Shown: one piece after another, positions 1 through 62,901 of the stretch | Position numbering within the stretch: position 1 is the first letter of the stretch | Layout: every line of letters begins with the position of its first letter | Assembly (NCBI GenBank): GCA_016234725.1 | Contig: JACRAK010000005.1 | Location: 1 to 62,901, forward strand | Source of the DNA: Candidatus Azambacteria bacterium | GTDB taxonomy: Bacteria > Patescibacteriota > Minisyncoccia > GWC2-36-17 > WO2-46-25 | Direction: 5' to 3' | DNA: 62,901 bases | Program-made: the position numbers and the translations under genes | The notes under the pieces: model-generated | The model's input: only the letters and a program-made list of their open reading frames with translations | What the model was told of the DNA's origin: nothing | The model's database searches: none

Positions 1-111
1 AAGTTGATTTACACGGAGAATTTTGATACAAGAAAAGAAGCAGTGAAAAGAGAGAAAGAGTTGAAGAGCTCGCGCGGGAGAACTTTTATCAAGAGTAAAT
101 TTCCGGCATAA
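1..111 (+). CDS. GIY-YIG nuclease family protein, C-terminal fragment (5' end outside window)
   Basis: Open frame from base 1 to TAA at 109-111: KLIYTENFDTRKEAVKREKELKSSRGRTFIKSKFPA. This resembles the C-terminus of small GIY-YIG (UPF0213-type) proteins. Confidence 0.5.
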   Translation, partial: KLIYTENFDTRKEAVKREKELKSSRGRTFIKSKFPA

Positions 112-118
112 CATGTTT

Positions 119-191
119 GCGCCCTTAGCTCAGCTGGTAGAGCAGTTGCCTCTTAAGCAAACGGTCGTAGGTTCGATCCCTACAGGGCGCA
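119..191 (+). tRNA. tRNA-Lys (anticodon CTT)
   Basis: Hand-folded cloverleaf. Acceptor GCGCCCT/AGGGCGC, anticodon loop CTCTTAA, T-arm GTAGGTTCGATCCCTAC, discriminator A. Confidence 0.9.
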
Positions 192-198
192 CCGAGAA

Positions 199-258
199 TC
201 TTATAACATAAAACTTGGATCTTGAAACTTAAGGTTCATGTTTCACGTTTCATGTTGT
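199..258. repeat. Heptanucleotide-periodic palindromic module, copy H1
   Basis: cttgaaa cttaagg ttcatgt ttcacgt ttcatgt. Same GAAACNT / ANGTTTC word family as the modules in the pilus locus, centred on the palindrome CTTAAG. Confidence 0.6.
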
Positions 259-267
259 GAGATATTT

Positions 268-294
268 GGAGAGGTGGCTGAGTGGGTTCAAGGC
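268..294 (+). pseudogene. Duplicated 5' fragment of tRNA-Ser (acceptor plus D-arm only)
   Basis: ggagaggtggctgag (268-282) is identical to the first 15 nt of the tRNA-Ser at 341. It then diverges, and no anticodon arm or T-arm can be folded. Confidence 0.45.
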
Positions 295-340
295 AAATAA
301 CTTTGTTTTGAACGGGCGCTCCTTGCATTGGATCCATAGC

Positions 341-429
341 GGAGAGGTGGCTGAGCGGCCGAAAGCACCACACTGCTAACGTGGCAAGCCCGTTAAACGG
401 CTTCGCGGGTTCAAATCCCGCCCTCTCCG
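341..429 (+). tRNA. tRNA-Ser (anticodon GCT), type II with long variable arm
   Basis: Acceptor GGAGAGG/CCTCTCC, anticodon loop CTGCTAA, variable arm GCCCGTTAAACGGC, T-arm GCGGGTTCAAATCCCGC. Confidence 0.9.
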
Positions 430-520
430 CTATGGATCCATACAGCGCCCCCGGCTTTCGCAAAACTGCGGCAAGAAACAAAACGCTACAATTTTACTAT
501 TTCTTTCTTGACAACAAAAA

Positions 521-556
521 CATAAAAGCGCTCTCGTGGCGCTTTTATGTTTTTTG
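521..556 (+). terminator. Rho-independent terminator after the tRNA-Lys/Ser pair
   Basis: Stem CATAAAAGCGC/GCGCTTTTATG followed by a T-run. Confidence 0.6.
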
Positions 557-580
557 GTGTAAAATAAAAAAGATTTTACT

Positions 581-1114
581 ATGACTCTGAAAAAAAACGA
601 CATCGTTGATCTCCGTAAAGTAGCGCAAAGCGCACCGCAGGAACAAACGCCTGCGCCTGGCTCCATGAGTTGGGAAGCGGAAGAATTCGCGTATCACCCT
701 AAAGACCTTCAATGGTTTTTGGTAGGCGGGATACTAGCGCTTGGCATATTTGCCAGCCTGCTCATTCTCAAAAACATGTTCGGCGCAGTGACGATACTGC
801 TGTTCATGTTCATTATGTATTTGTACGCAACGAAAAAACCGGATATGCTCTCTATCGTTGCTGACGGGCGCGGGATCGCTGTCAACAATAAGCGCATCCC
901 TTATTCTGATATCACCTCATTCTGGGTTTTGTATGAGCCGCCGGTAAAAGACCTGATCATCATACAAAAAGCGAAATTCACTCCCAAGACGATCATCCCG
1001 CTCGGGCAAGCAAACCCCGTGGAGCTCCGCGCCCTTTTACTTGCCAATGCGATCATAGAAAAAGAAGAAGAAGAAACGCTGACCGATATTCTTGCGCGTC
1101 GCTTTGGATTTTAG
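581..1114 (+). CDS. Hypothetical membrane protein (2 predicted TM helices)
   Basis: 177 aa ORF with ATG start. Hydrophobic stretches LVGGILALGIFASLLIL and AVTILLFMFIMYLYA. No recognisable catalytic motif. Confidence 0.55.
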   Translation: MTLKKNDIVDLRKVAQSAPQEQTPAPGSMSWEAEEFAYHPKDLQWFLVGGILALGIFASLLILKNMFGAVTILLFMFIMYLYATKKPDMLSIVADGRGIAVNNKRIPYSDITSFWVLYEPPVKDLIIIQKAKFTPKTIIPLGQANPVELRALLLANAIIEKEEEETLTDILARRFGF

Positions 1115-1128
1115 ACGCACAACACACC

Positions 1129-1200
1129 GCCTCCGTAGTGAAATGGATATCACGCCGGTCTTCGAAACCGTCGTTGGGGGTTCGAATCCCTCCGGAGGCA
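1129..1200 (+). tRNA. tRNA-Arg (anticodon TCG)
   Basis: Acceptor GCCTCCG/CGGAGGC, anticodon loop CTTCGAA, T-arm GGGGGTTCGAATCCCTC, discriminator A. Confidence 0.85.
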
Positions 1201-1252
1201 CAAAAGTTTTTTCGCTACCCTTTATGGGTAGAGAAAAAACATTATGATCTTT

Positions 1253-1399
1253 GGGATTCGAAGGGTATTTCAAAAATATGAACTGCTTCATGTTTTTGAA
1301 AACCCGGGCTCTGGAGGAGAAATTTTGCATGTGCGTTGCGCGGCAAAATTTCTGGGGAAGAGGAATCCTCGCCTGCCGGCAGGCGGGCCTCCGAAGGCA
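1253..1399 (+). repeat. tRNA-linked structured element, copy 1 (cognate to tRNA-Arg-TCG)
   Basis: Starts GGGATTCGAAGGGTAT, where ATTCGAA is the reverse complement of this tRNA's T-loop TTCGAAT. Conserved hairpin tttcaaaaatatgaa-CTGC-ttcatgtttttgaaa. Ends with a degenerate copy of the tRNA 3' end (gaatcc...cctccgaaggca), interrupted by the 16 nt palindrome CGCCTGCCGGCAGGCG. Confidence 0.6.
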
Positions 1400-1410
1400 C
1401 CATAATCCCA

Positions 1411-2955
1411 TCACCCCTTCCTGGCTTTTGGGGTAACCCAAAAGCCCATATACTTGCCGAGCATGAGGCGCGTCTGCGCATCGAGCCCCGGCAACGAACC
1501 GAATATAATGATCGTAAGGAACATCAGCGGCCACTGAAGCACGATAAGCGCATACTTCCACCTCCCGTATTCGGGCGGCCGCGGCGGCAAGATAAGCACG
1601 GAAAGCAACGCCGACGTCACCACACCGATCATGGAAAGGGTCATGATGTATTTCGTCACCAGCGGGAGGTTATACGAAAGCTGGGTAGCGTTGAACGCCT
1701 CGCCTCCGAGATACAGCGGCAGCCACCCGAGCAAGAAAATAATGAGCGCGTTCGTCGCCCACGAGTGAAACCCCTCGATGATCACGAATCCGAATTTCAC
1801 TTTCTTCCAAAAATCGATCTTTTTGTTCTTGAAAAACCCGAAAAGAAAATAGGGGACATTTTCCACGCCGTACCCCCACCGCCGCTGCTGCTTATACTGG
1901 TTCACCAGCGTCTGCCAGAACGTATCGGCAACATTCGCATCCATGGAAACGGGATAATACATCGGCTCCACCGCGTAGTCGCCGTCGTAGCGTAAAAAAC
2001 ACTGCCAAAAGATACGGGAGTCCTCGCTCACCATGTTCGGCTGCCAAAAATCGACATCGCACAGTGCGGTCAGGGACATGGAATGCGACGAGAATGTCGT
2101 CATGCGCTCGGGGCGTTCTTGCTGAAGCATGTGCCAGAACGTTGCTGAAAACGCGATGACACGCGCGACCGCAGGCGCATGCCAAATGTTGTTGATATAA
2201 AACGGCACGGGCTGAAAACTCACCCGCTCGGGCCGAGGCACCGATAGATACACATACATCAGCCGCGCAAAATATTCCGCCCATATCACCGTATCGATAT
2301 CAAACGCCGATACGATGACTTTTTTATGGTCTATGCCAAGCGCGTCTATAATATCCTCCTTCGCCTTTCTTCCTGCAAAGTTGATGTTGGACCCTTTACC
2401 CGCCATCTCCCCTTCGATGTCTTTAGGATGCGTCGTGATGACAAAACGGAAAAATGTTGTACCGAATTCTTCATGGGCTTTCTCTGCAATGGCGCGCGCT
2501 TCTTCCCCCGCGCGCTCTTCTGTCGCGAGCACGACGATCATTTTCTCTTTCGGATAATTCGCCGCGGCAAGCGCACGGAGCGACGCACCAACCACTTCCC
2601 AGCTTTCTTTATACATCGGAAGCAGGATGAGATGATGGTACTCCTCCCACCCCGGCTTTTCCTCTTTCAACTTTTCGTGCCACGCCACGCCGATGTTCGC
2701 GCGCATTTTCTTGAACGCCGAGCGTAAATGAAGCGAAAGAAATACGGTTTTTAAAAACCAATAGATATCGAATGCGATGACAAAAAACGCGATGAAAACG
2801 GGCGTCAGCCACGCCAACAGCATCGTAAGCGCAAGCGTGCCCCACGACAACGCACCGGGCACTATTTCAAGCACACGGTACCACCGGCGCTCGCGCGCAT
2901 TGGTAAGATGAGATGCTCTCCCAATAGTAAGATAATAGTATTCGTCGGAGATCAT
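1411..2955 (-). CDS. Membrane-embedded family 2 glycosyltransferase (processive, cellulose/chitin-synthase-like)
   Basis: 514 aa with N- and C-terminal TM helices. Central GT-A-like region with SAFDIDT and the QxxRW-type motif QQRRWGYG. Confidence 0.7.
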   Translation of the reverse strand: MISDEYYYLTIGRASHLTNARERRWYRVLEIVPGALSWGTLALTMLLAWLTPVFIAFFVIAFDIYWFLKTVFLSLHLRSAFKKMRANIGVAWHEKLKEEKPGWEEYHHLILLPMYKESWEVVGASLRALAAANYPKEKMIVVLATEERAGEEARAIAEKAHEEFGTTFFRFVITTHPKDIEGEMAGKGSNINFAGRKAKEDIIDALGIDHKKVIVSAFDIDTVIWAEYFARLMYVYLSVPRPERVSFQPVPFYINNIWHAPAVARVIAFSATFWHMLQQERPERMTTFSSHSMSLTALCDVDFWQPNMVSEDSRIFWQCFLRYDGDYAVEPMYYPVSMDANVADTFWQTLVNQYKQQRRWGYGVENVPYFLFGFFKNKKIDFWKKVKFGFVIIEGFHSWATNALIIFLLGWLPLYLGGEAFNATQLSYNLPLVTKYIMTLSMIGVVTSALLSVLILPPRPPEYGRWKYALIVLQWPLMFLTIIIFGSLPGLDAQTRLMLGKYMGFWVTPKARKG

Positions 2956-3035
2956 GGAAACAACAAGAAATCTGTTGATTTTATACTAAATATAGTATAG
3001 TATGACATCCGTTCGCGAGAAAGCAACACTCGCAT

Positions 3036-3107
3036 GGCGCCATCGTCTATCGGCTAGGACACCGCCCTTTCAAGGCGGTAAGACGGGTTCGACTCCCGTT
3101 GGCGCTA
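3036..3107 (+). tRNA. tRNA-Glu (anticodon TTC)
   Basis: Acceptor GGCGCCA/TGGCGCT (G1-U72 wobble), D-stem GTCT/GGAC, anticodon loop CTTTCAA, T-arm ACGGGTTCGACTCCCGT. Confidence 0.85.
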
Positions 3108-3127
3108 CTGGTTTTTTATTATATTAA

Positions 3128-3275
3128 GCGGCAACGGGAATCGAAGGGTATTTCAAAAATATGAACTGCTTCATGTTTTTGAAAACCCGGGCTCTGGAGG
3201 AGAAATTTTACATGTCCTGAGCTTGTCGAAGGACGGCAAAATTTCGGGGGAAGAGGACTCCCGTTGGCGCTACTA
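3128..3275 (+). repeat. tRNA-linked structured element, copy 2 (cognate to tRNA-Glu)
   Basis: The 5' end gcggcaacgggaatc pairs 13/15 with the tRNA 3' end. Same conserved core as copies 1 and 3. The 3' end gactcccgttggcgctact (3257-3275) is a perfect 19 nt direct repeat of 3091-3109. Confidence 0.7.
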
Positions 3276-3357
3276 CTGCACAGAATCTAGAAACTAGAAT
3301 TTAGAAAATCGGAGCGGATATTGGTTTTTCTAGATTCTATTTTCTAGATTCTATCCT

Positions 3358-4386
3358 ATGCGTATTCTTGCTATTGAAACCTCGTGCGACGAAACGGCCT
3401 GTGCGGTAGTGGATGTCACGGGGCGAACCGTGCCACGATTCACCGTGCTCTCAAATATCATCTCCTCGCAGGTGAAACTCCACGCGCCGTATGGCGGCGT
3501 GGTGCCTACACTCGCCTCTAGAGAGCATCTTAAAAACATTCCGCATGTCTTTCAAAAAGCGCTTCGGGACGCACGCACGACCATGGATGAGATCGACGCG
3601 ATCGCCGTCACCTGTGCCCCCGGGCTTGTCATCGCCCTGCTTATCGGCGTGAGCTTCGCGCGCGGGCTCGCCTACGCCTCCGGCAAAAAAATAATTCCCG
3701 TGCATCATATTGCCGCGCACATATATTCAAACTGGCTTTCACATGAAAAAATCGCATTCCCGCTTTTAAACATCGTGGTGTCGGGAGGACATACGGAACT
3801 AGTGCTTATGAAGCGCATCGGCACGTATGCGCTTTTAGGCGAAACGCGCGATGATGCCGCGGGCGAGGCGTTTGATAAAGTCGCAAAAATGCTCGGCCTC
3901 GGCTACCCGGGCGGCCCTATTATTTCTAAACTCGCGCGCGGCGGCGATGCAAGTCGCTATATGCTCCCGCGTCCCATGCTTTCAAGCGGCGATCATGACT
4001 TTTCGTTTTCCGGTCTCAAGACCGCCGTCATCCATTGTGTAAAAAAACATCCAGAGATCAAGAAGGACAAAACCGCGCGCAGGAATTTTTGCGCGTCATT
4101 TGAACAGGCGGTTGCTGATGTCATCACTGAAAAAACGATCCGTGCGGCGCGCGAATATCGCGTAAAGACCATTGCGCTGTCAGGAGGCGTTTCTGCAAAC
4201 AAACGCCTGCGCGAACAGCTTGCAAATACGATAGCCGCACGGCTGAATGCTGTCGCGTTTATCACCCCTGATGCCGGCTTTTCCACCGATAACGCCGCGA
4301 TGATCGCGGTCGCAGGATATTTTAATCGCACACACGCGACCACATGGAAAAACATCGATGCGTCCGCGCATGCGCCGCTAGCATAA
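3358..4386 (+). CDS. tsaD: tRNA N6-adenosine threonylcarbamoyltransferase TsaD
   Basis: N-terminus MRILAIETSCDETACAVVD and overall Kae1/TsaD (ASKHA fold) similarity. 342 aa. Confidence 0.9.
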   Translation: MRILAIETSCDETACAVVDVTGRTVPRFTVLSNIISSQVKLHAPYGGVVPTLASREHLKNIPHVFQKALRDARTTMDEIDAIAVTCAPGLVIALLIGVSFARGLAYASGKKIIPVHHIAAHIYSNWLSHEKIAFPLLNIVVSGGHTELVLMKRIGTYALLGETRDDAAGEAFDKVAKMLGLGYPGGPIISKLARGGDASRYMLPRPMLSSGDHDFSFSGLKTAVIHCVKKHPEIKKDKTARRNFCASFEQAVADVITEKTIRAAREYRVKTIALSGGVSANKRLREQLANTIAARLNAVAFITPDAGFSTDNAAMIAVAGYFNRTHATTWKNIDASAHAPLA

Positions 4387-4416
4387 AGAGAAGTCATAGT
4401 GCTACAATAATTCTGT

Positions 4417-6603
4417 ATGTCCATGCCTGAAAAGACAGGAAAATTCAATTTCCCGTACGACCCCAAAAAGGTCGAGCACGAGATCTACACGCGCTGGGAA
4501 AAGAGCGGTTTTTTTAATCCTGATAATTTACCACAACGACACACCGAACCGTATTCTATCGTGCTCCCGCCTCCCAATGTCACCGGCACGCTCCACATGG
4601 GGCACGCGGCGATGCTTGCGATCGAAGATATTTTGATCCGCTTTGAGCGCATGCGCGGAAAGAGAACGCTCTGGCTCCCCGGCACCGACCACGCCGCGAT
4701 CGCCACGCAATCAAAAGTTGAGGAGATCCTCTCGAAAAAAGAAAAAACGACGCGGCATGCTCTCGGGCGCGAGGCGTTCCTCAAACGGGTGAATGAATTC
4801 GCCCAAGAAAGCCACGATACTATTGTTTCCCAAGTGAAAAAAATGGGCTCATCGGTGGATTGGAGCCGCGAAGCGTATACGCTGGATGAAGCGCGCCACC
4901 ACGCAGTATATGTCGCGTTCAAAAAAATGTATGACGCGGGGCTTATTTCCCAAGGCAAACGCATCGTCAATTGGGACCCGAAAGGGCAGACGGTCATTTC
5001 AGACGACGAAATCATATACATGGAAGAAAAAGCGAAATTCTATTATTTCACATACGGCCCGTTCACCATCGGCACGGCGCGCCCGGAAACGAAGTTCGCC
5101 GACAAATATGTCGTCATACACCCTGATGATGTGCGGTATGCAGAATACGAACACGGGCAGACGCTGGAAGTTGAATGGATCAACGGCCCCATCACCGCGA
5201 CCGTCATTAAAGACGCCTCAGTGAACCCGGAGTTCGGCACCGGCGCCATGACCATCACGCCGTGGCACAGCGCGGTTGACTTTGAGATGGCCGAACGCCA
5301 CGGACTAAAAGGAGAGCGGATCATCGACACATACGGCAAACTTCTCCCCATTGCGGGAGAATTTACGGGCATGAAAATAAAAGACGCGCGAGAGAAGATC
5401 GTCGAGAAACTCGCCGCAAAAGGGTTGCTCGTGAAAGCGGATGAGAACTACGTGCACAACGTGGCGACCGCAGAGCGCACAGGAGCCGTGATCGAACCGC
5501 AGGTAATGAAGCAATGGTTCGTGGCCGTCACCAAGGAATTCACGATCCCTTATTCCGAGATCCCCGGCATCCTTTCCGGTTCGCGCACCACGCTCAAAGA
5601 CATCATGCGCAAGGCGGTCGAAAGCGGCGCAACGCGCATCATGCCGGAACGGTTTGAAAAGGTCTATTTTCATTGGATCGACAACCTCCGCGACTGGTGC
5701 ATCAGTCGCCAGATATGGTTCGGTCACCGCATTCCCGTGTGGTACCGCGGCAACGAGATATACTGCGACGTCATCCCGCCTGAAGGCGAAGGATGGGAAC
5801 AAGACCCCGATACGCTCGACACGTGGTTTTCTTCGGGCTTATGGACGTTTTCCACGCTCGGCTGGCCGGAACACACCAAAGACCTCGTTGCCTACCACCC
5901 CACCGCGGTGCTTGAGACAGGATATGATATCTTGTTCTTTTGGGTCGCACGTATGGTGCTTATGAGCGGCTTCCATCTTGGAACCGTGCCGTTTAAAAAC
6001 GTATATCTCCACGGTTTGGTGCGCGACGAAAAAGGGCGCAAAATGTCAAAGTCGCTTGGCAACATCATCGATCCCGTCGACATGATCGAAAAATACGGCG
6101 CGGATGCAACCCGCCTCTCGCTTATCATCGGTGCCGCTCCCGGGAACGACACAAAACTCTCCGAAGAACGGGTGCGCGGATATAAGCATTTTGCCAATAA
6201 GATCTGGAACATAGCCCGTTTCGTGCTTGAAAATGGCGCGTCTGCTGATAATGTCATCACGCAGGAAGAAGACAAGAAGCTCATCGAAGAATTTGATGCT
6301 GTCGCCCGGAGAACCACCGCCCACATCGAAGCGTTCCGCCTCGATCTTGCCGCCGACGCGCTGTATCATTTTGTGTGGCACCGATTCGCGGATATCCTCA
6401 TTGAAGAAAGCAAGCCGATCCTCCGCGGCGATGACGCGAACGCCAAACACTCGCGCCGCGCAGCTCTTTTCGCGCTCCTTGTCGGCTCCCTGAAACTTCT
6501 CCACCCCTTTATGCCGTTTATCACCGAAGAAATATATGCCGGCATTTCATTGCCTGATAAAAAACTGCTTATGATAGAAGAGTGGCCAGCTAAACAAACA
6601 TGA
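4417..6603 (+). CDS. valS: Valine--tRNA ligase (short form lacking the C-terminal coiled coil)
   Basis: PPPNVTGTLHMGHA (HIGH region), KMSKSLGN (KMSKS), DTLDTWFSSGLWTFSTLGWP. 728 aa. Confidence 0.9.
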   Translation: MSMPEKTGKFNFPYDPKKVEHEIYTRWEKSGFFNPDNLPQRHTEPYSIVLPPPNVTGTLHMGHAAMLAIEDILIRFERMRGKRTLWLPGTDHAAIATQSKVEEILSKKEKTTRHALGREAFLKRVNEFAQESHDTIVSQVKKMGSSVDWSREAYTLDEARHHAVYVAFKKMYDAGLISQGKRIVNWDPKGQTVISDDEIIYMEEKAKFYYFTYGPFTIGTARPETKFADKYVVIHPDDVRYAEYEHGQTLEVEWINGPITATVIKDASVNPEFGTGAMTITPWHSAVDFEMAERHGLKGERIIDTYGKLLPIAGEFTGMKIKDAREKIVEKLAAKGLLVKADENYVHNVATAERTGAVIEPQVMKQWFVAVTKEFTIPYSEIPGILSGSRTTLKDIMRKAVESGATRIMPERFEKVYFHWIDNLRDWCISRQIWFGHRIPVWYRGNEIYCDVIPPEGEGWEQDPDTLDTWFSSGLWTFSTLGWPEHTKDLVAYHPTAVLETGYDILFFWVARMVLMSGFHLGTVPFKNVYLHGLVRDEKGRKMSKSLGNIIDPVDMIEKYGADATRLSLIIGAAPGNDTKLSEERVRGYKHFANKIWNIARFVLENGASADNVITQEEDKKLIEEFDAVARRTTAHIEAFRLDLAADALYHFVWHRFADILIEESKPILRGDDANAKHSRRAALFALLVGSLKLLHPFMPFITEEIYAGISLPDKKLLMIEEWPAKQT

Positions 6604-7376
6604 CCATCGCTAATCATACGCTCGGGGAGTTTGTTTTTCTTGCCACACTCGGCATTGCGCCAAGCGCGCTCTGGCTGTGGTACTATCTTAAAAAAGATAT
6701 CAACCCGGAGCCGAAGCGGATGGTTTTAAAAGTTTTTATATTCGGATTTTTTTCCACCTTTATCGCGTTTGGCATCGAGTGGGTGCTCATCAAGGCAATG
6801 CTTGACCTGAAGGCGGCTTGTCCCCGGTGCGAATCCGTCGTCCCGCAACTCCTGGGTGCCGCCGGAGCAGGCCGCGCACTTTTTGCGCTTTCATTTATCG
6901 TCCTTGCCGCGCTCGCGCTCGTGGAAGAATGGGTGAAATTCGCGGCGGCGCGGCTTGAGATCATGCGCTCGCGCTATTTCGATGAACCGATAGACGCAAT
7001 GATCTACTGCGTCATCGCGGCGCTTGGGTTTGCGGCGGCAGAGAACATCGGCTACATCATGCAAAACGCGGACCAGGCCATTGGCATCGCGTATTTCCGC
7101 TTCATAAGCGCGACCTTTCTCCACACGCTTGCATCCGCGATCCTTGGTTATTTCTTTGCGCTGTCGCTTATTCATACCGCTAAACGAATATGGCTGGTGA
7201 GCGTCGGCCTTGCACTTGCCACCGTATTGCACACTCTCTTTAATTTCCTTATAATTACCTCAGAACGGGGCGATCATACGATGGCATCGATCATACTTCT
7301 GATGGTTTTTTCGTACTTTTTCGTCCTCCACCTCTTTGAACGCGTTAAAAAACTCAGTTTCGCGCGCATATCATAA
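6600..7376 (+). CDS. PrsW-family intramembrane metalloprotease
   Basis: Polytopic membrane protein with EEWVKFAAA and AAENIGY/HTLFN motifs typical of PrsW. ATGA overlap with the valS stop. Confidence 0.75.
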   Translation: MTIANHTLGEFVFLATLGIAPSALWLWYYLKKDINPEPKRMVLKVFIFGFFSTFIAFGIEWVLIKAMLDLKAACPRCESVVPQLLGAAGAGRALFALSFIVLAALALVEEWVKFAAARLEIMRSRYFDEPIDAMIYCVIAALGFAAAENIGYIMQNADQAIGIAYFRFISATFLHTLASAILGYFFALSLIHTAKRIWLVSVGLALATVLHTLFNFLIITSERGDHTMASIILLMVFSYFFVLHLFERVKKLSFARIS

Positions 7377-7381
7377 CTACT

Positions 7382-7849
7382 ATGGAAAAAGAATCTTTTC
7401 TTGGCAGGATCACGGGAACACAAAACGGAGCGTATGGCGCGACAGAGAACGCTCTTCCCGCCACAGCGCAGGCCGCCGCAAAAGCGCGCAAACCGAAAGA
7501 ATGGCTTCTGGACGCCACCGAGGGGCAGCTCTCGCTTGACGTCTATCAAACGGAAAGCGACGTAGTGATCAAATCGACCGTCGCAGGCATCACCTCGGAC
7601 GATATCGACATCACCATCACCAACGACATGCTCACCGTGAAGGGAACGCGCTCAAAAGACGAAGAAGTAAGGCCTGAGGATTATTATTATCAGGAATGCT
7701 ACTGGGGACCCTTCTCACGCTCCGTCATTCTCCCTGCCGATGTTGAAGCCGATCTTATTAAAGCGACGCTCAGAAACGGCATTCTCACGATACGGCTTCC
7801 GAAATCGGAGAAAGTAAAGACAAAGAAGATCTCTATTAATACCGAGTAA
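7382..7849 (+). CDS. Hsp20/alpha-crystallin small heat-shock protein
   Basis: Alpha-crystallin domain: LDVYQTESDVVIKSTVAGI...MLTVKGTR...GILTIRLPK. Confidence 0.85.
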   Translation: MEKESFLGRITGTQNGAYGATENALPATAQAAAKARKPKEWLLDATEGQLSLDVYQTESDVVIKSTVAGITSDDIDITITNDMLTVKGTRSKDEEVRPEDYYYQECYWGPFSRSVILPADVEADLIKATLRNGILTIRLPKSEKVKTKKISINTE

Positions 7850-7850
7850 C

Positions 7851-9551
7851 GTGTTATCGCGCATCACAAAGCTGACAGTTCTTACAGCGGCGTTCGTGCC
7901 GCTGTGTTTGTTTGTTGCGCTTATGCTGTGCAATTATCGGTCCATCGCCTATGGCGTGACGGTAAGCGGATACGGCATCGGCGGGAAAAACATTGCCGAA
8001 GCAAAACAATCGCTTGCACAGAACGCGGCGTATTTTGAATACACGAAAACAGCGCTTACGCTCGGCGACCGCTCGTGGAAAGCGGCGCCACGCGATCTGG
8101 GCGTAACATTCGACATTGATGCGACGGTCCAAAAAGCATACCGCGTGGGAAGAAATAAAAATATGCTCGGCAACGTGATCGCACAAATGCGTATCGCGAC
8201 ACTGGGCACACCCGTGAGCTTTACCGTAACGATCGATGACCGCGCGCTGGACCGGTACCTCGACGAACATCTCAAAGACGCGGAGCAAAAAGCAACGAAT
8301 GCGGCGCTTGTTTTTAACGAAGGAACGGGGGTATTCGAAATAACACCGGCGCACACCGGGTCCGTGATAAATAAAAGCTTGCTGAAATACGCATTGTTTC
8401 AAAGCGCCGCGCGCGGAATTCCCGCGACGATCGCGCTCGCACAAGAGCAAGATGCCCCGCTTATTTCCGAGGAAGCGCTTGAGCCCATCGCACACCAAGC
8501 GAACCAACTGCTCGCTCGCGCTCCGCTCGCGCTCACGTACGCCACATCTGCCGATGCTACCGCGCCTTCTCCGGCGCGCGCCCGACAACACTCTCTCACA
8601 AAGGAACAATTAAAAGATCTGATAACGCCCGTATGGGGAAACGATATATTTTCGCTCGGCATACGGGAGGAGGTATTAAAAAATATCCTTATCGAGCTTG
8701 CGCCCTCCATCAACCAAAAACCTCAAAATGCGGTGCTTACTTTTACTGATGGGAAAGCAAAAGAATTCGCGCTTTCCAAAAATGGCATTGAGCTCGATAT
8801 TCCCGCAAGCATTGAGGCGATCAAGCGCCAACTCGCACAAGAAACGCAGGCCATGACCCTTGCGGTAAACACACTGTATCCCGAAATCCGCACTGAAACC
8901 ATTGAAAATCTCGGCCTCGTCACCCTCCTTGGCAAAGGGGAATCTGATTTTTCCGGCTCGCCCTCGTCCAGGATCTTCAATATCAAGCTTGGCGCAGAAA
9001 AATTGAATGGCACCTTTATTAAGCCGGGCGAAGAGTTCTCCTTTATGAACGCGATCGGCGATGTCAGCGCAAAAGAGGGATACCAGTATGCGCTCGTTAT
9101 TAAAAACGGAGGTGACTTAGTGAAAGAATACGGCGGCGGCCTGTGCCAAGTATCCACCACGATGTTTCGCGCCGCGATATATGCGGGCCTTACGATCACC
9201 GAACGCTTCGCCCACAGCTTGCCGGTGCGATATTACAACCCGCAGGGGTTTGACGCGGCAGTATACAGCCCACACCCCGATCTGCGCTTCATCAATGACA
9301 CGCCCTCCAACATCCTTGTCCAAACAAAAATAAAGGGGAATAAGCTCTATTTTGAATTTTACGGCACATCCGATACGCGCGAGGTAAAACTGATCGGGCC
9401 TAGGGAATATGACCGCGATCCCGACGGCTCATTTAAAACAATACTAACCCGCGAGATCTATAAAGACGGAGCGCTCATCGACACAGATGTTTTCCGCTCT
9501 TCATACCGTTCGCCAAAGCAAGCGCCGGCACAGAAAAATCCGCTCGAATAG
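7851..9551 (+). CDS. VanW-domain protein with N-terminal membrane anchor
   Basis: GTG start, signal-anchor helix, C-terminal VanW signature GGGLCQVSTTMFRAAIYAGL..ERFAHS. Confidence 0.8.
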   Translation: MLSRITKLTVLTAAFVPLCLFVALMLCNYRSIAYGVTVSGYGIGGKNIAEAKQSLAQNAAYFEYTKTALTLGDRSWKAAPRDLGVTFDIDATVQKAYRVGRNKNMLGNVIAQMRIATLGTPVSFTVTIDDRALDRYLDEHLKDAEQKATNAALVFNEGTGVFEITPAHTGSVINKSLLKYALFQSAARGIPATIALAQEQDAPLISEEALEPIAHQANQLLARAPLALTYATSADATAPSPARARQHSLTKEQLKDLITPVWGNDIFSLGIREEVLKNILIELAPSINQKPQNAVLTFTDGKAKEFALSKNGIELDIPASIEAIKRQLAQETQAMTLAVNTLYPEIRTETIENLGLVTLLGKGESDFSGSPSSRIFNIKLGAEKLNGTFIKPGEEFSFMNAIGDVSAKEGYQYALVIKNGGDLVKEYGGGLCQVSTTMFRAAIYAGLTITERFAHSLPVRYYNPQGFDAAVYSPHPDLRFINDTPSNILVQTKIKGNKLYFEFYGTSDTREVKLIGPREYDRDPDGSFKTILTREIYKDGALIDTDVFRSSYRSPKQAPAQKNPLE

Positions 9552-9564
9552 CACTATACCCTGT

Positions 9565-9600
9565 GATCACAAACTCACGCGATCGCGTGAGTTTGTGATC
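9565..9600. terminator. Perfect 36 nt palindrome between convergent genes (probable bidirectional terminator)
   Basis: GATCACAAACTCACGCGATCGCGTGAGTTTGTGATC lies between the VanW stop (9551) and the DUF2283 stop (9636). There is no clear U-run. Confidence 0.45.
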
Positions 9601-9635
9601 TATAAATGGGAGATGTTTTTTGAGATGAGTTCTCC

Positions 9636-9878
9636 TTACGCGGCAGGGTCAATGCGCGCAACAGGGAACACATCCTCTTTCAAAAGTTTTTCCGGGTTCG
9701 GCACGAGCTTGCTCGCCTCAAGTACCTCAATAAGCACCGGTGCGTGCCCGCTCGTAAAATGCATGATCAGAGTGCCCACCTCTTTCGCATATGCGATCGG
9801 CTTGTCGCTTATCTCCCACGCGAGCACGTCGCTCTCGAGGTCATACGTCACGCCGCTTTCTTTGTGTTCTTTCTCCAT
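9636..9878 (-). CDS. DUF2283-family protein (putative antitoxin)
   Basis: MEKEHKESGVTYDLESDVLAWEISDKPIAYAKEV...VLIEVLEAS. Trimmed to the internal ATG at 9878, 1 nt after the upstream gene's stop. Confidence 0.7.
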   Translation of the reverse strand: MEKEHKESGVTYDLESDVLAWEISDKPIAYAKEVGTLIMHFTSGHAPVLIEVLEASKLVPNPEKLLKEDVFPVARIDPAA

Positions 9879-9879
9879 A

Positions 9880-10110
9880 TCAGAGTGGATAAAACGTGAT
9901 GATCTTTTGCAGTTTCCCTTCGTTTTTATACACAACACCGATCGTGCGGCCGCCGCTCCCTTTTTTGCGCGCAAAAAACAAAGGTTTTTTTGTATCATCT
10001 AGCGTATCGGGAGACCCCGCTGCAGACACGACCTCCTCGCGGCTCACCGCCATGCCGTGCCGCTCAAGCACTGAAAACTTCTTATTCGCGTATGCAGTAA
10101 AAAATAGCAT
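9880..10110 (-). CDS. DUF4258-family protein (putative toxin paired with DUF2283)
   Basis: 76 aa ORF directly upstream of, and adjacent to, the DUF2283 gene. This is the known two-gene arrangement. Confidence 0.6.
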   Translation of the reverse strand: MLFFTAYANKKFSVLERHGMAVSREEVVSAAGSPDTLDDTKKPLFFARKKGSGGRTIGVVYKNEGKLQKIITFYPL

Positions 10111-10149
10111 ACCGGTATGGTAACAAATTTTGCGGTTTTACGGCAACTT

Positions 10150-10185
10150 TTAAAAAAAACAGCGGCTTCATTATATGAAGCCGCT
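10150..10185 (-). terminator. Rho-independent terminator
   Basis: On the minus strand: AGCGGCTTCA-tataa-TGAAGCCGCT followed by TTTTTTTT. Confidence 0.7.
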
Positions 10186-10412
10186 CACTGCTCTGTTTGA
10201 TGATCCCTTTTTTTCCGGAGCTCCTCGCACCTTTCCTTCTCTTTAAATCCCCTCTTTGAATACGCAAACCCCGGACAAGACGGCGTGCCGATCAAAGAAT
10301 ACCGCCTTCCCGGCAAACGGCGCAGTGCTACATGATACGCCTCTTCGTTGACCCCTTCAGAATGGTCGGACTCCTCCCATCCGCAATGCTTACAACGAAT
10401 CCCGTATGCCAT
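10185..10412 (-). CDS. Small Cys-containing hypothetical protein (CxxC)
   Basis: 75 aa. Strong SD (AAGGAGGGAGG) 5 nt upstream of the ATG, terminator immediately downstream. Confidence 0.6.
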   Translation of the reverse strand: MAYGIRCKHCGWEESDHSEGVNEEAYHVALRRLPGRRYSLIGTPSCPGFAYSKRGFKEKERCEELRKKRDHQTEQ

Positions 10413-10500
10413 ACCTCCCTCCTTTTTATTGAGTTTTCAAAGGCTTTCCGTGTTGCCGCCACTATAAATAATTTGACCGCCAAGGTCAAGAACAAACCGG

Positions 10501-10582
10501 TGCTCGGGGGGAGAGTTGAACTCCCACGGGTTGCCCCACCAGCTCCTAAGGCTGGCGCGTCTGCCGGTTCCGCCACCCGAGC
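10501..10582 (-). tRNA. tRNA-Leu (anticodon TAG), type II
   Basis: Acceptor GCTCGGG/CCCGAGC, anticodon loop CTTAGGA, long variable arm, T-arm GGGAGTTCAACTCTCCC. Confidence 0.85.
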
Positions 10583-10607
10583 ATATACACACAGCAAGAA
10601 ACACCCC

Positions 10608-11636
10608 TTACTGGCCTGCCGATTGATAGATCGGCCCGATGATGGCAAGCGCGAGAAATAATACCACAATACCCACGATGACCAAAAGGATGGGTTCTAT
10701 CAGCGTAAACAGATTCTTTACGTTATTCTCAACTTCTTTTTGGTAGAACGACGCGAGAAAATCGAGGTTTCGTTCGATGCTTGCCGATTTTTCCCCTACT
10801 TCAAGCATTTGAATGTACAGCGGCGGGAAAAGCTTTCTATCCAAGAACGCGGAAATGGTATTCCCCTTGAGTATCTCCGGGATCACCCGCCTGATCGCGC
10901 CCTGAAACGCGTCGTTCCCCAAGCTCTCTGCCATGATCGCCAGCGATTCGTGAACGGGCACGCCGCTTTTGAGCAATGTCGCGAGCACTTTTGCCGAACG
11001 CGCAAGATACACCCGGCGGACGATACTGCCAGCGATCGGGAAATGAAGCACGGCGTGATCGGAAAATCTTTTTCCCGAGGGCGACCGGACAAAAAAATAA
11101 ATGCTGATGGCAAGTACGGCCATCGCAATAATCAGCATCATGCCGTATGCGGATACGAACGCCGCGAGCGCAAGTACTGCCCGCGTTGCGAGCGGAGGAT
11201 CCCCGCTCAACGACGAAAGGAGGTCTGTCACTGTTGGCAACACCGTGTAGCCAAGCACTGCCGCGACCGCAATGATCGCGCACAGCATGAACGCGGGGTA
11301 CATCAGCGCCGAGGTGAGCGTTTTCTTAAAAACCATCGCCGTCTCAATATGATCGGCAAGATATTCAAGATTATTCTCAAGCGTGCCCGATTTCTCTGCC
11401 GCCTTCACAACATTGACATAGAAAAACCCGAATGCGGAAGGGTGCGCCTCAAGCGCCCCGGAAAACTTTTGGCCCGCTTCGACGCGCTGAGCGATATCGA
11501 ATAATATTTTCCGAAACGAAGGGTTCCGTGACTGCTGTACCTGCGTCCGTATCGCCTGCGCGAGCGGAATATTCGCCTTCGCCATCACGGCGAGATTTTT
11601 GGTGAATATGAGATTATCTCTGTCGGTAATACGCAT
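10608..11636 (-). CDS. Type II secretion system F family protein (PilC/GspF paralog)
   Basis: 342 aa polytopic protein with two T2SSF-like repeats. Similar in organisation to the PilC at 30366-31595. Confidence 0.75.
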   Translation of the reverse strand: MRITDRDNLIFTKNLAVMAKANIPLAQAIRTQVQQSRNPSFRKILFDIAQRVEAGQKFSGALEAHPSAFGFFYVNVVKAAEKSGTLENNLEYLADHIETAMVFKKTLTSALMYPAFMLCAIIAVAAVLGYTVLPTVTDLLSSLSGDPPLATRAVLALAAFVSAYGMMLIIAMAVLAISIYFFVRSPSGKRFSDHAVLHFPIAGSIVRRVYLARSAKVLATLLKSGVPVHESLAIMAESLGNDAFQGAIRRVIPEILKGNTISAFLDRKLFPPLYIQMLEVGEKSASIERNLDFLASFYQKEVENNVKNLFTLIEPILLVIVGIVVLFLALAIIGPIYQSAGQ

Positions 11637-11680
11637 GTATTATTACTCTGAATTATGAAATGTATCTCTCATGTGATTAT

Positions 11681-11790
11681 AAGCCAGTATCCTCAATTCT
11701 TTCTTTAATCCTCTCACGCCCTTTATTTAAAATAATAATGAAGGGCTGCGCTTCCGTTAAGATAAAAGAAAGAATTGAGGATACTGGCTT
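11681..11790. repeat. Conserved-core long hairpin element, copy A
   Basis: 23 bp perfect stem aagccagtatcctcaattctttc / gaaagaattgaggatactggctt. It encloses a 64 nt core with inner hairpin GCCCTT..AAGGGC and CCGTTAAGAT. Confidence 0.75.
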
Positions 11791-11829
11791 AGCAAAGAAC
11801 CTGGCTTATTATTTCGTAATTCAAGGATA

Positions 11830-13644
11830 TTATCCAATGTTTTTGGATTGTAGCACCTGGTCGATCGCATCGCAATACGATGCCGCGGACCAGCTTTGCG
11901 CGAGACACCCGCGCGGGGTATAGCGATCGGCGGACGACACCTCCGCATGATGTCCAAAGATCCCTTCCCATAAGATGTCGTGGGTACTCGCGGCAAGCAG
12001 TGCGTCAATAAATGGTTTAAATTTCTCCACATTAACCCTAAATAATGACAGCGCCGCATAGTTATTGATAAAAAACCATGCATCACCGTGATGATAACTC
12101 CGGTTAGGATCATCGCATCCGCGATCAACGCCGCAAAAGAAGGGATGTGTTTTTGGAATGCTCGCGATGCCGCCCCACGGCAGCCATAATGCATCAAGCG
12201 CGTACGTAAACGCTTTTTCCCATTCGTGCTTCAATAAAAGATCCGGATAAAAACAATATGCAAGAAAGATATTCGGCCGCTGTGTCGCATCACCCGCACC
12301 ATCGGCAAGAATATTCCCATCCCAAAATGCCGCACGCACGGCACGCAACAGTTCTGCTTCTTTAAGAAAGTATGCTGTATCACCGGTAAGCTGCCCCGCA
12401 AAGCGAAACATCGCAAGCGTAAGGGCTTGGATCTCGATCCGTGCTCCCGCGCGGTCAGACCCCCGATATTCGGTATCCATCCATGTTTCTTTCGGGCCGT
12501 TCACCACGAGTCCGTCATGCATGCGCGCAGGCAATGCAGTATGCAAGAACGAAACGAGTAATTCCTTCGTTTTTCGCAATTCTTCCCCCTGTAGCACGCC
12601 CGTCTGCGTGAGATGCGCCGCGCATCTGAAAAAAAGCCCCTCCGTATCCGCATAATGCCGGAGCACGCCGGGCGCGTCACGCCCATCAAGCGTTCCATTC
12701 ACGACCCAGTGGTCAAGGTACCGCGCATAGATCGCGCGCGCGACATTAGGAGCAAGCTGGCTCGAAGAGATCGCAAAATCCCTCAGCCAAAATTGCGCAA
12801 ACCACGGAATACCCGCATACAGCCCTTCGCTGTTCTTCCACTCGTCTTTCACCTCCATGTGATGCAGTGAATATTTTGCGGCAAGATACGCCATACGGAT
12901 CTCCTCATCGCTAATGGACTGGCCATGCTTGTGCGCAAACCACTCCGCCTCCGCATCAAGCGACTTCTTGATCTTTCCCGCGTTGTCATATACACGCTTG
13001 GCCGCGGCGATCGCGGCATCTTTCTCCTGAGCAACGGAAAACACGAATTTTTTCCCCTGAAGGTCAGCCGCATGAAAAACGTATCGTTCGAACGGCGGGT
13101 CGTTGCGCTCCTGATCCCATGCATAGCGCTCCTCTACCCACTCTTTTTTTGCCCTGCTGCCGCCAATGCCCGCGATCGCAAGAAAAAAGCGCCTCCCGAG
13201 CGTGCCGTCTTCGCGCTTCACGAATTCAACCACCACGCACCCTTCCTCCGCGGTGACCTCGTAAAACCGTCCCATCTCGCTGTTATCGAATATTTCTTTT
13301 CCGTCCAACAATACCGAAAGCGTGATCGCCTCGTTTGCCTGCCATACGAGCGAATTACTGTCTTGGTCGAGGAAAAACAGTTCGCGAACCCCTCCTTGCC
13401 GCTCGATCTCAAAGCTGGAAAACCGATTCGTCACCCGTTTTGCCGAGAGCCGCACGCCAAGCTTCAGTCCTGCGATCGTTTTGAGCATCACGCCGTTTTC
13501 CCGCACGAAAAAACCATGATAGCGCGACGCGCGATCTTCCTGCCAATAAAAAAAACCGCCCTTGGTATTGGTAAGAAGCATCTGCGGATTTCCTTCTATT
13601 TCTTTTTGGATCGCGTACGCGCCGATCCGGTGTATGCATTGCAT
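11830..13644 (-). CDS. Glycogen debranching enzyme (amylo-alpha-1,6-glucosidase, GDE_C-type)
   Basis: GIPWFAQFWLRDFAISS and (alpha/alpha)6-barrel-like C-terminal half. Start trimmed to the ATG at 13644 to avoid overlap with the upstream gene. Confidence 0.75.
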   Translation of the reverse strand: MQCIHRIGAYAIQKEIEGNPQMLLTNTKGGFFYWQEDRASRYHGFFVRENGVMLKTIAGLKLGVRLSAKRVTNRFSSFEIERQGGVRELFFLDQDSNSLVWQANEAITLSVLLDGKEIFDNSEMGRFYEVTAEEGCVVVEFVKREDGTLGRRFFLAIAGIGGSRAKKEWVEERYAWDQERNDPPFERYVFHAADLQGKKFVFSVAQEKDAAIAAAKRVYDNAGKIKKSLDAEAEWFAHKHGQSISDEEIRMAYLAAKYSLHHMEVKDEWKNSEGLYAGIPWFAQFWLRDFAISSSQLAPNVARAIYARYLDHWVVNGTLDGRDAPGVLRHYADTEGLFFRCAAHLTQTGVLQGEELRKTKELLVSFLHTALPARMHDGLVVNGPKETWMDTEYRGSDRAGARIEIQALTLAMFRFAGQLTGDTAYFLKEAELLRAVRAAFWDGNILADGAGDATQRPNIFLAYCFYPDLLLKHEWEKAFTYALDALWLPWGGIASIPKTHPFFCGVDRGCDDPNRSYHHGDAWFFINNYAALSLFRVNVEKFKPFIDALLAASTHDILWEGIFGHHAEVSSADRYTPRGCLAQSWSAASYCDAIDQVLQSKNIG

Positions 13645-13649
13645 AATAG

Positions 13650-15449
13650 CTACCCTCGCGTTGCGTGTTTTGCAAGCGCGCGCGTATGCGCGGTAAAATA
13701 ATGCTTCACGAACACGCTCCAATCCGCCTGCTCCGCGAGCTTATACGCGGCGATCTTGTTTTCCACGCGCTCCCGCCGCGAATACGCAACGTACCGGTCA
13801 AGCTCGTCGGCGAGCGCGCGCACGATATCGTCATCGCTTTTTCCGAGCCGTTCAATGATATACACGCCCGGGTTTTTCTTGCCCGCAAGCGTCTCTTTGA
13901 AAAACATGCCGAATCCCGACAGGTCGGTCGTGACCGATGCCACGCCAAGCGCCGCACTCTCAAGCGGCGTGTACCCCCATGGCTCATAGAATGACGGGAA
14001 TACCCCCAGATGCGACCCCTGGATGGACTCGTAGTATTCTAAATCAAGCACGCCATCGGAACCCCGCGAGTAAATAGGGTAAAAGATCACTTTCACTTTG
14101 TCTTCTTTCTTATTGGTAAGCCCCTCTTCGTGGAATGCCCGAAGGATCTGGTCATGCTGGTTTATTATGTTATGCGTCGCAAGCGGCGGAAGCGGATCGC
14201 TTGTCTTTAATTCGCGGATCTTCTGCTTCAAAGAAAGGATCATCCCTTCGTCAAAAAGGTCGCTGATCTTCACATCTTCCTCTGCGATCAATGAATACAG
14301 GATCGCCTCTTCGACGTCTTCCTCGACCTCTTCAAGCGAGTTCTGGATGTCGTTGAATACTTCGCGGGAACGCGTAAGTTTTTCGTTGATGCCAAGAACC
14401 TCGGCGGGCACCCAAAAAAAACTCACGACGGTTTTTTTGCTGCCTGACGCGATAAGACGGCGATTAAGCTCCGCAAGCGCCTTAATATATACATCGATCC
14501 CTTTATTATGGAACTCATACCGCGCGCCGATGAACATGATGATCGTCTGCGACACATCAAAACTGTAGTATGGGAAAAAATAATACATGAGGAACTTCCT
14601 GATCCTGTTGCGCTGAATGCCGTGCTTGCGGTTGATCTCTTCTATGGTGGGGAATTTCTCGATATCAAGCCCGTTGGGCAATATCACATCCGCTTCTTTG
14701 CCCAAAAAATATTTCGCTTCAAGCGAGGTGATCTGGCTGACCGTCGTAAACATGTCCGCGATGGCGACCGCGGCTTTTTCAAGCTGATGCTTGTGCTGGA
14801 CGAAATTCGCGCGCGCCTCTTTCTCAGGATCGATGTTTGCAAAGTTCGAATAAAAATCGACGCCGCGCGACGCCAAACTTCTTCCGAGCGTGGTCGCGTG
14901 CGTGGTAAACACCGTCGCGATATCCAGCTTCTCTTTTTTAATATAAATAAGCGCGGGCGCGGCAAGCCATTCGTGAACATGGGCAAGTATCTTCTTTTTT
15001 GGCATCTCGGCGGCAATGCGCTTCAAAAGCTTCCCAACCGCATACCCCCATGCCACCGGCTCATCAAAATCAAACCCGGACCCGAGCGAATCAACGCCGT
15101 GCAAATTCCACAGTTCCTGCTTGATCTCATTCGCGTACGGCAACACCCCTTTAAAATCAAGCAAAATGAGCGAGGGCTCGCCGTCAATGAGCCATTTGCC
15201 GAAATGCACCACGATGCCGTCCTTTTTTACATCTTCAAATGCTTTTTGCAAGTACGCGGGCACGGGCTGCGGCTCGAACTGGCCAAAGAGCTTATTTTCA
15301 AAATAAGGACCGACCATAAAATACCCCGCGCCGTAAAAATCAACCATCTCCCGCGCCTTCGAGGTGATCACGGTGTGAATACCGCCGACCTTGTTGGCGA
15401 CCTCCCACGATGCCTCAAATAAAAAATCGGGTTTGACGTATTCTTCCAT
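13650..15449 (-). CDS. GT3-family (eukaryote/archaeal-like) glycogen synthase
   Basis: N-terminus FEASWEVANKVGGIHTVITSKA is the GT3 glycogen synthase signature. 599 aa. Confidence 0.8.
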   Translation of the reverse strand: MEEYVKPDFLFEASWEVANKVGGIHTVITSKAREMVDFYGAGYFMVGPYFENKLFGQFEPQPVPAYLQKAFEDVKKDGIVVHFGKWLIDGEPSLILLDFKGVLPYANEIKQELWNLHGVDSLGSGFDFDEPVAWGYAVGKLLKRIAAEMPKKKILAHVHEWLAAPALIYIKKEKLDIATVFTTHATTLGRSLASRGVDFYSNFANIDPEKEARANFVQHKHQLEKAAVAIADMFTTVSQITSLEAKYFLGKEADVILPNGLDIEKFPTIEEINRKHGIQRNRIRKFLMYYFFPYYSFDVSQTIIMFIGARYEFHNKGIDVYIKALAELNRRLIASGSKKTVVSFFWVPAEVLGINEKLTRSREVFNDIQNSLEEVEEDVEEAILYSLIAEEDVKISDLFDEGMILSLKQKIRELKTSDPLPPLATHNIINQHDQILRAFHEEGLTNKKEDKVKVIFYPIYSRGSDGVLDLEYYESIQGSHLGVFPSFYEPWGYTPLESAALGVASVTTDLSGFGMFFKETLAGKKNPGVYIIERLGKSDDDIVRALADELDRYVAYSRRERVENKIAAYKLAEQADWSVFVKHYFTAHTRALAKHATRG

Positions 15450-15479
15450 GAAACGATGTATTAGACCTGCTGATGCGCG

Positions 15480-15782
15480 TTAGCGGTATTTTGCAAGCTG
15501 GGCGAGCCGCTCACTGATGCGCGCCTCTATTTTTGCGCGCACTCCATTTGCTTTTCGAATGTCTTTTGCAAGCACCGCATCATGCAGTATATCTTCTATC
15601 CATGATGCGAAATCGCACCTTTGGCTGTTGCAATGATTATTGAACACGTCTTGCGGCATGTTCGAAAGCGCCGCATCGAATTCCGCAAGGCTCGCGAACG
15701 CATTTCCATCCGCATTGAAAAAACGCTCAGCTCCCTCCACGTGGCGAAGAATGTCGCGCGCGGTTGTTTTAGTTAATCTCAT
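15480..15782 (-). CDS. Small hypothetical protein inside the glycogen cluster
   Basis: 100 aa ORF, co-directional and tightly spaced between the GH57 and GT3 genes. Confidence 0.5.
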   Translation of the reverse strand: MRLTKTTARDILRHVEGAERFFNADGNAFASLAEFDAALSNMPQDVFNNHCNSQRCDFASWIEDILHDAVLAKDIRKANGVRAKIEARISERLAQLAKYR

Positions 15783-15800
15783 ATGTTCTATGCTTCTGTA

Positions 15801-17030
15801 TTATACCGTATGCTTACTATGATACGGCGAAACGACCTTTTGTGCCAGTCTCGTTTTTAAATCATTGAGCGCATTCATATACGAGATGAACGCATCATAC
15901 GGCGATTCGTACGGATTGAAATATTTATGCACATCGCCGTCCGCAAACCACTTCGTGCACATATAATAGAAATGATCCGACGTCTGCATGCGCCGCCAAT
16001 CCGCGATCAGACGTTCATCGCCGCTTTCAAGGACATCGCGCTCAAGCGCGTATACCGCTCCGAGCGCCGCATGCTGCATGGCGTTCGATCGCCATGCGGA
16101 AAGATCGCGCTCGACGTCCGCCCACGAAATATGCCGCGCCACATCAATGGTGTCGCGCGCGGGATATGCGGCAAGAACTTCCGAGGGCGTTTTAAAATCA
16201 TTGTCTTTGCGCGCAAGCACTTCCCGAGGAAGATTTCGCAAAAAATCAAAGATACCCGTGCTTTCCCATTGGTGCTCGCCGAATGTTTCGTAATCCATGA
16301 ACAGATTGACCACCTCACCGTTTCCGTTGTGCTCCGATATCCATGACGCGAACTTCGCCGCGTCAAGCGGCCACTCGGCCCACTCGCGCGATGAAAAGCG
16401 GAACGCGACATCATCCGATAGTTTATAATTCTTCAATAATAATTTTATGCGCTCGCTCCCCTGCGGCATATACACGAAGTTGGGGCTCCGCCACCCCAGC
16501 ATATCGTCCACTCCTTCGGCGAGAATTCCTTCGAAGCCAAGCTGCTCCGCCCATCCCGCGATCTCGTTATTATAAATAAGTTCCGTGTTGCGGAACACGC
16601 GCGGGCGCGCCCCGAAGAACTTTTCTATGATATCGCGGTGCATCATGACCTGCCTTTTGAATTCATCGAACGAATACAGTGCCGCAAGCGAGTGATGATA
16701 TGTTTCAGACAAGAACTCCACCTGTCCCGTTTTTGCGAGCTGATAGAACGAATTAAGCACCTCCGGCCCGTACTGCTCTGCCTGTTCAAGGAATACTCCG
16801 GAAAGCGAAAAGCTCACGCGAAATTCCGGATGTGCGCGCAAACATTCAAGCAGGATGCGGTTTGCCGGCAGATAGCACTTTGCCGCAACTTTTTGAAATA
16901 TTTTTCTATTATTGAGCTTGCTTTCCGAATCGTCGTTAAAATACTCGTGATCGGTGCCGATGTTGAAAATAGGGTATCGCTTTACCCGGAACGGCTGGTG
17001 CACTTGAAAATAAAAACAAACGCTTGGCAT
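15801..17030 (-). CDS. Glycoside hydrolase family 57 protein (alpha-amylase / branching-enzyme type)
   Basis: N-terminus VCFYFQVHQPFRVKRY (GH57 region I-like), FMDYETFGEHQW. Confidence 0.75.
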   Translation of the reverse strand: MPSVCFYFQVHQPFRVKRYPIFNIGTDHEYFNDDSESKLNNRKIFQKVAAKCYLPANRILLECLRAHPEFRVSFSLSGVFLEQAEQYGPEVLNSFYQLAKTGQVEFLSETYHHSLAALYSFDEFKRQVMMHRDIIEKFFGARPRVFRNTELIYNNEIAGWAEQLGFEGILAEGVDDMLGWRSPNFVYMPQGSERIKLLLKNYKLSDDVAFRFSSREWAEWPLDAAKFASWISEHNGNGEVVNLFMDYETFGEHQWESTGIFDFLRNLPREVLARKDNDFKTPSEVLAAYPARDTIDVARHISWADVERDLSAWRSNAMQHAALGAVYALERDVLESGDERLIADWRRMQTSDHFYYMCTKWFADGDVHKYFNPYESPYDAFISYMNALNDLKTRLAQKVVSPYHSKHTV

Positions 17031-17039
17031 AGATGATGA

Positions 17040-18242
17040 TTATGCGCCTGCGGGTGCGAGTGAACGATACAAACGGATGCATTGCTCGGCAACCGCGCTC
17101 CACGTGAACCGTGAAGATTCCTCGTACCCGTTATCGGAAAGGCATTGCCCAAGCTCTTTGTACCGCACCACAGCGAGTATCTTTGCGGCCATTTCATCCA
17201 CATCCCAAAAATCGACCTTCAAACAATGGTTCAACACCTCCCCGACGCCCGTCTGGCGCGAGATAAGCACAGGCGCCCGGTTCTTTTGCGCCTCAAGCGC
17301 GGTAAGCCCGAACGGCTCCGAGATCGAGGGCATAACAAAGATGTCCGCCGACCGGTACAATCGCGTCAATTCTCTTCCCCGCAAAAATCCGGTGAACGAA
17401 AAATGTTCCGCAATACCAAGCCGCGATGCCTGTTCTATTACCGCATGATACATGTCGCCGTCGCCCGCCATCACGAACATAACGTCTTTTTCCCGCTCAA
17501 GCACCTTGCGCGCCGCCGCAACGAAATAATCGGGTCCTTTTTGAAGCGTCATCCTGCCGACGAACAACACGATCGCTTTTTCAGGAAATGAGAATGAACG
17601 CGCATTACCCCCGCACGCGATCGCATCATCGACCGCGTTATGGACCACTTCGATCTTTTCCGGCGGGATGCCGTATTTTGCGATGATCATATCTTTCGTG
17701 AACCGGGAAACCGCCACCACCTTATCCGCTTGTTCCATTCCCCATTTCTCGATCTCGTACACTTTTTGATCGACCCCTTGCCCGCCTGTCCGGTCGAATT
17801 CGGTCGCGTGCACATGCGCGATCAGCGGCTTGCCTGATGCGCGCTTTGCGACGACCCCCGCAGGGAATGAAAGCCAGTCGTGCGCATGAATGACATCGAA
17901 TTGTTCGCGCTCTGCGATGCGCTTTGCCTCCGCGCCATACCGCATCACCTCGTCTTGGAGCGTATCGCCGAAATGGCTCAGCTCGCCCCGCGCGAGAAGC
18001 GCCGCATACCGCTCCGCGGTAAGATACGGCACAAGCGGGGAGCGGATGCCCACCACCTTTACCGTATCGCTCGCGAAAATGACCCGAAAAGGATCAAAAG
18101 AAACATTGTCGTATTTTTGAGGGAGTACAAAAATGACCTCTGCGTTTTTTTCACAGAGCGCCTTCGCGAGATTATAGCAGGCGACCCCAAGCCCGCCGCT
18201 GTTATGCGGGGGGAGTTCCCACCCGAACATAAGGACGCGCAT
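17040..18242 (-). CDS. GT4/GT5-type glycosyltransferase (glycogen/starch synthase-like)
   Basis: MRVLMFGWELPPHNSGGLGVA..., C-terminal GT-B motif PSISEPFGLTALEA. Start trimmed to the ATG at 18242. Confidence 0.75.
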   Translation of the reverse strand: MRVLMFGWELPPHNSGGLGVACYNLAKALCEKNAEVIFVLPQKYDNVSFDPFRVIFASDTVKVVGIRSPLVPYLTAERYAALLARGELSHFGDTLQDEVMRYGAEAKRIAEREQFDVIHAHDWLSFPAGVVAKRASGKPLIAHVHATEFDRTGGQGVDQKVYEIEKWGMEQADKVVAVSRFTKDMIIAKYGIPPEKIEVVHNAVDDAIACGGNARSFSFPEKAIVLFVGRMTLQKGPDYFVAAARKVLEREKDVMFVMAGDGDMYHAVIEQASRLGIAEHFSFTGFLRGRELTRLYRSADIFVMPSISEPFGLTALEAQKNRAPVLISRQTGVGEVLNHCLKVDFWDVDEMAAKILAVVRYKELGQCLSDNGYEESSRFTWSAVAEQCIRLYRSLAPAGA

Positions 18243-18373
18243 AGAACTCATTTTAATACTATCTGTCGACGCCAACACCGCAGCAACTGAAGCTGTGTTA
18301 CTGATACTGCATACATATATGGCATCCGCTCTCTCATGCCTCTCGCTTCACCGCGCACCGTTTCTGAAACTCC

Positions 18374-18661
18374 TTATTTCCGCTTTGCGCTTTTCAGCTT
18401 CTTTTCAAGAAGGGCAAGGTCCTTTTTTGTGGCGACCTTCAACGCTTTCACCGCCGTAAGCAGCGACTGCCGCACCTGCGCTTCTATCTTCGCTTCGATC
18501 TTTTGTGACTGCGCGAGCGTTTCAGCGACCAATTTCTCGCCTTCTTTCTTATTCACGTGATTCTTCTTTACCAATTCGCTCACCGCCTTCTCAACTTCTT
18601 TACGCGTTTTCGCGTATGCGCCCAAACCGAACTGCAAACTTTTTTTGATAATGTCGTTCAT
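18374..18661 (-). CDS. Phasin-like / coiled-coil small protein
   Basis: 95 aa, Lys/Glu-rich, predicted helical. Resembles COG3937 phasin-family proteins. Confidence 0.45.
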   Translation of the reverse strand: MNDIIKKSLQFGLGAYAKTRKEVEKAVSELVKKNHVNKKEGEKLVAETLAQSQKIEAKIEAQVRQSLLTAVKALKVATKKDLALLEKKLKSAKRK

Positions 18662-18743
18662 AGTTTAATAGATAATGATACTCTGCGCTCGACTCCCGTA
18701 TAATACCATACTCGCTGGCGCCGCACTATACGCACGCCCTCTC

Positions 18744-20327
18744 TCACGGCATTATCAGAACGTCCCCCTCTGAAACGCCCTCGGCGATCTCCCTTTCGCC
18801 ATACCACTCCATGCCGGCAAGGACCGCTGTTTTCCTTCCCCTCCCGTCTTCCTGTATATACACATATGGCATGCCGTTCTCTTCCGCTATGAACCGCTCC
18901 GGAGCAAGCAATACGCCCTTTTTAAGCAGCGCATAAATGCGCACCATAACACGGGTGCCGGTGACGGGCGCGGACTCTTCGCTTTCAAAGTGCACCGTGA
19001 TATCGTTGTCCTGAACGTTTACCACGCTGCCGGCACCCGTTCCTCCCTGCCACACGATATCGGCGGCATCGCCGACCGCGATCTTTTTTCCGGAGTCCTC
19101 AGGCACGACCGCGTCAACCTGCAGACCGGAAAGCGGTACGAGTATCGCGGCCGGCGCGTCGCGGAACGTCACGCTCCCGCGCCGCGCGTATACGCGGCGC
19201 ACCACGCTGTCAAAAGGCGCGCGCAATACGCTGTCCGCCATCTGCCGCTGTATCGCTTCGAGATCCGCTTCGTATTCCTTGATCTGCGCTTGTTCAAGCG
19301 CTACCGCGGCGTTCACCGTAAATGCCTTTTTTACCGCAAGCTCATGCTCAAGCGTCCGCAGCATACTCTCGGTTTCTGCAACCTTGCTCTCGGCGGCATG
19401 CACCGCTGCGGCGCCGCTGATCGTATGCGCGGCAATATTCTGCTCAAGCGTCAGGATCGCGGTTTGGGTCGCATTCACCACCGACCGCTGCACCGCGACC
19501 GTGGTCCGATACCCGCTTATATCGGGGGCGCCGAATATCATTGTTGCATCGTTGAAGACCTCCGAGGTTTTGTGCAGCGCTGCGCGGATGACCTCGAGAT
19601 TCGTCTTAAAATTGGAAAGCGTGTTATTGATGGCGTCGCGCGCACGTTCTTGCTTCACCGCGCGGCTCAGAAGCTTGATATTTTCGAGCGCGGTCCGCTC
19701 AAGCATTATCTGCCACTCCGCTTCCGATCTTTTTTGAGAATCCGCGATGACAAATATGCCCTTGAACTTGTTCTGCTCATCGTAGATCCCTGAAAGCGCG
19801 TTTGCGGCGTTCTCGGCGTTCAACAACACGGTGTCGCCATAATCGACCGCAAGCGCATATTGCCGCACAAGCTCGCTTTCCACCCGCAAACGAGCATCTT
19901 CAAGTTCCTTGCGCGCATATTCAAGCGCTGTCGTGGTCGCAGCTATTTTTGCTTCGGCAAGCGCGATCTCTTTTTTTCCCGCGCCGGAAAGCAGCTGGGA
20001 AAGCTTGAGTTTTTCGACTTCGATCTTCGCCTCGTATTGCGCGCGCTCAGCTTCTTTTTCCGCAACATCAAGGCGCACAAGCGCATCATCCTTTTTTACC
20101 GTGTCCCCTTCTTTCACATATACGTCCGCAATCTTTCCTCCGCTCACAAACCCGATATTCACCTCGCCCGCCGCAGCCACCACACCGTCTCCGGCAACTT
20201 CTTCCCGGATATCCTGCCGCACAAGCGTTATCGTTTCTTTTTCTGTATAAAAAACGGCGAAGTAAAGGATCGACGCGATAAGCGCGGCGGAAAGAAGTAA
20301 AAGAAAGATCGCGTAATAGCGTTTCAT
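18744..20327 (-). CDS. HlyD-family periplasmic adaptor (membrane fusion) protein
   Basis: N-terminal TM anchor, lipoyl-like motif GGKIADVYVKEGDTVKKDDALVRLD, long coiled coil, C-terminal beta-barrel region. Confidence 0.75.
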   Translation of the reverse strand: MKRYYAIFLLLLSAALIASILYFAVFYTEKETITLVRQDIREEVAGDGVVAAAGEVNIGFVSGGKIADVYVKEGDTVKKDDALVRLDVAEKEAERAQYEAKIEVEKLKLSQLLSGAGKKEIALAEAKIAATTTALEYARKELEDARLRVESELVRQYALAVDYGDTVLLNAENAANALSGIYDEQNKFKGIFVIADSQKRSEAEWQIMLERTALENIKLLSRAVKQERARDAINNTLSNFKTNLEVIRAALHKTSEVFNDATMIFGAPDISGYRTTVAVQRSVVNATQTAILTLEQNIAAHTISGAAAVHAAESKVAETESMLRTLEHELAVKKAFTVNAAVALEQAQIKEYEADLEAIQRQMADSVLRAPFDSVVRRVYARRGSVTFRDAPAAILVPLSGLQVDAVVPEDSGKKIAVGDAADIVWQGGTGAGSVVNVQDNDITVHFESEESAPVTGTRVMVRIYALLKKGVLLAPERFIAEENGMPYVYIQEDGRGRKTAVLAGMEWYGEREIAEGVSEGDVLIMP

Positions 20328-20344
20328 ACAGAACTCATTGCACC

Positions 20345-20375
20345 AAAAATGCCTTTTTTACAAAAGGCATTTTTG
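20345..20375 (-). terminator. Rho-independent terminator
   Basis: AAAAATGCCTTTT-ttac-AAAAGGCATTTTT downstream of the 68 aa gene. Confidence 0.6.
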
Positions 20376-20393
20376 CTCTTCGCGCGTCCTATT

Positions 20394-20600
20394 TTAGAGA
20401 CTGGAGATACCGGCATCAACCTCCTTAAATCCGGCATCAAGATCGCCAACATCGATCGCTTCGATCTCCGTTTCAACGTTTTCACTGCGACTGCTCGTCA
20501 CAGAAACCGTAGGACCCTCTGAAGGCACCTGCGCCTGATACCACCAGATGATGCCGATAAAAATGAGCGTAATGATGATGACAAGAATAATACGTTGCAT
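20394..20600 (-). CDS. Small membrane-anchored acidic protein
   Basis: 68 aa. N-terminal helix IILVIIITLIFIGIIWWY followed by an acidic tail. Confidence 0.5.
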   Translation of the reverse strand: MQRIILVIIITLIFIGIIWWYQAQVPSEGPTVSVTSSRSENVETEIEAIDVGDLDAGFKEVDAGISSL

Positions 20601-20609
20601 AGTAATGGA

Positions 20610-21323
20610 TTATTGTGTATTTTGCGCCGCGGCCGGGGTTGTGGTGGCCTGCCGGTTTTCCTCCCTTACCGCCTGTGCAAGCGCCACCGCCGCGTTATGG
20701 ACCGCCTCTCGTGCGCTCTTTACCGCATCGCGCACTACGGCAAGATCGCCATGCAGCGCTTTCCGCGCCTTTCCCACTTCGACCCGCAGCGTGTCTTCTG
20801 TACCCACCGCGATACTATATGTCTTCCCCGCCTGCGATACTTCTGCGGTACGGCTTGCGGCGATCGCACTCTTTGCCTCGGCGATCGCACTCTTTGCCGC
20901 CGAAACATCACGCCCGCGCGTTTCCCCCTGCGCTATGCGCTCTTCTATTTTCCCTATAATAACTTCGAGACGATCCAACACGTTAGAGAAGTGGTCCGTC
21001 CACCGCTCATTGAGCGCGTCCATCTGCGCATCGATCCTTTCCACCAGCTTTTTCTTTCGCTCATCGCGGATGCTCGCCAGGCGTTTCCGCAGATCCGCCC
21101 GCTTCGCGTCGATACTGCTTTTTACCGCTGTACGCTGAGCGGCCATCATCTCTTTAAATTCTGCTTGCCGCTGTTCTATCTGCCCGCGCACGTTCTGCGC
21201 CGCCACCCGCACCTCGCTTTTTTGCGCGTCACGCCGCTCCTGCCCGGACGTTTGCGTCTGCGCGAACACCGGCACCGCGACCGCACACAATGCAATGATA
21301 ATGATTGTTTTTCTCATATGCAC
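20610..21323 (-). CDS. Secreted coiled-coil protein, unknown function
   Basis: Signal peptide MRKTIIIIALCAVAVPVFAQ. Ala/Arg/Glu-rich helical repeats. Confidence 0.55.
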   Translation of the reverse strand: MHMRKTIIIIALCAVAVPVFAQTQTSGQERRDAQKSEVRVAAQNVRGQIEQRQAEFKEMMAAQRTAVKSSIDAKRADLRKRLASIRDERKKKLVERIDAQMDALNERWTDHFSNVLDRLEVIIGKIEERIAQGETRGRDVSAAKSAIAEAKSAIAASRTAEVSQAGKTYSIAVGTEDTLRVEVGKARKALHGDLAVVRDAVKSAREAVHNAAVALAQAVREENRQATTTPAAAQNTQ

Positions 21324-21342
21324 ACGTTAATGATAAACTTTG

Positions 21343-21795
21343 CTATTGTTCAACGATCACCATCCCTGCCTGGCCCGCTTCCTTATGCCCCGGCCTATCG
21401 CAATAATACCGAAACGCCCCCTCCTTCTCCGGCGTGAATTCAATTTTCGTCGTGACGCCATCGGGTGTTTTTGCATGTACCTTCAGCTCGTCGATCACGA
21501 ACGTATGGTCGCCGTGCGCGCGCACGCTTACCGTCACCTTCTCGCCGCGCTTGACCCGGAACGCATCGGGATCAAAAAAGAAACTTTGGGAGTCGATCGT
21601 CACGGTTTGATGGTATTTTTTCTCCGTGCTTCCTTGCGCTCCGGCCTGCCCGCTCGTTACCGGCACAAGCTCTTGTGTTGGCGTGCTCAGCGCGCCGCTT
21701 TCTGGATTTATTTTAACGAGTTCCCGATAAAATAAAAACCCGCCGCCCGCCAGCACGGCAACAATAAGCACCGTAAGAAGAATATTACGAGACAT
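21343..21795 (-). CDS. Cupredoxin (plastocyanin/azurin-like blue copper) domain protein with membrane anchor
   Basis: Type-1 copper ligand pattern H...C..H....M: HGDHTF ... YYCDRPGHKEAGQAGM. N-terminal TM helix. Confidence 0.7.
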   Translation of the reverse strand: MSRNILLTVLIVAVLAGGGFLFYRELVKINPESGALSTPTQELVPVTSGQAGAQGSTEKKYHQTVTIDSQSFFFDPDAFRVKRGEKVTVSVRAHGDHTFVIDELKVHAKTPDGVTTKIEFTPEKEGAFRYYCDRPGHKEAGQAGMVIVEQ

Positions 21796-21798
21796 GGA

Positions 21799-22173
21799 TC
21801 ACAAATATCCCGAGATCATCTCGATCGCATCGTCGAGATTCAACCCCGTTTTAATAAAATAATTTTTCACGCCGAGCCGTTCGGCTTTCTGCACGCCGCC
21901 CTCTTCACGAATATTGGACACGATCACCACCGGCACATCATGCCACCCTTCCGTTCTTCTCATTTCTTCGAGCACTTCAAATCCGGACACGTACGGAAGC
22001 AGGAGATCGAGAATCACCACGCCGGGCCGTTCCATGGTGTTTTGCTTCAATAGCTGCATCATCTCTTTGCCGTCGATCACCACCCGTGCCGCAACTCCTT
22101 TCGTCTCGAATTTCATCTGGTACGCTTTTTGGAGCGCCGGGTCATCTTCGATTAAAAGCACATATTTTGCCAT
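21799..22173 (-). CDS. Single-domain response regulator (CheY-like receiver)
   Basis: MAKYVLLIEDDPA..VILDLLLP..VVIVSN. Start trimmed to the ATG at 22173. Confidence 0.8.
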   Translation of the reverse strand: MAKYVLLIEDDPALQKAYQMKFETKGVAARVVIDGKEMMQLLKQNTMERPGVVILDLLLPYVSGFEVLEEMRRTEGWHDVPVVIVSNIREEGGVQKAERLGVKNYFIKTGLNLDDAIEMISGYL

Positions 22174-22246
22174 GCTCTTATTATACCGCTCTCTGTCTCC
22201 TCTGTGAAGAACAGATATGTACAAGAGGGTGCTGGCGTAATAACAC

Positions 22247-22274
22247 AAAAACAGAAGCGAAAGCTTCTGTTTTT
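22247..22274. terminator. Bidirectional Rho-independent terminator
   Basis: AAAAACAGAAGC-gaaa-GCTTCTGTTTTT. Confidence 0.65.
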
Positions 22275-22280
22275 GTTAGA

Positions 22281-22370
22281 GTGCGGGATTCGACCTCTTG
22301 TGGGTGATCGATGGGACCAAAATCTGCAACTACCCGCGATCACCCGCCACTGACACCTTACATCCTTGGG
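22281..22370 (-). repeat. Degenerate tRNA-linked element / orphan tRNA 3'-end fragment downstream of tRNA-His
   Basis: Minus strand ends ...caagaggtcgaatcccgcactct, i.e. the AAGAGG junction plus a T-loop-to-3'-end-like sequence of a tRNA other than His. Internal 9 bp helix GGGTGATCG/CGATCACCC. No cloverleaf can be folded. Confidence 0.3.
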
Positions 22371-22442
22371 GGAGACATAGGGGATTCGAACCCCTGCTAA
22401 CAGGACCACAACCTGTTGTGCTGCCGCTACACTAATGTCTCC
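22371..22442 (-). tRNA. tRNA-His (anticodon GTG) with encoded G-1
   Basis: G-1 opposite C73, acceptor GAGACAT/ATGTCTC, anticodon loop TTGTGGT, T-arm AGGGGTTCGAATCCCCT. Confidence 0.85.
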
Positions 22443-22450
22443 ATACGTTC

Positions 22451-22560
22451 CATGACATGAAACTTATAACTTGAAACTTGAATCTCGGAATTTTGGCTTC
22501 GCGCTCCACGTTTCATGTTTCAAGATTTAAGTTCCATGCTTCAAGACTTATACTTCATGA
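22451..22560. repeat. Heptanucleotide-periodic palindromic module, copy H2 (between two tRNAs)
   Basis: Left arm catgaaa cttataa cttgaaa cttgaat. Right arm ccacgtt tcatgtt tcaagat ttaagtt ccatgct tcaagac. Confidence 0.6.
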
Positions 22561-22561
22561 T

Positions 22562-22636
22562 TGGTCTCCCCACGAGGAATCGAACCTCGATATCCAGCTT
22601 AGAAGGCTAGTGTTCTATCCATTGAACTATAGGGAG
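22562..22636 (-). tRNA. tRNA-Arg (anticodon TCT), CCA encoded
   Basis: Acceptor CTCCCTA/TGGGGAG, anticodon loop CTTCTAA, T-arm CGAGGTTCGATTCCTCG, then A-CCA. Confidence 0.8.
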
Positions 22637-22750
22637 GAGAAAAGATGGGCGGGCGAGTTGGGCTATGGAGATTTCCCCCTACTGTGAACGTAGCAAAAAT
22701 AACACGGGAGCCGATGGTTGTAAAGAAATAGCCGGGGAGCAGGATTCGAA

Positions 22751-23056
22751 CTACTGCGCCTCAAGAAACTTTATGAACGGGTCTGGAAATTGTTTTTCGG
22801 CGATCGTTTTCCGAAACTCCTCCTGTGCGCGCGCTTTTTTAAGAAGGGCATTCAGATCGTTCTCTTTAATGGTCAGCGGCCTGCCTGTTATTTCCGCCTG
22901 CTGAAATACCACGCGATAACCGTATTGCCAGAAGACGAACCCCCATACGCCGATCGCCGCGATCAACCACGCGAACAAAATAACGTGAATGTGGCGCCTC
23001 AAAAACATCGCCGATCGCGACATCGCGCCCATGACCGTTTGAAGTTCTAATTTCAT
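22751..23056 (-). CDS. Small single-pass membrane protein, last gene of the pilM/N/O string
   Basis: 101 aa, TM helix VILFAWLIAAIGVWGFVFW. 5 nt gap to the PilO-like gene. Confidence 0.5.
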   Translation of the reverse strand: MKLELQTVMGAMSRSAMFLRRHIHVILFAWLIAAIGVWGFVFWQYGYRVVFQQAEITGRPLTIKENDLNALLKKARAQEEFRKTIAEKQFPDPFIKFLEAQ

Positions 23057-23061
23057 AATTG

Positions 23062-23640
23062 CTAATTAGTAGGTCTAGTATATACTTTTACGGTGAGCTG
23101 CGCCTTCACATCATTGGGCGAGGACGCAACCACTGCTTTCTTCTGCGTCATCGTGCCGCCTCCTTGCATGACCTGCGCCTTTTCCACCGCAGTAAAGTAG
23201 CGTGAATTTTCAAGAAGATATATGAAACGCAATACGCTGGGGAAACTTCCGGATATAGTAATATTGAAATGGAGCGAGGACGATCCTTGTGCGGTGCCGT
23301 CAACGGGCGCATCATCAGCCGCGCCGATCTCATGAAGCACCCCCGCTTCCAGGGCAAGCTGCTCGACAAGCATGATAAAGCGCAAACGTTCCTCGCGCGG
23401 AAGCAAACGCTCTTTAAGCGGCGAAAAAAGCTCGCGCGCGCCTTCGTATTCTTTCGCGATGGTGGCGATCTGCTCCTGCCGGATGGAAAGCAAGGCAAGC
23501 TCGTTTTGCGCATCGCGCAAAGTCGTACCCGCCTGCGTAATAAGCCCGAATAAAAACAAACTCCCCCATGCGCTTGCCGCTATAAGCACGCCGAGCACCC
23601 CTATCTGCACATACAATTTGTTCTTATACGAAAGAGTCAT
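23062..23640 (-). CDS. pilO: PilO-like type IV pilus assembly protein
   Basis: 192 aa, N-terminal TM helix then coiled coil. Position directly after pilN, with a 4 nt overlap. Confidence 0.55.
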   Translation of the reverse strand: MTLSYKNKLYVQIGVLGVLIAASAWGSLFLFGLITQAGTTLRDAQNELALLSIRQEQIATIAKEYEGARELFSPLKERLLPREERLRFIMLVEQLALEAGVLHEIGAADDAPVDGTAQGSSSLHFNITISGSFPSVLRFIYLLENSRYFTAVEKAQVMQGGGTMTQKKAVVASSPNDVKAQLTVKVYTRPTN

Positions 23641-24200
23641 TGCGATGTCTTTGTTTCATGCGTAAATGTGAACGTAAAAGTAAAATCAATGTTCTCTTCC
23701 TTAAGGATATTTTTGATCGGATTCTTTACACTTCCCTCCGCCACGAAATCGCTTTTCTGAAGCGCCTCGGCAAGCGCAAGCACCGCAGCGCGTGTTTTCG
23801 CGAACCCGGCGATGCTTACCGTTTTTGTGTTCGCATCCATCGAAATGCTTTTGAGATACGCATCCTGCCCCACCAAAGCTGCGATCCGCTCAAGCACGGG
23901 GGCAAGCGGAATGATCTCCGCATCCGCCGTAGCAAGAGCTCCTATGCTTGTATTAAGCTCGCGGACATTTTTTTCAATAGCAGAAAGGCGTTTTACCGTA
24001 TCAGTGGTGGTTTGCGTTTCGATCGACTGCCGAAGCGATTGTTCGTAGGTGAATACGAACGCATAGACCGACCCAAGCAGCACGTTAAAAAGGATCGCGA
24101 TGAGACACATGATGATGCTGATATGCGCCACAAGCCGCCGCTTTTGTTCAAGCGCATACTCATTTTTATATTGGTCGGGTAAGAGATTGAGTGTCAGCAT
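23637..24200 (-). CDS. pilN: PilN-like fimbrial assembly protein
   Basis: MLTLNLLPDQYK... (the INLLP-type N-terminus that binds PilM), single TM helix, 187 aa. Confidence 0.7.
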   Translation of the reverse strand: MLTLNLLPDQYKNEYALEQKRRLVAHISIIMCLIAILFNVLLGSVYAFVFTYEQSLRQSIETQTTTDTVKRLSAIEKNVRELNTSIGALATADAEIIPLAPVLERIAALVGQDAYLKSISMDANTKTVSIAGFAKTRAAVLALAEALQKSDFVAEGSVKNPIKNILKEENIDFTFTFTFTHETKTSQ

Positions 24201-24203
24201 AAG

Positions 24204-24320
24204 TCATGAATCATGAAACGTGAAACATGCGTCCTGAACCTTGAAACTTGAAACTTAAAGCTTTACGTTTTGAGTTATACGTTTTATATTCCATGTTTTA
24301 TGTTTTATGTTTCAAGTTTC
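24204..24320. repeat. Heptanucleotide-periodic palindromic module, copy H3 (pilM-pilN junction)
   Basis: 24226-24287 is 62/62 identical to 28175-28236. It contains a truncated leader-like ORF (complement 24211-24294, MEYKTYNSKRKALSFKFQGSGRMFHVS*). Confidence 0.75.
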
Positions 24321-25417
24321 TGCATGCCAGACAGCGCAAGCCCGAGCACGGTCGTATACCCAAGCGAGCGGCGATACGGCAACTCGGGAACTTCTTTGAG
24401 CGGTTCTTTCAAGATATTCGCCCATGGATTTCCGGTTTCAACGGGAATTTTCAACGCAAGCCCCAGATACACGTTCAGCCCGTTCAAATTCGACGCGCCG
24501 CCGCACAACAATATCTTTGCCACCGCCACCGCGCCTTCTTTGCGATGCTCATGCATGGCATGGCTTTCATAAAAAGAAATGTAGCTCCTGATCTGGTCGG
24601 CCAGGTCGCGCACGATCGGCTCAAGCGCCCCGTACACCTTTCCCTCGCGCTGATTTTTATCCAGTCCAATATCGAAAAATAATTTTCTTGCTTCTTCCTC
24701 GTTTACCGCAAACGAGGAAGAGACCGCGCCGATCATTTTATTCCCCGCCACCGGCACCGACGAAGTAAACTGCAGTGCGTCGCCTGAAAAAATGATAAAA
24801 CTCGTACGCGTCGCCCCGAGGTCCACAAGCAACACGGGCGCATCCGTGTGAAGTTCTTTTATCAGCGCACGGCTCACCGCCACCGACTCCACTTCAAGTG
24901 CCCGCGGAATAAAGCCGCATTTTTTAATAACAGACACATAGCCGTCAACGATCGTGCGCGGCGCGGCGGAAATGAGCACGTCCTGATGTCCCATGGCTTT
25001 CTGCTCTATGGGAACAAGCTGCCAATCGTAATACACATCATTAATGGCCATAGGAATATTCTGTTCGATCTCCCATTTGATCGCTTCTTTCGCTTCATGT
25101 ATGTTCATCTTCGGCAATTGGATCACGCGCGTGAACGAATGCTCTTCCGGCAAACTGCATACCACATGGCGCGTGGTGAGTTTTCCGTACTGCGGCTTTG
25201 CAAATGCGCTTTTTAATATCTTCATCACCTCTTCCTCCTGTTTGATCTCGCCGTTCACGATAAGCCCCTTTGGGAAATCACCCGCGCTAAACGCCGCAAG
25301 GGCAAGGCCGTGCCGCCCCTTTTTCAGCTGCACGAATTTGAATGTTTCGTCGGAGATATCGAGTCCGAACGCATCCGGCTCCCCCGCATGTAAATTTTGC
25401 AATAACGATCCGAGCAT
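24305..25417 (-). CDS. pilM: PilM, actin-like type IV pilus assembly ATPase-fold protein
   Basis: 370 aa. FGLDISDETFKFVQLKK.., VDLGATRTSFIIF, LLCGGASNLNGL. Confidence 0.85.
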   Translation of the reverse strand: MLGSLLQNLHAGEPDAFGLDISDETFKFVQLKKGRHGLALAAFSAGDFPKGLIVNGEIKQEEEVMKILKSAFAKPQYGKLTTRHVVCSLPEEHSFTRVIQLPKMNIHEAKEAIKWEIEQNIPMAINDVYYDWQLVPIEQKAMGHQDVLISAAPRTIVDGYVSVIKKCGFIPRALEVESVAVSRALIKELHTDAPVLLVDLGATRTSFIIFSGDALQFTSSVPVAGNKMIGAVSSSFAVNEEEARKLFFDIGLDKNQREGKVYGALEPIVRDLADQIRSYISFYESHAMHEHRKEGAVAVAKILLCGGASNLNGLNVYLGLALKIPVETGNPWANILKEPLKEVPELPYRRSLGYTTVLGLALSGMQKLET

Positions 25418-25428
25418 AATGGTTTAAC

Positions 25429-25548
25429 AGTCGAAAGTCGTAAAGTCTATAAAGTCCTTAAAGTCATAAGCAGGGGAAAGTTTTACTTCCGACTTTATGA
25501 ACTTATTGGTATTATTACATTTCTATAAGCTATAAGCTAGCGAAGCTA
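25429..25548. repeat. Low-complexity periodic repeat (AAAGTC word, 7-9 nt spacing) with inverted partner
   Basis: agtcgaaagtcgtaaagtctataaagtccttaaagtcataag ... gactttatgaactt, then ataagctataagctagcgaagctag. Same intergenic position as the GAAAC modules, between the adhesin gene and pilM. Confidence 0.5.
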
Positions 25549-25549
25549 G

Positions 25550-28243
25550 TTACGGCACTTCTTTCCAGTGCTCGATCTTCCATCCCGCAGAAGGGCCTGC
25601 GGAAAAATTAATGCCTTGGAGTCCCGACTCATACGTGATGGACGCGTTGTTTTCAAGCTCTACCGCATAGCCGGTGATCTGTTTTGCGCTTGCCGTCTGC
25701 TCCACTTCGATCTTCCCCGCCGACGCGTAAAATATCGCACCGTCGCTGTTGTTTTTCAATGCGATCGCATTGCCTGACCCACTGTATGTGGAAAGGAACA
25801 TGATGTAGCTGCCGTTGGATGGATTACACTGATTTGTTCCCGCATTATATCCCGCGGAACCGCATATCTTCACACCGTTTTGCACACTGATTGCTCCCTT
25901 CGTCGTCGGATTTGCAGGATCATCGGCGATCACCATGGTGCTCAACACGCCAAAGCCCGGGCTCAACACAACTTTGACGTTATTATCGACGGTAATATCG
26001 CCCACCACCCACACCGGCCCGTTAATGTAATAGGTCGCACCGTTGGTCGTTAAATTAAGATCGCCGGTAATTTTTACGGGGCCGAGCGTCGTGCCGTCCG
26101 GCGGGGAATACGGCCCCGCGATCGTGCCGCCCGCCGCGGCAGACGCCTCCCACGAATCAATATTTGCCTGCGAGATCGCCATAGGAACACTTGGCGGATC
26201 CGCATACGGCGTATATGCGGTGCCCGGCGTATACGGTGTCGGGCATGGCGACCCGGGACCATTTAAGAATGTCAGCGATGAACTATCAATGGTGGTGTAG
26301 TACGCATCGCCGCACACCTGCGCATTCATAATGGAATGCACATGTGCGTCTCCGGTCACAAGCACGCCGTCAATCTTTGTCGTAGCCCCTGCAAGATATA
26401 CTTTGAACGCCATGTCGGAATTTGAGCTTCCATTCACATTCGTCCATGTCGGGCTCCCTGCGCTCCAATCAGGGGAATACTTCGCTTGTCCGCTCCCATA
26501 CGGATCGGCCGTATCGTATCCCCACGCCCAATAATTAGAAAGATCGCTTCCGCCGTCAAGCACGATCCAGTATGTAGTCCCATTGGTAAGCGTCGGGTTT
26601 GAAGAAAAACCGACGTCGATCCACACATACCCCGTGCCGACGGATGCGGCGCCGAGCGTGCCGGTCGCCACCACGCTTCCGGTGCCGCCGGGTACGCCGC
26701 TGTTGTTATTTACGATGCGTATCGTCGCATCGGGCGGAGCACCCGTCTTTTTTACATACACACTTACTTTAGAAAGAGCGGAGCTCGTGCTTGGCTGAAA
26801 GCTTTGTGCCGCATCCGATTGTACCGCATACGGGGAACACGCATCATCAGTGCATTTGATGAACTTCAGATCTTTGTTCGTGTTGTCGTAATAACTGATG
26901 CGGGCGAAACCGTCGGCGCCGAGCGCGAGCGACGTGTATTGCCCGACATCAGCGGCATTTTCTGCGGTCACAATATTTTTTGTTGAACAATCGGCGTTCG
27001 TGCATTGCACAAGCTTTAATTCGGTATTTGAAACGCCGTAATAACTGATGCGCGGGAATGTGTCGGCGCCCAGCTTGATCGAGGCGTACTTCCCCACGTC
27101 GCCCGATGTATCAACGCTCGTGATGTTTTTTGCCGAGCAGTCCGCGTTCGTGCAGCGGGCGAATTTGAGATCGTTATTCGTAGTATTGTAATAGCTGATG
27201 CGCGCGAAGCCGTCTGCCCCCATCGCAAGCGACGAATATTGCCCGATGTCATTTGACGTTTCGACGCTCGTGATATTCTTTGTTGAACAGTCGGCGTTCG
27301 TGCATTGAACGAACTTCAGATCTTTGTTCGTGTTGTCGTAATAGCTGATGCGCGCGAAGCCGTCTGCCCCCATCGCAAGCGACGAATATTGCCCGACGTC
27401 ATTTGACGTTTCGACGCTCGTGATGTTTTTTGCCGAACAATCGGCGTTCGTACAGCGGACAAACTTCAGATCTTTGTTCGTGTTGTCGTAATAGCTGATG
27501 CGCGCGAAGCCGTCTGCGCCGAGCGCGAGCGAATCGTACATGCCGACATCGCCGGCCGTATCAACGCTCGTGATGATGCTCCCCACGGTCGTGCCGGCGA
27601 AAAAGTCGGCGTTGTGCGTTGTTGATGATTGATTCAACACCGCGGCCCCCGCACCGGCAACCCACGCATCCCCGACGATCTTCGTGCCGGTGCAATTGCT
27701 TGAGCAGGTGATATTCCCATCGGAATAAATACTGCCGTTCACGGTCGAGTTTTGCTTCAAATTAAGCCCTCCCGCGCCGATCTGCACGCCGTAATAAAAA
27801 TCGGCAACATCGGTTGATAACGTGAGATCTGTTTGTACTTTACGCACTGCGTTTGATAACGCGCCCTCCGTTGTGATCGTTTTCGTCTGGCCGACGGTCG
27901 CTATCGTCGTGGTCGCTACCGCAGAACCCACCGGTATCACTGTTTGCATCCCGATATTTTTTCCGTTCTTAATGCGATAAATAGCATCTTCGATACCTGC
28001 TTCCGATGCGTAATATCCTTGCTCGGAGTTGATCTCGTTGGTAAGCGACCGTGTACTTGAGATCGTGGCGTATAAAAATCCGCCGCCGAATATCAAGCTC
28101 AACGCAAGCACCGCGATCACCCCGACGATGGTGGCGAATCCTTTCTCCTGAAACGTGAAACGTGAAACGTGAAGCATGCGTCCTGAACCTTGAAACTTGA
28201 AACTTAAAGCTTTACGTTTTGAGTTATACGTTTTATGTTTCAT
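25550..28243 (-). CDS. Large PilX-like minor pilin / putative tip adhesin with five 50 aa repeats
   Basis: Prepilin-like N-terminus ...FTFQEKG/FATIVGVIAVLAL (no Glu5, as in PilX/GspK). The alternative start ATG at 28177 gives MLHVSRFTFQEKGF. Central 5 x 50 aa repeats. 897 aa from the first ATG. Confidence 0.7.
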   Translation of the reverse strand: MKHKTYNSKRKALSFKFQGSGRMLHVSRFTFQEKGFATIVGVIAVLALSLIFGGGFLYATISSTRSLTNEINSEQGYYASEAGIEDAIYRIKNGKNIGMQTVIPVGSAVATTTIATVGQTKTITTEGALSNAVRKVQTDLTLSTDVADFYYGVQIGAGGLNLKQNSTVNGSIYSDGNITCSSNCTGTKIVGDAWVAGAGAAVLNQSSTTHNADFFAGTTVGSIITSVDTAGDVGMYDSLALGADGFARISYYDNTNKDLKFVRCTNADCSAKNITSVETSNDVGQYSSLAMGADGFARISYYDNTNKDLKFVQCTNADCSTKNITSVETSNDIGQYSSLAMGADGFARISYYNTTNNDLKFARCTNADCSAKNITSVDTSGDVGKYASIKLGADTFPRISYYGVSNTELKLVQCTNADCSTKNIVTAENAADVGQYTSLALGADGFARISYYDNTNKDLKFIKCTDDACSPYAVQSDAAQSFQPSTSSALSKVSVYVKKTGAPPDATIRIVNNNSGVPGGTGSVVATGTLGAASVGTGYVWIDVGFSSNPTLTNGTTYWIVLDGGSDLSNYWAWGYDTADPYGSGQAKYSPDWSAGSPTWTNVNGSSNSDMAFKVYLAGATTKIDGVLVTGDAHVHSIMNAQVCGDAYYTTIDSSSLTFLNGPGSPCPTPYTPGTAYTPYADPPSVPMAISQANIDSWEASAAAGGTIAGPYSPPDGTTLGPVKITGDLNLTTNGATYYINGPVWVVGDITVDNNVKVVLSPGFGVLSTMVIADDPANPTTKGAISVQNGVKICGSAGYNAGTNQCNPSNGSYIMFLSTYSGSGNAIALKNNSDGAIFYASAGKIEVEQTASAKQITGYAVELENNASITYESGLQGINFSAGPSAGWKIEHWKEVP
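26861..27610. repeat. Five tandem 150 bp coding repeats inside the adhesin gene
   Basis: Unit starts at 26861, 27011, 27161, 27311 and 27461. The two units from 27311 are near-identical. Encoded unit: DVGxYxSLAxGADGFARISYYDNTNKDLKFxxCTNADCSxKNITSVxTSx. Confidence 0.85.
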
Positions 28244-28255
28244 GTTTTATGAATT
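28146..28255. repeat. Heptanucleotide-periodic palindromic module, copy H5
   Basis: 15 consecutive heptads: gaaacgt x3, gaagcat, gcgtcct, gaacctt, gaaactt x2, aaagctt, tacgttt, tgagtta, tacgttt, tatgttt, catgttt, tatgaat. Centre AAGCTT. Encodes the adhesin's N-terminal leader. Confidence 0.8.
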
Positions 28256-28805
28256 AGTACGCTCCGCGAAGCGTTGCGGAAGAATTCACCGCAATGCGCG
28301 CCTGGTCTTTTAGATTCGTGCTTTGCGTGTTGATGCGCGCTTGAATACTCACCGTGACAGAATCTTTTCCTGTCGCAGAAGAAAATTTGGTAAATCGCAG
28401 TTGCTCGACAAATACCCGCTCGGACGTAAGCGGATTTGTGCTTTGCCCGTCCCTTTTTTCATACACCCTTCCGTTGTCCACATAAAAATCAACGTATGCA
28501 CCATTCTCTCCTGAAGGCGCATTCAGTGCGGTTTCCACAGAAAGCTGGCCCGCATCGGCATCAAGTACGCTTGTCGGCATATATACGCTTTTTGCATATC
28601 TGATTTCATCAATGATCGTCCGTAATGCGCCATTTGTATTTTGAAAGACATTTTGCTGCGCAACGGATTTATCATATGCTTTCAAATTATCCATGAGCGA
28701 CGACGTGATAACCGCCATCACGACACCGGCGATACCGACATAGATAAGCATTTCAATGATGGTAAAACCCTTTTCACGAAACGTGAAACGTGAAACGTGA
28801 AACAT
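28254..28805 (-). CDS. Minor pilin (PilW-like) with prepilin-type N-terminal cleavage/methylation motif
   Basis: MFHVSRFTFREKG/FTIIEMLIYVGIAG (G-1, F+1, E+5). Start trimmed to the ATG at 28805. Confidence 0.7.
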   Translation of the reverse strand: MFHVSRFTFREKGFTIIEMLIYVGIAGVVMAVITSSLMDNLKAYDKSVAQQNVFQNTNGALRTIIDEIRYAKSVYMPTSVLDADAGQLSVETALNAPSGENGAYVDFYVDNGRVYEKRDGQSTNPLTSERVFVEQLRFTKFSSATGKDSVTVSIQARINTQSTNLKDQARIAVNSSATLRGAY

Positions 28806-28962
28806 GGATCTTGAATCTTGAATCCTGAAACGTGGAGCACGAAGCAACAAGCTTCGATTGAGGCATTGCGCGTCTGCTTTTCTGTTTTCTGTTTCACGTT
28901 CCATGTTTCAAGATTTTGGTTTCATGCTTCAAGTTTCATGTTCTATGGTTTCAGTTCTTCAG
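28776..28962. repeat. Heptanucleotide-periodic palindromic module, copy H6
   Basis: gaaacgt x3-4 ... cttgaat cttgaat cctgaaa on the left. gtttcac gttccat gtttcaa ... gtttcat on the right. About 50 nt non-repeat centre. Confidence 0.7.
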
Positions 28963-29433
28963 TATATCCGTAATATACGTCACCAGCTGTATACTTTTTG
29001 CGGGAGACCCCCAGCTGACCGTCGTTGTCACTTTTTTTGTCTTAGGGTCGTCGGTGCCACCGGATGTAGCGATGTTGTCATTAATATCGCGCGATACATT
29101 GGCAAGCACGATCGTTCGCGTAAACTTGCTTCCGAGCATTCCCGGATTCGTGCCCGTAAGAGCCCACTGGCTTCCTGATGTCGTGAGATAATATGTCGCG
29201 CCGAACGTAAGCCCCGAGATGTTAGCGGTCCACCCGCCGTCGCGCATATTGCGTACCGCCTCGATTCCTTCCTGTGCATACGCGAGCGCCCTTGCTTTAT
29301 CATTCCTCCCTTGCATCACTTTCAGCGTAAATGCGCTTACCTGTACTACGGAAAAAAACGCCGCCGAAATAATAGAGACCGCGATAACGATCTCAAGCAT
29401 CCCCACGCCTTTTTCAAAATGTGTTGATTTCAT
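28951..29433 (-). CDS. Minor pilin (PilV-like) with prepilin-type N-terminal motif
   Basis: MKSTHFEKG/VGMLEIVIAVSIISAAFF (E+5). The ATG at 29433 overlaps the upstream stop (ATGA). Confidence 0.7.
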   Translation of the reverse strand: MKSTHFEKGVGMLEIVIAVSIISAAFFSVVQVSAFTLKVMQGRNDKARALAYAQEGIEAVRNMRDGGWTANISGLTFGATYYLTTSGSQWALTGTNPGMLGSKFTRTIVLANVSRDINDNIATSGGTDDPKTKKVTTTVSWGSPAKSIQLVTYITDILKN

Positions 29434-30341
29434 TGTGCTGCCGGTGCCGAAGCCCACAACGATGTCCCTTGTGTCACCGCGCCGTCGGCGGCGTAGTTCA
29501 CAAGGCTTTGCCCATCGAGCGATATCTCAAGCGCAGCATTATTATACCGCATATCGCGGGTGACAGAAAAATCCGCCGACGACCCGGTCGCGGCATGCGT
29601 GTGGATGCGAAGCACCTGATTTGAGCCGTTCACGATGACGGTGCCGGACCAATCGAATGCACTGCCGTCCCAATAACTTTGAAAATCGATGTTCTGCGTC
29701 AAGAACCCGGGGAAATTCAACATGAGCGTAACGCCCGACTGTATGCCTTGCGCATAGGTGAAATGCACATGCCGCGTATCTGAAACCCGCGTGCCACCAG
29801 GAGGAAGCGCATCGGCGGAAATATCGGCCCGCCCCGACACCGCGACTTCTATTGTTTTCAATTTTGAGGGGTCGGCGATGAGGCGCACAGTGAGCGTGCC
29901 ATTCTGCGCCGTTTTCCCCGTGATGCGGTCAAACACCACATCGCTCCCGCCTCCCATAAGCGCGATATTTGCGATCTCCGCGCGCGAAGGAAGCGCGTAA
30001 ATGATGTTATCGGGGTCAGACGCATTATATGTCGCGCCCCGAAACAGCACGTACTGCGTTTGCTCAAAATGCACGCCGTACTGCGAGCTGGCAAGCGAAG
30101 CGATGGTCCTCGTACGCGCAAATTGAAGCGCATCCACAACCTTGAATGCCGATGTTTTGAGATCGGCGCTTTCGGTCGCCGTGCTAAACCCGATAAAAAG
30201 AGTGGCGCCGATGATCGCCAGCACCCCTATGGCAATAACGATCTCGATGAGCGTGAACCCGCTCTCCTGAAACCTGAAACTTGAATCCTGAAACTTGAAT
30301 CCTGAAACTTTGAGTTTTGAGTTATACGTTTTATGTTCCAT
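29430..30341 (-). CDS. Minor pilin (FimT/GspH-like) with a 28 aa leader
   Basis: MEHKTYNSKLKVSGFKFQDSSFRFQESG/FTLIEIVIAIGVLAII. There is no in-frame alternative start between the ATG at 30341 and the G/F cleavage motif. Confidence 0.7.
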   Translation of the reverse strand: MEHKTYNSKLKVSGFKFQDSSFRFQESGFTLIEIVIAIGVLAIIGATLFIGFSTATESADLKTSAFKVVDALQFARTRTIASLASSQYGVHFEQTQYVLFRGATYNASDPDNIIYALPSRAEIANIALMGGGSDVVFDRITGKTAQNGTLTVRLIADPSKLKTIEVAVSGRADISADALPPGGTRVSDTRHVHFTYAQGIQSGVTLMLNFPGFLTQNIDFQSYWDGSAFDWSGTVIVNGSNQVLRIHTHAATGSSADFSVTRDMRYNNAALEISLDGQSLVNYAADGAVTQGTSLWASAPAAQ

Positions 30342-30362
30342 GTTTTAAGTTTCAAGTTGTAT
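30262..30362. repeat. Heptanucleotide-periodic palindromic module, copy H7 (pilC-fimT junction)
   Basis: cctgaaa cctgaaa cttgaat cctgaaa cttgaat cctgaaa ctttgag ttttgag ttatacg ttttatg ttccatg ttttaag tttcaag. Confidence 0.75.
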
Positions 30363-30365
30363 GGG

Positions 30366-31595
30366 TTATATGTTATTCATCACCGAGTACATCGGCGTGA
30401 TCATGGAGAGCGCAAAAAACCCGACGCCGGTACCGATCACCACCATCATGATCGGCTCGATGATAGTGGAAAGATTTTTCGTAAGCTCGTTCACCTCGTC
30501 CTCGTAAAATTCCGCGAGCTTGGTAAGCACTTTGGTCAAGCTTCCGGTTTCCTCGCCGACCGCGATCATTTGGACCACCAGCGGCGGATACAGCCCTTTG
30601 TATTTTTTGAGCGATTCAAACAGCGTCTTCCCTTTCTGGATCTCAAGCGCCGCAGTTGAAAGTGACTCGGAAAAATAATGATTGGAAAGTGTCTTTGATA
30701 AAATTTCAAGCGCTTTGACGATAGGAACGCCCGAATCCACAAGAATGCCGAGCGTACGGCACAGCCGCGCAGAGTTCAGCTTGCGCGAGAGCCCCTTGAT
30801 AACAGGCATGCGCAAAATAAGGGCATCAAGCCCTTTCTTGCCGCCCGCGGTGCGAAGTACCAGCCGCATCACATAGATCAAGCCGATCACGCCGCCGATC
30901 GCAAAATACCAATAATTAAGCATGATATTGCTTAAAAAGATAAGTACCTTCGTAGAAGCGGGAAGCTCTGCGCCGATATCAAGAAAAGTGGCGGCGAGTT
31001 TTGGGACCACCAGCACCATCATGAGGTACCCTACGATAAGCATGACCACGAAAATAACGGCGGGATACATAAGCGCGCCGCGTACGCGCGACACGATATC
31101 GTGATCCTTTTTCATCTGGTCAGCAAGTCCATTGAGCACCTCTTCGAGATTCCCCGCAGTTTCGCCGATCCGTACCATATTCACGTACAGATCGGAAAAC
31201 GCATCGGGATGCGCGCCGATGCATTCCGAAAACGCCTTGCCCGCCTGCACGTTGTTTGCCACCTCCGCGATGATCGCTTTCAGTTTTTGATTTTCTGCCT
31301 GCTCTTCAAGCACCGACAGCGCTTTATTGAGCACAAGCCCTGCGCCGATCATCACCGCGAGATTGCGCGTGAACATGATCTTGTCAACAAGAGACACCCC
31401 GCGAAACGGCTTTGCGCCGCGCAATATCTTCCCGAGCGCTCCGGTGGTGGTCACCGTTCCTTCTTCGTTCGCCGATGTCATCACCGCTCCCTGCGCGCGT
31501 AAAATATGCGCGAGATCTTCCAGATCTTTCGCCTCTTGCGTCCCAGAACGTATTTCACCGTCTACCGCTCGCGCGGTATAAAGAAATTTTGGCAT
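30366..31595 (-). CDS. pilC: PilC (type IV pilus platform protein, T2SS F family)
   Basis: 409 aa, two T2SSF repeats, three TM segments. Immediately downstream of pilB. Confidence 0.85.
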   Translation of the reverse strand: MPKFLYTARAVDGEIRSGTQEAKDLEDLAHILRAQGAVMTSANEEGTVTTTGALGKILRGAKPFRGVSLVDKIMFTRNLAVMIGAGLVLNKALSVLEEQAENQKLKAIIAEVANNVQAGKAFSECIGAHPDAFSDLYVNMVRIGETAGNLEEVLNGLADQMKKDHDIVSRVRGALMYPAVIFVVMLIVGYLMMVLVVPKLAATFLDIGAELPASTKVLIFLSNIMLNYWYFAIGGVIGLIYVMRLVLRTAGGKKGLDALILRMPVIKGLSRKLNSARLCRTLGILVDSGVPIVKALEILSKTLSNHYFSESLSTAALEIQKGKTLFESLKKYKGLYPPLVVQMIAVGEETGSLTKVLTKLAEFYEDEVNELTKNLSTIIEPIMMVVIGTGVGFFALSMITPMYSVMNNI

Positions 31596-31656
31596 ATATT
31601 TATTATACTACTTTGCATTACAAAGCGTCAGATGCGAGGCGCGCCGAGCCGCGACT

Positions 31657-31766
31657 CGCTTCCCCCGTTCAATTCTTTCTTTTATCTTAACGGAAGTGCA
31701 GCTCTTCAATAATCCCTATATACAAGAGCGTGAACGGATTAAAGAAAGAATTGAACGAGGGAAGCG
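31657..31766. repeat. Conserved-core long hairpin element, copy B (core inverted relative to A and C)
   Basis: Stem cgcttcccccgttcaattctttc / gaaagaattgaacgagggaagcg (1 mismatch). The core reads atcttaacggaagtgcagctcttc...gagcgtgaacggattaaa. Inner hairpin GCTCTT/AAGAGC covaries with GCCCTT/AAGGGC of the other copies. Confidence 0.75.
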
Positions 31767-31805
31767 GAACAAAGCAGATGGCGGTTTGTAATGCGAAGTA
31801 CACAA

Positions 31806-33605
31806 TTATTCTTTTGCCACACGGAGTATCTCCTCGATCGATGTAAACCCCTGCGCCGCTTTGATGAAGCCGTCTTCCAACATGGTCACCATGCCTTCTT
31901 CTCGCGCCGCGCGCTCGATCTCCGGAAATGGCTCTTTTTTCAAAATAAGATCCCGTATATGCTCAGATACCTCGAGCACCTCGTACACCCCCGCCCGTCC
32001 TTTATACCCCGACGGGGACTCTTTGGACGGCTTTGCTTTGAAAAAATCGATCGTCTCCCATGTCGCATCGGGCGCCACTATCTTCTCGCGTTTCATTATC
32101 TTTAAAATATCATCGAGCTTGAATATTTCACCGAGATTTTTGATCTGGTCCTTGGTCAGATGATATTTTTCTTTTTCCGGGCATAATCTCCGCACGAGCC
32201 GCTGGGCAAGGATCGCGTTCACGGTTGAGGCGATAAGAAACGGCTCTATCCCCATATCGATAAGGCGCGGCAACGCACCCGCCGCAGAGTTGGTGTGCAG
32301 GGTGCTCAACACAAGGTGGCCGGTGAGCGCCGCGTTCACCGCAAGCGTCGCGGTCTCCGAGTCGCGTATCTCGCCCACCATAATGATATTGGGGTCTTGG
32401 CGCAACAGCGACCGAAGCCCCGCCGCAAACGTTAGCCCGATCTGCGGCTTTACCTGCGTTTGGTTCACACGCGGCATCCGATATTCGATCGGGTCTTCAA
32501 TGGTGGAAATATTCACTTCTGCGGTATTGAGGATCTCAAGCGCGGTATAGAGCGTGGTTGTTTTTCCTGAGCCCGTGGGACCGGTAACCAGAAACATGCC
32601 GCTTGGCCGCTGGATCGCGCGCATCACGCGTTCAAGCGACCCGCTGTGGATGCCCAGCCCTTCAAGATTCGTCGTGTGCCCTTCTTCCCGTAAAAGACGC
32701 ATGACGATCTTCTCCCCGTCATACACGGGAATGATGGAAACGCGGAACGATATTTTGAATTCGCTCGTCTCGAGCTTGAAACGCCCGTCCTGCGGGAGTC
32801 GGTGCTCATCAAGCCGTAAATTTGAAAGCACCTTGATGCGCGCGGCAATACCCTGCTGCAATTTTTTCGGCAATGTCATCGCATCGTGCAAAATGCCGTC
32901 GATGCGGTAGCGCACGATCACTTCTTTTTCTGCCGGCTCGATATGGATATCGGACGCGCTTTGCGTGATGGCATGCCGCAACAGCGAATCAACGATCTTG
33001 ATGACCGGAAGGTCTTCGGCCGCCTTCGCAAGCTCCTCCACTTTCACGCCCCCTGCCTCTTCGTCTTTGGGCGCGCTGACAAATTTCCCCTCAAGCGACG
33101 CGAGCTCGCCCGCCTCTTTTTCCTCAACCTCGATACCGCGCGGCGCCAACAGATCGCTGAATTCCTCCTCCAAACTTTTTTGATACTGCTTCAACACCGC
33201 CGCGATGCCTTTGGAATTCGTAAGGCGAGGCAGAATGATAAGATTCGCTTTTTTGCGCACGAACTCGATCGTTTGAATATCTTCCGGGTCGGTCATTGCC
33301 ACCTCAAGATTAGACCCTGCTTTGCGGAATGCCACGATGCTGTATTTGCGCGCAATGGGCTCGGGCACGATCTGCAGAACCTCGAGCGGAATGATCTCCT
33401 TTTCGAGGTTCACAAAAGGAATACCGAGAATATATGCTTTCAGCTTGATAAGCTCTTCTTCGGTGATTATTTTCTGCTCGATGAGCACCGTCTCGAGTTT
33501 TTTACCCGTTTGCGTCGCTTCTTTTTGCGCCCCGTCAAGCTGGTCTTTTTTTGCCAGCCCCCCGTCAAGCAAGAACGCCATCAATTGTTCCGGTTCGACT
33601 CTCAT
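31806..33605 (-). CDS. pilB: PilB/GspE-family type IV pilus assembly ATPase
   Basis: N-terminal T2SSE_N-like domain, Walker A GPTGSGKTTTLY, Asp/His boxes. 599 aa. Confidence 0.9.
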   Translation of the reverse strand: MRVEPEQLMAFLLDGGLAKKDQLDGAQKEATQTGKKLETVLIEQKIITEEELIKLKAYILGIPFVNLEKEIIPLEVLQIVPEPIARKYSIVAFRKAGSNLEVAMTDPEDIQTIEFVRKKANLIILPRLTNSKGIAAVLKQYQKSLEEEFSDLLAPRGIEVEEKEAGELASLEGKFVSAPKDEEAGGVKVEELAKAAEDLPVIKIVDSLLRHAITQSASDIHIEPAEKEVIVRYRIDGILHDAMTLPKKLQQGIAARIKVLSNLRLDEHRLPQDGRFKLETSEFKISFRVSIIPVYDGEKIVMRLLREEGHTTNLEGLGIHSGSLERVMRAIQRPSGMFLVTGPTGSGKTTTLYTALEILNTAEVNISTIEDPIEYRMPRVNQTQVKPQIGLTFAAGLRSLLRQDPNIIMVGEIRDSETATLAVNAALTGHLVLSTLHTNSAAGALPRLIDMGIEPFLIASTVNAILAQRLVRRLCPEKEKYHLTKDQIKNLGEIFKLDDILKIMKREKIVAPDATWETIDFFKAKPSKESPSGYKGRAGVYEVLEVSEHIRDLILKKEPFPEIERAAREEGMVTMLEDGFIKAAQGFTSIEEILRVAKE

Positions 33606-33617
33606 TGCATTGCGTTA

Positions 33618-33986
33618 TTATTTGCCAAGAATTTCCTTGATCTTGAGAACGATGTCAGGAAGATCATAATTCGCCTTTACCAGGTATGTTGTCGCGCCAA
33701 GCGCCACTACTCTTCCTACGTCCTCGGCCGATTCGAGATTGGTAAGCACGATCACGGGAGTATGCGCGGTCGCTTCGTCTTTTTTTATCTCGCCGAGCAC
33801 GGTGAACCCGTCCATTTTCGGCAAGATAAGATCAAGCAGAACAAGGTCGGGCTTTTCTGCGCGTACCGCCGCGAGCCCCGTTTCGCCGTCAGACGCGGTA
33901 ATGACGGAATACCCCGCTTCTTTCAACGCCGCGCCCAACATTTTTTGCAGGGTCGTCTCGTCTTCGATGAATACTATTTTTTCCAT
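33618..33986 (-). CDS. Single-domain response regulator (CheY-like receiver)
   Basis: MEKIVFIEDE..DLVLLDLILPKMDG..PVIVLTN. 122 aa, no output domain. Confidence 0.85.
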   Translation of the reverse strand: MEKIVFIEDETTLQKMLGAALKEAGYSVITASDGETGLAAVRAEKPDLVLLDLILPKMDGFTVLGEIKKDEATAHTPVIVLTNLESAEDVGRVVALGATTYLVKANYDLPDIVLKIKEILGK

Positions 33987-33993
33987 AGAATTC

Positions 33994-34062
33994 TCAAAAC
34001 TTGTATCTTGGATCTTGAAACTGTGTTTCAGGATTCATGTTTTAAGTTTCATGTTTTATATT
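33994..34062. repeat. Heptanucleotide-periodic palindromic module, copy H8 (HK-RR junction)
   Basis: cttgtat cttggat cttgaaa ctgt gtttcag gattcat gttttaa gtttcat gttttat. Overlaps the last codons of the kinase gene (..YKYKT*). Confidence 0.65.
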
Positions 34063-35041
34063 TGTATACCGGCAACGAAAACCAAAACCGCGAACCGACG
34101 CCTTCCTGCGATTCAAACCCGATCGCACCACCCGACGCCTCAATGATGAATTTGACCAGATACAACCCGACGCCAAGCCCTTTTGTTTGATACGAAAATT
34201 CGTTCGACGCACGGAAAAACTTCTGAAAGATATTTTTGTGCTCATGAGCAGGAATGCCGACGCCCTTATCTTTGATCTCAAACATCACGCGGTCATTTTC
34301 TTGCCGCAAGGTGATCACAATGGACGAATGCTCTCTGCTGTATTTTATCGCATTGTCCACTAAGTTTTCTATCACCAGCCGCGTGCGGAACGGATCGGCG
34401 AGTACAGGCGCGATCACCTCTTCGCCCCAGAGTTCAATGGTGCTGTGCTTTGCTTCCAGGTCGTGCGCGCGCAAGGCGATGATCTTTTTTACGCTCTCGC
34501 GCATATCGAACCGCCCGAAATTCATGGTCACCCGACCCGCCTCGATGCGCGCGATATCAAGCAGCGTATTCACGATGTTCACCATTTTATTGGTGCTTTC
34601 TTTGATGATCATATACGCTTCTTGCTGTTTTGCGCTCTCGGGCGACGTACCGTCGCTTTCGATCGTGCTTGCCGACCACTTCAGCGCGGTAAGCGGTGTG
34701 AGCAATTGATGCGAGATGATGTCTAAAAATTGCGATTTGAGCCGACTTACCTCGACGATCTTTGCAAAACTCTGGATGATGATATGCCCGATGATAAGCA
34801 CGATGCCCGCCGTGCCAAGCGCCAAAAGCGCGCTTATCTGCGGGTCCTGATCGAACCGACTTGCGATAAAATACGCCGTCAGCGTAGACACCGTCACCGC
34901 CACGCCCATAAGCACGAAAAGAAATGTCGGGCATTTCCACACCGACACGTTGAAATCTTCCCTGCACCCCCGCACGATATTGAACTGACGTAAGAATTTT
35001 AACAGCATGGATGCGCATAGTATACCACATTTTCCATGCAA
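34049..35041 (-). CDS. Sensor histidine kinase (HisKA + HATPase_c)
   Basis: H-box FLDIISHQLLTPLTAL, N/G boxes LVDNAIKY, DKGVGIP, GLGVGL. Two N-terminal TM helices. The start codon is uncertain (several in-frame Met). Confidence 0.8.
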   Translation of the reverse strand: MHGKCGILCASMLLKFLRQFNIVRGCREDFNVSVWKCPTFLFVLMGVAVTVSTLTAYFIASRFDQDPQISALLALGTAGIVLIIGHIIIQSFAKIVEVSRLKSQFLDIISHQLLTPLTALKWSASTIESDGTSPESAKQQEAYMIIKESTNKMVNIVNTLLDIARIEAGRVTMNFGRFDMRESVKKIIALRAHDLEAKHSTIELWGEEVIAPVLADPFRTRLVIENLVDNAIKYSREHSSIVITLRQENDRVMFEIKDKGVGIPAHEHKNIFQKFFRASNEFSYQTKGLGVGLYLVKFIIEASGGAIGFESQEGVGSRFWFSLPVYKYKT

Positions 35042-35102
35042 ATATAATTTACAAAATATAAAAAAATGTGCATACTGGAACTCATTCTATCTCTGTACGC
35101 CG

Positions 35103-35173
35103 CGGGGTGTCGTATACCGGCAGTACGCCTGTTTTGGGAACAGGTAGACTGGGTTCAATTCCCAGCACCCCGA
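35103..35173 (+). tRNA. tRNA-Pro (anticodon TGG)
   Basis: Acceptor CGGGGTG/CACCCCG, anticodon loop TTTGGGA, T-arm CTGGGTTCAATTCCCAG, discriminator A. Confidence 0.85.
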
Positions 35174-35304
35174 CTGAGTGAAGTAAAGAGAGGTGCGGCG
35201 CGCAAACTGCTTTGCGCGCGATGGGAATTGAAGGGTTATGCTCTGTGCGCAAGCACGGCATAACCCCGGCCCGCAGGGAATTCCCAGCACCCCGACTGAG
35301 TGAA
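35174..35304 (+). repeat. tRNA-linked structured element, copy 4 (short variant, cognate to tRNA-Pro)
   Basis: GGGAATTGAAGGGT at 35223, where AATTGAA is the reverse complement of this tRNA's T-loop TTCAATT. Hairpins GCGCGCAAA-CTGC-TTTGCGCGC and TTATGC..GCATAA. 26 nt perfect direct repeat aattcccagcaccccgactgagtgaa at 35157-35182 and 35279-35304. Confidence 0.7.
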
Positions 35305-35308
35305 ATAA

Positions 35309-35341
35309 AAGAAGCCCGCATGTTTCCGGGCTTCTTTTTTG
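35309..35341. terminator. Bidirectional Rho-independent terminator
   Basis: AAGAAGCCCG-catgtttc-CGGGCTTCTT followed by TTTTTT. Confidence 0.7.
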
Positions 35342-35953
35342 TTATTTCGTCGCTTTCGCGACGAGCTGTTGTATTGCCTCGTATCCGAGGCGTTCCTTCC
35401 AGGAGAAATAATCGTTGTACGGAATGCGGTGGATATTCATCTCTTCGCCGTCCGTCACTTTCAAAAGAGATACGATGGTCGTTTCAATGCCTTCTTTTTC
35501 CTTGAACCTTTTCTTTGCGTTCATTAACGATTCAACAACGTCAATGGGCGAGATCCCGTTGTCCCTCGCCGCCTCGCACGGAAAATGATTTTCCGCTAAG
35601 ATCGCCCCATACCCTTTCTTCAACGCGAACTTGATGACCGAGATCAGGTCCTTGTCCGTGGTATGACCAGGCTTTATGAGTTTTGAACCATCATCAAACA
35701 CAAGCGTTCCACCGGGCCAAGGAACAGGCCAAAACGAGAGTTTATGTGTTTTATCGTACTTCTTCATAAAAACATCCGTGCTCCGCACATAATGCCTGCC
35801 GTCACAGCAACTCACATAAATGACGTTTTCTTTCCGGGGAATCGTTTCATTCCCGCAGAAATGCTCTTTCTTCATATCGTGCAGCAGGCCCGCATCCTTC
35901 AACACCCTCATCACCGCCCGCTCTTCAGGCGACAGCTCCAAGTGCTTTATCAT
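35342..35953 (-). CDS. Hypothetical protein with beta-carbonic-anhydrase-like CxDxR ... HxxC motif pair
   Basis: 203 aa. VSCCDGRH (CxDxR) and ENHFPCEAA (HxxC), in the spacing and length range of beta-class carbonic anhydrases. The assignment rests on motifs only. Confidence 0.35.
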   Translation of the reverse strand: MIKHLELSPEERAVMRVLKDAGLLHDMKKEHFCGNETIPRKENVIYVSCCDGRHYVRSTDVFMKKYDKTHKLSFWPVPWPGGTLVFDDGSKLIKPGHTTDKDLISVIKFALKKGYGAILAENHFPCEAARDNGISPIDVVESLMNAKKRFKEKEGIETTIVSLLKVTDGEEMNIHRIPYNDYFSWKERLGYEAIQQLVAKATK

Positions 35954-36058
35954 CCTTTCTCCCTCCTTGGTTTATTTGGTTTATTTTATTGTAAAGCTAC
36001 TATCTTTAAAACGAATCGGCTCGTACTCTACGCCCTCCGTATAAAAAGTCAACAGACG

Positions 36059-36484
36059 TTATGCACCCATCTGCTTATGGGTCCTCTTCTTGCGGATAAG
36101 CTTGAGGTGGAGAAGGTTTTTTTGAAGCATCGACTTGGCTTCCGCCATTTCGCGTTCGGTGAGTTTCTCTTGCATCATCTTCTGCGCCTTCTCGCGCGCC
36201 TCGCTTGCCTTTTGCTCATCAAGCTCGTCGAACCGCTCCGCGCTGTCGGTGAGCAGCACGACGTTGTCTTGCGTTACGCGGAGCACGCCGCCGATCACGG
36301 CAAGATGCGTGCGCTCGCCGCCATGCGAAATCACCATCTCTCCTTCATGGATGATGCTGACAAGCGGCACATGGCCCGCAAGCACGCTGATCTCGCCGCC
36401 TGAGGTCGGCAAAATAAGCGACTCTGCGTCGCCCTCATAGACGACTTTTTCTTGCGTGATGATTTGCAGATGAAACGTTTTCAT
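36059..36484 (-). CDS. atpC: F1 ATP synthase epsilon subunit
   Basis: MKTFHLQIITQEKVVYEGDAESLILPTSGGEISVLAGHVPLVS... 141 aa. Confidence 0.9.
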   Translation of the reverse strand: MKTFHLQIITQEKVVYEGDAESLILPTSGGEISVLAGHVPLVSIIHEGEMVISHGGERTHLAVIGGVLRVTQDNVVLLTDSAERFDELDEQKASEAREKAQKMMQEKLTEREMAEAKSMLQKNLLHLKLIRKKRTHKQMGA

Positions 36485-36520
36485 TACTTTGAATTACAAA
36501 ATGTATCTCCTACGCGGTTA

Positions 36521-36632
36521 GAAGCGGTCATCCGCAACTCTTTCTTCCATCCGCTCGCGCCCTTTTATAGTTATAATAATGAAGGGCTGCGCTTCCGTTA
36601 AGATTGCAGAAAGAGTTGCGGATGACCGCTTC
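36521..36632. repeat. Conserved-core long hairpin element, copy C (between atpD and atpC)
   Basis: 24 bp perfect stem gaagcggtcatccgcaactctttc / gaaagagttgcggatgaccgcttc. Core in the same orientation as copy A. Confidence 0.75.
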
Positions 36633-36653
36633 ACAAAGAGCAATGTAAAGTTA

Positions 36654-38048
<1,395 letters not shown>

Positions 38049-39617
38049 TTAAAGGTCGTTCCCCGAATATGATAGATTAAAGCTTTTATTTATTAAAGGG
38101 AAGTCCGGCACGATGTTCCCCGGACCGGCATGTTCGATCAAGCTCCAATTCAAAAAAGAAGGGTCGCGCACGTCTACTCTGCTGATGTCGCCCTGCCCGT
38201 CGGTCATCACCACATACACGATCTCTCCCCGCCATCCTTCCACCATGCTCACGACAACCGCATTTTTTTCCAAAGAAAAACCCCCGCCTGCCGTTACCGT
38301 ATCGCTGCCGCCCGGCAATTTTTCGAGCGCTTCCTTGATGAGTTTATACGAAGAATATACCTCCTTGATGCGCACATAGAACCGTGCGTTGACGTCCCCC
38401 TCTTTGCCGGTCGCAACTGCAAGGTCGCAATGAGGGTACGCGGCGTACGGATGATCCGCCCGCACATCGTGCGCGATGCCCGCCGCTTTAGCCGCAACAC
38501 CCGTCGCGCCATGATCGCGCGCGACTTCGTGCGATACCACGCCGGTGTCTTTAAGCCGATTAAGCAGCGACGCGCTGTTTTCCGCGACATCGATGACCTG
38601 CGAGAAATCATTGATGATACGCCGCAATTCTTCAATGAGCTTTCCTTTTTCTTCTTTTGTAATATCTCGGGAGACGCCGCCGATCACGTTCACCATTCTC
38701 AAAAACCTGCTTCCGGTCAAACGCTCGTTGATCTGCATGACCATCTCGCGCAATCTGCCGCCGTTGGCGCCGCCGAAATTAAACCCGGTGTCCAGCATGA
38801 TCGCCCCGATGTCGCCGAAATGGTTCGCGAGCCGTTCAAGCTCCGCATATACGACGCGAAGATATTTTGAGCGCTCCGCCGCCTTCACGCCCCCGAGCCG
38901 CTCGATCGCCTGGCAGAACGCAAGCGAGTGGGAGAACGAACTGTCTCCCGATATCTTTCCCGACAGGCGGATCTTTTTTTCAAGCGGCAATGTCTCAAAT
39001 AATTTCTCGGTCCCTTTATGCACGAACCCGAGCCGCGGCTCAAGCGAAAGGATCTCTTCGCCCGCTACGTTGAACCGGAAATGCCCCGGCTCGATGATGC
39101 CCGCGTGAATGGGACCTACCGGGATCTCATACACTCCTTCGCCTTCCACCCGCTGAAAATCATACCGTCCATGCGCGCGCGGAGGCCTTTCCTTCCCGTT
39201 GAAATCCTTCCGCAACGGAAACACATCGGCAGGCCAATTTTCATGCAAGATAAGCGGCCGCGGGTCGGGATGCCCGACCGGGGTAAGACCGAAGAACGTT
39301 TTTATTTTCCTTTCATAATTCCACGCCTTATGGATGACCGGCGCGCATGAGGGAAATTCCTCCCTATTGCGGAGCGCGATAAAAGGAACAATGAACGCGC
39401 GTTCCTCGGGCGCGAAAAACACATAGAAAATTTTAAAACATCCGTGCTCGTTCCGCTCATCCGCCGCAGTGATCATTTTTAACGATAACGAATGTACGGC
39501 GTACAGCTTTGTGACGACATCCACGATCTCGTCTGCGGGCACTTCAAACAGCGCCGTATTCCCGCTCATGCGGGCGGTGAACTTTTCCGGAATGTAGTGA
39601 CGAATATTTTCTAGCAT
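38049..39617 (-). CDS. Fused NuoC-NuoD / HycE-like large subunit lacking the NiFe-ligating cysteines
   Basis: PVGPIHAGIIEPGHFRF and LEPRLGFVHKGTEK are typical of group 4 hydrogenase large subunits and NuoD. The L1 site reads ISGDSSFSH instead of RxCGxCxxxH. The C-terminus reads NLSYSGNDL instead of DPCxxCxx(R/H). Start taken at the ATG at 39617; the longer ORF runs to 39656. Confidence 0.8.
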   Translation of the reverse strand: MLENIRHYIPEKFTARMSGNTALFEVPADEIVDVVTKLYAVHSLSLKMITAADERNEHGCFKIFYVFFAPEERAFIVPFIALRNREEFPSCAPVIHKAWNYERKIKTFFGLTPVGHPDPRPLILHENWPADVFPLRKDFNGKERPPRAHGRYDFQRVEGEGVYEIPVGPIHAGIIEPGHFRFNVAGEEILSLEPRLGFVHKGTEKLFETLPLEKKIRLSGKISGDSSFSHSLAFCQAIERLGGVKAAERSKYLRVVYAELERLANHFGDIGAIMLDTGFNFGGANGGRLREMVMQINERLTGSRFLRMVNVIGGVSRDITKEEKGKLIEELRRIINDFSQVIDVAENSASLLNRLKDTGVVSHEVARDHGATGVAAKAAGIAHDVRADHPYAAYPHCDLAVATGKEGDVNARFYVRIKEVYSSYKLIKEALEKLPGGSDTVTAGGGFSLEKNAVVVSMVEGWRGEIVYVVMTDGQGDISRVDVRDPSFLNWSLIEHAGPGNIVPDFPLINKSFNLSYSGNDL

Positions 39618-39633
39618 ATGGTTGCAATAAGTT

Positions 39634-41079
39634 CTAATACGATGCCGCGACCGCACTCACCAACGTATACAGATACGCGGGCGGATGCACGCTCAGATAT
39701 ACGAATAAAACGACAAGCACAAAAGAAGGGATGATGAGCCACGCGCTCGATTCCCCTTGAGCGATCTCCTCCGGCTTTTCCCCGAACATCATCGCGTGAG
39801 TATGCTTCAGAAACGCGACAAATGCAACGATGAGCGAAAGCACGGCAACGATCACGGCAACCGGATGCGCCGCCATGCCTGCGGCCGCGATGTGCGCTTT
39901 GGTCAAAAACAACCCCAGCGGCGGGATGCCGCTTGCCGCGAGAAATCCGAAAATGAACAGCGCGCTCGTTGCGGGGATCGCGCGCAAGGCGCCCCGCACA
40001 TGGCGTATCTTTGTCGAGCTGTATTTCAAAAAGATGTTGCCTGCGGCAAAAAAGAGAATTGCCTTGGCCAGCGAGTGATACACCATGTGAAGCGCCGCCG
40101 CCAAGGCGCCGATGCCCCCGAACCCAAAACCCAGCGCCATCATGCCGGCATGTTCGATGCTTGAATACGCGAGAAGCCGCTTGTAATTTTTCTGAGCGAA
40201 CATAATGAACGCGGCAACAACGACCGACAGCACCCCGAGCGCCACCAGCAACTGGCCGGTGAACTCGGTACCCACCGCGCTATCCGTGATCGATTTGAAC
40301 CGCAGCATCGCGGCAAGCGCGACATTGAGCAATGCGCCGGAAAACAGCGCCGCGATCGGCGTCGGTGCCTTGCCGTACGCATCGGGCTTCCATGTGTGCA
40401 TGGGCGCAAGACCGATCTTCGTGCCATACCCGATCAGCACGAAGATGAATGCGATCTTCGCGATCACCGGATCCAGCGCTCCCGCATGCGACGACAGCAG
40501 CCCCCAGTCCACCAGCGGCATGCTTCCGCCCGTTTCCACCGACGTGAAATACAGCAATGTCCCGAAAAACCCGAGCAACAGGCCGACCGAATTGATGATC
40601 AGATATTTCCATGCCGCCTCCATCGCCGACGGCTTATTGTAAAAGCTTATGAGAAACGCCGTCGAGAGCGTGGTCGCTTCGATGGCGATCCACGTCAGGA
40701 TCGGGTTTGCGGTCGATGCGGCAAAAAGCATCGCGCCGACAAATAGGTTAAAGAAAAGAAAATACTGCCTCGTTCTGCTGCTGCCGATCACCTTTTTTTC
40801 CGCTTCTTCCCGTATATACGCTACCGAATAAAACGCCGCAGCGCACCCCACGACCGCGATCGTGGCGATCACCAATGCGCCGAGCGCGTCAACGGAAAAA
40901 TACACCGAGCGGGAATACACGCCGTCTTTCGCGACATTGAACGCAAGCAGTGCGGCAGATGCCAGCACCACGACAGAAGCGATCATGGTTGCCGCTTCCA
41001 TGACAGCTCTCCGCTTGGTGATAAGCGCGATACATGAAGCGATACACGGCGATGCGATGGCGAGGAATATAAGGCTCAT
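39634..41079 (-). CDS. Proton-conducting antiporter-like membrane subunit (HyfF / NuoN-M / MrpD-like)
   Basis: About 481 aa polytopic protein of the Proton_antipo_M type. Start taken at the ATG at 41079, adjacent to the upstream stop. Confidence 0.75.
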   Translation of the reverse strand: MSLIFLAIASPCIASCIALITKRRAVMEAATMIASVVVLASAALLAFNVAKDGVYSRSVYFSVDALGALVIATIAVVGCAAAFYSVAYIREEAEKKVIGSSRTRQYFLFFNLFVGAMLFAASTANPILTWIAIEATTLSTAFLISFYNKPSAMEAAWKYLIINSVGLLLGFFGTLLYFTSVETGGSMPLVDWGLLSSHAGALDPVIAKIAFIFVLIGYGTKIGLAPMHTWKPDAYGKAPTPIAALFSGALLNVALAAMLRFKSITDSAVGTEFTGQLLVALGVLSVVVAAFIMFAQKNYKRLLAYSSIEHAGMMALGFGFGGIGALAAALHMVYHSLAKAILFFAAGNIFLKYSSTKIRHVRGALRAIPATSALFIFGFLAASGIPPLGLFLTKAHIAAAGMAAHPVAVIVAVLSLIVAFVAFLKHTHAMMFGEKPEEIAQGESSAWLIIPSFVLVVLFVYLSVHPPAYLYTLVSAVAASY

Positions 41080-41080
41080 A

Positions 41081-41728
41081 TTATTCTTTGAGGCGCTGCA
41101 TGGCGGTGACATCAAGCGACCCGAATTGTTTATACATCATGGACGTGAATACGGTTGCCACGACCACCCACACTAAAATATCGAACATGATCCCCATCTG
41201 AAGCCCCGGCGCCTGTTCGAGCCCGGCGAACACCGCGAACGCGACGATGCTGTTTTCAAGCGACAAGATCCCGATCATCTGCGAGATCGCTCCTTTGCGG
41301 TTGACGATAAGGAACAGGGAAATGAGCATCATCGCGAGCGCAAGCGAGAGCATGCCTTCGCGCCCGTTGCCGAGAGCAACAAGCGGAGCGAAAATATGCG
41401 AACGCGTGAGCGCGGTGAGCGCAGCGACCGCGATCAGCGTCAACGGGACGCTCAGGTACGTGCTCGCAGAGAACTTCAACTGATGCCGCTTGATCAAATG
41501 CGCGAAAAACAGGGGCGCGATCAGCGTCTTCACGGCGAACGTCGCGAGCGCGACGAACAACAGCGGCCGCGAATCCGCTTCGATCGATGCCGCGAGCAAT
41601 ATCGTTGCCATCGCGGCGGATTGCGCACAATACAAAACCGCCGCCGTCGAATTCTTCTTCACCACGTGCAAAAACACCGCGGCAAGGAACATGATGACTA
41701 TCAATAATTGTACGAAAAGATGTTCCAT
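41081..41728 (-). CDS. HyfE-like small membrane subunit (NuoK-related)
   Basis: About 215 aa with 6-7 TM helices. The length and position match hydrogenase-4 component E. Confidence 0.6.
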   Translation of the reverse strand: MEHLFVQLLIVIMFLAAVFLHVVKKNSTAAVLYCAQSAAMATILLAASIEADSRPLLFVALATFAVKTLIAPLFFAHLIKRHQLKFSASTYLSVPLTLIAVAALTALTRSHIFAPLVALGNGREGMLSLALAMMLISLFLIVNRKGAISQMIGILSLENSIVAFAVFAGLEQAPGLQMGIMFDILVWVVVATVFTSMMYKQFGSLDVTAMQRLKE

Positions 41729-41960
41729 GATCACATACCTTGCATTATAAAATGGCTTTTGAGATATTTTTTAGGTAATTTTGAGCGAGACGAAGCAAAA
41801 ATTTTGAAGGTCGAATCAAAGTTCGACATTGCTGTTTGTGAGCCAATCGCTTCGCTCTTGGACAAACAGGGAACATATACGGCGTATACATTGAAAAGTT
41901 TTTGCAAAGCCGCAGCCGAAATTACCAAAAAAGAGCCAAAATGTATTTTATAATTCAAGG

Positions 41961-42887
41961 TCATATAAGGCCGATGGCGATAACGCTTAAAATAAATGAT
42001 ACGAACAGCACGTCCGGCAAGCGGAAGAACCGGAGTTTTGCGATGACCGATTCCACGACCGCAATGCTCGCACAAAACGCAAGCGCTTTTATCGCAAATG
42101 CGACAAGCGCACCCGCAAGAGCGACCATGCTTGCATCATGCGCGATGCCCCACGGGAAAAACAAGTTCGCCCCGAGCGCAATGAAGATCATGAGCTTGTT
42201 TGCGGACGCCCACTCTATCAGCGCGAGCCGCTTTCCCGAATACTCAAGGATCATCGCTTCGTGGATCATGGTGAGCTCAAGATGCGTGGAAGGATTATCG
42301 AACGGAAAGCGCTTGTTCTCCGCAAGCAGCACGATAAAGAACCCGGCGAACGCGAAAAATGCCGGCAGCATCGATGTGAGCTCGGCGGAAGCAATGGTCT
42401 CTGCGACCCTAAACACATTGCTCGTGCCGCTCATCAGCGCGACCGTCAACAGCGAAAAGAGCAGACCGCCTTCTGCGAGCGCGGCAACCGTCACTTCCCT
42501 GCTTGATCCAAACCCTCCGAACGCGCTGCCCGTATCCATGCCGGCAAGCGCAACGAAAAACGTCGCGGCCGCCATGAGATAGACGATAACGAGGATATCG
42601 CTCGTGAATCCATTCGCCATAAACGACGCGAACACGGGAACGCTCGCGCCGACCACCAGCGTGATGGCAAAGATGGCGAGCGGCGCAAAACGAAAGATCC
42701 ACGATGCGTCGGCGCTGATCACCTCATCCTTATGCAAAAGCTTCCATATATCGCGATACGGCTGAAGCACGCTTGCGCCCTTCCGGTTCTGCAACACCGC
42801 CTTGATCTTCCTGATAACGCCGATAATAAGCGGGGAAAGCGCCGGTATGCACAGTATTTGCATTGTCCACAGAATGCCCAGTGTCAT
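41961..42887 (-). CDS. NuoH / HycD / HyfC-like membrane subunit
   Basis: IIGVIRKIKAVLQNRKGASVLQPYRDIWKLLHKDEV (the NuoH/HycD N-terminal signature). 308 aa. Confidence 0.8.
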   Translation of the reverse strand: MTLGILWTMQILCIPALSPLIIGVIRKIKAVLQNRKGASVLQPYRDIWKLLHKDEVISADASWIFRFAPLAIFAITLVVGASVPVFASFMANGFTSDILVIVYLMAAATFFVALAGMDTGSAFGGFGSSREVTVAALAEGGLLFSLLTVALMSGTSNVFRVAETIASAELTSMLPAFFAFAGFFIVLLAENKRFPFDNPSTHLELTMIHEAMILEYSGKRLALIEWASANKLMIFIALGANLFFPWGIAHDASMVALAGALVAFAIKALAFCASIAVVESVIAKLRFFRLPDVLFVSFILSVIAIGLI

Positions 42888-42889
42888 AG

Positions 42890-44944
42890 TTACAAAATTA
42901 CATACACAAGCAATACAAGCAACGCGACGAATATATACAGCACATACGCGTTGATGTTGCCGCTCTGGATCGTTTTAACGCGCTCGGAAAATTTCGTCAA
43001 CGCGACCTGCAACGGCTCATACAGATATGCCCGGTAAATATCACTGATGCCGAGCGTGATCGTCCGTGCTTTGGGGAAATACCTCGCCGTGGCATCGCGA
43101 TATTCTATGCCCGTCTGTTTCGTGGGCTTCAGTATCCCTTTGAATATCATAATGATCGAGCGCGAGAATGCGGTCGCGGTGATCTCTGCGCGGGACGTGG
43201 GCGGCGTACCGCAATCCCATGTTTCTCCGATGACCACTTTCTGTTTCCGGTATGCCGCGCGAAGCCCGAGCGCCGCGATGCATGCCGCGACAATGAACAT
43301 CATCGCGATCGCCGGCGCGGAAGCCGAAGCAAAACCGTTCTGCACGGATATCTGCTCGAGCGGCGAAACGGCGAACGGCAACTCTGCGGCGCCGAACTTT
43401 CCGATATCGCGCGCCACCCGTCCGATCGTCAAAGAAACGCTTCCGGAAAACACGCCGAACACCAGCGCGAGCAGCGCCAAAAACGCCATGCCTGTCCGCA
43501 TCGAAAACGAGGATTCTTTCGCGTGCCGCGCCTCCTCGCTCCGCGGCCGCGCAAGGAACACCGCGCCGACCGCTTTTACGAAACACGCGAGCGCGAGCCC
43601 GCCGGTGAGCGCGAGCGCCCCCACCGCCAGCACGAATATCCAGCTTGCCGCGCTCGGAAGCGCAAGAATGCCGCCAAAGAGTGCCTGGAATGTCAGCCAT
43701 TCGCTGAAAAATCCGTTGAACGGCGGGAGCGCGGAGATCGCCATGGAACCGATCAGGAAAAAGAACGCGGTCTGCGGCATCCGCTTGATAAGCCCGCCGT
43801 ATTCTTCGATGTTCCGGGTGTGCGTCGCAGACACCACCGCGCCGGCGCTTAAGAATAGGAGCGATTTGAATGTCGCGTGATTGAGCGTATGAAACAGCGC
43901 GGCGACGATGCCCAGCGCCGCAAGCGGCAGCATGCCGGAAGAAGAAAACACCATCGCGCTCCCCACGCCAAGCAAAATGATGCCGATATTCTCAATGCTG
44001 TGATACGCAAGCAGCCGCTTCAGATCGTGTTCGGTCAGCGCGTATAATACTCCCAAAAGCGATGAAACCGCTCCCAAAACAAGCACCGTCAGCCCCCACC
44101 ACAGCGGGATATCGGTGAAGACATCGAGGAAGATCTTTATCATCATGTAGATGCCGGTCTTGATCATGACGCCCGACATCAGCGCCGACACGTGCGACGG
44201 AGCCGCGGGGTGCGCATCGGGAAGCCAGATATGGAGCGGAATGATGCCCGCCTTGGTGCCGAATCCGGCAAGTGCGAGCACAAAAACGACGCTTGCCGCA
44301 AACGGGGGAATGGATGCGATATTGTGCGCGATCGCTGCAAATTGGAACGACCCGGTGAATTTATACATCACCAAAAACGCTAAAAGGATGAAAGCGGTGC
44401 CGATATGCGTCATCACGAAATACAAAAACCCCGCGCGCACGTTGCGGTGATCGTTGCGCTCATACACCACCAAAAAATACGAAGCGACGGACATGATCTC
44501 CCACGCAATGAGAAATACCAATGCGTTCGATGCAGACACGACCAAAAGCATCCCTGCGATGAAAAAATTATAGAAAAACCCGAGGGATCCGATGTTATAT
44601 TTCTTATAAAAATGCCTCACATACCCCATGCCATAGATCGAGCACAAAAAAGCGATCAGCGAGATGACAAAAATAAAGAACGCGGAAAGCTTATCAATAT
44701 GAAACGACACCGAAAGCAGCGGGAATGCCGCGCTGGCATCAACGATGTACTCGGGCGCACTCACCGCAGTGACCGCAAGAAGCGCGTAGACGATACCCCA
44801 CGCCGACCCGAGCACGGCGAACGCGTTGCTCCAGACATTGGCTGCCGTGTCGCTTTTTCTCAATGCCAGCGCGCCGACAGCGCCGATCGCAAATGAAGCG
44901 ATCAACGCGCCAAACCCGTATGAAGATAAGATCGCTTCTATCAT
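42890..44944 (-). CDS. HyfB / NuoL / MrpA-like antiporter-type membrane subunit
   Basis: 684 aa polytopic protein of the Proton_antipo_M type. Its start overlaps the stop of the NuoB-like gene. Confidence 0.8.
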   Translation of the reverse strand: MIEAILSSYGFGALIASFAIGAVGALALRKSDTAANVWSNAFAVLGSAWGIVYALLAVTAVSAPEYIVDASAAFPLLSVSFHIDKLSAFFIFVISLIAFLCSIYGMGYVRHFYKKYNIGSLGFFYNFFIAGMLLVVSASNALVFLIAWEIMSVASYFLVVYERNDHRNVRAGFLYFVMTHIGTAFILLAFLVMYKFTGSFQFAAIAHNIASIPPFAASVVFVLALAGFGTKAGIIPLHIWLPDAHPAAPSHVSALMSGVMIKTGIYMMIKIFLDVFTDIPLWWGLTVLVLGAVSSLLGVLYALTEHDLKRLLAYHSIENIGIILLGVGSAMVFSSSGMLPLAALGIVAALFHTLNHATFKSLLFLSAGAVVSATHTRNIEEYGGLIKRMPQTAFFFLIGSMAISALPPFNGFFSEWLTFQALFGGILALPSAASWIFVLAVGALALTGGLALACFVKAVGAVFLARPRSEEARHAKESSFSMRTGMAFLALLALVFGVFSGSVSLTIGRVARDIGKFGAAELPFAVSPLEQISVQNGFASASAPAIAMMFIVAACIAALGLRAAYRKQKVVIGETWDCGTPPTSRAEITATAFSRSIIMIFKGILKPTKQTGIEYRDATARYFPKARTITLGISDIYRAYLYEPLQVALTKFSERVKTIQSGNINAYVLYIFVALLVLLVYVIL

Positions 44945-45492
44945 AGTGTTTTCTTTATCGCATGGGATGCACGCTCGTCGTTGGCCTCCAATATCTTCAA
45001 TATATGACTGAGGATCGTTTTTGGCGACGGAGGGTCTCCGGGAATATGATACTGCACCGGAACGGTATGTTCCGCGCCGTCGGTTGTCGCATACGACCCT
45101 TTAAAAATGCCGCCGTCGATCGCGTCATCGCCGACCGCCACCACGATCTTGGGCTCCGGCATACAGTCGTATGCTTTTTTGAGCGCTTCCTGCATGTTGC
45201 GCGTGACGGGTCCCGTCACCATCAGCATGTCTGCGTGCTTGGGAGAAGCGACAAAATGGACGCCGAACCGATCGACATCGTAGAACGCATTCCCCAGCGC
45301 GACGAGTTCCTGCTCTGCGGCGTTATCGGACCCCGCATCCACCATCCTGATGGCGAGCGATCCGCGAAACAGCTTTTTCACTTTTTCATGTATCGCTTCG
45401 CCGACCGCGACCATCTCTCCGTCGCGCATAAATGCGTCTAGAGGAATGACCTTGTTTTCCGTAGAGAAAATTTTAAATAAAAGTTTCAACAT
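44941..45492 (-). CDS. NuoB / HycG-like small subunit lacking all four [4Fe-4S] cysteine ligands
   Basis: The fold-defining stretch DRFGVHFVASPKHADMLMVTGPVT is conserved. The ligand positions read VDAGSDNAAEQE, VAVGDDAIDGG and IPGDPPSP, where the canonical sequences carry Cys (..C..C.., G.C, CPP). Confidence 0.8.
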   Translation of the reverse strand: MLKLLFKIFSTENKVIPLDAFMRDGEMVAVGEAIHEKVKKLFRGSLAIRMVDAGSDNAAEQELVALGNAFYDVDRFGVHFVASPKHADMLMVTGPVTRNMQEALKKAYDCMPEPKIVVAVGDDAIDGGIFKGSYATTDGAEHTVPVQYHIPGDPPSPKTILSHILKILEANDERASHAIKKTL

Positions 45493-45508
45493 ATGGGTTA
45501 TATATGGG

Positions 45509-46402
45509 CTATGCCATCGCTTCGGCCGCAGAACTGATCTCGGCGATCTCTTGCGTGATGCTCTGCTGGCGCGACTGATTATAATGCGACACGAGGTCTC
45601 CCAGAAGCTCTTCGGAATTTTTCGTCGCGTTATGCATCGCGATCATGCGTGCCGAATGCTCGGATGCATTCGATTCAAGCACCGTCTGATACAATTGCAT
45701 TTCCATCAATTGCGGAACCACCGCCTCAAGCACCTCCTCAGCCGACGGCTCGAATGAAAAGCGCCGCGCGCTCACCGCCTTCTGTTTCTGTGCGGATACG
45801 AAAAGTTCCCTTGCCGACAATAATTCGCTTTTCTCGATGGGAAGCAGCTGCTTGATCGCCGGCATCTGGGACGTAGACGAAAGAAAACGGTTGAACGCCA
45901 CGAAAACGGTATCCCGTTTCTCGGCGCGAAGCTCGTCAAAAAGAATGCGTACCGCGGGCCGCACCTCCACCACATGCGGGAGATTATCAAGCCGCGAGAA
46001 CGCGGCGACCACTTCTCGCCCCGTGCGCCGCGCGTAATCCGCGGCGGTTTTCCCGATGGTAATAAATGCGAATTTTTTCTTGGAGTTCGCGTCCAGGAAT
46101 TTTTCAAGAAAGCGGAACAGATTGCCGTTCAGGCCGCCGCACAGCCCTCGGTCGGACGACACCACCACGATGATACCTTCGCCTGTCGCTCTGGGACGCA
46201 AAAGAAAATGATCTTTGTTCTCTATTTTCTCGATCGCCTCGACCAAGATCTCCCACGCCTGCGCCGCATACGGCCGGGTGCCGAGCGCTTTATCCTGCGC
46301 TTTTTTCATTTTCACCGCCGCGACAAGCTCCATCGCGCGCGTGATCTTCTTCGTCGCTTTAACGCTCTTGATGCGCCGTTTGATTTCCTTGATCTTTGCC
46401 AT
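45509..46402 (-). CDS. atpG: F1 ATP synthase gamma subunit
   Basis: MAKIKEIKRRIKSVKATKKITRAMELVAAVKMKKAQ... 297 aa. Confidence 0.95.
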   Translation of the reverse strand: MAKIKEIKRRIKSVKATKKITRAMELVAAVKMKKAQDKALGTRPYAAQAWEILVEAIEKIENKDHFLLRPRATGEGIIVVVSSDRGLCGGLNGNLFRFLEKFLDANSKKKFAFITIGKTAADYARRTGREVVAAFSRLDNLPHVVEVRPAVRILFDELRAEKRDTVFVAFNRFLSSTSQMPAIKQLLPIEKSELLSARELFVSAQKQKAVSARRFSFEPSAEEVLEAVVPQLMEMQLYQTVLESNASEHSARMIAMHNATKNSEELLGDLVSHYNQSRQQSITQEIAEISSAAEAMA

Positions 46403-46405
46403 AGA

Positions 46406-47908
46406 CTAATGTTCCCGCTTCTTGAATTCGCCGATCATGGACCGCAGTTCCGCCTCGATGTCGCCGCTGATCTTTTCTGCCGCAGCGATCTTTCCAAACA
46501 CATCCGGATGCACCGTTTGTGCGAATTGCAAAAGGTCTTTCTCGAATTTCCGCACTTTCGCGGGAGCGATATCGTCGGTAAGACCGGAGGTCACCGCAAA
46601 GATCGCAAGCACCTGTTCTTCGGTCGGCATCGGCTCGTTCTGATCTTGTTTGAGCAATTCCACCAGCCGTTTTCCGCGCTCCAGCCGCATTTTGGTCTGT
46701 TCGTCGAGGTCCGCTTCGAATTGCGCGAATGCCGCAAGCTCCCAATATTGCGCAAGCTCCAGCCGCATCTTCCCTGCAACGCTTTTCATCGCTTTGGTCT
46801 GCGCGGAAGAGCCGACGCGCGACACCGAAAGCCCCGCATTGATCGCGGGCCGCATGCCGGCGTAGAACATGTCGGTATCAAGATAGATCTGCCCGTCGGT
46901 AATGGAAATGACATTGGTCGGGATATATGCGGACACATCGCCCCCCTGCGTCTCAATGATGGGAAGCGCGGTCAAGCTGCCGCCGCCGTGTTCTTTGCTC
47001 AAGCACGCCGCGCGCTCAAGCAGGCGCGAATGAAGATAAAATACGTCGCCGGGATACGCCTCGCGGCCGGGCGGACAGCGCAACAACAGCGAGATCTGGC
47101 GATACGCCCACGCATGCTTTGAAAGGTCGTCGTACACGACGAGCACGTCCTTGCCCTGCGCCATGAAATATTCTCCCATGGCCGTCGCCGCATACGGTGC
47201 GAGATATTGCAGCGCCGCGGATGACGACGCGGACGCGTTCACCACGATCGTGTAATCCATCGCTCCGTGCTGTTCGAACAAACGCACGATCTTGGCCACC
47301 TTCGAATCCTTTTGCCCGACGGCGCAATAGACGCACACCACGTTGTCTCCTTTCTGATTTAAAATGGCATCGATCGCAATGGTCGTTTTTCCCGTCTGCC
47401 GGTCGCCGATGATAAGCTCGCGCTGGCCTCTCCCCACGGGAACCATCGCGTCGATCGCCTTGATGCCGGTCTTGAGCGGCGTCTTCACCGATTTGCGGGT
47501 GATCACGCCCGGCGCTATTTTTTCCACGACCATCGTTGCGTCGGCCGGGATCGCCCCGCGCCCGTCAAGCGGCTTCCCCAGCGGATCCACCACGCGCCCG
47601 ACGAACTTTTCTCCCGCGGGCACTTCAAGCACTTTCCCCGATGCGGTCACGCGGTCGCCTTCTTTAATATGCGCGAAGTCGCCGAGAATGATCGCGCCGA
47701 TCTCGTTCTCCTCAAGATTCATCGCGACACCCCAGGTATCTCCGGGAAAGCCGACCATTTCTGATGCCATGCACTCGGAAAGCCCCGCGATGCGCGCGAT
47801 GCCGTCGCGCACCTCGGTCACTACGCCCGTTTTTTGCACGGTCGTCCCTTCCTCGAATGCGCCTATCTCTTTCTTGATCTTTTCGATGATTGCTTTTGCT
47901 TCTTTCAT
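46406..47908 (-). CDS. atpA: F1 ATP synthase alpha subunit
   Basis: Walker A GDRQTGKT. 500 aa with full-length AtpA similarity. Confidence 0.95.
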
Positions 47909-47914
47909 ACCGTT

Positions 47915-48328
47915 TTATGCCGTCAATTGTTTTTTTAATTTTTCCAATTTTGTCCGCACGGTGCCGTCGATGATCATCTCGGGCGTGCGCACCGCAAGCC
48001 CTCCGATAAGAGAATCATCCACGGCAAAGCGCGCATCCACGTTTGCACTGTCTTTCTTTACCAATGCGGCGATCGCGCGGACCACTTCTTCCTTTTCTGC
48101 ATCCGCAAGCGCTGTGGCAGACACAACGTCCGCCGCCACAATACCTTTCTTTTTTTGTTCAATATTCGTAAGCTCCTTTTGAATTTTTGGCACCAATCCC
48201 TCAAGCCGGCGCGTGTGAAGATACGCGGCAAACGCCCGTGCAATGTCCGCCTCTTCTTTTTCGCTCTCTGCGCCCTGCACAAGCCCCCAAAGCGCCGCAG
48301 CGTATATGGCGTGTTTCTGGTGCTTCAT
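47915..48328 (-). CDS. atpH: F1 ATP synthase delta (OSCP) subunit, short form
   Basis: 137 aa. C-terminal DDSLIGGLAVRTPEMIIDGTVRTKLEKL is typical of OSCP. Position is between atpF and atpA. Confidence 0.8.
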   Translation of the reverse strand: MKHQKHAIYAAALWGLVQGAESEKEEADIARAFAAYLHTRRLEGLVPKIQKELTNIEQKKKGIVAADVVSATALADAEKEEVVRAIAALVKKDSANVDARFAVDDSLIGGLAVRTPEMIIDGTVRTKLEKLKKQLTA

Positions 48329-48330
48329 AT

Positions 48331-48816
48331 CTATGCGATCGTCTCCTTAATAAGGCGCTCGTGCCGTTCTTTGGTGATCTCTTCTTTCAGCACTTTTTCC
48401 GCCACCGCGATCGCGATGTCTCCCGCTTCCCGCTTGATCTCTGTCATCGCTTTGTCGCACTCCGCGCCGATCTCTTTTTTCGCCCGCTCAATAAGGCGCG
48501 CCGCTTCGTCGTTCGCTTTTTTCACAAGCCCGTCTTTCACTTTTTCCGCATCGTCGATCGCCTGCTCGATGATGGATTTCGCTTTCTCTTGCGCATGCTT
48601 CACCTCGCGCGCCGCGCGCTCGTCCGCTTCTTTCTGCGAGCGGGCGATCGCGTCCGCCTGCGCCATGCTTTCTTCTATTTTTTTCCGCCGCGCCTCCAAA
48701 ATACCGAGAAGCGGCTTATACAAAAACCGGTGCAGCACGAACAACAGGATCGAGAAATTCACGACCTGAAACAAAAACAACCGCCAATCGATCCCCAGTT
48801 TTGTGAAAATTTCCAT
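48331..48816 (-). CDS. atpF: Fo ATP synthase subunit b
   Basis: N-terminal TM helix LFLFQVVNFSILLFVL followed by a long charged helix. 161 aa. Confidence 0.85.
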   Translation of the reverse strand: MEIFTKLGIDWRLFLFQVVNFSILLFVLHRFLYKPLLGILEARRKKIEESMAQADAIARSQKEADERAAREVKHAQEKAKSIIEQAIDDAEKVKDGLVKKANDEAARLIERAKKEIGAECDKAMTEIKREAGDIAIAVAEKVLKEEITKERHERLIKETIA

Positions 48817-48872
48817 GCCAGTGCATCACTTGAAAGCCCTGCTCTCTTCCTAAAAATAAGATCCTGCGCGGG

Positions 48873-49142
<270 letters not shown>

Positions 49143-49198
49143 TTATATGATAACGATTGTCTTTTGTACCACGGTTTTGCAGAAAATGCAATACGGCG

Positions 49199-49951
49199 TC
49201 AATGCGCTTCTTCATGGTGCGTCGTCGCCACCTTCACGAAAATGAGCATAAGGCCGGCGAATATCGTCGCCTGAATGAGTCCCACCATCACCTCAAACAG
49301 CATGAACGGCACAGGCAAAAATAGCGGCATAAAATAGCTCATCACCAAAATAAGCACTTCGCCCGCAAAAATATTCCCAAACAGCCGGAACGAGAACGAA
49401 ACCAGCCGCGCCGCTTCGCTTATCGCCTCGATAAGGCCGATGAAAAACAAAAGGGGGCTTTTCAGATTGACGAACTTCTTCGCGTAATTCCACCCGCCGA
49501 TGACCGCGACCCCCATCGTTTGCACCATGATCACCGCAATGACAGAAAGCGCGATCGTGACATTCAGGTCGGTATTCACCGAACGCAGAAACGGCACCGT
49601 ATGTTCGCCGTTAAAAAAGGTGACGCTCCCGACGCCGGGAAGGAATTCCATCCAATTCGCCGTCACCACGAACAAAAACACCGTAACGATGAACGGAAAC
49701 ACCTTCATTGCAAGCTTTCGGTCGCCAAGCACCTCTTCCATCACCCCAAGCGCCGACTCCATCACCAGCTCGACGACATTTTGAATGCCCCGAGGAGAAG
49801 CAAACACAAGCTTTCTTCGCGCCACAAACGCAAGCGCGACAAGCACCGCCACCGCGCCCAATGAAGCGACGAGCGTATTGGTCACCGGCATGCCGAACAC
49901 ATCAAACAAGTGTTCCGGCGTAATAACGATTTCCAGTCCTTTTCCTTCCAT
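49199..49951 (-). CDS. atpB: Fo ATP synthase subunit a
   Basis: 250 aa. Conserved Arg region LVSFSFRLFGNIFAGE. Confidence 0.9.
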   Translation of the reverse strand: MEGKGLEIVITPEHLFDVFGMPVTNTLVASLGAVAVLVALAFVARRKLVFASPRGIQNVVELVMESALGVMEEVLGDRKLAMKVFPFIVTVFLFVVTANWMEFLPGVGSVTFFNGEHTVPFLRSVNTDLNVTIALSVIAVIMVQTMGVAVIGGWNYAKKFVNLKSPLLFFIGLIEAISEAARLVSFSFRLFGNIFAGEVLILVMSYFMPLFLPVPFMLFEVMVGLIQATIFAGLMLIFVKVATTHHEEAH

Positions 49952-49962
49952 AAAACGCCGCC

Positions 49963-49991
49963 AGTATACCGCACATCAGCGCGTTTCACAA
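49963..49991 (-). promoter_or_regulatory. Candidate sigma70-type promoter of the atp operon (very short leader)
   Basis: Minus strand TTGTGA-N17-TATACT. The -10 element ends 11 nt before the atpB ATG, and no SD is present. Confidence 0.4.
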
Positions 49992-50007
49992 GAGTGCCGA
50001 AATTTTG

Positions 50008-50040
50008 AAAATCAAAACCCCGGGAACAAAATCCCGGGCC
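50008..50040 (-). terminator. Rho-independent terminator after the TrmB-like gene
   Basis: Minus strand CCCGGGA-ttttgt-TCCCGGG followed by GTTTTGATTTT. Confidence 0.55.
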
Positions 50041-50069
50041 TTCTTAAAAACCACCTGTATAACCGCTTC

Positions 50070-50831
50070 CTATCCCTGCTGATACTTCTCCGCGCCCTCC
50101 CATGCGAGCTCAAAGATCGCCCGCATCATATTGGCGAGCTCTCTGCTCTCAATAATAACGCCTCCCATTTTTTCTTTTAGAGAAGCCATGGCTATTCTAT
50201 CACCGTAAATAGAAATATCGCTGGTAAAAAGGAATTTTTCCTCAGGAATATATCTCGCCTCTCGCAAAAGTTCTTTACTGGTAGCCCCTTCAACGGGACC
50301 AGATTTGTGAGTGTAAATGACCCTGCTTTTAATATGTTTTTGAATTCTTTTATTGCCGTAATCCTTCTGCTGCTCAGGAAAATATTTAAACACCTGATCT
50401 AAAGATATAAAGCCCAATATCTCTTTCTGCGCGACCTCCAAAAACTCCGAGCGCATCGCTTGCAACCCCTCCATGCCTTCGTAATATCTGATTTTCGGTT
50501 TTTCTACTGATAAGTTATAAATGGATTCGAGCTGCGGGAGAACTTCCTTAAAAACGCTCTTCACTTCTTCGGCATCCTTTATTTTTTTATCAATGATTGC
50601 GCTTAAACTTTTTGGATCCTCCGCGGCAAAATATGTTTTTTTATCTTTCTCGATCTGTGTCATCAATCCTCTATTCAACAGTCCAGCGATAATGAAATAA
50701 GCGGTCGCCCTGTTGATCCCGGCCTTTTTTGCAATATTTTGCACCGGAGCATAGCCAAGTTCAAGAGCGGCCAAATACACTTTGACCTCCTTTTCATTTA
50801 ATCCAAATTTTTGCAGATCAAGTTCAAGCAT
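50070..50831 (-). CDS. TrmB-family transcriptional regulator
   Basis: N-terminal winged-helix LQKFGLNEKEVKVYLAALELGYAPVQNIAKKAGINRATAYFIIAGLLNRGL. Start trimmed to the ATG at 50831. Confidence 0.75.
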   Translation of the reverse strand: MLELDLQKFGLNEKEVKVYLAALELGYAPVQNIAKKAGINRATAYFIIAGLLNRGLMTQIEKDKKTYFAAEDPKSLSAIIDKKIKDAEEVKSVFKEVLPQLESIYNLSVEKPKIRYYEGMEGLQAMRSEFLEVAQKEILGFISLDQVFKYFPEQQKDYGNKRIQKHIKSRVIYTHKSGPVEGATSKELLREARYIPEEKFLFTSDISIYGDRIAMASLKEKMGGVIIESRELANMMRAIFELAWEGAEKYQQG

Positions 50832-50863
50832 AGTATTACTATTATGATATATCACCTTCATAT

Positions 50864-50994
50864 ATAAAAAAAGATGCCCCGTTCTCTCATTTGAGAGAAC
50901 GGGGCATACTACTTGCATCATTCGATGCTTCCGCGGCAAAAATTTCTTGCCGCGGATCCAAAATATCCACTTTTTTTCCTTACCAGGTTCCCAT
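50864..50994 (-). promoter_or_regulatory. Candidate attenuator: mini-ORF plus three hairpins including a strong terminator, upstream of the TrmB-like gene
   Basis: Minus strand: AAGGAGG-N6-ATG GGA ACC TGG TAA (50994-50980). Then CCGCGGCAA..TTGCCGCGG (50955-50931), GCATC..GATGC (50927-50914), and the 15 bp stem ATGCCCCGTTCTCTC/GAGAGAACGGGGCAT plus a U-run (50906-50864). Confidence 0.5.
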
Positions 50995-51222
50995 TTTCAA
51001 CCTCCTTTCTGGTATTCGGAGTTTTTTGCATCCCATAAACCCTCGCATGACCGCAAAACCGTCAGCAAGGGCCCAACAGCGGTAATTGCTTACCAACTGT
51101 TCATGGGACACCTCCGTGTCTGGAGAAGGGGTCCGCCCTTCAAACGGTTTAGGGATATCCCCAAAATTATTAAATCTATATATTTTCAAGGAGCAAAAGC
51201 TCCAATAGTCAATTGTTTTGCC

Positions 51223-51250
51223 ATTATATCAAACCTACATATTTTGTCAA
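51223..51250 (-). promoter_or_regulatory. Near-consensus sigma70 promoter with overlapping palindromic operator
   Basis: Minus strand TTGACA-N16-TATAAT. The -35 element is half of TGCCAA-N6-TTGACA (plus strand 51245-51262). Confidence 0.6.
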
Positions 51251-51333
51251 GACCCGTTGGCACATATTTCAATAAAATGGTCAAAAATCCACTATTTTAC
51301 AATGTTTTCAAGCTTTATAATGCGTCATCCATT

Positions 51334-51370
51334 ATAAAAAAAACAGCTCTTTCGTTATGAAAAAGCTGTT
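51334..51370 (-). terminator. Rho-independent terminator ending the small-ORF array
   Basis: Minus strand AACAGCTTTTT-cataacg-AAAGAGCTGTT followed by TTTTTTTAT. Confidence 0.6.
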
Positions 51371-51380
51371 TCGGTGAGGA

Positions 51381-51542
51381 TTATTCATATCTTCCTCCTT
51401 TTTTGGCTTCGCGGAGAAGCCGTTTGTTGTCGGCGCGCTTGTACCCCTTATCACCCTTGGTGGTGCTCTGCGCGCCGCCGCCATGATGGCGGAGCTTCTG
51501 ATATATGCTCTCGGGAATTCGCAGCCAGATCTTTTTCTTCAT
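51381..51542 (-). CDS. Small basic protein (53 aa), not in the supplied ORF track
   Basis: MKKKIWLRIPESIYQKLRHHGGGAQSTTKGDKGYKRADNKRLLREAKKGGRYE. SD AAGGAG 8 nt upstream. The start overlaps the upstream stop (TAATG). Confidence 0.45.
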   Translation of the reverse strand: MKKKIWLRIPESIYQKLRHHGGGAQSTTKGDKGYKRADNKRLLREAKKGGRYE

Positions 51543-51736
51543 TATTCTCTCTCCTTTTCTGATAATGTTATCTGAACTTTATGTACAACTCCATTTATTT
51601 CCAGCTCTTTCTCCTCCTGATTAAACGAAATTGAACTTACTTCTATTCCGGACATTTCAAATACTGCACTAAAATACTCTATCTGAACATCAGCGTATTT
51701 ATTTTCACCTTTTTTAAAGAAAACTGCTTTCTTCAT
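51542..51736 (-). CDS. Small hypothetical protein (64 aa)
   Basis: Strong SD AAAGGAGG 4 nt upstream of the ATG. Confidence 0.55.
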   Translation of the reverse strand: MKKAVFFKKGENKYADVQIEYFSAVFEMSGIEVSSISFNQEEKELEINGVVHKVQITLSEKERE

Positions 51737-51773
51737 GGAACCTCCTTTGATTAAAGGTTGTTTTGCTGTGAAT

Positions 51774-51813
51774 CCCCGCCTTAATTTTCACTCATGTAAA
51801 AACTAAGGCGGGG
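51774..51813. repeat. ATCCCC...GGGGAT hairpin family, copy f
   Basis: aatCCCCGCCTTA-N20-TAAGGCGGGGag. Adjacent second hairpin GAGATAAGTG-tttt-CACTTATCTC. Confidence 0.6.
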
Positions 51814-51859
51814 AGATAAGTGTTTTCACTTATCTCTGCGTTGGAAGGATGTGGGAAAG

Positions 51860-52282
51860 TTAATCTATAACGACTTGGGCATATTTTGCGCCCGAGTGCC
51901 GTTTCCCGATCAGGCGGCCAATCGTACTTTCAAGTTCGCCGGCCACGAGCTGGTGACGTCCATCTTTGAGCGCTCGTGATATCTTTATCAGGTCGCCGAT
52001 CAAGAAAGAAAGTTCATCTCGAGAAAAAGCGTGATCCACTCCGGCTCTAAACGCTTGCTCTATGATGTGCCTGATAGCGCCGGCGAAAGAATCATCGCCA
52101 TCACCAACGTCCATTAAAGCGCGAAGCGCCTTCATGCTTATTTCTGAAACAAAATGGTCGTCCTCTTCTGCAAATTCTAAGACCGCGACGCACGGCAGAT
52201 CATGGTTGTCGTCAGCGGCAACCCTTACAAAAAAATCCAGATTTCCTTCGTGATCCTCAGACCTTTCGATCGCAAACTTCAT
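51860..52282 (-). CDS. Hypothetical acidic protein (140 aa)
   Basis: SD AAGGAGG 5 nt upstream of the ATG at 52282. The ORF-track N-terminal extension is rejected. Confidence 0.6.
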   Translation of the reverse strand: MKFAIERSEDHEGNLDFFVRVAADDNHDLPCVAVLEFAEEDDHFVSEISMKALRALMDVGDGDDSFAGAIRHIIEQAFRAGVDHAFSRDELSFLIGDLIKISRALKDGRHQLVAGELESTIGRLIGKRHSGAKYAQVVID

Positions 52283-52330
52283 CGCTTCCTCCTTTTTTTT
52301 ATGCCTATTATTAGGCGGTATTTTCAACAT

Positions 52331-52372
52331 CCCCTTCAAAATCCTGAAATCTCTTTCAGCGCTTTGAAGGGG
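52331..52372. repeat. ATCCCC...GGGGAT hairpin family, copy a
   Basis: catCCCCTTCAAA-N22-TTTGAAGGGGag. Followed by the locus-specific hairpin GAGTGATTTG..CAAATCACTC. Confidence 0.65.
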
Positions 52373-52457
52373 AGTGATTTGTTTTTTACAAATCACTCTG
52401 TTAAAAAACTTCACTTGCTGACACGAATTTAAAAAACAAATTCGTGTCAGCAATAAA

Positions 52458-52904
52458 TCAACTCGCGGTTGCTATTTCCACGACCGCAAATCGACTATTA
52501 GGCGCTATTTTAAATAGGCCTTTTGCAAACCGATCCGCCTCCTGAAAAGAGGCGAATGCCGGATTGCATTTGCGCTCAGAGCACCACGAGACATCGATCC
52601 TTAGTCTGTAGGGATAAAATTCCCCGGACCAAGTGATCTTCTCGGGATGGAACCCAAGCACGACATAAATCTTCTCCGGCGGATTTTCACCCGCTAACTT
52701 CACCCCGCAGAAGTAATCATCAAGACCGCCATTGCGCCAGCCTTGTTTCCATGCCTCATATGTCAGGAATGCTTTTTTGAGCAATCTGCCGTATGAAGCG
52801 ATCAAACTCTTTTCCCTATCCTCCGTCAAAGGCCATTGGCCCACTCTAGGAAAAGTCATCCCATCCCATGATGCGCTTCTACCTATATATAAATCGATTG
52901 CCAT
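52458..52904 (-). CDS. Hypothetical protein (148 aa)
   Basis: SD GGAGGA 4 nt upstream of the ATG. A 16 bp terminator-like hairpin follows the stop (52407-52451). Confidence 0.6.
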   Translation of the reverse strand: MAIDLYIGRSASWDGMTFPRVGQWPLTEDREKSLIASYGRLLKKAFLTYEAWKQGWRNGGLDDYFCGVKLAGENPPEKIYVVLGFHPEKITWSGEFYPYRLRIDVSWCSERKCNPAFASFQEADRFAKGLFKIAPNSRFAVVEIATAS

Positions 52905-52985
52905 ATGATCCTCCGCAAAACCTGCCTGTCCGCCGTGGCGGATTCAGGACTTATAGCTTTCAATATCCCCACTTTATTTTTATCC

Positions 52986-53024
52986 CCTTCACAATCCACC
53001 AGCATCGCTGATGCATTCTGAAGG
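52986..53024. repeat. ATCCCC...GGGGAT hairpin family, copy b (degenerate)
   Basis: tatccCCTTCACAAT-N19-ATTCTGAAGGag. Confidence 0.5.
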
Positions 53025-53120
53025 AGCAGCGATATGTTTATCGCTCCTTTTGATGAGGGGGCTCTGCTTCCCCGCGGCTCCCCATTTGATCTGGCTCAAA
53101 CGGGGACAAAAGCGAGACCC

Positions 53121-53438
53121 TTAGGAGGCCTTTAATGGCCTATCCCGGCCTTCGGGGGTGCGTGAAGCGCAAGTCGGCTTGTCCTTTCGGACGTTTGCTC
53201 GGGCAAATGCCGTGATGAACGGCTTGTATTTGCCCAGCGCCGCGTTGCGCTGCTCCGCCTCTTTCAGAGACGCTTCCAGCCCGTAAAACGGGATGAACTT
53301 CTTCTGGGAGCGCGCCTCTTTCGAGAGGTTATAGCGGCACGTGCCGCATACCGGCTTCACCGCCCATTTGCCGTTTTCCCGTTTCAAGGGAAGGGCAAAC
53401 TTTGGGCTGGTGCTGGGGCACAGTGTGCATGTATGCAT
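53121..53438 (-). CDS. Zinc-ribbon-like small protein (105 aa, CxxC...CxxC)
   Basis: MHTCTLCPST...KPVCGTCRYN. SD AGGAGG 6 nt upstream of the ATG. Confidence 0.6.
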   Translation of the reverse strand: MHTCTLCPSTSPKFALPLKRENGKWAVKPVCGTCRYNLSKEARSQKKFIPFYGLEASLKEAEQRNAALGKYKPFITAFARANVRKDKPTCASRTPEGRDRPLKAS

Positions 53439-53494
53439 GGGAAACCTCCTATGCTATATGGAGCCGTCATTGGCTCAATTCTTCTTTGATACAT

Positions 53495-53535
53495 CCCCTT
53501 CAGAAAACTCAATGCACTTGAATCCTCTGAAGGGG
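53495..53535. repeat. ATCCCC...GGGGAT hairpin family, copy c
   Basis: catCCCCTTCAGA-N21-TCTGAAGGGGag. Adjacent hairpin GGAGACAAC..GTTGTCTCC (53534-53559). Confidence 0.65.
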
Positions 53536-53558
53536 AGACAACGGTTATTTGTTGTCTC

Positions 53559-53789
53559 CTATATGAACCGCCCTGAATTTTTCGAGGGACGGATTAATCG
53601 CGAGAAGATGGTGTGGGCATCATGCATGAGCATGATGTTTCTTATCACCACACCGAATGACATGGAAAACGCTTTCCATGTCACCCATTTCAGACAGGAC
53701 TCGACTTGAGCTAAATTGCTCAAGTCGCATTTGTCTTTGAGATGTCTTTGGCATCCCATACCCTTCCTTGCCTTAGCCTTATGTGGCAA
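53559..53789 (-). CDS. Possible small ORF (66-76 aa) with weak start signals
   Basis: It occupies the slot between hairpins d and c. It has only a TTG start, or an internal ATG with marginal SD spacing. Confidence 0.25.
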   Translation of the reverse strand: MPHKAKARKGMGCQRHLKDKCDLSNLAQVESCLKWVTWKAFSMSFGVVIRNIMLMHDAHTIFSRLIRPSKNSGRFI

Positions 53790-53865
53790 GGATTTTTACC
53801 CCCAGCACATCGACTGGAGCGCGGGTCCGCGCTGTGCTGCACATAGGGTGTTGCGATTGGTGCAT

Positions 53866-53907
53866 CCCCTTCAGAACCCGCTTTATTTCAAGTGGATTCT
53901 GAAGGAG
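53866..53907. repeat. ATCCCC...GGGGAT hairpin family, copy d
   Basis: catCCCCTTCAGAA-N20-TTCTGAAGGaG. Confidence 0.65.
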
Positions 53908-54021
53908 ACGCATGAAGATAGATGCGTTGCGCATCTCCTCATACGCCTATGCTTTTACACGGAGGGTCTTCACCGAAACTTGGGTGCCTTGGCCCAAGAT
54001 TGACGCACCGCGGTTAGCGGC

Positions 54022-54087
54022 TTACCTGCAACAAGGGCAGGTGCCTGCATGTCCGCAGGCGGTGCAGCTGATGCCGCACTTAACCAT
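54022..54087 (-). CDS. 21 aa cysteine-rich peptide (6 Cys, 1 His), not in the supplied ORF track
   Basis: AAAGGAGG-tcact-ATG GTT AAG TGC GGC ATC AGC TGC ACC GCC TGC GGA CAT GCA GGC ACC TGC CCT TGT TGC AGG TAA, which translates to MVKCGISCTACGHAGTCPCCR. Confidence 0.45.
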   Translation of the reverse strand: MVKCGISCTACGHAGTCPCCR

Positions 54088-54116
54088 AGTGACCTCCTTT
54101 TTAGAATTTTATTTTT

Positions 54117-54170
54117 ATATCCCCTTTAATGCCCGCAAACCGCTTCGCTTACGATCATTAAAGGGGATAT
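54117..54170. repeat. ATCCCC...GGGGAT hairpin family, copy e
   Basis: ATATCCCCTTTAAT-N26-ATTAAAGGGGATAT (14 bp perfect). Confidence 0.65.
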
Positions 54171-54341
54171 GAAGTTGTCAAAGGTCAGGACTCGGATCTC
54201 GCCCTTCAGAGAGAGCGTGTGAGTGATTCTGCTGATTGCGGTTCGGCGTAAAGCCGTACAATATGTTGTTTATCCGCTCAGACAGATTATATGCTTCACA
54301 CACCCTCCCTTTCCGGCTTAAATCTTCATCGTGTAGCCGAC

Positions 54342-54370
54342 AGTATATCAAAATAAACAAAGCTTGTCAA
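54342..54370 (-). promoter_or_regulatory. Consensus-like sigma70 promoter with perfect palindromic operator, heading the small-ORF array
   Basis: Minus strand TTGACA-N17-TATACT. Plus strand 54365-54382 is TGTCAA-gaccta-TTGACA. Confidence 0.6.
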
Positions 54371-54523
54371 GACCTATTGACACATTTCTTCGTTGAAATG
54401 TCAAAAACGCAGTATTTAAGCCATTTTTTTGCCTGTTTTTATATTCCGATTTTGTTTATATTTGCTGGCAATATAAAAAACGCCGTTTCCACGGCGTTTT
54501 TTATATTATTACTTACGCAATCT

Positions 54524-56764
54524 TTATCTCATCTGAAACATACCGCGCAATCCGCCAAAAACACTCGCGGAAAGAACATCAAAGATGCCTCTGCTTTGTG
54601 GCGGTATTGTTGTCGGCTCGCTGGGAACGAGAGGAGGCACAGTTTCTTGAAGCTCCCTCATCTTTTCCATCGCCTCCGGCGTCAGTAATTTCGGATATGT
54701 TGCGGGATAATTCGGAAGATACGGTATCATCCGGCTTTCGGGGGTGATGGTTGTCGTCCCTGCCGGCCTCTCGAACTGCTTGACTCCACACGCGCCATCC
54801 TTTGCGATTACTGCGCCGTCCCGCTTCGCAAAACATGCGTTTGGATACGTGCGGTTATTCGCGCCGCACACCGGCTTGTACTCTTTCGTACACGCCTCGC
54901 CTGCTTCATTCGTTTCTCCTCCCGATGTTGATCCATCCTGTGTCCTGAATAAAGGTGTCGTGCGTGTAGGCGAAGCACCGAAGTCCTCACACTCAAAATC
55001 CCATCGTCCTTCTTTACAGATCGGTCCCTTGCACCCTGCGGGCGTTGGCATCGCGGGCCGAGGACCGCACTGGCGCATGTCTTCAAGCTTTCCTTCATAT
55101 CCCGCCGTAGTCCCGGGCTCCGTTTGCCGGAACAATTCTCCGGGTGGCACACCGCCAACGCTCGGATTGAATTGCGCGCACTCATCTCGGTGTTGTGGGT
55201 CAGAACAATACTTGATGCACGCTTCCGGTCCTTGGCATCCGCCGGGACCACTCGGAAATCCGTCTTGCATCATCATCTCCGGCTTGCGGAATTGCCCCTC
55301 AAGCTCTCTGAACTGCTCGAATTTTTCAAATCGCTTTTCTTCCATCTTCTTGAAATATTCGTCTCTCGGCATATCAGGCGCAAACCCCGCGGGCGGCATG
55401 CCGATCATCGGCCTGATCGCCTCGCCCGCACGGTGGATAAATTCGCGCAGTTTTTCTTCTGCATCGCCTTTTTGCATACCGCCCTGCTCTACCGCGAATG
55501 CAAGACATTCCTCCACGCGGGAAGGGTCACTGCAATATGTTTTACATTCTTTTTCCGATGTACATCCACCGGGACCGCCGACCTCCATTATTTTCTTGGT
55601 GAGCTCCCGTCCTTGTTCCATCATCTTTATCTCTCCTTCAGGAACGAGCTTGTTTTCTTTTGCGAACGCAATACATTCGCCCTGATGCTCTGGGTTTTCA
55701 CAGTATGTACGGCACGCTTCGCCTTTACACCCGCCGGGACCGCCGCGCTGTTCGATCGCTTTAAATTTCCTCACCCGCTCCACTTCTTCTTTCGGGATGA
55801 GATCGTTGTCCACGGCGAACTGAAAACACGCATCACGATTTTCCGGCTTCTCGCAAAAATCCTTGCACTCTCCGCCGCGGCATCCGCCTGGACCGGGCTT
55901 ATTTCCGAGCTTGCGCGCGCGCTCCGCTTCCTCCTTTGGCATCAAGCCATTTTGCGCTGCAAATGCGATGCACTCTTCAAAATTATCGGGATTGCCACAG
56001 TATGTTTTGCATTGTTCCCCTTTGCATCCGCCTGGGCCAATAGCCGGCATCTTTTTGATGCGCGCCGCTTCTTCCGGAGAAATAAGGTCATGTTCCTCGC
56101 CGAACTTCACGCACTCCACGGTGTTATCCGGGTTCTCGCAATATGCGCGGCACTCATTTTCCGTTGTGCATCCGCCGGGGCCGCCTTCTTCCATAACTTT
56201 TTTTGCGGCGCGTATCTTGTTTTTATCGATGAGATCATTTTTTTCCGCGAACGCGAGACATTCGCTTTGATGCGCAGGATTCTCGCAGTACGCGCGGCAT
56301 TCACCCGATGACTGGCATTGGCCGGGCCCGCCCTGTTCGCGGATAAGCCGCGCTCGTTCGCGCACTTCTTCCCCTTTCTTTACCTTGATGTCGTACTTAG
56401 TCGCAAAGCTCGCGCACTCTGTTTCATTCGCAAGATCGGCGCAGTACGCTTTGCATGCTTCTCCCGACGTACATCCGCCGGGACCTACCTTCGGAAGATC
56501 TTTCACGCGCTGTTCGTTCTCTTGCGACATCAACCCGTGTGCATGCGCAAATGCCACGCATACGTCTTTATTCGCGAGGTCGTCGCAATAGGTGCGACAC
56601 GCATCCTGATTTACGCAATTTCCGAGCTCCGCGATAGGAAAGGCAACGCCGATCACGTCATCCGTCGTGGTCGCCGTGGTATCTGGGGTTGCCGCCACCG
56701 CGACAAGCGACACGCTCAAGGCAAACATGCCACCCAGAGCAAACACAATGAATTTCCTTGGCAT
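54524..56764 (-). CDS. Secreted cysteine-rich repeat protein with C-terminal Kazal-like domain
   Basis: Signal peptide MPRKFIVFALGGMFALSVSLVAVA. About 10 repeats of GGPGGCxxxxxCxxYCxxPxxxxECxxFA. Near the C-terminus, CTKEYKPVCGANNRTYPNACFAKRDGAVIAKDGAC (Kazal pattern). Confidence 0.7.
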   Translation of the reverse strand: MPRKFIVFALGGMFALSVSLVAVAATPDTTATTTDDVIGVAFPIAELGNCVNQDACRTYCDDLANKDVCVAFAHAHGLMSQENEQRVKDLPKVGPGGCTSGEACKAYCADLANETECASFATKYDIKVKKGEEVRERARLIREQGGPGQCQSSGECRAYCENPAHQSECLAFAEKNDLIDKNKIRAAKKVMEEGGPGGCTTENECRAYCENPDNTVECVKFGEEHDLISPEEAARIKKMPAIGPGGCKGEQCKTYCGNPDNFEECIAFAAQNGLMPKEEAERARKLGNKPGPGGCRGGECKDFCEKPENRDACFQFAVDNDLIPKEEVERVRKFKAIEQRGGPGGCKGEACRTYCENPEHQGECIAFAKENKLVPEGEIKMMEQGRELTKKIMEVGGPGGCTSEKECKTYCSDPSRVEECLAFAVEQGGMQKGDAEEKLREFIHRAGEAIRPMIGMPPAGFAPDMPRDEYFKKMEEKRFEKFEQFRELEGQFRKPEMMMQDGFPSGPGGCQGPEACIKYCSDPQHRDECAQFNPSVGGVPPGELFRQTEPGTTAGYEGKLEDMRQCGPRPAMPTPAGCKGPICKEGRWDFECEDFGASPTRTTPLFRTQDGSTSGGETNEAGEACTKEYKPVCGANNRTYPNACFAKRDGAVIAKDGACGVKQFERPAGTTTITPESRMIPYLPNYPATYPKLLTPEAMEKMRELQETVPPLVPSEPTTIPPQSRGIFDVLSASVFGGLRGMFQMR

Positions 56765-56766
56765 GG

Positions 56767-57090
56767 TTATTGTGCGAATGGGTTAATCTTTACCGATTCA
56801 AACGGGTTCGCGGTTTCCGCAAATGGGTTTGTTCCGTCTATAAACGGATTCGCCGCCTTCGCCGCTTCCGCTTCAGCCGCCCTTATCGCCGCATCGGCCT
56901 CCGCTTGCACTCGCGCCTTCTCTTCCGCGACGCCAACGCTTCTTCCCTCCGCATATCCCGCCACTCTTCCCATATCCTCTCCTTGTATTTTCCCGTATGA
57001 AAACCCTATCGCTCCTCCCGCAACCGCCCCGACCGCTAAAAGGATGACCGCAAACACTGTTTTTGTCGTTGGCGCCATAAATAAATACAA
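56767..57090 (-). CDS. Membrane-anchored small protein with NPF repeats
   Basis: 107 aa. TM helix VFAVILLAVGAVAGGAIGF. C-terminal ANPFIDGTNPFAETANPFESVKINPF. Confidence 0.5.
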   Translation of the reverse strand: MYLFMAPTTKTVFAVILLAVGAVAGGAIGFSYGKIQGEDMGRVAGYAEGRSVGVAEEKARVQAEADAAIRAAEAEAAKAANPFIDGTNPFAETANPFESVKINPFAQ

Positions 57091-57282
57091 CGTTATTACT
57101 ATTTAATTAATTCTTCCCGTCTTCTTTATAATATATAATGGATGACAGGGCTCTCTGTAGTATAAAGCATTTTTTGGCGGAGCGATACACGCGCACTATC
57201 CACATGCGCGGGAGAATATACATGCTCTGGAATTTTATCCGCAAATCAGGTATAACATATGTGCATTGCAGTAAAAGTTTAG

Positions 57283-57356
57283 GCGAGTGTCGTATAGTGG
57301 CAATACCCCAGTTTTCCAAACTGGTGCCGGGAGTTCGATTCTCCCCACTCGCTCCA
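57283..57356 (+). tRNA. tRNA-Gly (anticodon TCC), CCA encoded
   Basis: Acceptor GCGAGTG/CACTCGC, anticodon loop TTTCCAA, T-arm GGGAGTTCGATTCTCCC, then T-CCA. Confidence 0.85.
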
Positions 57357-57400
57357 ATAAACACAAAGAGCCCTTCTGGGGTACTTTGTGTTTATACAGA

Positions 57401-57540
57401 GGGGAATCGAAGGGTATTCCAAAAATATGAACTGCTTCATATTTTTGGAAACCCGGACTCTGAAGGAGAAGCGACGCTTGTCATGAGCTTGTCGAAGGAC
57501 GCGGAGCTTCGGATGAAGAGGATTCTCCCCACTCGCTCCA
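57401..57540 (+). repeat. tRNA-linked structured element, copy 3 (cognate to tRNA-Gly)
   Basis: GGGGAATCGAAGGGTAT, where AATCGAA is the reverse complement of the T-loop TTCGATT. Perfect hairpin ttccaaaaatatgaa-CTGC-ttcatatttttggaa. 20 nt perfect direct repeat gattctccccactcgctcca at 57337-57356 and 57521-57540. Confidence 0.75.
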
Positions 57541-57551
57541 AGACCAAACCC

Positions 57552-57992
57552 ATGCCGCGACGTCTGAAAATCATAGCGATACTTTTTTGTATAGTGAGTT
57601 CGATCGGCTTGCTGGACGCGGCGTACCTCACTATCAAACATTACCGCGGAGGCGTGCCGCCGTGCACGATCCATGGGTGCGAGGTCGTGCTCACCAGCGC
57701 GCAAAGCGAGATTGCGGGTGTTCCTGTCGCACTGCTGGGCGCATTGTATTACGCGGCGATCTTTCTATTATCTCTTGCGTATGTGATCAGTAAAAAAGAA
57801 AAGGTTCTTCGGCATGCGGCATATATTACGCCTGCTGGATTCATCGCTTCCGCCTATTTCGTATATCTTCAGCTTTTTGTCATCAACGCGATATGCCTGT
57901 ACTGCATGGCCTCGGCAACCACGTCAACGATGCTATTTATGCTTGGCATGTATGTTATTATAAAAACACGGCGTACCTCGATAGTGCAGTAA
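57552..57992 (+). CDS. Vitamin K epoxide reductase (VKOR) family protein
   Basis: Four TM helices, loop cysteines PPCTIHGC, active-site CxxC (CLYC). Start trimmed to the ATG at 57552, downstream of the tRNA and its element. Confidence 0.75.
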   Translation: MPRRLKIIAILFCIVSSIGLLDAAYLTIKHYRGGVPPCTIHGCEVVLTSAQSEIAGVPVALLGALYYAAIFLLSLAYVISKKEKVLRHAAYITPAGFIASAYFVYLQLFVINAICLYCMASATTSTMLFMLGMYVIIKTRRTSIVQ

Positions 57993-58034
57993 GTTAGTTT
58001 CTTGAAGTCGCCAGCTGACTTGTTTACGTATCAA

Positions 58035-58078
58035 AAAATATGCGTTTTTCAAGCGATAACTTGAAAAACGCATATTTT
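58035..58078. terminator. Bidirectional terminator between convergent genes
   Basis: 19 bp stem AAAATATGCGTTTTTCAAG / CTTGAAAAACGCATATTTT. Confidence 0.7.
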
Positions 58079-58104
58079 ATAAACACGTCCGTCCGTTTTA
58101 CGCT

Positions 58105-59550
58105 TCAAGAAGAAAAAGTTGTTGTATTTTTCTCTCTCTCGCTCCGCTTCTGTTTGCGCATCCAAAGCATCGACACGACAAGCAACATGAGAATGTTGAG
58201 CGTTTTGAGCGGATGGCCGACAAGATACAGCGGGCCGATGCCGAACGGCAACCCCGCCCACGCGCCAAACCGCCCGATCGCATTGAAAAGCGGCGCCTGC
58301 GCGATGGTGACGGCAAGAAGAAATATAAAATTGGGCGCGCCCAGCGCGCCGAGCATTTCCTCGCCAAAAAGCAAAAGCGCGATGAGCCAAAAGAGCGCCA
58401 CATGCGCCCATGATGCGGGGCTTAAGTGAAAATTCTCGATGCCGCGGGGCGTTTTTGCGACCGGCGCGGTGCCCGGATAATTTTTCGGATCGGGATACGC
58501 GCCTACATGCAAGCCGCCTTCCGGCTGTTTGTAGGTGACCGTGACATCGGGGGTTCTATCATAGGTAAGCGCGAGATACGGACCCGCCATGGTAAAGATA
58601 AAAAGCGACGCCATGACAAACACGATGGCGCTACGGACAAAATTAAAACTTGCCCCCGTCGGAACAAGCCCGAACTTGCCCCGTGCCGCAAGCAAACCCA
58701 TGACAAGCACGCCAAATCCGTAATACGCCGCGGCAGGGATCGCCCACGCCGCACTTGATGCGCCAAAAAAGATGAATGCGATAAACCCCGCCACCGTAGC
58801 GCCAAGCGAGAAAAGCCCGAACTTTTCGAGAAACGAAGTAATTTCTTCTTTCGCGCCCACCGCACGCATAAGAAGCATGACCATGAAATAACTGATCGCG
58901 AAGATCCCGATGTGGGTATGGAACTGGACCAGTGCCGCGGGGGAGACCGCTTTATTTTGAATCGTGAACAAGCCGAGTATAGCGATGCCAGCCGTAATGG
59001 CGACGGCAAGGAACGACAGATACCCCAAAACGACCCGCCGCGAAAGAACGATGTTTGACGTCAATTCATACCGCAGCGGAGCTGGCTCTGTGGCAGTAAT
59101 GAACGGGATGCGAATGCCGACCGAACCAAGGCCCACGGCAAACATCGATGCGAAAAACAATATCTCCACGACAAAACCGCCAAATCCGTAGGACGTAAGA
59201 AAAAATGCGCCGAGACCGCCGATGTTCTGCGGCGCCGGCCCTACCGCGACATGATGCATCGTCAAAAAGAACACATACGCGGGCATCGCGGCAAAAGAAA
59301 AGATGATAAGCGCCCGCTTGAACCATCGCTTAAAAGGGATCAAGGGAAGCAGGAATGCGGCAACCAATATCACGACCGACCACCACGACACATGCGCGTG
59401 CATTACTTTCAAAAATTGCGGAACCGCTGTTTTTTGCACGATGAATCCCCACACGCCGATAAGCCCGAGCACCGGCGCGCCCAAAAAAAGCGTGGCGAGC
59501 GAAGCGCAAAAAAGCGGCATGTTCAGCCCAATGGATGCGTCTTTACGCAT
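58105..59550 (-). CDS. Polytopic membrane protein (about 12 TM) with intramembrane His pairs, unknown function
   Basis: 481 aa. KVMHAHVSWW, TMHHVAVG, QFHTHIGIF, SWAHVALFW. No family could be assigned by eye. Confidence 0.5.
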   Translation of the reverse strand: MRKDASIGLNMPLFCASLATLFLGAPVLGLIGVWGFIVQKTAVPQFLKVMHAHVSWWSVVILVAAFLLPLIPFKRWFKRALIIFSFAAMPAYVFFLTMHHVAVGPAPQNIGGLGAFFLTSYGFGGFVVEILFFASMFAVGLGSVGIRIPFITATEPAPLRYELTSNIVLSRRVVLGYLSFLAVAITAGIAILGLFTIQNKAVSPAALVQFHTHIGIFAISYFMVMLLMRAVGAKEEITSFLEKFGLFSLGATVAGFIAFIFFGASSAAWAIPAAAYYGFGVLVMGLLAARGKFGLVPTGASFNFVRSAIVFVMASLFIFTMAGPYLALTYDRTPDVTVTYKQPEGGLHVGAYPDPKNYPGTAPVAKTPRGIENFHLSPASWAHVALFWLIALLLFGEEMLGALGAPNFIFLLAVTIAQAPLFNAIGRFGAWAGLPFGIGPLYLVGHPLKTLNILMLLVVSMLWMRKQKRSEREKNTTTFSS

Positions 59551-59717
59551 AATTATATTTTGTTACCAACGTATTTTACCATATACAAATAACAAGCGCA
59601 TCTTTGAGAAATGCGCACATTTTCGCTAAGGGCGAAAGGCGTGCGCCGCGAGAGGCGGCTTGCAAGAAATTTCTGTCAGGAAATTTACTTGTAGGCAATT
59701 CTCCTTACCCGCTCAAG

Positions 59718-59754
59718 AAAACACACAACGCCCTTTACGGGTGCTGTGTGTTTT
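59718..59754 (-). terminator. Rho-independent terminator
   Basis: AAAACACACAACGCCC-tttac-GGGTGCTGTGTGTTTT. Confidence 0.6.
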
Positions 59755-59765
59755 ATATCGCTTGA

Positions 59766-60329
59766 CTATAATTCTCTAACCCCTCCAATATATTCCAATC
59801 CGCCATCTTGATTGAAAGTTCCGTCGATCATATGTGTGTTCTCACCATTTTTATCAAAAAAGAAAATCTTGGATTTATAATACTTTTTTCCTTCGGGAGA
59901 AACCATATACAAATCTACATGATTTTCCACTTTAAACGCGGATTCGAAGGCTCGTTCTACAGCTTCATGTTCTGCCCAACCGCTGTATAAAAATTTATCA
60001 TTGCCGCTTGCTACTCTTTGATCTCCTTTGTATATCTTTGAGTTTTTAACGGAATCCATCAAAGTATGAGCGAAATTAGCCGCGGCTTCAATTCCGGGAT
60101 CTCTTTCAGGGTTGTTGTATTCCGTTTCAAGTCTAGGATCTAAAATCACATCAATGTCAGGATAGGGCCCATATTCCCGTCCCGCTTCAAATGTTACCTC
60201 CCTTTCCTCGCTTTGTTCTTTTTGATCGCCCCACATCGTCTCATCCGCTCTCTCATTTTGTATAGCATCGGCCATTTCCTGTGCTTTCACCGTCTCCTCC
60301 GCTGATGGCTCATAGTGTTCTTTTGGCAT
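59766..60329 (-). CDS. Hypothetical acidic protein (187 aa)
   Basis: ATG-initiated ORF in an AT-richer segment, with a terminator downstream. No recognisable motif. Confidence 0.5.
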   Translation of the reverse strand: MPKEHYEPSAEETVKAQEMADAIQNERADETMWGDQKEQSEEREVTFEAGREYGPYPDIDVILDPRLETEYNNPERDPGIEAAANFAHTLMDSVKNSKIYKGDQRVASGNDKFLYSGWAEHEAVERAFESAFKVENHVDLYMVSPEGKKYYKSKIFFFDKNGENTHMIDGTFNQDGGLEYIGGVREL

Positions 60330-60447
60330 ACATTTTATTCCTTAAACAATTACTATTTATGCCATTATTGTACCCCCCCCCCGATAAAAGGCGTCAAGGA
60401 AACAACTCACTCTTGCCAGGGTAAAAAAACAAGGGTACTATAAAATC

Positions 60448-60702
60448 ATGAGAAAAATGCATAAAATATCGTCGTATTTCGCTGTTTTTGAACCGACTGA
60501 AAAAGATGGCTTTACGGTTTCATTCCCTGATTTCCCGGGATGTGTGACGTTCGGCAAAAATTTTGAGGAAGCAAAAAAAATGGCCAAAGAAATTTTGGAA
60601 TTATGGCTTGAGGAACTCGCCTCTCAAAAACAGCGGATCCCGTTAAAAACATTCCGCCCGATCATCGATGAAATACGGGTCGCCCTTCCGTCAAAAAGAT
60701 AA
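60448..60702 (+). CDS. hicB: HicB-family antitoxin
   Basis: YFAVFEPTEKDGFTVSFPDFPGCVTFGKNFEEAKKMAKEILELWLE (UPF0150/HicB fold signature). Confidence 0.75.
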   Translation: MRKMHKISSYFAVFEPTEKDGFTVSFPDFPGCVTFGKNFEEAKKMAKEILELWLEELASQKQRIPLKTFRPIIDEIRVALPSKR

Positions 60703-60719
60703 GCGCGCATCCGCTTTTC

Positions 60720-60932
60720 ATGAGATCTTTGACTGCCAAAAAATTGATAAAAATCCTTGAAAGACATGGCTTTATTTTCTCGAGACAAAAAGGCAGTCAT
60801 ATGATCTGGAAAAACATTGTGTCCGGCATTATTGTTCCTGTGCCTCTGCATGGAAAATCAAAACCAATTCCCATCGGAACATTACTTGCCATTATCAAAC
60901 AATCAAAAATACCAAAAGAAAAATTTAAATAA
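60720..60932 (+). CDS. hicA: HicA-family mRNA interferase toxin
   Basis: LTAKKLIKILERHGFIFSRQKGSHMIWKN. 70 aa. Confidence 0.8.
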   Translation: MRSLTAKKLIKILERHGFIFSRQKGSHMIWKNIVSGIIVPVPLHGKSKPIPIGTLLAIIKQSKIPKEKFK

Positions 60933-60997
60933 CTTCTCTGCATATTCCGTAACAAAAACATCCGTCTGGGTGTTTTTGTTTGTGTTACGGGATTACG

Positions 60998-61324
60998 CTA
61001 TACTAAATCCTTTTTCTTCGCTTCGAACTCTTCTTTATTGATCTCTCCTTTCGCGTAGCGCTCTTTGAGAATGTCGAGCGGGGACTTCTCGTGCCCATGC
61101 GTCCCTTTTGTCTGACCGGCAACCCACTTCACCAGCGCAACGATCGCTACAATGATGATCGCCCACCATATCAGCATGAACAGGCCGCCGAACAAACCGC
61201 CGCCAAACCCTCCAGACATCATGCCGCCATCATACCCCCAGCCCATCATATTGGCGGACGCATATCCCGCCACGCCCAGCACGCCGAGCATCGCATACAC
61301 TGCGATCATAAATTTAATGGTCAT
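60998..61324 (-). CDS. SHOCT-domain small membrane protein
   Basis: Gly-rich TM region plus C-terminal [25 protein letters not shown] (SHOCT). Start taken at the ATG at 61324. Confidence 0.65.
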
Positions 61325-61368
61325 ATATGTAATTACTCTTGCATTACGAAACCACACCATGTTCTTGT

Positions 61369-61480
61369 GCCGACCATCACTTGCAATCTTTCTTTTATCT
61401 TAACGAAAGCGCAGCCCTTCATTATTATTCTTATAAAAGGGCGTGAGTGGATTAAAGAAAGATTGCAAGTGATGGTCGGC
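61369..61480. repeat. Conserved-core long hairpin element, copy D (core oriented as in B)
   Basis: 24 bp perfect stem gccgaccatcacttgcaatctttc / gaaagattgcaagtgatggtcggc. Confidence 0.75.
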
Positions 61481-61522
61481 AATAACCAACATAAATATAT
61501 TTCGTAATGCAAGGAAATCGAT

Positions 61523-61563
61523 TAAAAAAGCAACACGCAACCTTATGCAAAAGGTTGCGTGTT
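61523..61563 (-). terminator. Rho-independent terminator after the HU gene
   Basis: Minus strand AACACGCAACCTT-ttgcat-AAGGTTGCGTGTT followed by GCTTTTTTAAT. Confidence 0.65.
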
Positions 61564-61585
61564 CGTTCGATCAAATATCGTAAAT

Positions 61586-61864
61586 TTATTTCTTCACGGA
61601 ATCCTTCAACCCTTTGCCAGCTTTGAATTTTGGCACCTTGGTTGCGGCGATCTGGATCTTTTCCCCTGTCTTCGGGTTTACGCCCTGGCGTGCAGCTCGG
61701 GCCTTCACACAAAATGTGCCGAAACCGGAGATCGCCACTTCGTCACCCTTGGACAATGCGCCTTGGATGGTGCTAAACACCGCGTCCACTGCGTCTTGTG
61801 CCGCCTTTTTTGTCTCCAACCCCGCCTTTGAAAGCACTGACTCTACTAATGCGTCTTTATTCAT
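61586..61864 (-). CDS. hup: HU-family DNA-binding protein
   Basis: MNKDALVESVLSKAGLETKKAAQDAVDAVFSTIQGALSKGDEVAISGFGTF...RQGVNPKTGEKIQI. The ORF-track N-terminal extension is rejected. Confidence 0.9.
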   Translation of the reverse strand: MNKDALVESVLSKAGLETKKAAQDAVDAVFSTIQGALSKGDEVAISGFGTFCVKARAARQGVNPKTGEKIQIAATKVPKFKAGKGLKDSVKK

Positions 61865-61979
61865 ATATTTGATTAAAACGTTAGCTACAAAACGACCTTT
61901 AAAAAATAAAATAATGATTACTTCTATAGTATACCAAAGAAACATAAGCAATACAAGGGTTTTTAAGGAAAGCCGAAAG

Positions 61980-62012
61980 AAAAAAGCGGGGACCGATGTC
62001 CCCGCTTTTTTG
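61980..62012. terminator. Bidirectional Rho-independent terminator
   Basis: AAAAAGCGGGGA-ccgatg-TCCCCGCTTTTTT. Confidence 0.65.
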
Positions 62013-62231
62013 TGTATCCCCATTATTAGGAGTACACGATGGGATAATATGCGTCCTTCCTTTGGGAAGGACAAGGCGGTGGGCAGTACAAACGCACAGG
62101 AATTATCGTGCTTTCCACCAGAAAACAGATGATTCCCTCGCGGATAACGTCGTGCCTCTTTGGCTCCTTGATCTCGTCTTTGAACGATTCCAGATGCTGT
62201 GCCATAACCCACCTCCTTTTTGCAGTAAAAG

Positions 62232-62648
62232 TCAGGGGGATGCTTTTTTTCTCGGACGGACCATTTTTCCGCCCTGATGGTACGTAACCTTTACGTACGC
62301 CTTTCTTAAAAGAGGTGATGAGAAGCTCGGCTGTGCGAAACCCTCGTCCGTAGCCGCCATTATTGTATGAAATGGCGTGAGATCCTGCGGCGCGGGACGG
62401 AAACAGTACCGCTCGCTCTTTTCTTCCTCTTCGAATTCCTCTGACAGCACGGGACTGCGCCTCGCGTCGATAATGGACTCCATGTCCATTGCCTGCGCCG
62501 GCATCTCCTCGATCGGGACATACCCTTTACGGTATGGCCCTCCCATTTCCCGCTCTTCCTCTTCCGCTACTTCCGGGAATAGATCCTCGAAAAGCATCTC
62601 CGCCATCGAACGTAGGTCATTGTTGGACAATCTCGCGTCTCCTCCCAT
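62232..62648 (-). CDS. Hypothetical acidic protein (138 aa)
   Basis: ATG-initiated ORF with a terminator downstream. No recognisable motif. Confidence 0.45.
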   Translation of the reverse strand: MGGDARLSNNDLRSMAEMLFEDLFPEVAEEEEREMGGPYRKGYVPIEEMPAQAMDMESIIDARRSPVLSEEFEEEEKSERYCFRPAPQDLTPFHTIMAATDEGFAQPSFSSPLLRKAYVKVTYHQGGKMVRPRKKASP

Positions 62649-62769
62649 TGCTCTCCTCCTTTAGTTTAGCGTTTGGGTTGGTGCATCTCCTCGCTATCGC
62701 CTCTATATGTAAATGAACTGCATTACAACACCATACTAAACTAAAAAGTCAAATAACACAACGGTACAT

Positions 62770-62901
62770 TCAAGGATATATCGCAACACCCGTCTTCTGA
62801 TAAAATACCTCAACGGGACTGAATCCGCAATGACGCTTGCGCGGTCTGGTGTTGATGAGATATTCCGCCTGAGCAATTTCCTCGTCCGATACATCATCCC
62901 A
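62770..62901 (-). mobile_element. IS30-family transposase, C-terminal fragment (continues beyond the window)
   Basis: Reverse frame from the window end: WDDVSDEEIAQAEYLINTRPRKRHCGFSPVEVFYQKTGVAIYP*. This resembles the conserved LNxRPRKxLxxxTPxExF tail of IS30 transposases. Confidence 0.6.

Follow-up and report, generated by a model that had tools for sequence, protein, structure and literature searches.

REP/BIME elements and the Neisseria Correia/nemis elements, the latter being RNase III-processed MITEs, lie outside genes as palindromes, are transcribed together with operons and either stabilise the mRNA or serve as sites of its processing; they are present in hundreds of copies genome-wide and are often tied to a RAYT or other transposase. 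In lambdoid phages, short conserved non-coding boundary ('linker') sequences have been proposed to mediate module exchange. Integron arrays (attC, IntI, attI, Pc) place co-directional, promoterless small ORFs behind one promoter, each with an imperfect palindrome. The early polycistronic mRNA of T7 carries five RNase III processing signals, at which single-strand cuts leave stabilising 3' hairpins (PMC3867540). An idealised RNase III substrate is 22 bp long, and cellular substrates generally have helices of less than about 20 bp (PMC3867540). In plastids, intercistronic expression elements are short RNA elements that promote the processing of operon transcripts into stable, translatable units (PMC2230500).

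Here we analyzed a 62,901-nt stretch of DNA, hereafter the window, in which an array of small genes lies on the minus strand between a promoter and a terminator. The array promoter, TTGACA-17-TATACT at 54370-54342 (-35 at 54370-54365, -10 at 54347-54342), scored 11/12 in the promoter scan, and a perfect, operator-like palindrome, TGTCAA-N6-TTGACA, could be read at 54382-54365, overlapping the -35 element; promoter and operator together span 54382-54342. The terminator scan placed an intrinsic terminator at the array transcript's end (51372-51340, minus strand), and the promoter scan predicted no internal promoters in the array except a weak TTGACA/AATGAT over the first hairpin. GC content is 0.41-0.46 across 50-53 kb versus ~0.52 elsewhere, although the 53-54 kb kilobase is itself at 0.52. 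These results bear out the sequence-only reading, which had described the near-consensus promoter, its palindrome, a closing terminator and an AT-richer segment. The recurrence of operator and promoter before the leader of a TrmB-like gene, noted in the same reading, was also confirmed: the second copy, TGCCAA-N6-TTGACA-16-TATAAT at 51262-51223 (minus strand), scored 12/12, and a 61-nt direct repeat (D1, 70% identical) links the two. Under the control of this promoter are the TrmB-like gene (50780-50070), together with its leader, and the ATP synthase operon. The setting is chromosomal, with the array adjoining the ATP synthase operon. In the window and its relatives, TGTyaA-N6-TTGACA overlaps the -35 element at nine promoters in seven loci, and a TrmB gene adjoins the array in six of the seven operator-bearing loci. 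Through this operator, the array and the adjacent TrmB-like gene are probably co-repressed, with the TrmB-like protein itself as the obvious candidate repressor.

Between promoter and terminator lie six intercistronic hairpins (B hairpins, h1-h6), all on the minus strand and each ending in GGGGA: h1 at 54167-54120 (21-bp stem, 6-nt loop), h2 at 53908-53865 (19 bp), h3 at 53536-53494 (19 bp, 5-nt loop), h4 at 53026-52984, h5 at 52373-52330 and h6 at 51814-51773 (19 bp, 4-nt loop). With G·U pairs counted, the stems are 19-21 bp long, with one or two internal mismatches in h4 and h5, and the loops are 4-6 nt, not the 19-26 nt initially reported. Of the ATCCCC/GGGGAT arms described at the same time, ATCCCC is what the 3' arm looks like on the plus strand; in the transcript, the 5' arm has the sequence UCCCC, UCUCC or CUCC. 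Each hairpin is followed by an A-rich tract and then the next SD. The minus strand has five copies of AAGGGGAT, all of them inside 52336-54126, and none elsewhere in its 62.9 kb, and the two-arm hairpin pattern gave 0 matches in 100 shuffles. A covariance model (R1), whose seed came mostly from other loci and did not contain h1, h4 or h5, recovered exactly the six minus-strand hairpins, these three included (20, 45.9, 54.6, 26.7, 31.4 and 55.4 bits for h1 to h6). Its sole other match in the window was a weak AT-rich hairpin at 1268-1301, on both strands, and neither the rest of the 62.9 kb nor the flanking sequence of relatives gave a further strong match. The set of six hairpins with a shared base, as first proposed, is therefore real.

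Five of the six B hairpins are directly preceded by a second, variable, GC-rich hairpin (A). Such a companion had been anticipated right after the preceding stop codon; instead, A abuts B on its upstream side, with 0-3 nt in common. On the minus strand, the resulting connectors are connector 2 (53948-53865, A2 at 53948-53906), connector 3 (53559-53494, A3 at 53559-53534), connector 4 (A4 at 53048-53025, 53118-52984 with the preceding ORF3 3'-UTR element), connector 5 (52398-52330, A5 at 52398-52372) and connector 6 (51836-51773, A6 at 51836-51813). The conserved 3'-UTR element behind ORF3 (GGGTCTCGCTTTTGTCCCCGTTTGA...AAGCAGAGCCCC) lies upstream of connector 4, and orthologues of this region are kept in the related loci L057 and L059. 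The exception, h1, belongs to the 5' leader and, with the conserved UUGACAA (54181-54175) that precedes its stem, spans 54181-54120; equivalents of the form TTGACAA/TTAACAA-N4-CCCTCAC...GTGAGGG are present in L046, L050, L054 and L056. A is found next to every internal B hairpin in the window, L043, L046, L053, L054 and L056 and at none of five leader (h1-type) hairpins, and it is weak or absent in the AT-rich lineage L050/L051/L055.

A search for the hairpin in related metagenomes, an idea of the sequence-only reading, showed that the arrays are conserved in relatives and not confined to the window. The same architecture occurs in L043, L046, L050-L057, L059 and L075, with 2 to 11 copies per array; every related metagenomic locus found carries arrays of the B element, and all copies lie between cistrons and on the coding strand. 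In a 31-sequence alignment, 96.4% of cells are paired, whereas shuffles reach 72.9% and slid controls 46-63%; the 96.4% is inflated by construction, since copies were partly picked by a pairing-based finder; the compensatory and strand-asymmetry measures are less affected. Double changes occur at 13 of 19 pairs, with 124 compensatory cells versus 35 expected, and a conserved G·U wobble is seen at each of the pairs 8-48, 17-39 and 22-34. Family-wide, the helix base is conserved (5'-UCUCUC/UCCCC ... GAGGGA/GGGGA-3'), the loop has 3-6 nt and the stem length is near-constant at 18-21 bp, and the mid-stem sequence varies freely in the alignment. The sense fold is more stable than the antisense fold in all 42 distinct copies (mean fold energy -23.1 versus -14.9 kcal/mol; mean G·U count 2.5 versus 0.26), so that the hairpin is a structure of the RNA and not a DNA site of the attC kind. 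Rfam has no entry for it. The B/A hairpin pair is a lineage-specific RNA element, previously undescribed, that is shared with rare relatives.

Most likely, these hairpins mark where the transcript is cut and stabilised and where gene modules are reshuffled. We assign a probability of roughly 45% to the fuller reading that the ~3-kb segment is a single polycistronic unit, with a sigma-70 promoter under operator control at its head and an intrinsic terminator at its end, in which the connectors separate the cistrons and at least one structured non-coding slot and serve as signals for processing and stability like the RNase III sites of T7. B, which is about two helical turns long, would be cut by an RNase III-type dsRNA-specific endonuclease, an enzyme that we infer, freeing separate units from the long transcript. 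A would remain as the protective 3'-terminal hairpin of the upstream unit, and the downstream unit would begin with a short leader rich in A, its SD being free. In the 5' leader, h1 has no upstream message needing protection, and it has no A partner. Of the alternatives first raised for this locus, an RNA-processing-punctuated operon fits best, as based on coding-strand stability in 42 of 42 copies, the conserved wobbles and the single promoter-to-terminator unit.

Like the five RNase III sites between genes 0.3-1.3 of T7, and like comparable sites in operons of phages and cells, the connectors place repeated hairpins of about two turns between the cistrons of a long transcript with a strong promoter; the genes served are small, and cleavage would leave a 3' hairpin stabilising the upstream message (PMC3867540). 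Unlike T7, the array is chromosomal, beside the ATP synthase operon, and without a phage DNA match. Its hairpins pair along nearly their whole length and have conserved wobbles where T7 sites have an asymmetric internal loop; they contain no conserved internal loop of the T7 R1.1 type, which counts against the processing-signal reading. The array also has a dedicated, separate upstream hairpin A and a helix-base sequence kept across lineages, and its cleavage is a proposal. The plastid elements act via binding sites for PPR-type proteins and not via a 19-21 bp hairpin, and are evolutionarily unrelated (PMC2230500).

Hairpins are alike within one genome and different between genomes. This likeness is far above what RNase III specificity needs, and it therefore suggests either gene conversion or a sequence-specific partner. 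Such a partner could be a dedicated RNA-binding protein or nuclease encoded by the array, with B hairpins as its binding sites, that coordinates how each unit is translated, packaged or processed, comparable to Cas6 acting on CRISPR repeats or phage coat proteins on their operators. We consider this unlikely, although it has identifiable candidates in ORF3, ORF4 and ORF7. ORF3 (53438-53121, minus strand) is a 105-aa zinc-ribbon protein with homologues in seven loci, whose AF2 model (pLDDT 67) gave no fold match. The ORF4 module (52983-52458, minus strand) consists of a leader, an SD and the 148-aa ORF4 (52904-52458), a family with ten homologues and only six clusters among 1.84 billion representatives; its AF2 model (pLDDT 87.6) matched no PDB fold, and ORF4 thus counts as a novel-fold candidate. 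ORF7 (53 aa, 51542-51381) is basic, with homologues in eight loci. All three families accompany the hairpins in essentially all arrays and are extremely rare otherwise, and the UCUCUC...GAGGGA base, the three fixed wobbles and the fixed stem length are kept across lineages; hairpins homogenised per genome but different between genomes are what co-evolution with a cognate protein would produce. However, gene conversion among neighbouring repeats explains the within-genome similarity equally, the mid-stem is free to vary, and no known RNA-binding or nuclease fold was matched by any array protein.

The remaining genes show how modules are exchanged. ORF1 (54087-54022, minus strand), directly 3' of h1, has a strong SD and encodes a 21-aa peptide containing six Cys; L056 has a homologue at this position, and L046, L054 and L058 have analogous Cys-peptides. 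ORF5 (140 aa, 52282-51860, minus strand) has homologues in L043 and L054 and no Pfam, PHROG, PADLOC or PDB match. The stop codon of ORF6 (64 aa, 51736-51542) overlaps the start of ORF7, the pair spanning 51736-51381 on the minus strand. ORF6 is a lineage-specific replacement; in L043, L057 and L059, its slot is occupied by unrelated ORFs of 33 to 71 aa. The ORF4 leader, which contains a small hairpin (UCCUGAAUCC...GGACAGG), also heads unrelated ORFs in L058 and L075, so that three unrelated ORFs stand behind one leader. Among the window, L043, L057 and L059, homology breaks off at the stop codon upstream and at GGGGAUG, and it is exactly at hairpin and leader seams that modules come and go, are swapped or change their order. 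L043 carries an ORF4'-ORF5' module between two near-identical h6 copies, with one copy there in L057 and L059; in the latter two, the window's ORF4-ORF5 is swapped for a 143+106 aa pair between the same connectors. The connector 6 element stands behind different ORFs in L043, L057 and L059. Mosaic junctions at conserved gene boundaries recall the lambdoid linkers, but here the boundaries are structured RNA with covariation and lack a phage context. A phage-like array, one of the initial suggestions, found no support: there was no DNA match to phage or plasmid, and viral contigs held neither an ORF4 relative nor a hairpin array.

In the processing-signal reading, connectors and leaders are the only sequences common to the modules and therefore double as recombination seams; homologous recombination or gene conversion there would reshuffle modules and homogenise the hairpins of each genome. 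An improbable alternative is that the connectors are DNA recombination sites, acting as single-stranded coding-strand hairpins for an unlinked recombinase, with integron-like logic built from unrelated parts. As in integrons, a single promoter reads co-directional, promoterless small ORFs that are each associated with an imperfect palindrome, and relatives differ in which genes the array has and in what order, the breaks falling at the palindromes: modules are inserted, deleted and replaced exactly at connectors (L043 versus L057/L059 and the window), ORF3/ORF4 order is inverted between lineages, and array genes diverge far faster than the adjacent AtpA (61% versus at least 90% identity). Yet ordinary homologous recombination or gene conversion at shared connectors gives the same pattern, and some swaps, such as that of the ORF6 slot, join at the start codon and not at a hairpin. 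Unlike integrons, the array has no R''/R' (RYYYAAC/GTTRRRY) core sites and no conserved extrahelical bases, and no recombinase or integrase was found among the scanned neighbours in the window or related loci, the Pfam scans having covered part of the ORFs in these 63 kb of the genome. Its wobbles favour the mRNA-sense strand, which fits RNA too and is the opposite of attC bottom-strand usage. Hairpins are homogenised per genome and not cassette-specific, and leaders, operator and a core set (Cys-peptide, ORF3, ORF4, ORF7 and the TrmB regulator, with the TGTyaA-N6-TTGACA operator) recur, as expected for a vertically inherited operon. The early comparison with a cassette array thus holds for exchange at the seams but not for a random cassette pool, and integron membership is contradicted by each of the features tested.

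Very unlikely, in our view, is that the hairpins are selfish or neutral palindromic repeats of the REP, MITE or Correia kind, spread by local duplication and gene conversion with at most an incidental effect on mRNA. Near-identical copies do occur within genomes (two h6 in L043, three TTGCAG in L054 and four in L056), and connector 5 of L043 has decayed to its 3' arm alone. The array element shares with REP/BIME and Correia/nemis its extragenic, co-transcribed palindromes, but it is limited to one operon per genome and not dispersed. Orientation, stem length and placement relative to the previous stop and next SD are constant, and wobbles and compensatory changes are held across lineages whose ORF4 proteins are 42-60% identical. 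The hairpins are also better conserved than adjacent coding DNA (h6 86-90% identical among relatives versus 73% for ORF4-ORF5 DNA). Finally, terminators or attenuators with graded read-through along the operon are the least probable reading despite the stable GC-based intergenic stems and a separate perfect 16-bp hairpin behind ORF4 (52453-52415), because none of the six B hairpins has a U-tract, A-rich sequence following instead, and the scan flags no coding-strand B hairpin but does flag 51372-51340 and 50907-50874.

The seven small ORFs originally listed have the sizes given (21, 66-76, 105, 148, 140, 64 and 53 aa), but the second is doubtful as a gene. Slot 2 (53862-53541, minus strand) is GC-rich, and its 66-76 aa ORF has no Pfam or PHROG match and neither a matching ORF nor matching DNA in related arrays. 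It folds into six to seven near-perfect hairpins closed by a long-range helix, with fold z-scores of -6.9 (sense) and -7.7 (antisense), and is probably a non-coding structured RNA.

The array, a minus-strand operon of about 3 kb carrying the small open reading frames ORF1 to ORF7, starts at a near-consensus promoter (TTGACA-17-TATACT, 11/12; 54370-54342, minus strand) and ends at an intrinsic terminator (51372-51340, minus strand), and the ORFs listed in the earlier, sequence-only reading do lie between these two elements. The perfect palindrome TGTCAA-N6-TTGACA noted there spans 54382-54365 (minus strand), its right half being the promoter -35 element, and the operator motif said to recur was found at both window promoters, where the palindrome overlaps each -35. 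The six hairpins sharing their outer bases (hereafter B) were all located on the minus strand: h1 at 54167-54120, h2 at 53908-53865, h3 at 53536-53494, h4 at 53026-52984, h5 at 52373-52330, and h6 at 51814-51773, each ending in GGGGA. They sit between the cistrons of a unit that has a single promoter and a single terminator, with the next start codon 32-79 nt downstream. Since the B hairpins have no U-tail, and no internal promoter was predicted within the array except for a weak TTGACA/AATGAT match over h1, the segment looks like one transcription unit. A role for the hairpins as terminators was rejected, as no B carries a U-tract, A-rich sequence follows each one, and none was flagged on the coding strand. 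The sequence AAGGGGAT occurs five times on the minus strand, always within 52336-54126 and nowhere else on that strand of the 62.9-kb window, and the two-arm hairpin pattern occurred 0 times in 100 shuffles.

A search of related metagenomes showed that B arrays are conserved in relatives and not confined to the window. The source organism appeared in just one Logan run, as two contigs (L041 and L042) that are 99.9% identical. ORF4 (148 aa) had ten homologues and only six clusters among 1.84 billion representatives, so the lineage is rare. Further contigs (L043-L059, L075, and L076) were those of ORF3, ORF4, and ORF7 homologues. One layout recurs in every array-bearing locus. TGTyaA-N6-TTGACA overlaps the -35 of a conserved promoter, and UUGACAA or UUAACAA stands before a first hairpin of distinct type. 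The layout also comprises a Cys-rich peptide (21-24 aa) and a series of small ORFs and non-coding slots, with a B hairpin ahead of every one. The operator-like palindrome over the -35 was also present at the array or TrmB promoters of L043, L046, L050, L054, L056, and L058. The TrmB-like gene adjoins the array in the window, L043, L046, L054, L056, and L075, six loci in all. The TrmB-like protein, with no other regulator in synteny with the arrays, is the obvious candidate for a repressor that would act at the palindrome.

The loops of 19-26 nt originally proposed did not survive refolding: with G·U pairs, window stems measure 19-21 bp with loops of 4-6 nt, and nearly all copies across loci have stems of 18-21 bp and loops of 3-6 nt. 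Most lineages share the form 5'-UCUCUCU-N12-loop-N12'-AGAGGGA-3', followed by AAAAAUAAAA and an SD; a variant richer in G (UCCCC...GGGGA) is found in the window and its closest relatives. The ATG within GGGGAUG was rejected as a start codon because it is present in just 3/6 hairpins. A second, variable hairpin (A) had been placed right after the preceding stop codon; instead, A directly abuts B, with 0-3 nt common to both. A stable A ends 0-3 nt from B at every internal connector (A plus B) of the window, L043, L046, L053, L054, and L056, with widely differing sequences (GGAGAAAGAAA..., GGCGAG..., GGCAAGAAA..., GCGAGGCAC...). It is missing at all five leader (h1-type) hairpins and weak or absent in the AT-rich L050/L051/L055 lineage.

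We scored an alignment of 31 distinct B hairpins against a 19-bp helix. Compensatory cells numbered 124 against 35 expected, and 13/19 pairs changed on both sides (shuffle mean, 11.1). Standard pairs filled 96.4% of cells, compared with 72.9% in shuffles and 46-63% when the partner was slid by 1-3 columns; this percentage is inflated by construction because the copies were found with pairing-based tools, a bias that touches the compensatory-change and strand measures less. No conserved bulge interrupts the 19 contiguous pairs, and three positions are mostly wobbles (pair 8-48, U·G in 23/31; 17-39, G·U in 20/31; 22-34, U·G in 19/31). In all 42 distinct copies, the coding-strand fold was more stable than its complement (mean energy, -23.1 versus -14.9 kcal/mol), and mean G·U counts were 2.5 and 0.26, respectively (Wilcoxon p = 1.6e-8). 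This asymmetry is the mark of a structure read in the transcript, and neither a duplex palindrome nor a bottom-strand attC fits it, although the same asymmetry could in principle arise from coding-strand single-stranded DNA. Because it argues for RNA, the idea that the hairpins are operators for the TrmB-like protein was dropped.

A covariance model of B (R1) recovered all six window hairpins, including h1, h4, and h5, which were outside its seed; its sole other match in the window was a weak AT-rich hairpin at 1268-1301, found on both strands. Across the 62.9-kb window and the flanks of L043, L054, and L056, R1 matches are limited to the array, unlike REP/BIME or MITE-like palindromes, which occur in many copies genome-wide. 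When 185,579 species genomes were scanned for the exact two-arm pattern, 40 isolated hairpins turned up in unrelated taxa, many of them palindromic on both strands; none of these 40 genomes held an array, and R1 found one site per locus, scoring no more than 30 bits, which is chance level. A simple-pattern scan of viral contigs gave 15 single chance matches, with no R1 match and nothing array-like. At the gathering threshold, Rfam reported tRNAs alone in the window and nothing in five related loci, and permissive searches of the window and related loci yielded only sub-threshold chance matches. Together, these results provide good support for B as a new family of RNA elements punctuating an operon of small genes that is conserved yet modular and belongs to a rare lineage. 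The observation is genuine and reaches further than the sequence-only reading could show.

All-versus-all comparison of array ORFs defined core families comprising ORF7 (8 loci), the zinc-ribbon ORF3 (7), TrmB (5), ORF5 (3), and Cys-peptides, ORF4 being present in all loci by search design. The conserved core across arrays consists of an ORF1-like peptide, ORF3, ORF4, ORF7, and TrmB, with modules swapped or reordered at the hairpins. The window, L053, and L054 have ORF3 before ORF4, and the order is reversed in L046, L051, and L055. In L057 and L059, a receiver-like 143-aa ORF and a 106-aa ORF come after ORF3 and its downstream connector h4, at the place of ORF4-h5-ORF5 in the window; in L043, the same pair is followed by ORF4'-ORF5' between two nearly identical h6-type connectors. 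The hairpin ahead of ORF3 is h3-type in the window and h6-type in L057 and L059. When h6-type connectors were aligned, homology ran from the stop codon of whichever ORF lay upstream to GGGGAUG, and connectors were 86-90% identical in DNA sequence versus 73% for adjacent genes. Unrelated ORFs occupy the ORF6 slot behind a conserved SD leader. A shared leader, AUAArUCCUGAAyCG...CGGCAGGyrGGUUU...GGAGG, which contains a small hairpin (UCCUGAAyCG...CGGCAGG), precedes three unrelated ORFs: ORF4 (leader at window 52983-52905, minus strand, and L043 731-790), ORF3' (leader at L058 1700-1768), and an 88-aa ORF (leader at L075 550-622). A common leader before unrelated ORFs in different genomes indicates that ORFs are exchanged inside a conserved regulatory scaffold. 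Array proteins diverge faster than housekeeping proteins (ORF4 of the window and L043 are 61% identical, and AtpA of both falls in one 90% cluster), and hairpins are homogenized within each genome, with three TTGCAG stems in L054, four near-identical stems in L056, and three TTCAGA stems in the window. No recombinase genes were found in related loci. The simplest account of both reassortment and homogenization is homologous recombination with gene conversion at the sole sequences that modules share. Reassortment at these conserved non-coding seams takes place with no recognizable recombinase.

The suggestion of an RNA-processing-punctuated operon stood in part: the hairpin pair is intercistronic, is RNA-level, and has no terminator tail, whereas cleavage itself is what we infer. 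The A plus B pair is specific to the array; the B helix, of nearly constant length, spans close to two turns, B is followed by an A-rich single-stranded tract and a free SD, and a dedicated A lies upstream wherever there is an upstream message. The idealized RNase III substrate has 22 bp, and cellular substrate helices are generally shorter than ~20 bp; the polycistronic early mRNA of T7 has five RNase III signals, and stabilizing 3' hairpins result from single-strand cuts (PMC3867540). Like RNase III processing sites, B is an intercistronic helix of about two turns (18-21 bp versus roughly 20-22 bp). B may be a substrate of a dsRNA-specific endonuclease, with RNase III as the default candidate. 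After the cut, A would shield the upstream unit at its 3' end, and a short A-rich leader would open the downstream unit. In a variant, an RNase E/Y-type enzyme would cut in the A-rich tract and leave A plus B as a double 3' cap. We give this processing and stability reading as a whole a probability of about 45%, and RNase III specifically a lower one. Among functional analogues, B comes closest to REP-type stabilizers and to the RNase III signals found in early operons of phages; unlike them, it has a two-hairpin design, is restricted to a single operon, and serves as a recombination seam.

Alternatively, a dedicated RNA-binding protein or nuclease from the array could act on B; such a partner would fit with the homogenization of B within genomes, its fixed wobbles, and its conserved helix base, but we consider it unlikely. 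A DNA-level recombination role for the hairpins is more doubtful still. Integron arrays carry attC sites with R'' (RYYYAAC) and R' (GTTRRRY) cores, a bottom-strand fold and extrahelical bases, and an adjacent intI, attI, and Pc. As had been noted, attC cores are missing: 51301-54420 contains one RYYYAAC and one GTTRRRY, on opposite strands, with no pair 45-150 nt apart. In line with the lack of an integrase noted earlier, a Pfam scan of ~30 window ORFs that included all neighbors within ~10 kb found no recombinase. Array B hairpins, in contrast to attC, fold better on the coding strand and have no conserved extrahelical base. Integron cassettes also vary and are largely unrelated between relatives; here, module swaps and reordering at the hairpins coexist with the conserved core described above, which is not a random cassette pool. 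With attC cores absent, a coding-strand fold, and no integrase found nearby, the array is not an integron, contrary to one of the affinities first suggested. The proposed phage-like affinity also found no backing: blastn of the 3-kb segment gave 0 matches in 50,697 phage records and none in 72,556 plasmid records, and no ORF4 relatives were found in IMG/VR, so that no phage or plasmid relationship was found. Also improbable is that the A plus B connectors and shared leaders form a dedicated gene-shuffling platform, with structure-specific recombination at coding-strand hairpins that double as RNA processing signals; if true, it would plug unrelated small ORFs in and out of a fixed TrmB-controlled expression frame, integron-like in logic and built from entirely different parts.

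B represents an uncatalogued structured-RNA family. Its distinct copies, over 40 in number, covary strongly and are strand-specific, and the family is tied to one conserved operon of an uncultured bacterial lineage that is itself rare. Should the processing model prove correct, the array would be a clean natural case of hairpin punctuation in a chromosomal operon, with one hairpin for cleavage and the other for protection of the 3' end. Such a case would help to explain how expression differs within operons and could supply a compact part for designing synthetic operons. The locus combines core small proteins, one with a confident fold that has no PDB match, and structured non-coding slots, all under one conserved operator beside ATP synthase genes.

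Several other putative RNA elements were observed in the arrays. Slot 2 (53862-53541, minus strand), earlier listed as an ORF of 66-76 aa, is a GC-rich run of 6-7 near-perfect hairpins inside a long-range helix (fold z-score, -6.9 sense and -7.7 antisense); as it has no homologue, it is probably not a protein gene but a structured non-coding RNA or a remnant. A nested-helix element, GGGyCTCGCTTTTGTCCCCGTTTGA...TCAAATGGGGAG...AAGCAGAGCCCC, follows ORF3 in the window (53118-53055, minus strand), L057 (783-855), and L059 (372-445). Its recurrence at other positions in L058 (1523-1600) and L075 (30-100) marks it as a second conserved RNA element of the arrays. A non-coding slot of ~480 nt, absent from the window, is conserved between two lineages (L046 5713-6222 and L053 433-924) as identity blocks broken by indels, with 16/72 predicted pairs compensatory. 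It contains the exact 16-mer GGGCTCACGACCCATC, a motif also found at L056 8967 and 9865, and is a candidate for a large non-coding RNA within the arrays.

The statement that none of the proteins is recognizable held for the window array, with no credible Pfam, PHROGs, or PADLOC match. Over all array proteins of the window and its relatives, these searches gave only marginal matches to an M54-like peptidase, zinc-ribbon domains, and a receiver-like domain (L054), none credible (PHROGs E = 0.009-0.08; one PADLOC match, E = 0.015). PDB sequence searches with ORF4, ORF5, and ORF7 found no match. AlphaFold models of ORF4 (good, pLDDT 87.6) and ORF3 (mediocre) had no fold match in the PDB by Foldseek. 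The sole distant match to the ORF4 profile was a 1158-aa protein (P0024), in which six repeated stretches align with ORF4 residues 57-107 (E = 6.7e-7), a hint that the ORF4 core may be a repeatable domain.

The flanks of the array consist of ordinary chromosomal genes. Upstream, a secreted-looking 746-aa protein (56764-54524, minus strand) contains about ten GGPGGC...C..YC...EC repeats and a Kazal domain, and is adjoined by a VKOR-family (disulfide-forming) protein (57138-57992, plus strand); neither belongs to arrays in other loci. Downstream lie the TrmB-family regulator (50780-50070, minus strand) and an F-type ATP synthase operon, and elsewhere the window encodes complex I/Mrp-like, type IV pilus, glycogen synthase, tRNA synthetase, VKOR, and HU genes and nine scattered tRNAs. 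The ATP synthase genes (49951-36654, minus strand) appear split, with a, c, b, delta, alpha, and gamma at 49951-45509 and ~7 kb of complex I/Mrp-like genes (44944-38049) between gamma and beta (38021-36654), where L043 has just one 254-aa ORF. The TrmB leader (51215-50874, minus strand) contains two SD-preceded four-codon mini-ORFs, at 51104-51090 and 50994-50980, encoding MNSW* and MGTW*, which both finish with Trp-stop, followed by an intrinsic terminator (50907-50874, minus strand) just upstream of the TrmB-like gene. The pair is kept in L043 (MNSW*, MESW*) and L075 (MNAW*, MNTW*), and the leader looks like a peptide-dependent attenuator for TrmB and perhaps for the ATP synthase operon as well. 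L046 and L054 share a conserved stretch of ~900 nt between TrmB and the array (69% identity). In L046, the opposite strand of this stretch carries a leader-like RNA (4200-3850, reverse strand) that is divergent from the array and resembles the window TrmB leader; its promoter and terminator are accompanied by mini-ORFs of the form GGAGGTGTCCC-GTG and AAGGAGG-ATG. Separate from the array hairpins and unrelated to them, two palindromes of ~92-106 nt with stems of 21-28 bp (11690-11781 and 31659-31764), ~20 kb apart, form a repeated element with the common core TTCAATTCTTTCTTT.

What the first reader, a model, noticed from the sequence alone, without database searches (positions are those of the whole stretch)
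57283..57540. Family of structured elements attached to tRNA genes, with ends tailored to the cognate tRNA (inverted T-loop copy at the 5' end, direct copy of the tRNA 3' end at the 3' end)
Four tRNA genes are each followed by a member of one element family, after a 26-52 nt spacer that usually contains a hairpin:
- tRNA-Arg-TCG (1129-1200), element 1253-1399.
- tRNA-Glu (3036-3107), element 3128-3275.
- tRNA-Pro (35103-35173), short variant 35174-35304.
- tRNA-Gly (57283-57356), element 57401-57540.

Copies 1-3 share about 100 nt of core sequence: GGGAATCGAAGGGTATTTCAAAAATATGAACTGCTTCATGTTTTTGAAAACCCGGGCTCTGGAGGAGAA...GAAGAGG.

Three locus-specific features stand out.

1. The heptamer inside the leading GGG-NNNNNNN-GGG tracks the reverse complement of the adjacent tRNA's own T-loop.
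- Arg: TTCGAAT versus ATTCGAA.
- Gly: TTCGATT versus AATCGAA.
- Pro: TTCAATT versus AATTGAA.
- Glu: TTCGACT versus AATCGAA (one mismatch).
- In the Glu copy the complementarity extends through the acceptor strand (13/15).

2. Each element ends with a direct repeat of the tRNA sequence from the middle of the T-loop to the 3' end.
- The repeat is 19, 20 and 26 nt perfect in three copies and degenerate in the Arg copy.
- In the Pro copy it includes 9 nt of 3' flank, so the duplication is genomic and not derived from mature tRNA.

3. Internal helices covary between copies.
- tttcaaaaatatgaa/ttcatgtttttgaaa versus ttccaaaaatatgaa/ttcatatttttggaa, which changes U-A to C-G and U.G to U-A.
- gaaattttgc/gcaaaatttc versus gaagc/gcttc.

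Inference, two possibilities:
- A miniature non-autonomous integrative element that targets tRNA 3' ends. The att-like duplication fits, but no integrase is present and the ends are customised per tRNA.
- A cis-encoded RNA that is co-transcribed with the tRNA. Its 5' arm could pair either with the genuine tRNA 3' half or with the downstream decoy copy, giving a possible tRNA-maturation switch.

I cannot match this to a described element class.
Basis: partly seen in the sequence, partly recalled or inferred. Interest (0 to 1): 0.85.

Follow-up and report, generated by a model that had tools for sequence, protein, structure and literature searches.

The report
Guide-armed mini-inserts at tRNA gene ends
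A previously undescribed family of 100-200-base, protein-less, structured DNA modules sits just behind tRNA and tmRNA genes of ultra-small (Patescibacteria/CPR) bacteria; each has an arm complementary to its own tRNA's T-loop and ends in a repeat of that tRNA's 3' end, and it comes and goes between close relatives like a tiny mobile element.

Summary
All four window copies (Arg, Glu, Gly, Pro) have the described anatomy. About 30 further copies came from metagenomes, one MAG contig from the genome collection, and syntenic relatives. They sit behind 15 kinds of tRNA and one tmRNA.

- **Arm:** it matches the reverse complement of its own T-loop perfectly in 22 of 27 copies (permutation mean 4.1, maximum 14).
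- **Fold:** the core is a three-way junction with strong covariation. The tRNA-sense strand folds better in 22 of 23 copies.
- **Databases:** no match in Rfam, phage, plasmid or viral collections, and none in six keyword literature searches.
- **Gain and loss:** syntenic relatives have clean empty sites (Glu in four loci, Gly in three, Pro in one), tandem arrays, and independently truncated remnants (Arg). The module is therefore gained, lost and dispensable.
- **Enzymes:** no integrase, transposase or reverse transcriptase was found in the window, and none recurs among 138 neighbouring ORFs.

Best reading (about 0.4): a non-autonomous insertion unit in the T-loop-to-3'-end attachment region. 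It carries a replacement tRNA 3' end and a target-complementary guide arm, and is moved in single-stranded form by an unidentified trans-acting activity. A host-serving tRNA-linked RNA is the main rival. I rate it a new variant of tRNA-targeting integrative elements, possibly a new class.

The parts
57283..57356 (+). tRNA-Gly(TCC). T-loop TTCGATT is at 57334-57340. The segment from nt 57 to the 3' end (+1), here called b1, is 57337-57357.
   Evidence: ARAGORN and Rfam tRNA; coordinates
57357..57395 (+). Gly spacer: a long terminator-like hairpin between the tRNA and the arm.
   Evidence: Sequence; terminator-like hit at 57370-57382
57401..57411 (+). Gly arm GGGGAATCGAA: the reverse complement of the T-loop plus the T-stem 3' strand.
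57412..57454 (+). Gly P2 hairpin (GGGUA...ACCC, bulged A, CUGC loop).
   Evidence: 10 pairs with compensatory changes
57455..57520 (+). Gly core, 3' part: GGA, P3 (CUCU/AGAG), purine-rich internal loop (GAAGGAG / GGAUGA), variable P4 hairpin (57469-57509), and the right end ...GAAGAG.
57521..57541 (+). Gly downstream direct repeat (b2) of tRNA nt 57 to CCA+1, 21 nt perfect. It pairs with the arm to form P1.
1129..1201 (+). tRNA-Arg(TCG); b1 is 1184-1201.
1206..1400 (+). Arg element. Spacer hairpin 1206-1240, arm GGGATTCGAA 1253-1262, core 1263-1362. Degenerate b2 1363-1400 is interrupted by the GC palindrome at 1371-1384.
   Evidence: (121 bits). Orthologues in L035 and L038 have an intact b2.
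3036..3108 (+). tRNA-Glu(TTC); b1 is 3091-3109.
3110..3274 (+). Glu element, absent at this site in four syntenic relatives (a gain or repeated precise loss). AT-rich spacer 3110-3126, extended arm AGCGGCAACGGGAATCGAA 3127-3145, core 3146-3255, b2 3256-3274.
   Evidence: (120 bits). The site is empty in L035-L038, and the native flank aligns after b2.
35103..35174 (+). tRNA-Pro(TGG); b1 plus 9 nt of flank is 35157-35182.
35183..35304 (+). Pro short-form element. Flank-like 35183-35196, CUGC-loop hairpin 35197-35219, arm TGGGAATTGAA 35222-35232, P2 35233-35266, linker 35267-35278, b2 35279-35304.
   Evidence: (27.9 bits). Orthologues in L043 and L045 show compensatory changes; the site is empty in L044.
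341..430 (+). tRNA-Ser(GCT) without an element. This is an empty site relative to L001, where the same Lys-Ser arrangement carries two tandem elements.

Best explanation
**What it is.** A non-autonomous (protein-less) insertion unit specific for the T-loop-to-3'-end region of tRNA and tmRNA genes.

**The unit.** It is inserted between T-loop nt 56 and 57. It consists of:
- a copy of the tRNA from nt 57 to the 3' end;
- a spacer, usually a terminator-like hairpin;
- an arm complementary to the T-loop and T-stem 3' strand;
- a structured core that ends ...AGAG.

The gene therefore stays intact. The displaced native 3' end remains downstream as the direct repeat.

**Shown here.**
- The anatomy.
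- The arm/T-loop correspondence.
- The three-way-junction fold with covariation.
- The sense-strand bias.
- Gain, loss, tandem and remnant states among relatives.
- No recombinase gene found in the window, and none recurrent among the neighbouring ORFs scanned.

**Inferred.**
- The arm acts as a base-pairing guide or attachment-site former in a single-stranded form, either top-strand DNA or an RNA.
- Pairing with TTC|GA..CCC places the element's right end (AGAG|), which sits at the branch point of the junction, against T-loop position 56|57.
- A trans-acting host or other-element enzyme, of unknown type, catalyses strand exchange.
- Homologous recombination between the repeats then causes precise loss, tandem reshuffling and homogenisation of cores.
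For: **Family and anatomy**
- The same architecture is found in about 35 copies behind 15 tRNA species and one tmRNA.
- The arm tracks its own T-loop and T-stem.
- It co-varies with T-stem differences between orthologous Gly loci, by reading the window and L024 sequences.

**Empty versus filled sites**
- Glu is filled in the window and empty in L035-L038. The native flank resumes after the downstream repeat.
- Pro is empty in L044 and filled in L043, L045 and the window.
- Gly is empty in L039-L041.

**Unit structure**
- Tandem units have different spacers (L035 long + short; L001), which fits a unit of b1, spacer, arm and core.
- In L001 the tRNA-proximal copy ends CCA. The downstream copies end CTC, and the window's empty orthologue ends CTA.
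- Where the downstream repeat has decayed, the arm still matches the tRNA (L009, L014, L022, L028, win_Arg).

**Dispensability and cargo**
- Truncated remnants occur in L036, L037 and L038.
- In L028 a cupin gene lies between tRNA-His and the arm.

**Structure and strand**
- Covariation supports the fold.
- The sense strand is more stable in 22 of 23 copies.

**Precedent**
- T-loop attachment cores that run to the tRNA 3' end are established for integrases (PMC1762012).
Against: - No enzyme was identified. The window has no integrase, transposase, HUH or RT gene, and none recurs among 138 ORFs next to other copies.
- No circular or free form, and no copy in viral, phage or plasmid collections.
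- Retargeting to a new tRNA needs the arm and the carried 3' end to change together. I cannot explain how that happens.
- Cores at orthologous loci are more conserved than neighbouring proteins. Window versus L038 Arg core is about 95% identical while TsaD is 76% identical. Short-form orthologues keep structure by compensatory change. That looks like in-situ purifying selection, as expected of a host-useful RNA.
- At the Gly locus the native spacer is not found after the repeat.
- GC skew suggests the element's sense strand is the leading-strand template in this window. This goes against a simple IS200/IS605-type lagging-template mechanism.
Confidence: 0.4

Rival explanations
1. A host-serving structured RNA encoded in the tRNA 3' trailer, or as a small RNA. 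Its arm pairs alternately with the genuine tRNA 3' half and with the downstream copy. It would act in tRNA maturation, quality control or decoy function.
For: - The MFE of tRNA-Gly plus element swaps partners: the tRNA 5' half pairs with the downstream copy, z = -6.65.
- The sense strand folds better and has more G.U pairs.
- Structure is conserved with compensatory changes at orthologous loci across genomes 76-91% identical in proteins.
- Several copies have no terminator between tRNA and arm (win_Glu, L022, L015, L003 second Met).
Against: - Only 4 of 9 tRNAs in the window carry it.
- Sites are empty in close relatives and truncated remnants are tolerated.
- Most spacers are terminator-like hairpins with T-runs.
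- There is no -10-like enrichment upstream of the arm (8 of 27 versus 5.9 in shuffles, P = 0.22).
- The acceptor part of the downstream copy has decayed in about 9 of 23 copies while the core is intact.
Confidence: 0.25
2. The module [spacer-arm-core] is inserted just downstream of the tRNA by a transposition-like or template-switch event. That event itself duplicates the target from T-loop nt 57 to a variable point past the 3' end, giving a long target-site duplication. The element does not carry its own tRNA 3' end.
For: - In the window Glu copy (site empty in four relatives), Pro and L033, the two repeats are identical and extend 2 to 20 nt into the flank.
- In L043 and the window, the flanks of copy 1 and copy 2 resemble each other.
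- In L045 the native-like flank follows copy 1.
- This would make retargeting easy, because only the arm has to fit.
Against: - Most repeats stop within 1-3 nt of the tRNA end.
- Tandem units carry unrelated spacers (L035).
- In L001, copy 1 (CCA) differs from the downstream copies (CTC).
- Spacer hairpin 1 and the terminator after copy 2 are usually unrelated.
Confidence: 0.1
3. The modules are the conserved right-end (attR-proximal) parts of larger integrase-bearing genomic islands or prophages. They would be left behind after the interior was deleted.
For: - Larger DNA is associated with some copies.
  - A cupin gene lies between tRNA-His and the arm in L028.
  - L012 has an R-M methylase upstream of the same element that follows tRNA-Ser in L020.
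  - A copper-resistance cluster lies between two elements in L026.
- The tRNA/tmRNA 3'-end repeats are the classical island signature (PMC1762012; PMC3146451).
Against: - More than 25 copies have the same compact size and boundaries, which random deletions would not give.
- No recurrent integrase among 138 neighbouring ORFs, and none found in the window.
- No hit in phage, plasmid or viral collections.
- The core has RNA-like covariation.
Confidence: 0.1
4. An RNA-level mobile element, either intron- or ribozyme-like or a retroelement. The arm would be an internal guide sequence complementary to the ligated T-loop (3' exon start plus 5' exon end). The unit ends in G, and insertion would proceed by reverse splicing or target-primed reverse transcription.
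For: - The arm is complementary to the uninterrupted target TTC|GAxxCCC, the way group I IGS (P1+P10) or group II EBS guides are. This comparison is from my own knowledge.
- The right end is a conserved ...AGAG| placed at the junction branch point.
- The fold is strand-specific.
Against: - The core is only about 100 nt and the short form about 60 nt.
- No Rfam ribozyme or intron hit even at E up to 10.
- Pairing is continuous across the junction, with no splayed site.
- No RT in the window.
- An intact tRNA copy upstream makes splicing unnecessary.
Confidence: 0.1
5. Chance similarity among T-loops, or an assembly artefact.
For: T-loops have limited diversity. L001 contains a scaffold gap inside one unit.
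Against: - The permutation test gave 0 of 100,000.
- Copies occur in independent assemblies from JGI, ENA and NCBI.
- Covariation is strong.
Confidence: 0.01

Closest known systems
tRNA/tmRNA-integrating prophages and genomic islands with tyrosine integrases (T-loop sublocation), such as the mycobacteriophage Ms6 attP core and the Dehalococcoides ssrA islands
   Same: - The insert lies in the 3' part of a tRNA or tmRNA gene.
- The gene is kept intact.
- A direct repeat runs from the T-loop to the 3' end.
- Tandem arrays occur.
- tmRNA is also a target.
- Specificity is set by the T-loop sequence (PMC1762012; PMC3146451).
   Different: - The unit is 100-220 nt and has no integrase or any other gene.
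- It has a covarying structured core.
- It carries an inverted, target-complementary arm.
- One near-identical core serves many different tRNAs.
Non-autonomous derivatives of mobile elements (MITEs; cis-mobilisable elements, CIMEs, derived from ICEs)
   Same: Small, gene-less and multi-copy, with patchy presence among relatives. Presumably dependent on a trans-acting enzyme.
   Different: - There are no fixed terminal inverted repeats and no short fixed target-site duplication.
- The ends are tailored to each target.
- No autonomous parent is known.
IS200/IS605 elements and their PATE/REP relatives (single-strand 'peel and paste')
   Same: From my own knowledge of IS608:
- Activity is strand-specific, with subterminal hairpins.
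- A short guide 5' of a hairpin foot pairs with the left cleavage site, which lies in the flank.
- Here GAA, just 5' of P2, pairs with TTC, and CUCU pairs with the terminal AGAG.
   Different: - No TnpA or TnpB was found.
- The guide pairing is 10-20 nt, not 4.
- The unit carries a tRNA 3' end and leaves a long repeat.
- GC skew puts the sense strand on the leading-strand template.
Folded single-stranded recombination sites (CTXphi attP(+), integron attC)
   Same: From my own knowledge:
- Two inverted copies of a target-like site separated by a spacer fold into a duplex that mimics the chromosomal site.
- Integration uses one strand and host-type recombinases.
- Here b1 and the arm are such an inverted pair.
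   Different: The target is a T-loop, not dif or attI. There is no phage or cassette cargo. The recombinase is unknown, and the left half-site is not a duplex.
Nucleic-acid guides of mobile elements (group I IGS, group II EBS, IS110 bridge RNA, TnpB/IscB omega RNA)
   Same: An element-encoded segment is complementary to the target site. It differs from copy to copy while the scaffold is conserved.
   Different: No associated protein or ribozyme core was recognised. There is no Rfam hit. The guide overlaps the repeated segment rather than flanking it.

Membership tests
tRNA/tmRNA-integrating integrase elements (T-loop attachment site) | The insert is flanked by a direct repeat of the tRNA 3' segment, and the tRNA gene is kept intact. 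| tested here: met
tRNA/tmRNA-integrating integrase elements (T-loop attachment site) | The element encodes its own tyrosine or serine integrase. | tested here: not met
   The unit is 100-220 nt with no ORF. No integrase in the window, and none recurrent among 138 neighbouring ORFs.
tRNA/tmRNA-integrating integrase elements (T-loop attachment site) | Presence/absence polymorphism at the same site, with the native flank restored. | tested here: met
   Glu, Pro, Gly
MITE | Fixed terminal inverted repeats and a short target-site duplication of constant length. | tested here: not met
   The ends are target-specific, and the repeat is 8 to 39 nt and variable.
IS200/IS605 / PATE | Y1 HUH transposase (TnpA) in the genome, and insertion 3' of a fixed tetra- or pentanucleotide without duplication. 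| tested here: inconclusive
   No TnpA in the 63-kb window or the neighbourhoods. Whole genomes were not available. Insertion does follow TTC, but a long repeat is present.
Rfam RNA families, including ribozymes, introns, HEARO and tRNA-like RNAs | A score at or above the family gathering threshold. | tested here: not met
   Only tRNA hits at gathering. At E up to 10, only chance miRNA or snoRNA hits far below threshold.
tRNA intron (group I, or archaeal BHB type in the T-loop) | The intron interrupts the only copy of the tRNA and must be spliced. | tested here: not met
   A complete uninterrupted tRNA precedes every full copy.
Structured non-coding RNA (generic) | Covariation supports a conserved fold on one strand. 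| tested here: met
   Transcription itself is not testable with these tools.

The most novel reading that the evidence does not exclude
The module is a new class of programmable, nucleic-acid-guided mobile element.
- A scaffold of about 100 nt has a 5' arm that base-pairs with the T-loop and T-stem of a chosen tRNA or tmRNA gene.
- A three-way junction presents the element's 3' end at T-loop position 56|57.
- Strand transfer would be carried out by an unrecognised host enzyme or by the nucleic acid itself.
- The insertion stays harmless because a tRNA 3' end is supplied or duplicated.
Probability: 0.3. Interest if true: 0.9.

Novelty: new variant of a known kind. Interest (0 to 1): 0.78.

Why it matters
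- If these are guide-armed, protein-less insertion units, they would be the smallest site-specific integrative elements known.
- They would also be a natural example of target choice by base pairing at tRNA genes, in a lineage (Patescibacteria/CPR) whose mobile elements are poorly known.
- They offer a concrete route to an unknown recombination or strand-transfer activity: find what co-occurs with them.
- They explain partial tRNA 3'-end duplicates that can confuse tRNA and genomic-island annotation in CPR genomes.
- If they instead prove to be host RNAs, they would be a new tRNA-linked RNA class with tRNA-specific pairing. That would also be new.

Tried and rejected
**Database and collection searches**
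- Rfam at gathering and at E up to 10: nothing but tRNAs.
- Phage and plasmid BLAST, and two IMG/VR pattern scans: nothing.
- Six literature searches found no description.

**Tests on the window**
- Own promoter: the sigma-70 scan is at background. A -10-like box upstream of the arm is not enriched.

**Checks by eye (not tool tests)**
- Coding: SD-like GGAGGAG plus ATG gives an ORF only in the Arg copy. The Glu copy stops after two codons and other copies lack a start. Rejected.
- Hammerhead, HDV, K-turn and C/D-box likenesses: the core motifs do not fit. Left as 'purine-rich internal loop'.

**Ideas rejected on the evidence**
- Trans-splicing or 'tRNA 3'-end repair': the acceptor part of the downstream copy has decayed in about 9 of 23 copies whose cores are intact.
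- PBS-like tRNA priming: the arm covers nt 54-65, not the 3'-terminal 18 nt, and the repeats lack an added CCA.
- 'Inverted acceptor copy' in the Pro variant: retracted, because that sequence is flank-derived.
- A simple IS200/IS605 lagging-template expectation is not met.

**Limits**
- Four metagenome hits (L002, L004, L019, L029) were chance matches inside a coding gene.
- The CM found no further copies in the window beyond the four.
Full report

Yes. ARAGORN and Rfam find nine tRNAs in the window. Four of them are followed by the described module: Arg-TCG 1129-1201, Glu-TTC 3036-3108, Pro-TGG 35103-35174 and Gly-TCC 57283-57356 (coordinates).

At the reported locus:
- the T-loop TTCGATT is at 57334-57340;
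- a long hairpin spacer follows the tRNA (57357-57395);
- the arm GGGGAATCGAA is at 57401-57411;
- the conserved core runs to ...GAAGAG at 57520;
- GATTCTCCCCACTCGCTCCAA (57521-57541) repeats the tRNA from T-loop nt 57 through CCA+1.

Other repeats: Glu is 19 nt, and Pro is 26 nt including 9 nt of flank. The Arg repeat is degenerate and interrupted by a GC palindrome. The 28-nt core probe occurs three times in the window against zero expected.

**2. The family beyond the window**

- One pattern scan of species-representative genomes gave a single contig, labelled as a Saccharibacteria MAG (L001).
- One metagenome scan gave 33 loci. Of these, 29 are real and 4 are chance hits in a coding gene.
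- A covariance model built from 23 distinct copies (A2, R1) recovered all of them at 92-135 bits. It also found a divergent copy (L026:4057-4186) and the window's Pro variant at 27.9 bits, and no further copy in the window.
- Syntenic relatives, fetched through TsaD, VKOR and histidine-kinase homologues, added more copies and empty sites.
- Source names of the closest homologues are Patescibacteria and Candidatus Azambacteria.
- Targets seen: tRNA Arg, Glu (TTC, CTC), Gly, Pro (TGG, CGG), Ser (GCT, TGA), Met, Asp, Thr, Leu (TAA, CAA), Asn and His, plus one tmRNA gene (L034).
- A short form also exists: arm, GGG-hairpin-CCC, a 10-25-nt linker, then the repeat. It occurs at the window's Pro, its orthologues L043 and L045, after the long form in L035, and at a second tRNA-Met in L003. 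L016 carries a further variant.

**3. Anatomy**

RNAalifold and pair counting give a three-way junction:
- P1: the arm paired with nt 57/58-65 of the downstream repeat.
- An unpaired GAA.
- P2: a long hairpin GGGUA...ACCC with a bulged A. Ten pairs show compensatory change.
- GG(G/A).
- P3: CUCU/AGAG. It never varies, and its 5' half was fixed by my search pattern.
- A purine-rich internal loop (GRAGGAG / GGRKGA).
- A variable P4 hairpin.

The element's last bases, ...AGAG, abut nt 57 of the repeat at the branch point.

Overall, 94.5% of cells are paired, against 34.5-55% when partners are slid. There are 129 double-change cells against 41.5 in shuffles.

The tRNA-sense strand folds more stably than its complement in 22 of 23 copies (mean -51.9 versus -46.4 kcal/mol) and has about twice as many G.U pairs. 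The functional form is therefore single-stranded and of tRNA polarity, either an RNA or top-strand DNA.

Three orthologous short-form copies keep both hairpins through compensatory changes.

**4. The locus-specific ends**

- In 27 copies the arm's heptamer is the perfect reverse complement of the adjacent T-loop in 22.
- 78 of 81 variable loop positions match.
- 100,000 permutations of arms among tRNAs gave a mean of 4.1 and never more than 14 perfect heptamers.
- The complementarity usually runs 10-12 nt (T-loop plus T-stem 3' strand), including non-CCC stems such as L017 and L005.
- It reaches the acceptor strand in the window's Glu copy and in the L016 variant.
- Two divergent Ser elements share ATGAGAA instead of ATTCGAA. 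This leaves a tandem G.A/A.G mismatch, so tRNA-specific sublineages exist.
- The Glu arm's single heptamer mismatch (it complements TTCGATT, while the window has TTCGACT) is exactly the T-loop of the close relative L035.
- Where the downstream repeat has diverged, the arm still fits the real tRNA (L009, L014, L022, L028, win_Arg).

**5. Expression signals**

- Most spacers are hairpins followed by T-runs, so they look like the tRNA's terminator.
- A few copies have no hairpin (win_Glu, L015, L022, L003 second Met).
- Sigma-70-type promoter hits are at background.
- A -10-like box upstream of the arm is not enriched (8 of 27 versus 5.9 in shuffles).
- Transcription of the core is therefore neither indicated nor excluded.

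**6. Comparative genomics: gain, loss, decay**

| Genome or contig (loci) | Arg | Glu | Gly | Pro |
|---|---|---|---|---|
| Window | long | long | long | short |
| ERZ4903072, TsaD 90% (L035, L039) | tandem long + short | empty | empty | not sampled |
| Hain_H41 contig 476 (L015, L043) | not sampled | not sampled | long | short |
| Hain_H52 contig 79 (L041, L044) | not sampled | not sampled | empty | empty |
| Azambacteria MAG GCA_024654415.1 (L040, L045) | not sampled | not sampled | empty | short |
| L036 | truncated remnant | empty | not sampled | not sampled |
| L037 | truncated remnant | empty | not sampled | not sampled |
| L038 | intact, plus a second truncated arm and half P2 | empty | not sampled | not sampled |

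- The remnants in L036 and L037 keep the arm and the 5' half of P2. They have different breakpoints, so they arose independently.
- At the Glu site, the empty allele's flank in L038 (CTATATTGACAGAAGCTAGAA...) aligns with the window sequence after the downstream repeat (CTACTGCACAGAATCTAGAA...).
  - The window therefore carries 164 extra nt.
  - Because all four syntenic relatives are empty, this looks like a gain in the window lineage. The absence is shown; the direction is inferred.
- At the Pro site, the empty L044 flank equals the flank after the repeat in L043.
- At the Gly site, the 51-nt native spacer before VKOR is missing in both filled alleles. In L013 a 5.4-kb purL/purM-like segment lies between the repeat and VKOR. 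That locus has had additional events.
- The module is dispensable, patchy and subject to decay. Yet intact cores are very conserved: the window and L038 Arg cores differ at 5 of about 110 positions, while TsaD is 76% identical.
- Cores within one genome are near-identical and mosaic. The Glu core is Arg-like except for a Gly-like P4 tip. The Arg spacer hairpin of the window is homologous, with compensatory changes, to the second spacer of L035. Recombination and gene conversion among copies are therefore evident.

**7. What is the inserted unit?**

Two descriptions give the same sequence:
- (a) the unit is nt 57 to the 3' end, spacer, arm and core, inserted at T-loop 56|57, as for integrase attachment sites;
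- (b) spacer, arm and core are inserted after the tRNA, with a long duplication of the target.

In favour of (a):
- Tandem units carry unrelated spacers (L035).
- In L001 the proximal copy ends CCA. The downstream copies end CTC, and the window's empty orthologue ends CTA.
- Most repeats stop within a few nt of the tRNA end.
- The terminator after the repeat is usually unrelated to the spacer hairpin.

In favour of (b):
- Repeats extend into the flank (Pro +9 to +17, L033 +20).
- In L045 the native-like flank follows the proximal copy.

Gene conversion between the two repeats blurs the distinction. I prefer (a).

**8. Enzymes**

- Sixty window proteins scanned against Pfam are housekeeping: type IV pilus, ATP synthase, complex-I-like subunits, glycogen enzymes, TsaD and an aminoacyl-tRNA synthetase. 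None is an integrase, transposase, HUH enzyme or RT.
- Among 138 ORFs next to other copies, no such family recurs.
- Called genes in L035-L045 show none either.
- Any catalyst must act in trans. Whole genomes were not available to test co-occurrence.

**9. Mechanism**

- *Shown:* a gene-less unit occupies the T-loop-to-3'-end region of tRNA and tmRNA genes without inactivating them. It has a conserved sense-strand fold and a target-complementary arm. It is present at some syntenic sites and absent at others.
- *Inferred (about 0.4):*
  - The arm is a guide or attachment-site former.
  - In single-stranded form it can pair either with the proximal tRNA segment (12 bp including TTC:GAA) or with the downstream repeat (P1).
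  - Either pairing puts the left junction (TTC|G57) or the right junction (AGAG|G57) at the same place next to P2/P3.
  - That geometry suits strand exchange by a trans-acting recombinase or transposase.
  - Recombination between repeats gives precise loss and tandem shuffling.
- *Unexplained:*
  - How the arm and the carried 3' end are retargeted together.
  - Why cores are so conserved in situ.
- *Rivals:* a host-serving tRNA-linked RNA (0.25); target duplication by a transposition or template-switch event (0.1); remnants of integrase islands (0.1); an RNA-level intron, ribozyme or retroelement (0.1); artefact (0.01).

**10. Comparison with known systems**

- The direct repeat from T-loop to 3' end, the intact tRNA, tandem arrays and the tmRNA target are the hallmarks of integrase-mediated integration. 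Ms6's attP core lies in the tRNA-Ala T-loop, and changing it retargets the phage (PMC1762012). Dehalococcoides ssrA islands are a tmRNA example (PMC3146451).
- The defining integrase is absent, so this is not a member of that family, although it may work like one.
- By analogy with IS200/IS605 guide/cleavage-site pairing, CTXphi attP(+) or integron attC folded sites, and intron or bridge-RNA guides (all from my own knowledge), the arm is best read as nucleic-acid-based site recognition.
- None of those families' defining proteins or RNA cores was found. GC skew argues against a simple IS200/IS605 lagging-template mode.

**11. Verdict**

- It is not in Rfam, and none of six keyword literature searches found a description.
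- I classify it as a new, non-autonomous, guide-armed variant of tRNA-targeting integrative elements.
- There is about a 0.3 chance that it represents a genuinely new class of guided mobile element.
- Interest: 0.78.

Noticed in passing
window 1371-1384; L006 downstream repeat: A GC-rich palindrome, GCCTGC(C)GGCAGGC plus about 4 nt, is inserted at the same position (T-stem/acceptor boundary, nt 65/66) of the downstream tRNA-end repeat in two unrelated copies: win_Arg and L006_Pro. The Arg orthologues in L035 and L038 lack it.
   Followed up: partly
window 3218-3232 and 57484-57498; L045 3606-3620 (-): The motif TGAGCTTGTCGAAGG forms the tip of P4 in the Glu and Gly elements but not in Arg. It also occurs outside any element in L045, downstream of the Pro repeat. 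It may be a separate small hairpin insert that nests in other elements.
   Followed up: partly
window 268-340 and 431-445: - Just upstream of tRNA-Ser(GCT) lies a fragment starting GGAGAGGTGGCTGAG, identical to the first 15 nt of that tRNA.
- It looks like a pseudo 5' half.
- The tRNA is bracketed by complementary flanks (GGATCCATAGC ... GCTATGGATCC).
   Followed up: no
window 3280-3355; L038 about 3150-3225: Upstream of tsaD there are tandem TTTTCTAGATTCTA repeats plus an inverted TCTAGAAACTAGAA. These are conserved in the relative L038 and may be an operator or promoter region.
   Followed up: no
L026 4200-12700: A copper-resistance cluster lies between one element (after tRNA-Ser TGA) and a second element. 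The cluster includes CsoR, cupredoxin, a CopA-type ATPase, DsbD-like, DsbA-like and YtkA-like genes. The second element is preceded only by a degenerate tRNA 3' fragment.
   Followed up: partly
L013 (reverse strand) about 320-5500 after the Gly repeat; L012 1038-2657: - Extra DNA sits next to elements in some strains.
- In L013, purL-like (1303 aa) and purM-like genes lie between the Gly repeat and VKOR.
- In L012, an Eco57I/TaqI-type methylase lies upstream of the element that follows tRNA-Ser in L020.
- In L012 the join is exactly at the last 4 nt of the tRNA.
   Followed up: partly
L017 11375-11420: After the Glu repeat and a second, homologous terminator hairpin there is another arm-like GGAATCGAA followed by CCCGAAAGGGG. 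It may be a decayed second unit.
   Followed up: no
window 1-62901: GC skew is negative on the + strand across the whole window, and most genes are on the - strand. All four element-bearing tRNAs are on the + strand, probably head-on to replication. The three - strand tRNAs carry none (n is too small for a test).
   Followed up: partly
window 1-110; L001 527-1300 (-); L036 1759-2400: Small ORFs with no Pfam match sit among the Ser/Lys tRNA genes in relatives. The window begins with the C-terminal end of an ORF just upstream of tRNA-Lys. From memory these resemble homing-endonuclease-like genes; this was not tested.
   Followed up: no
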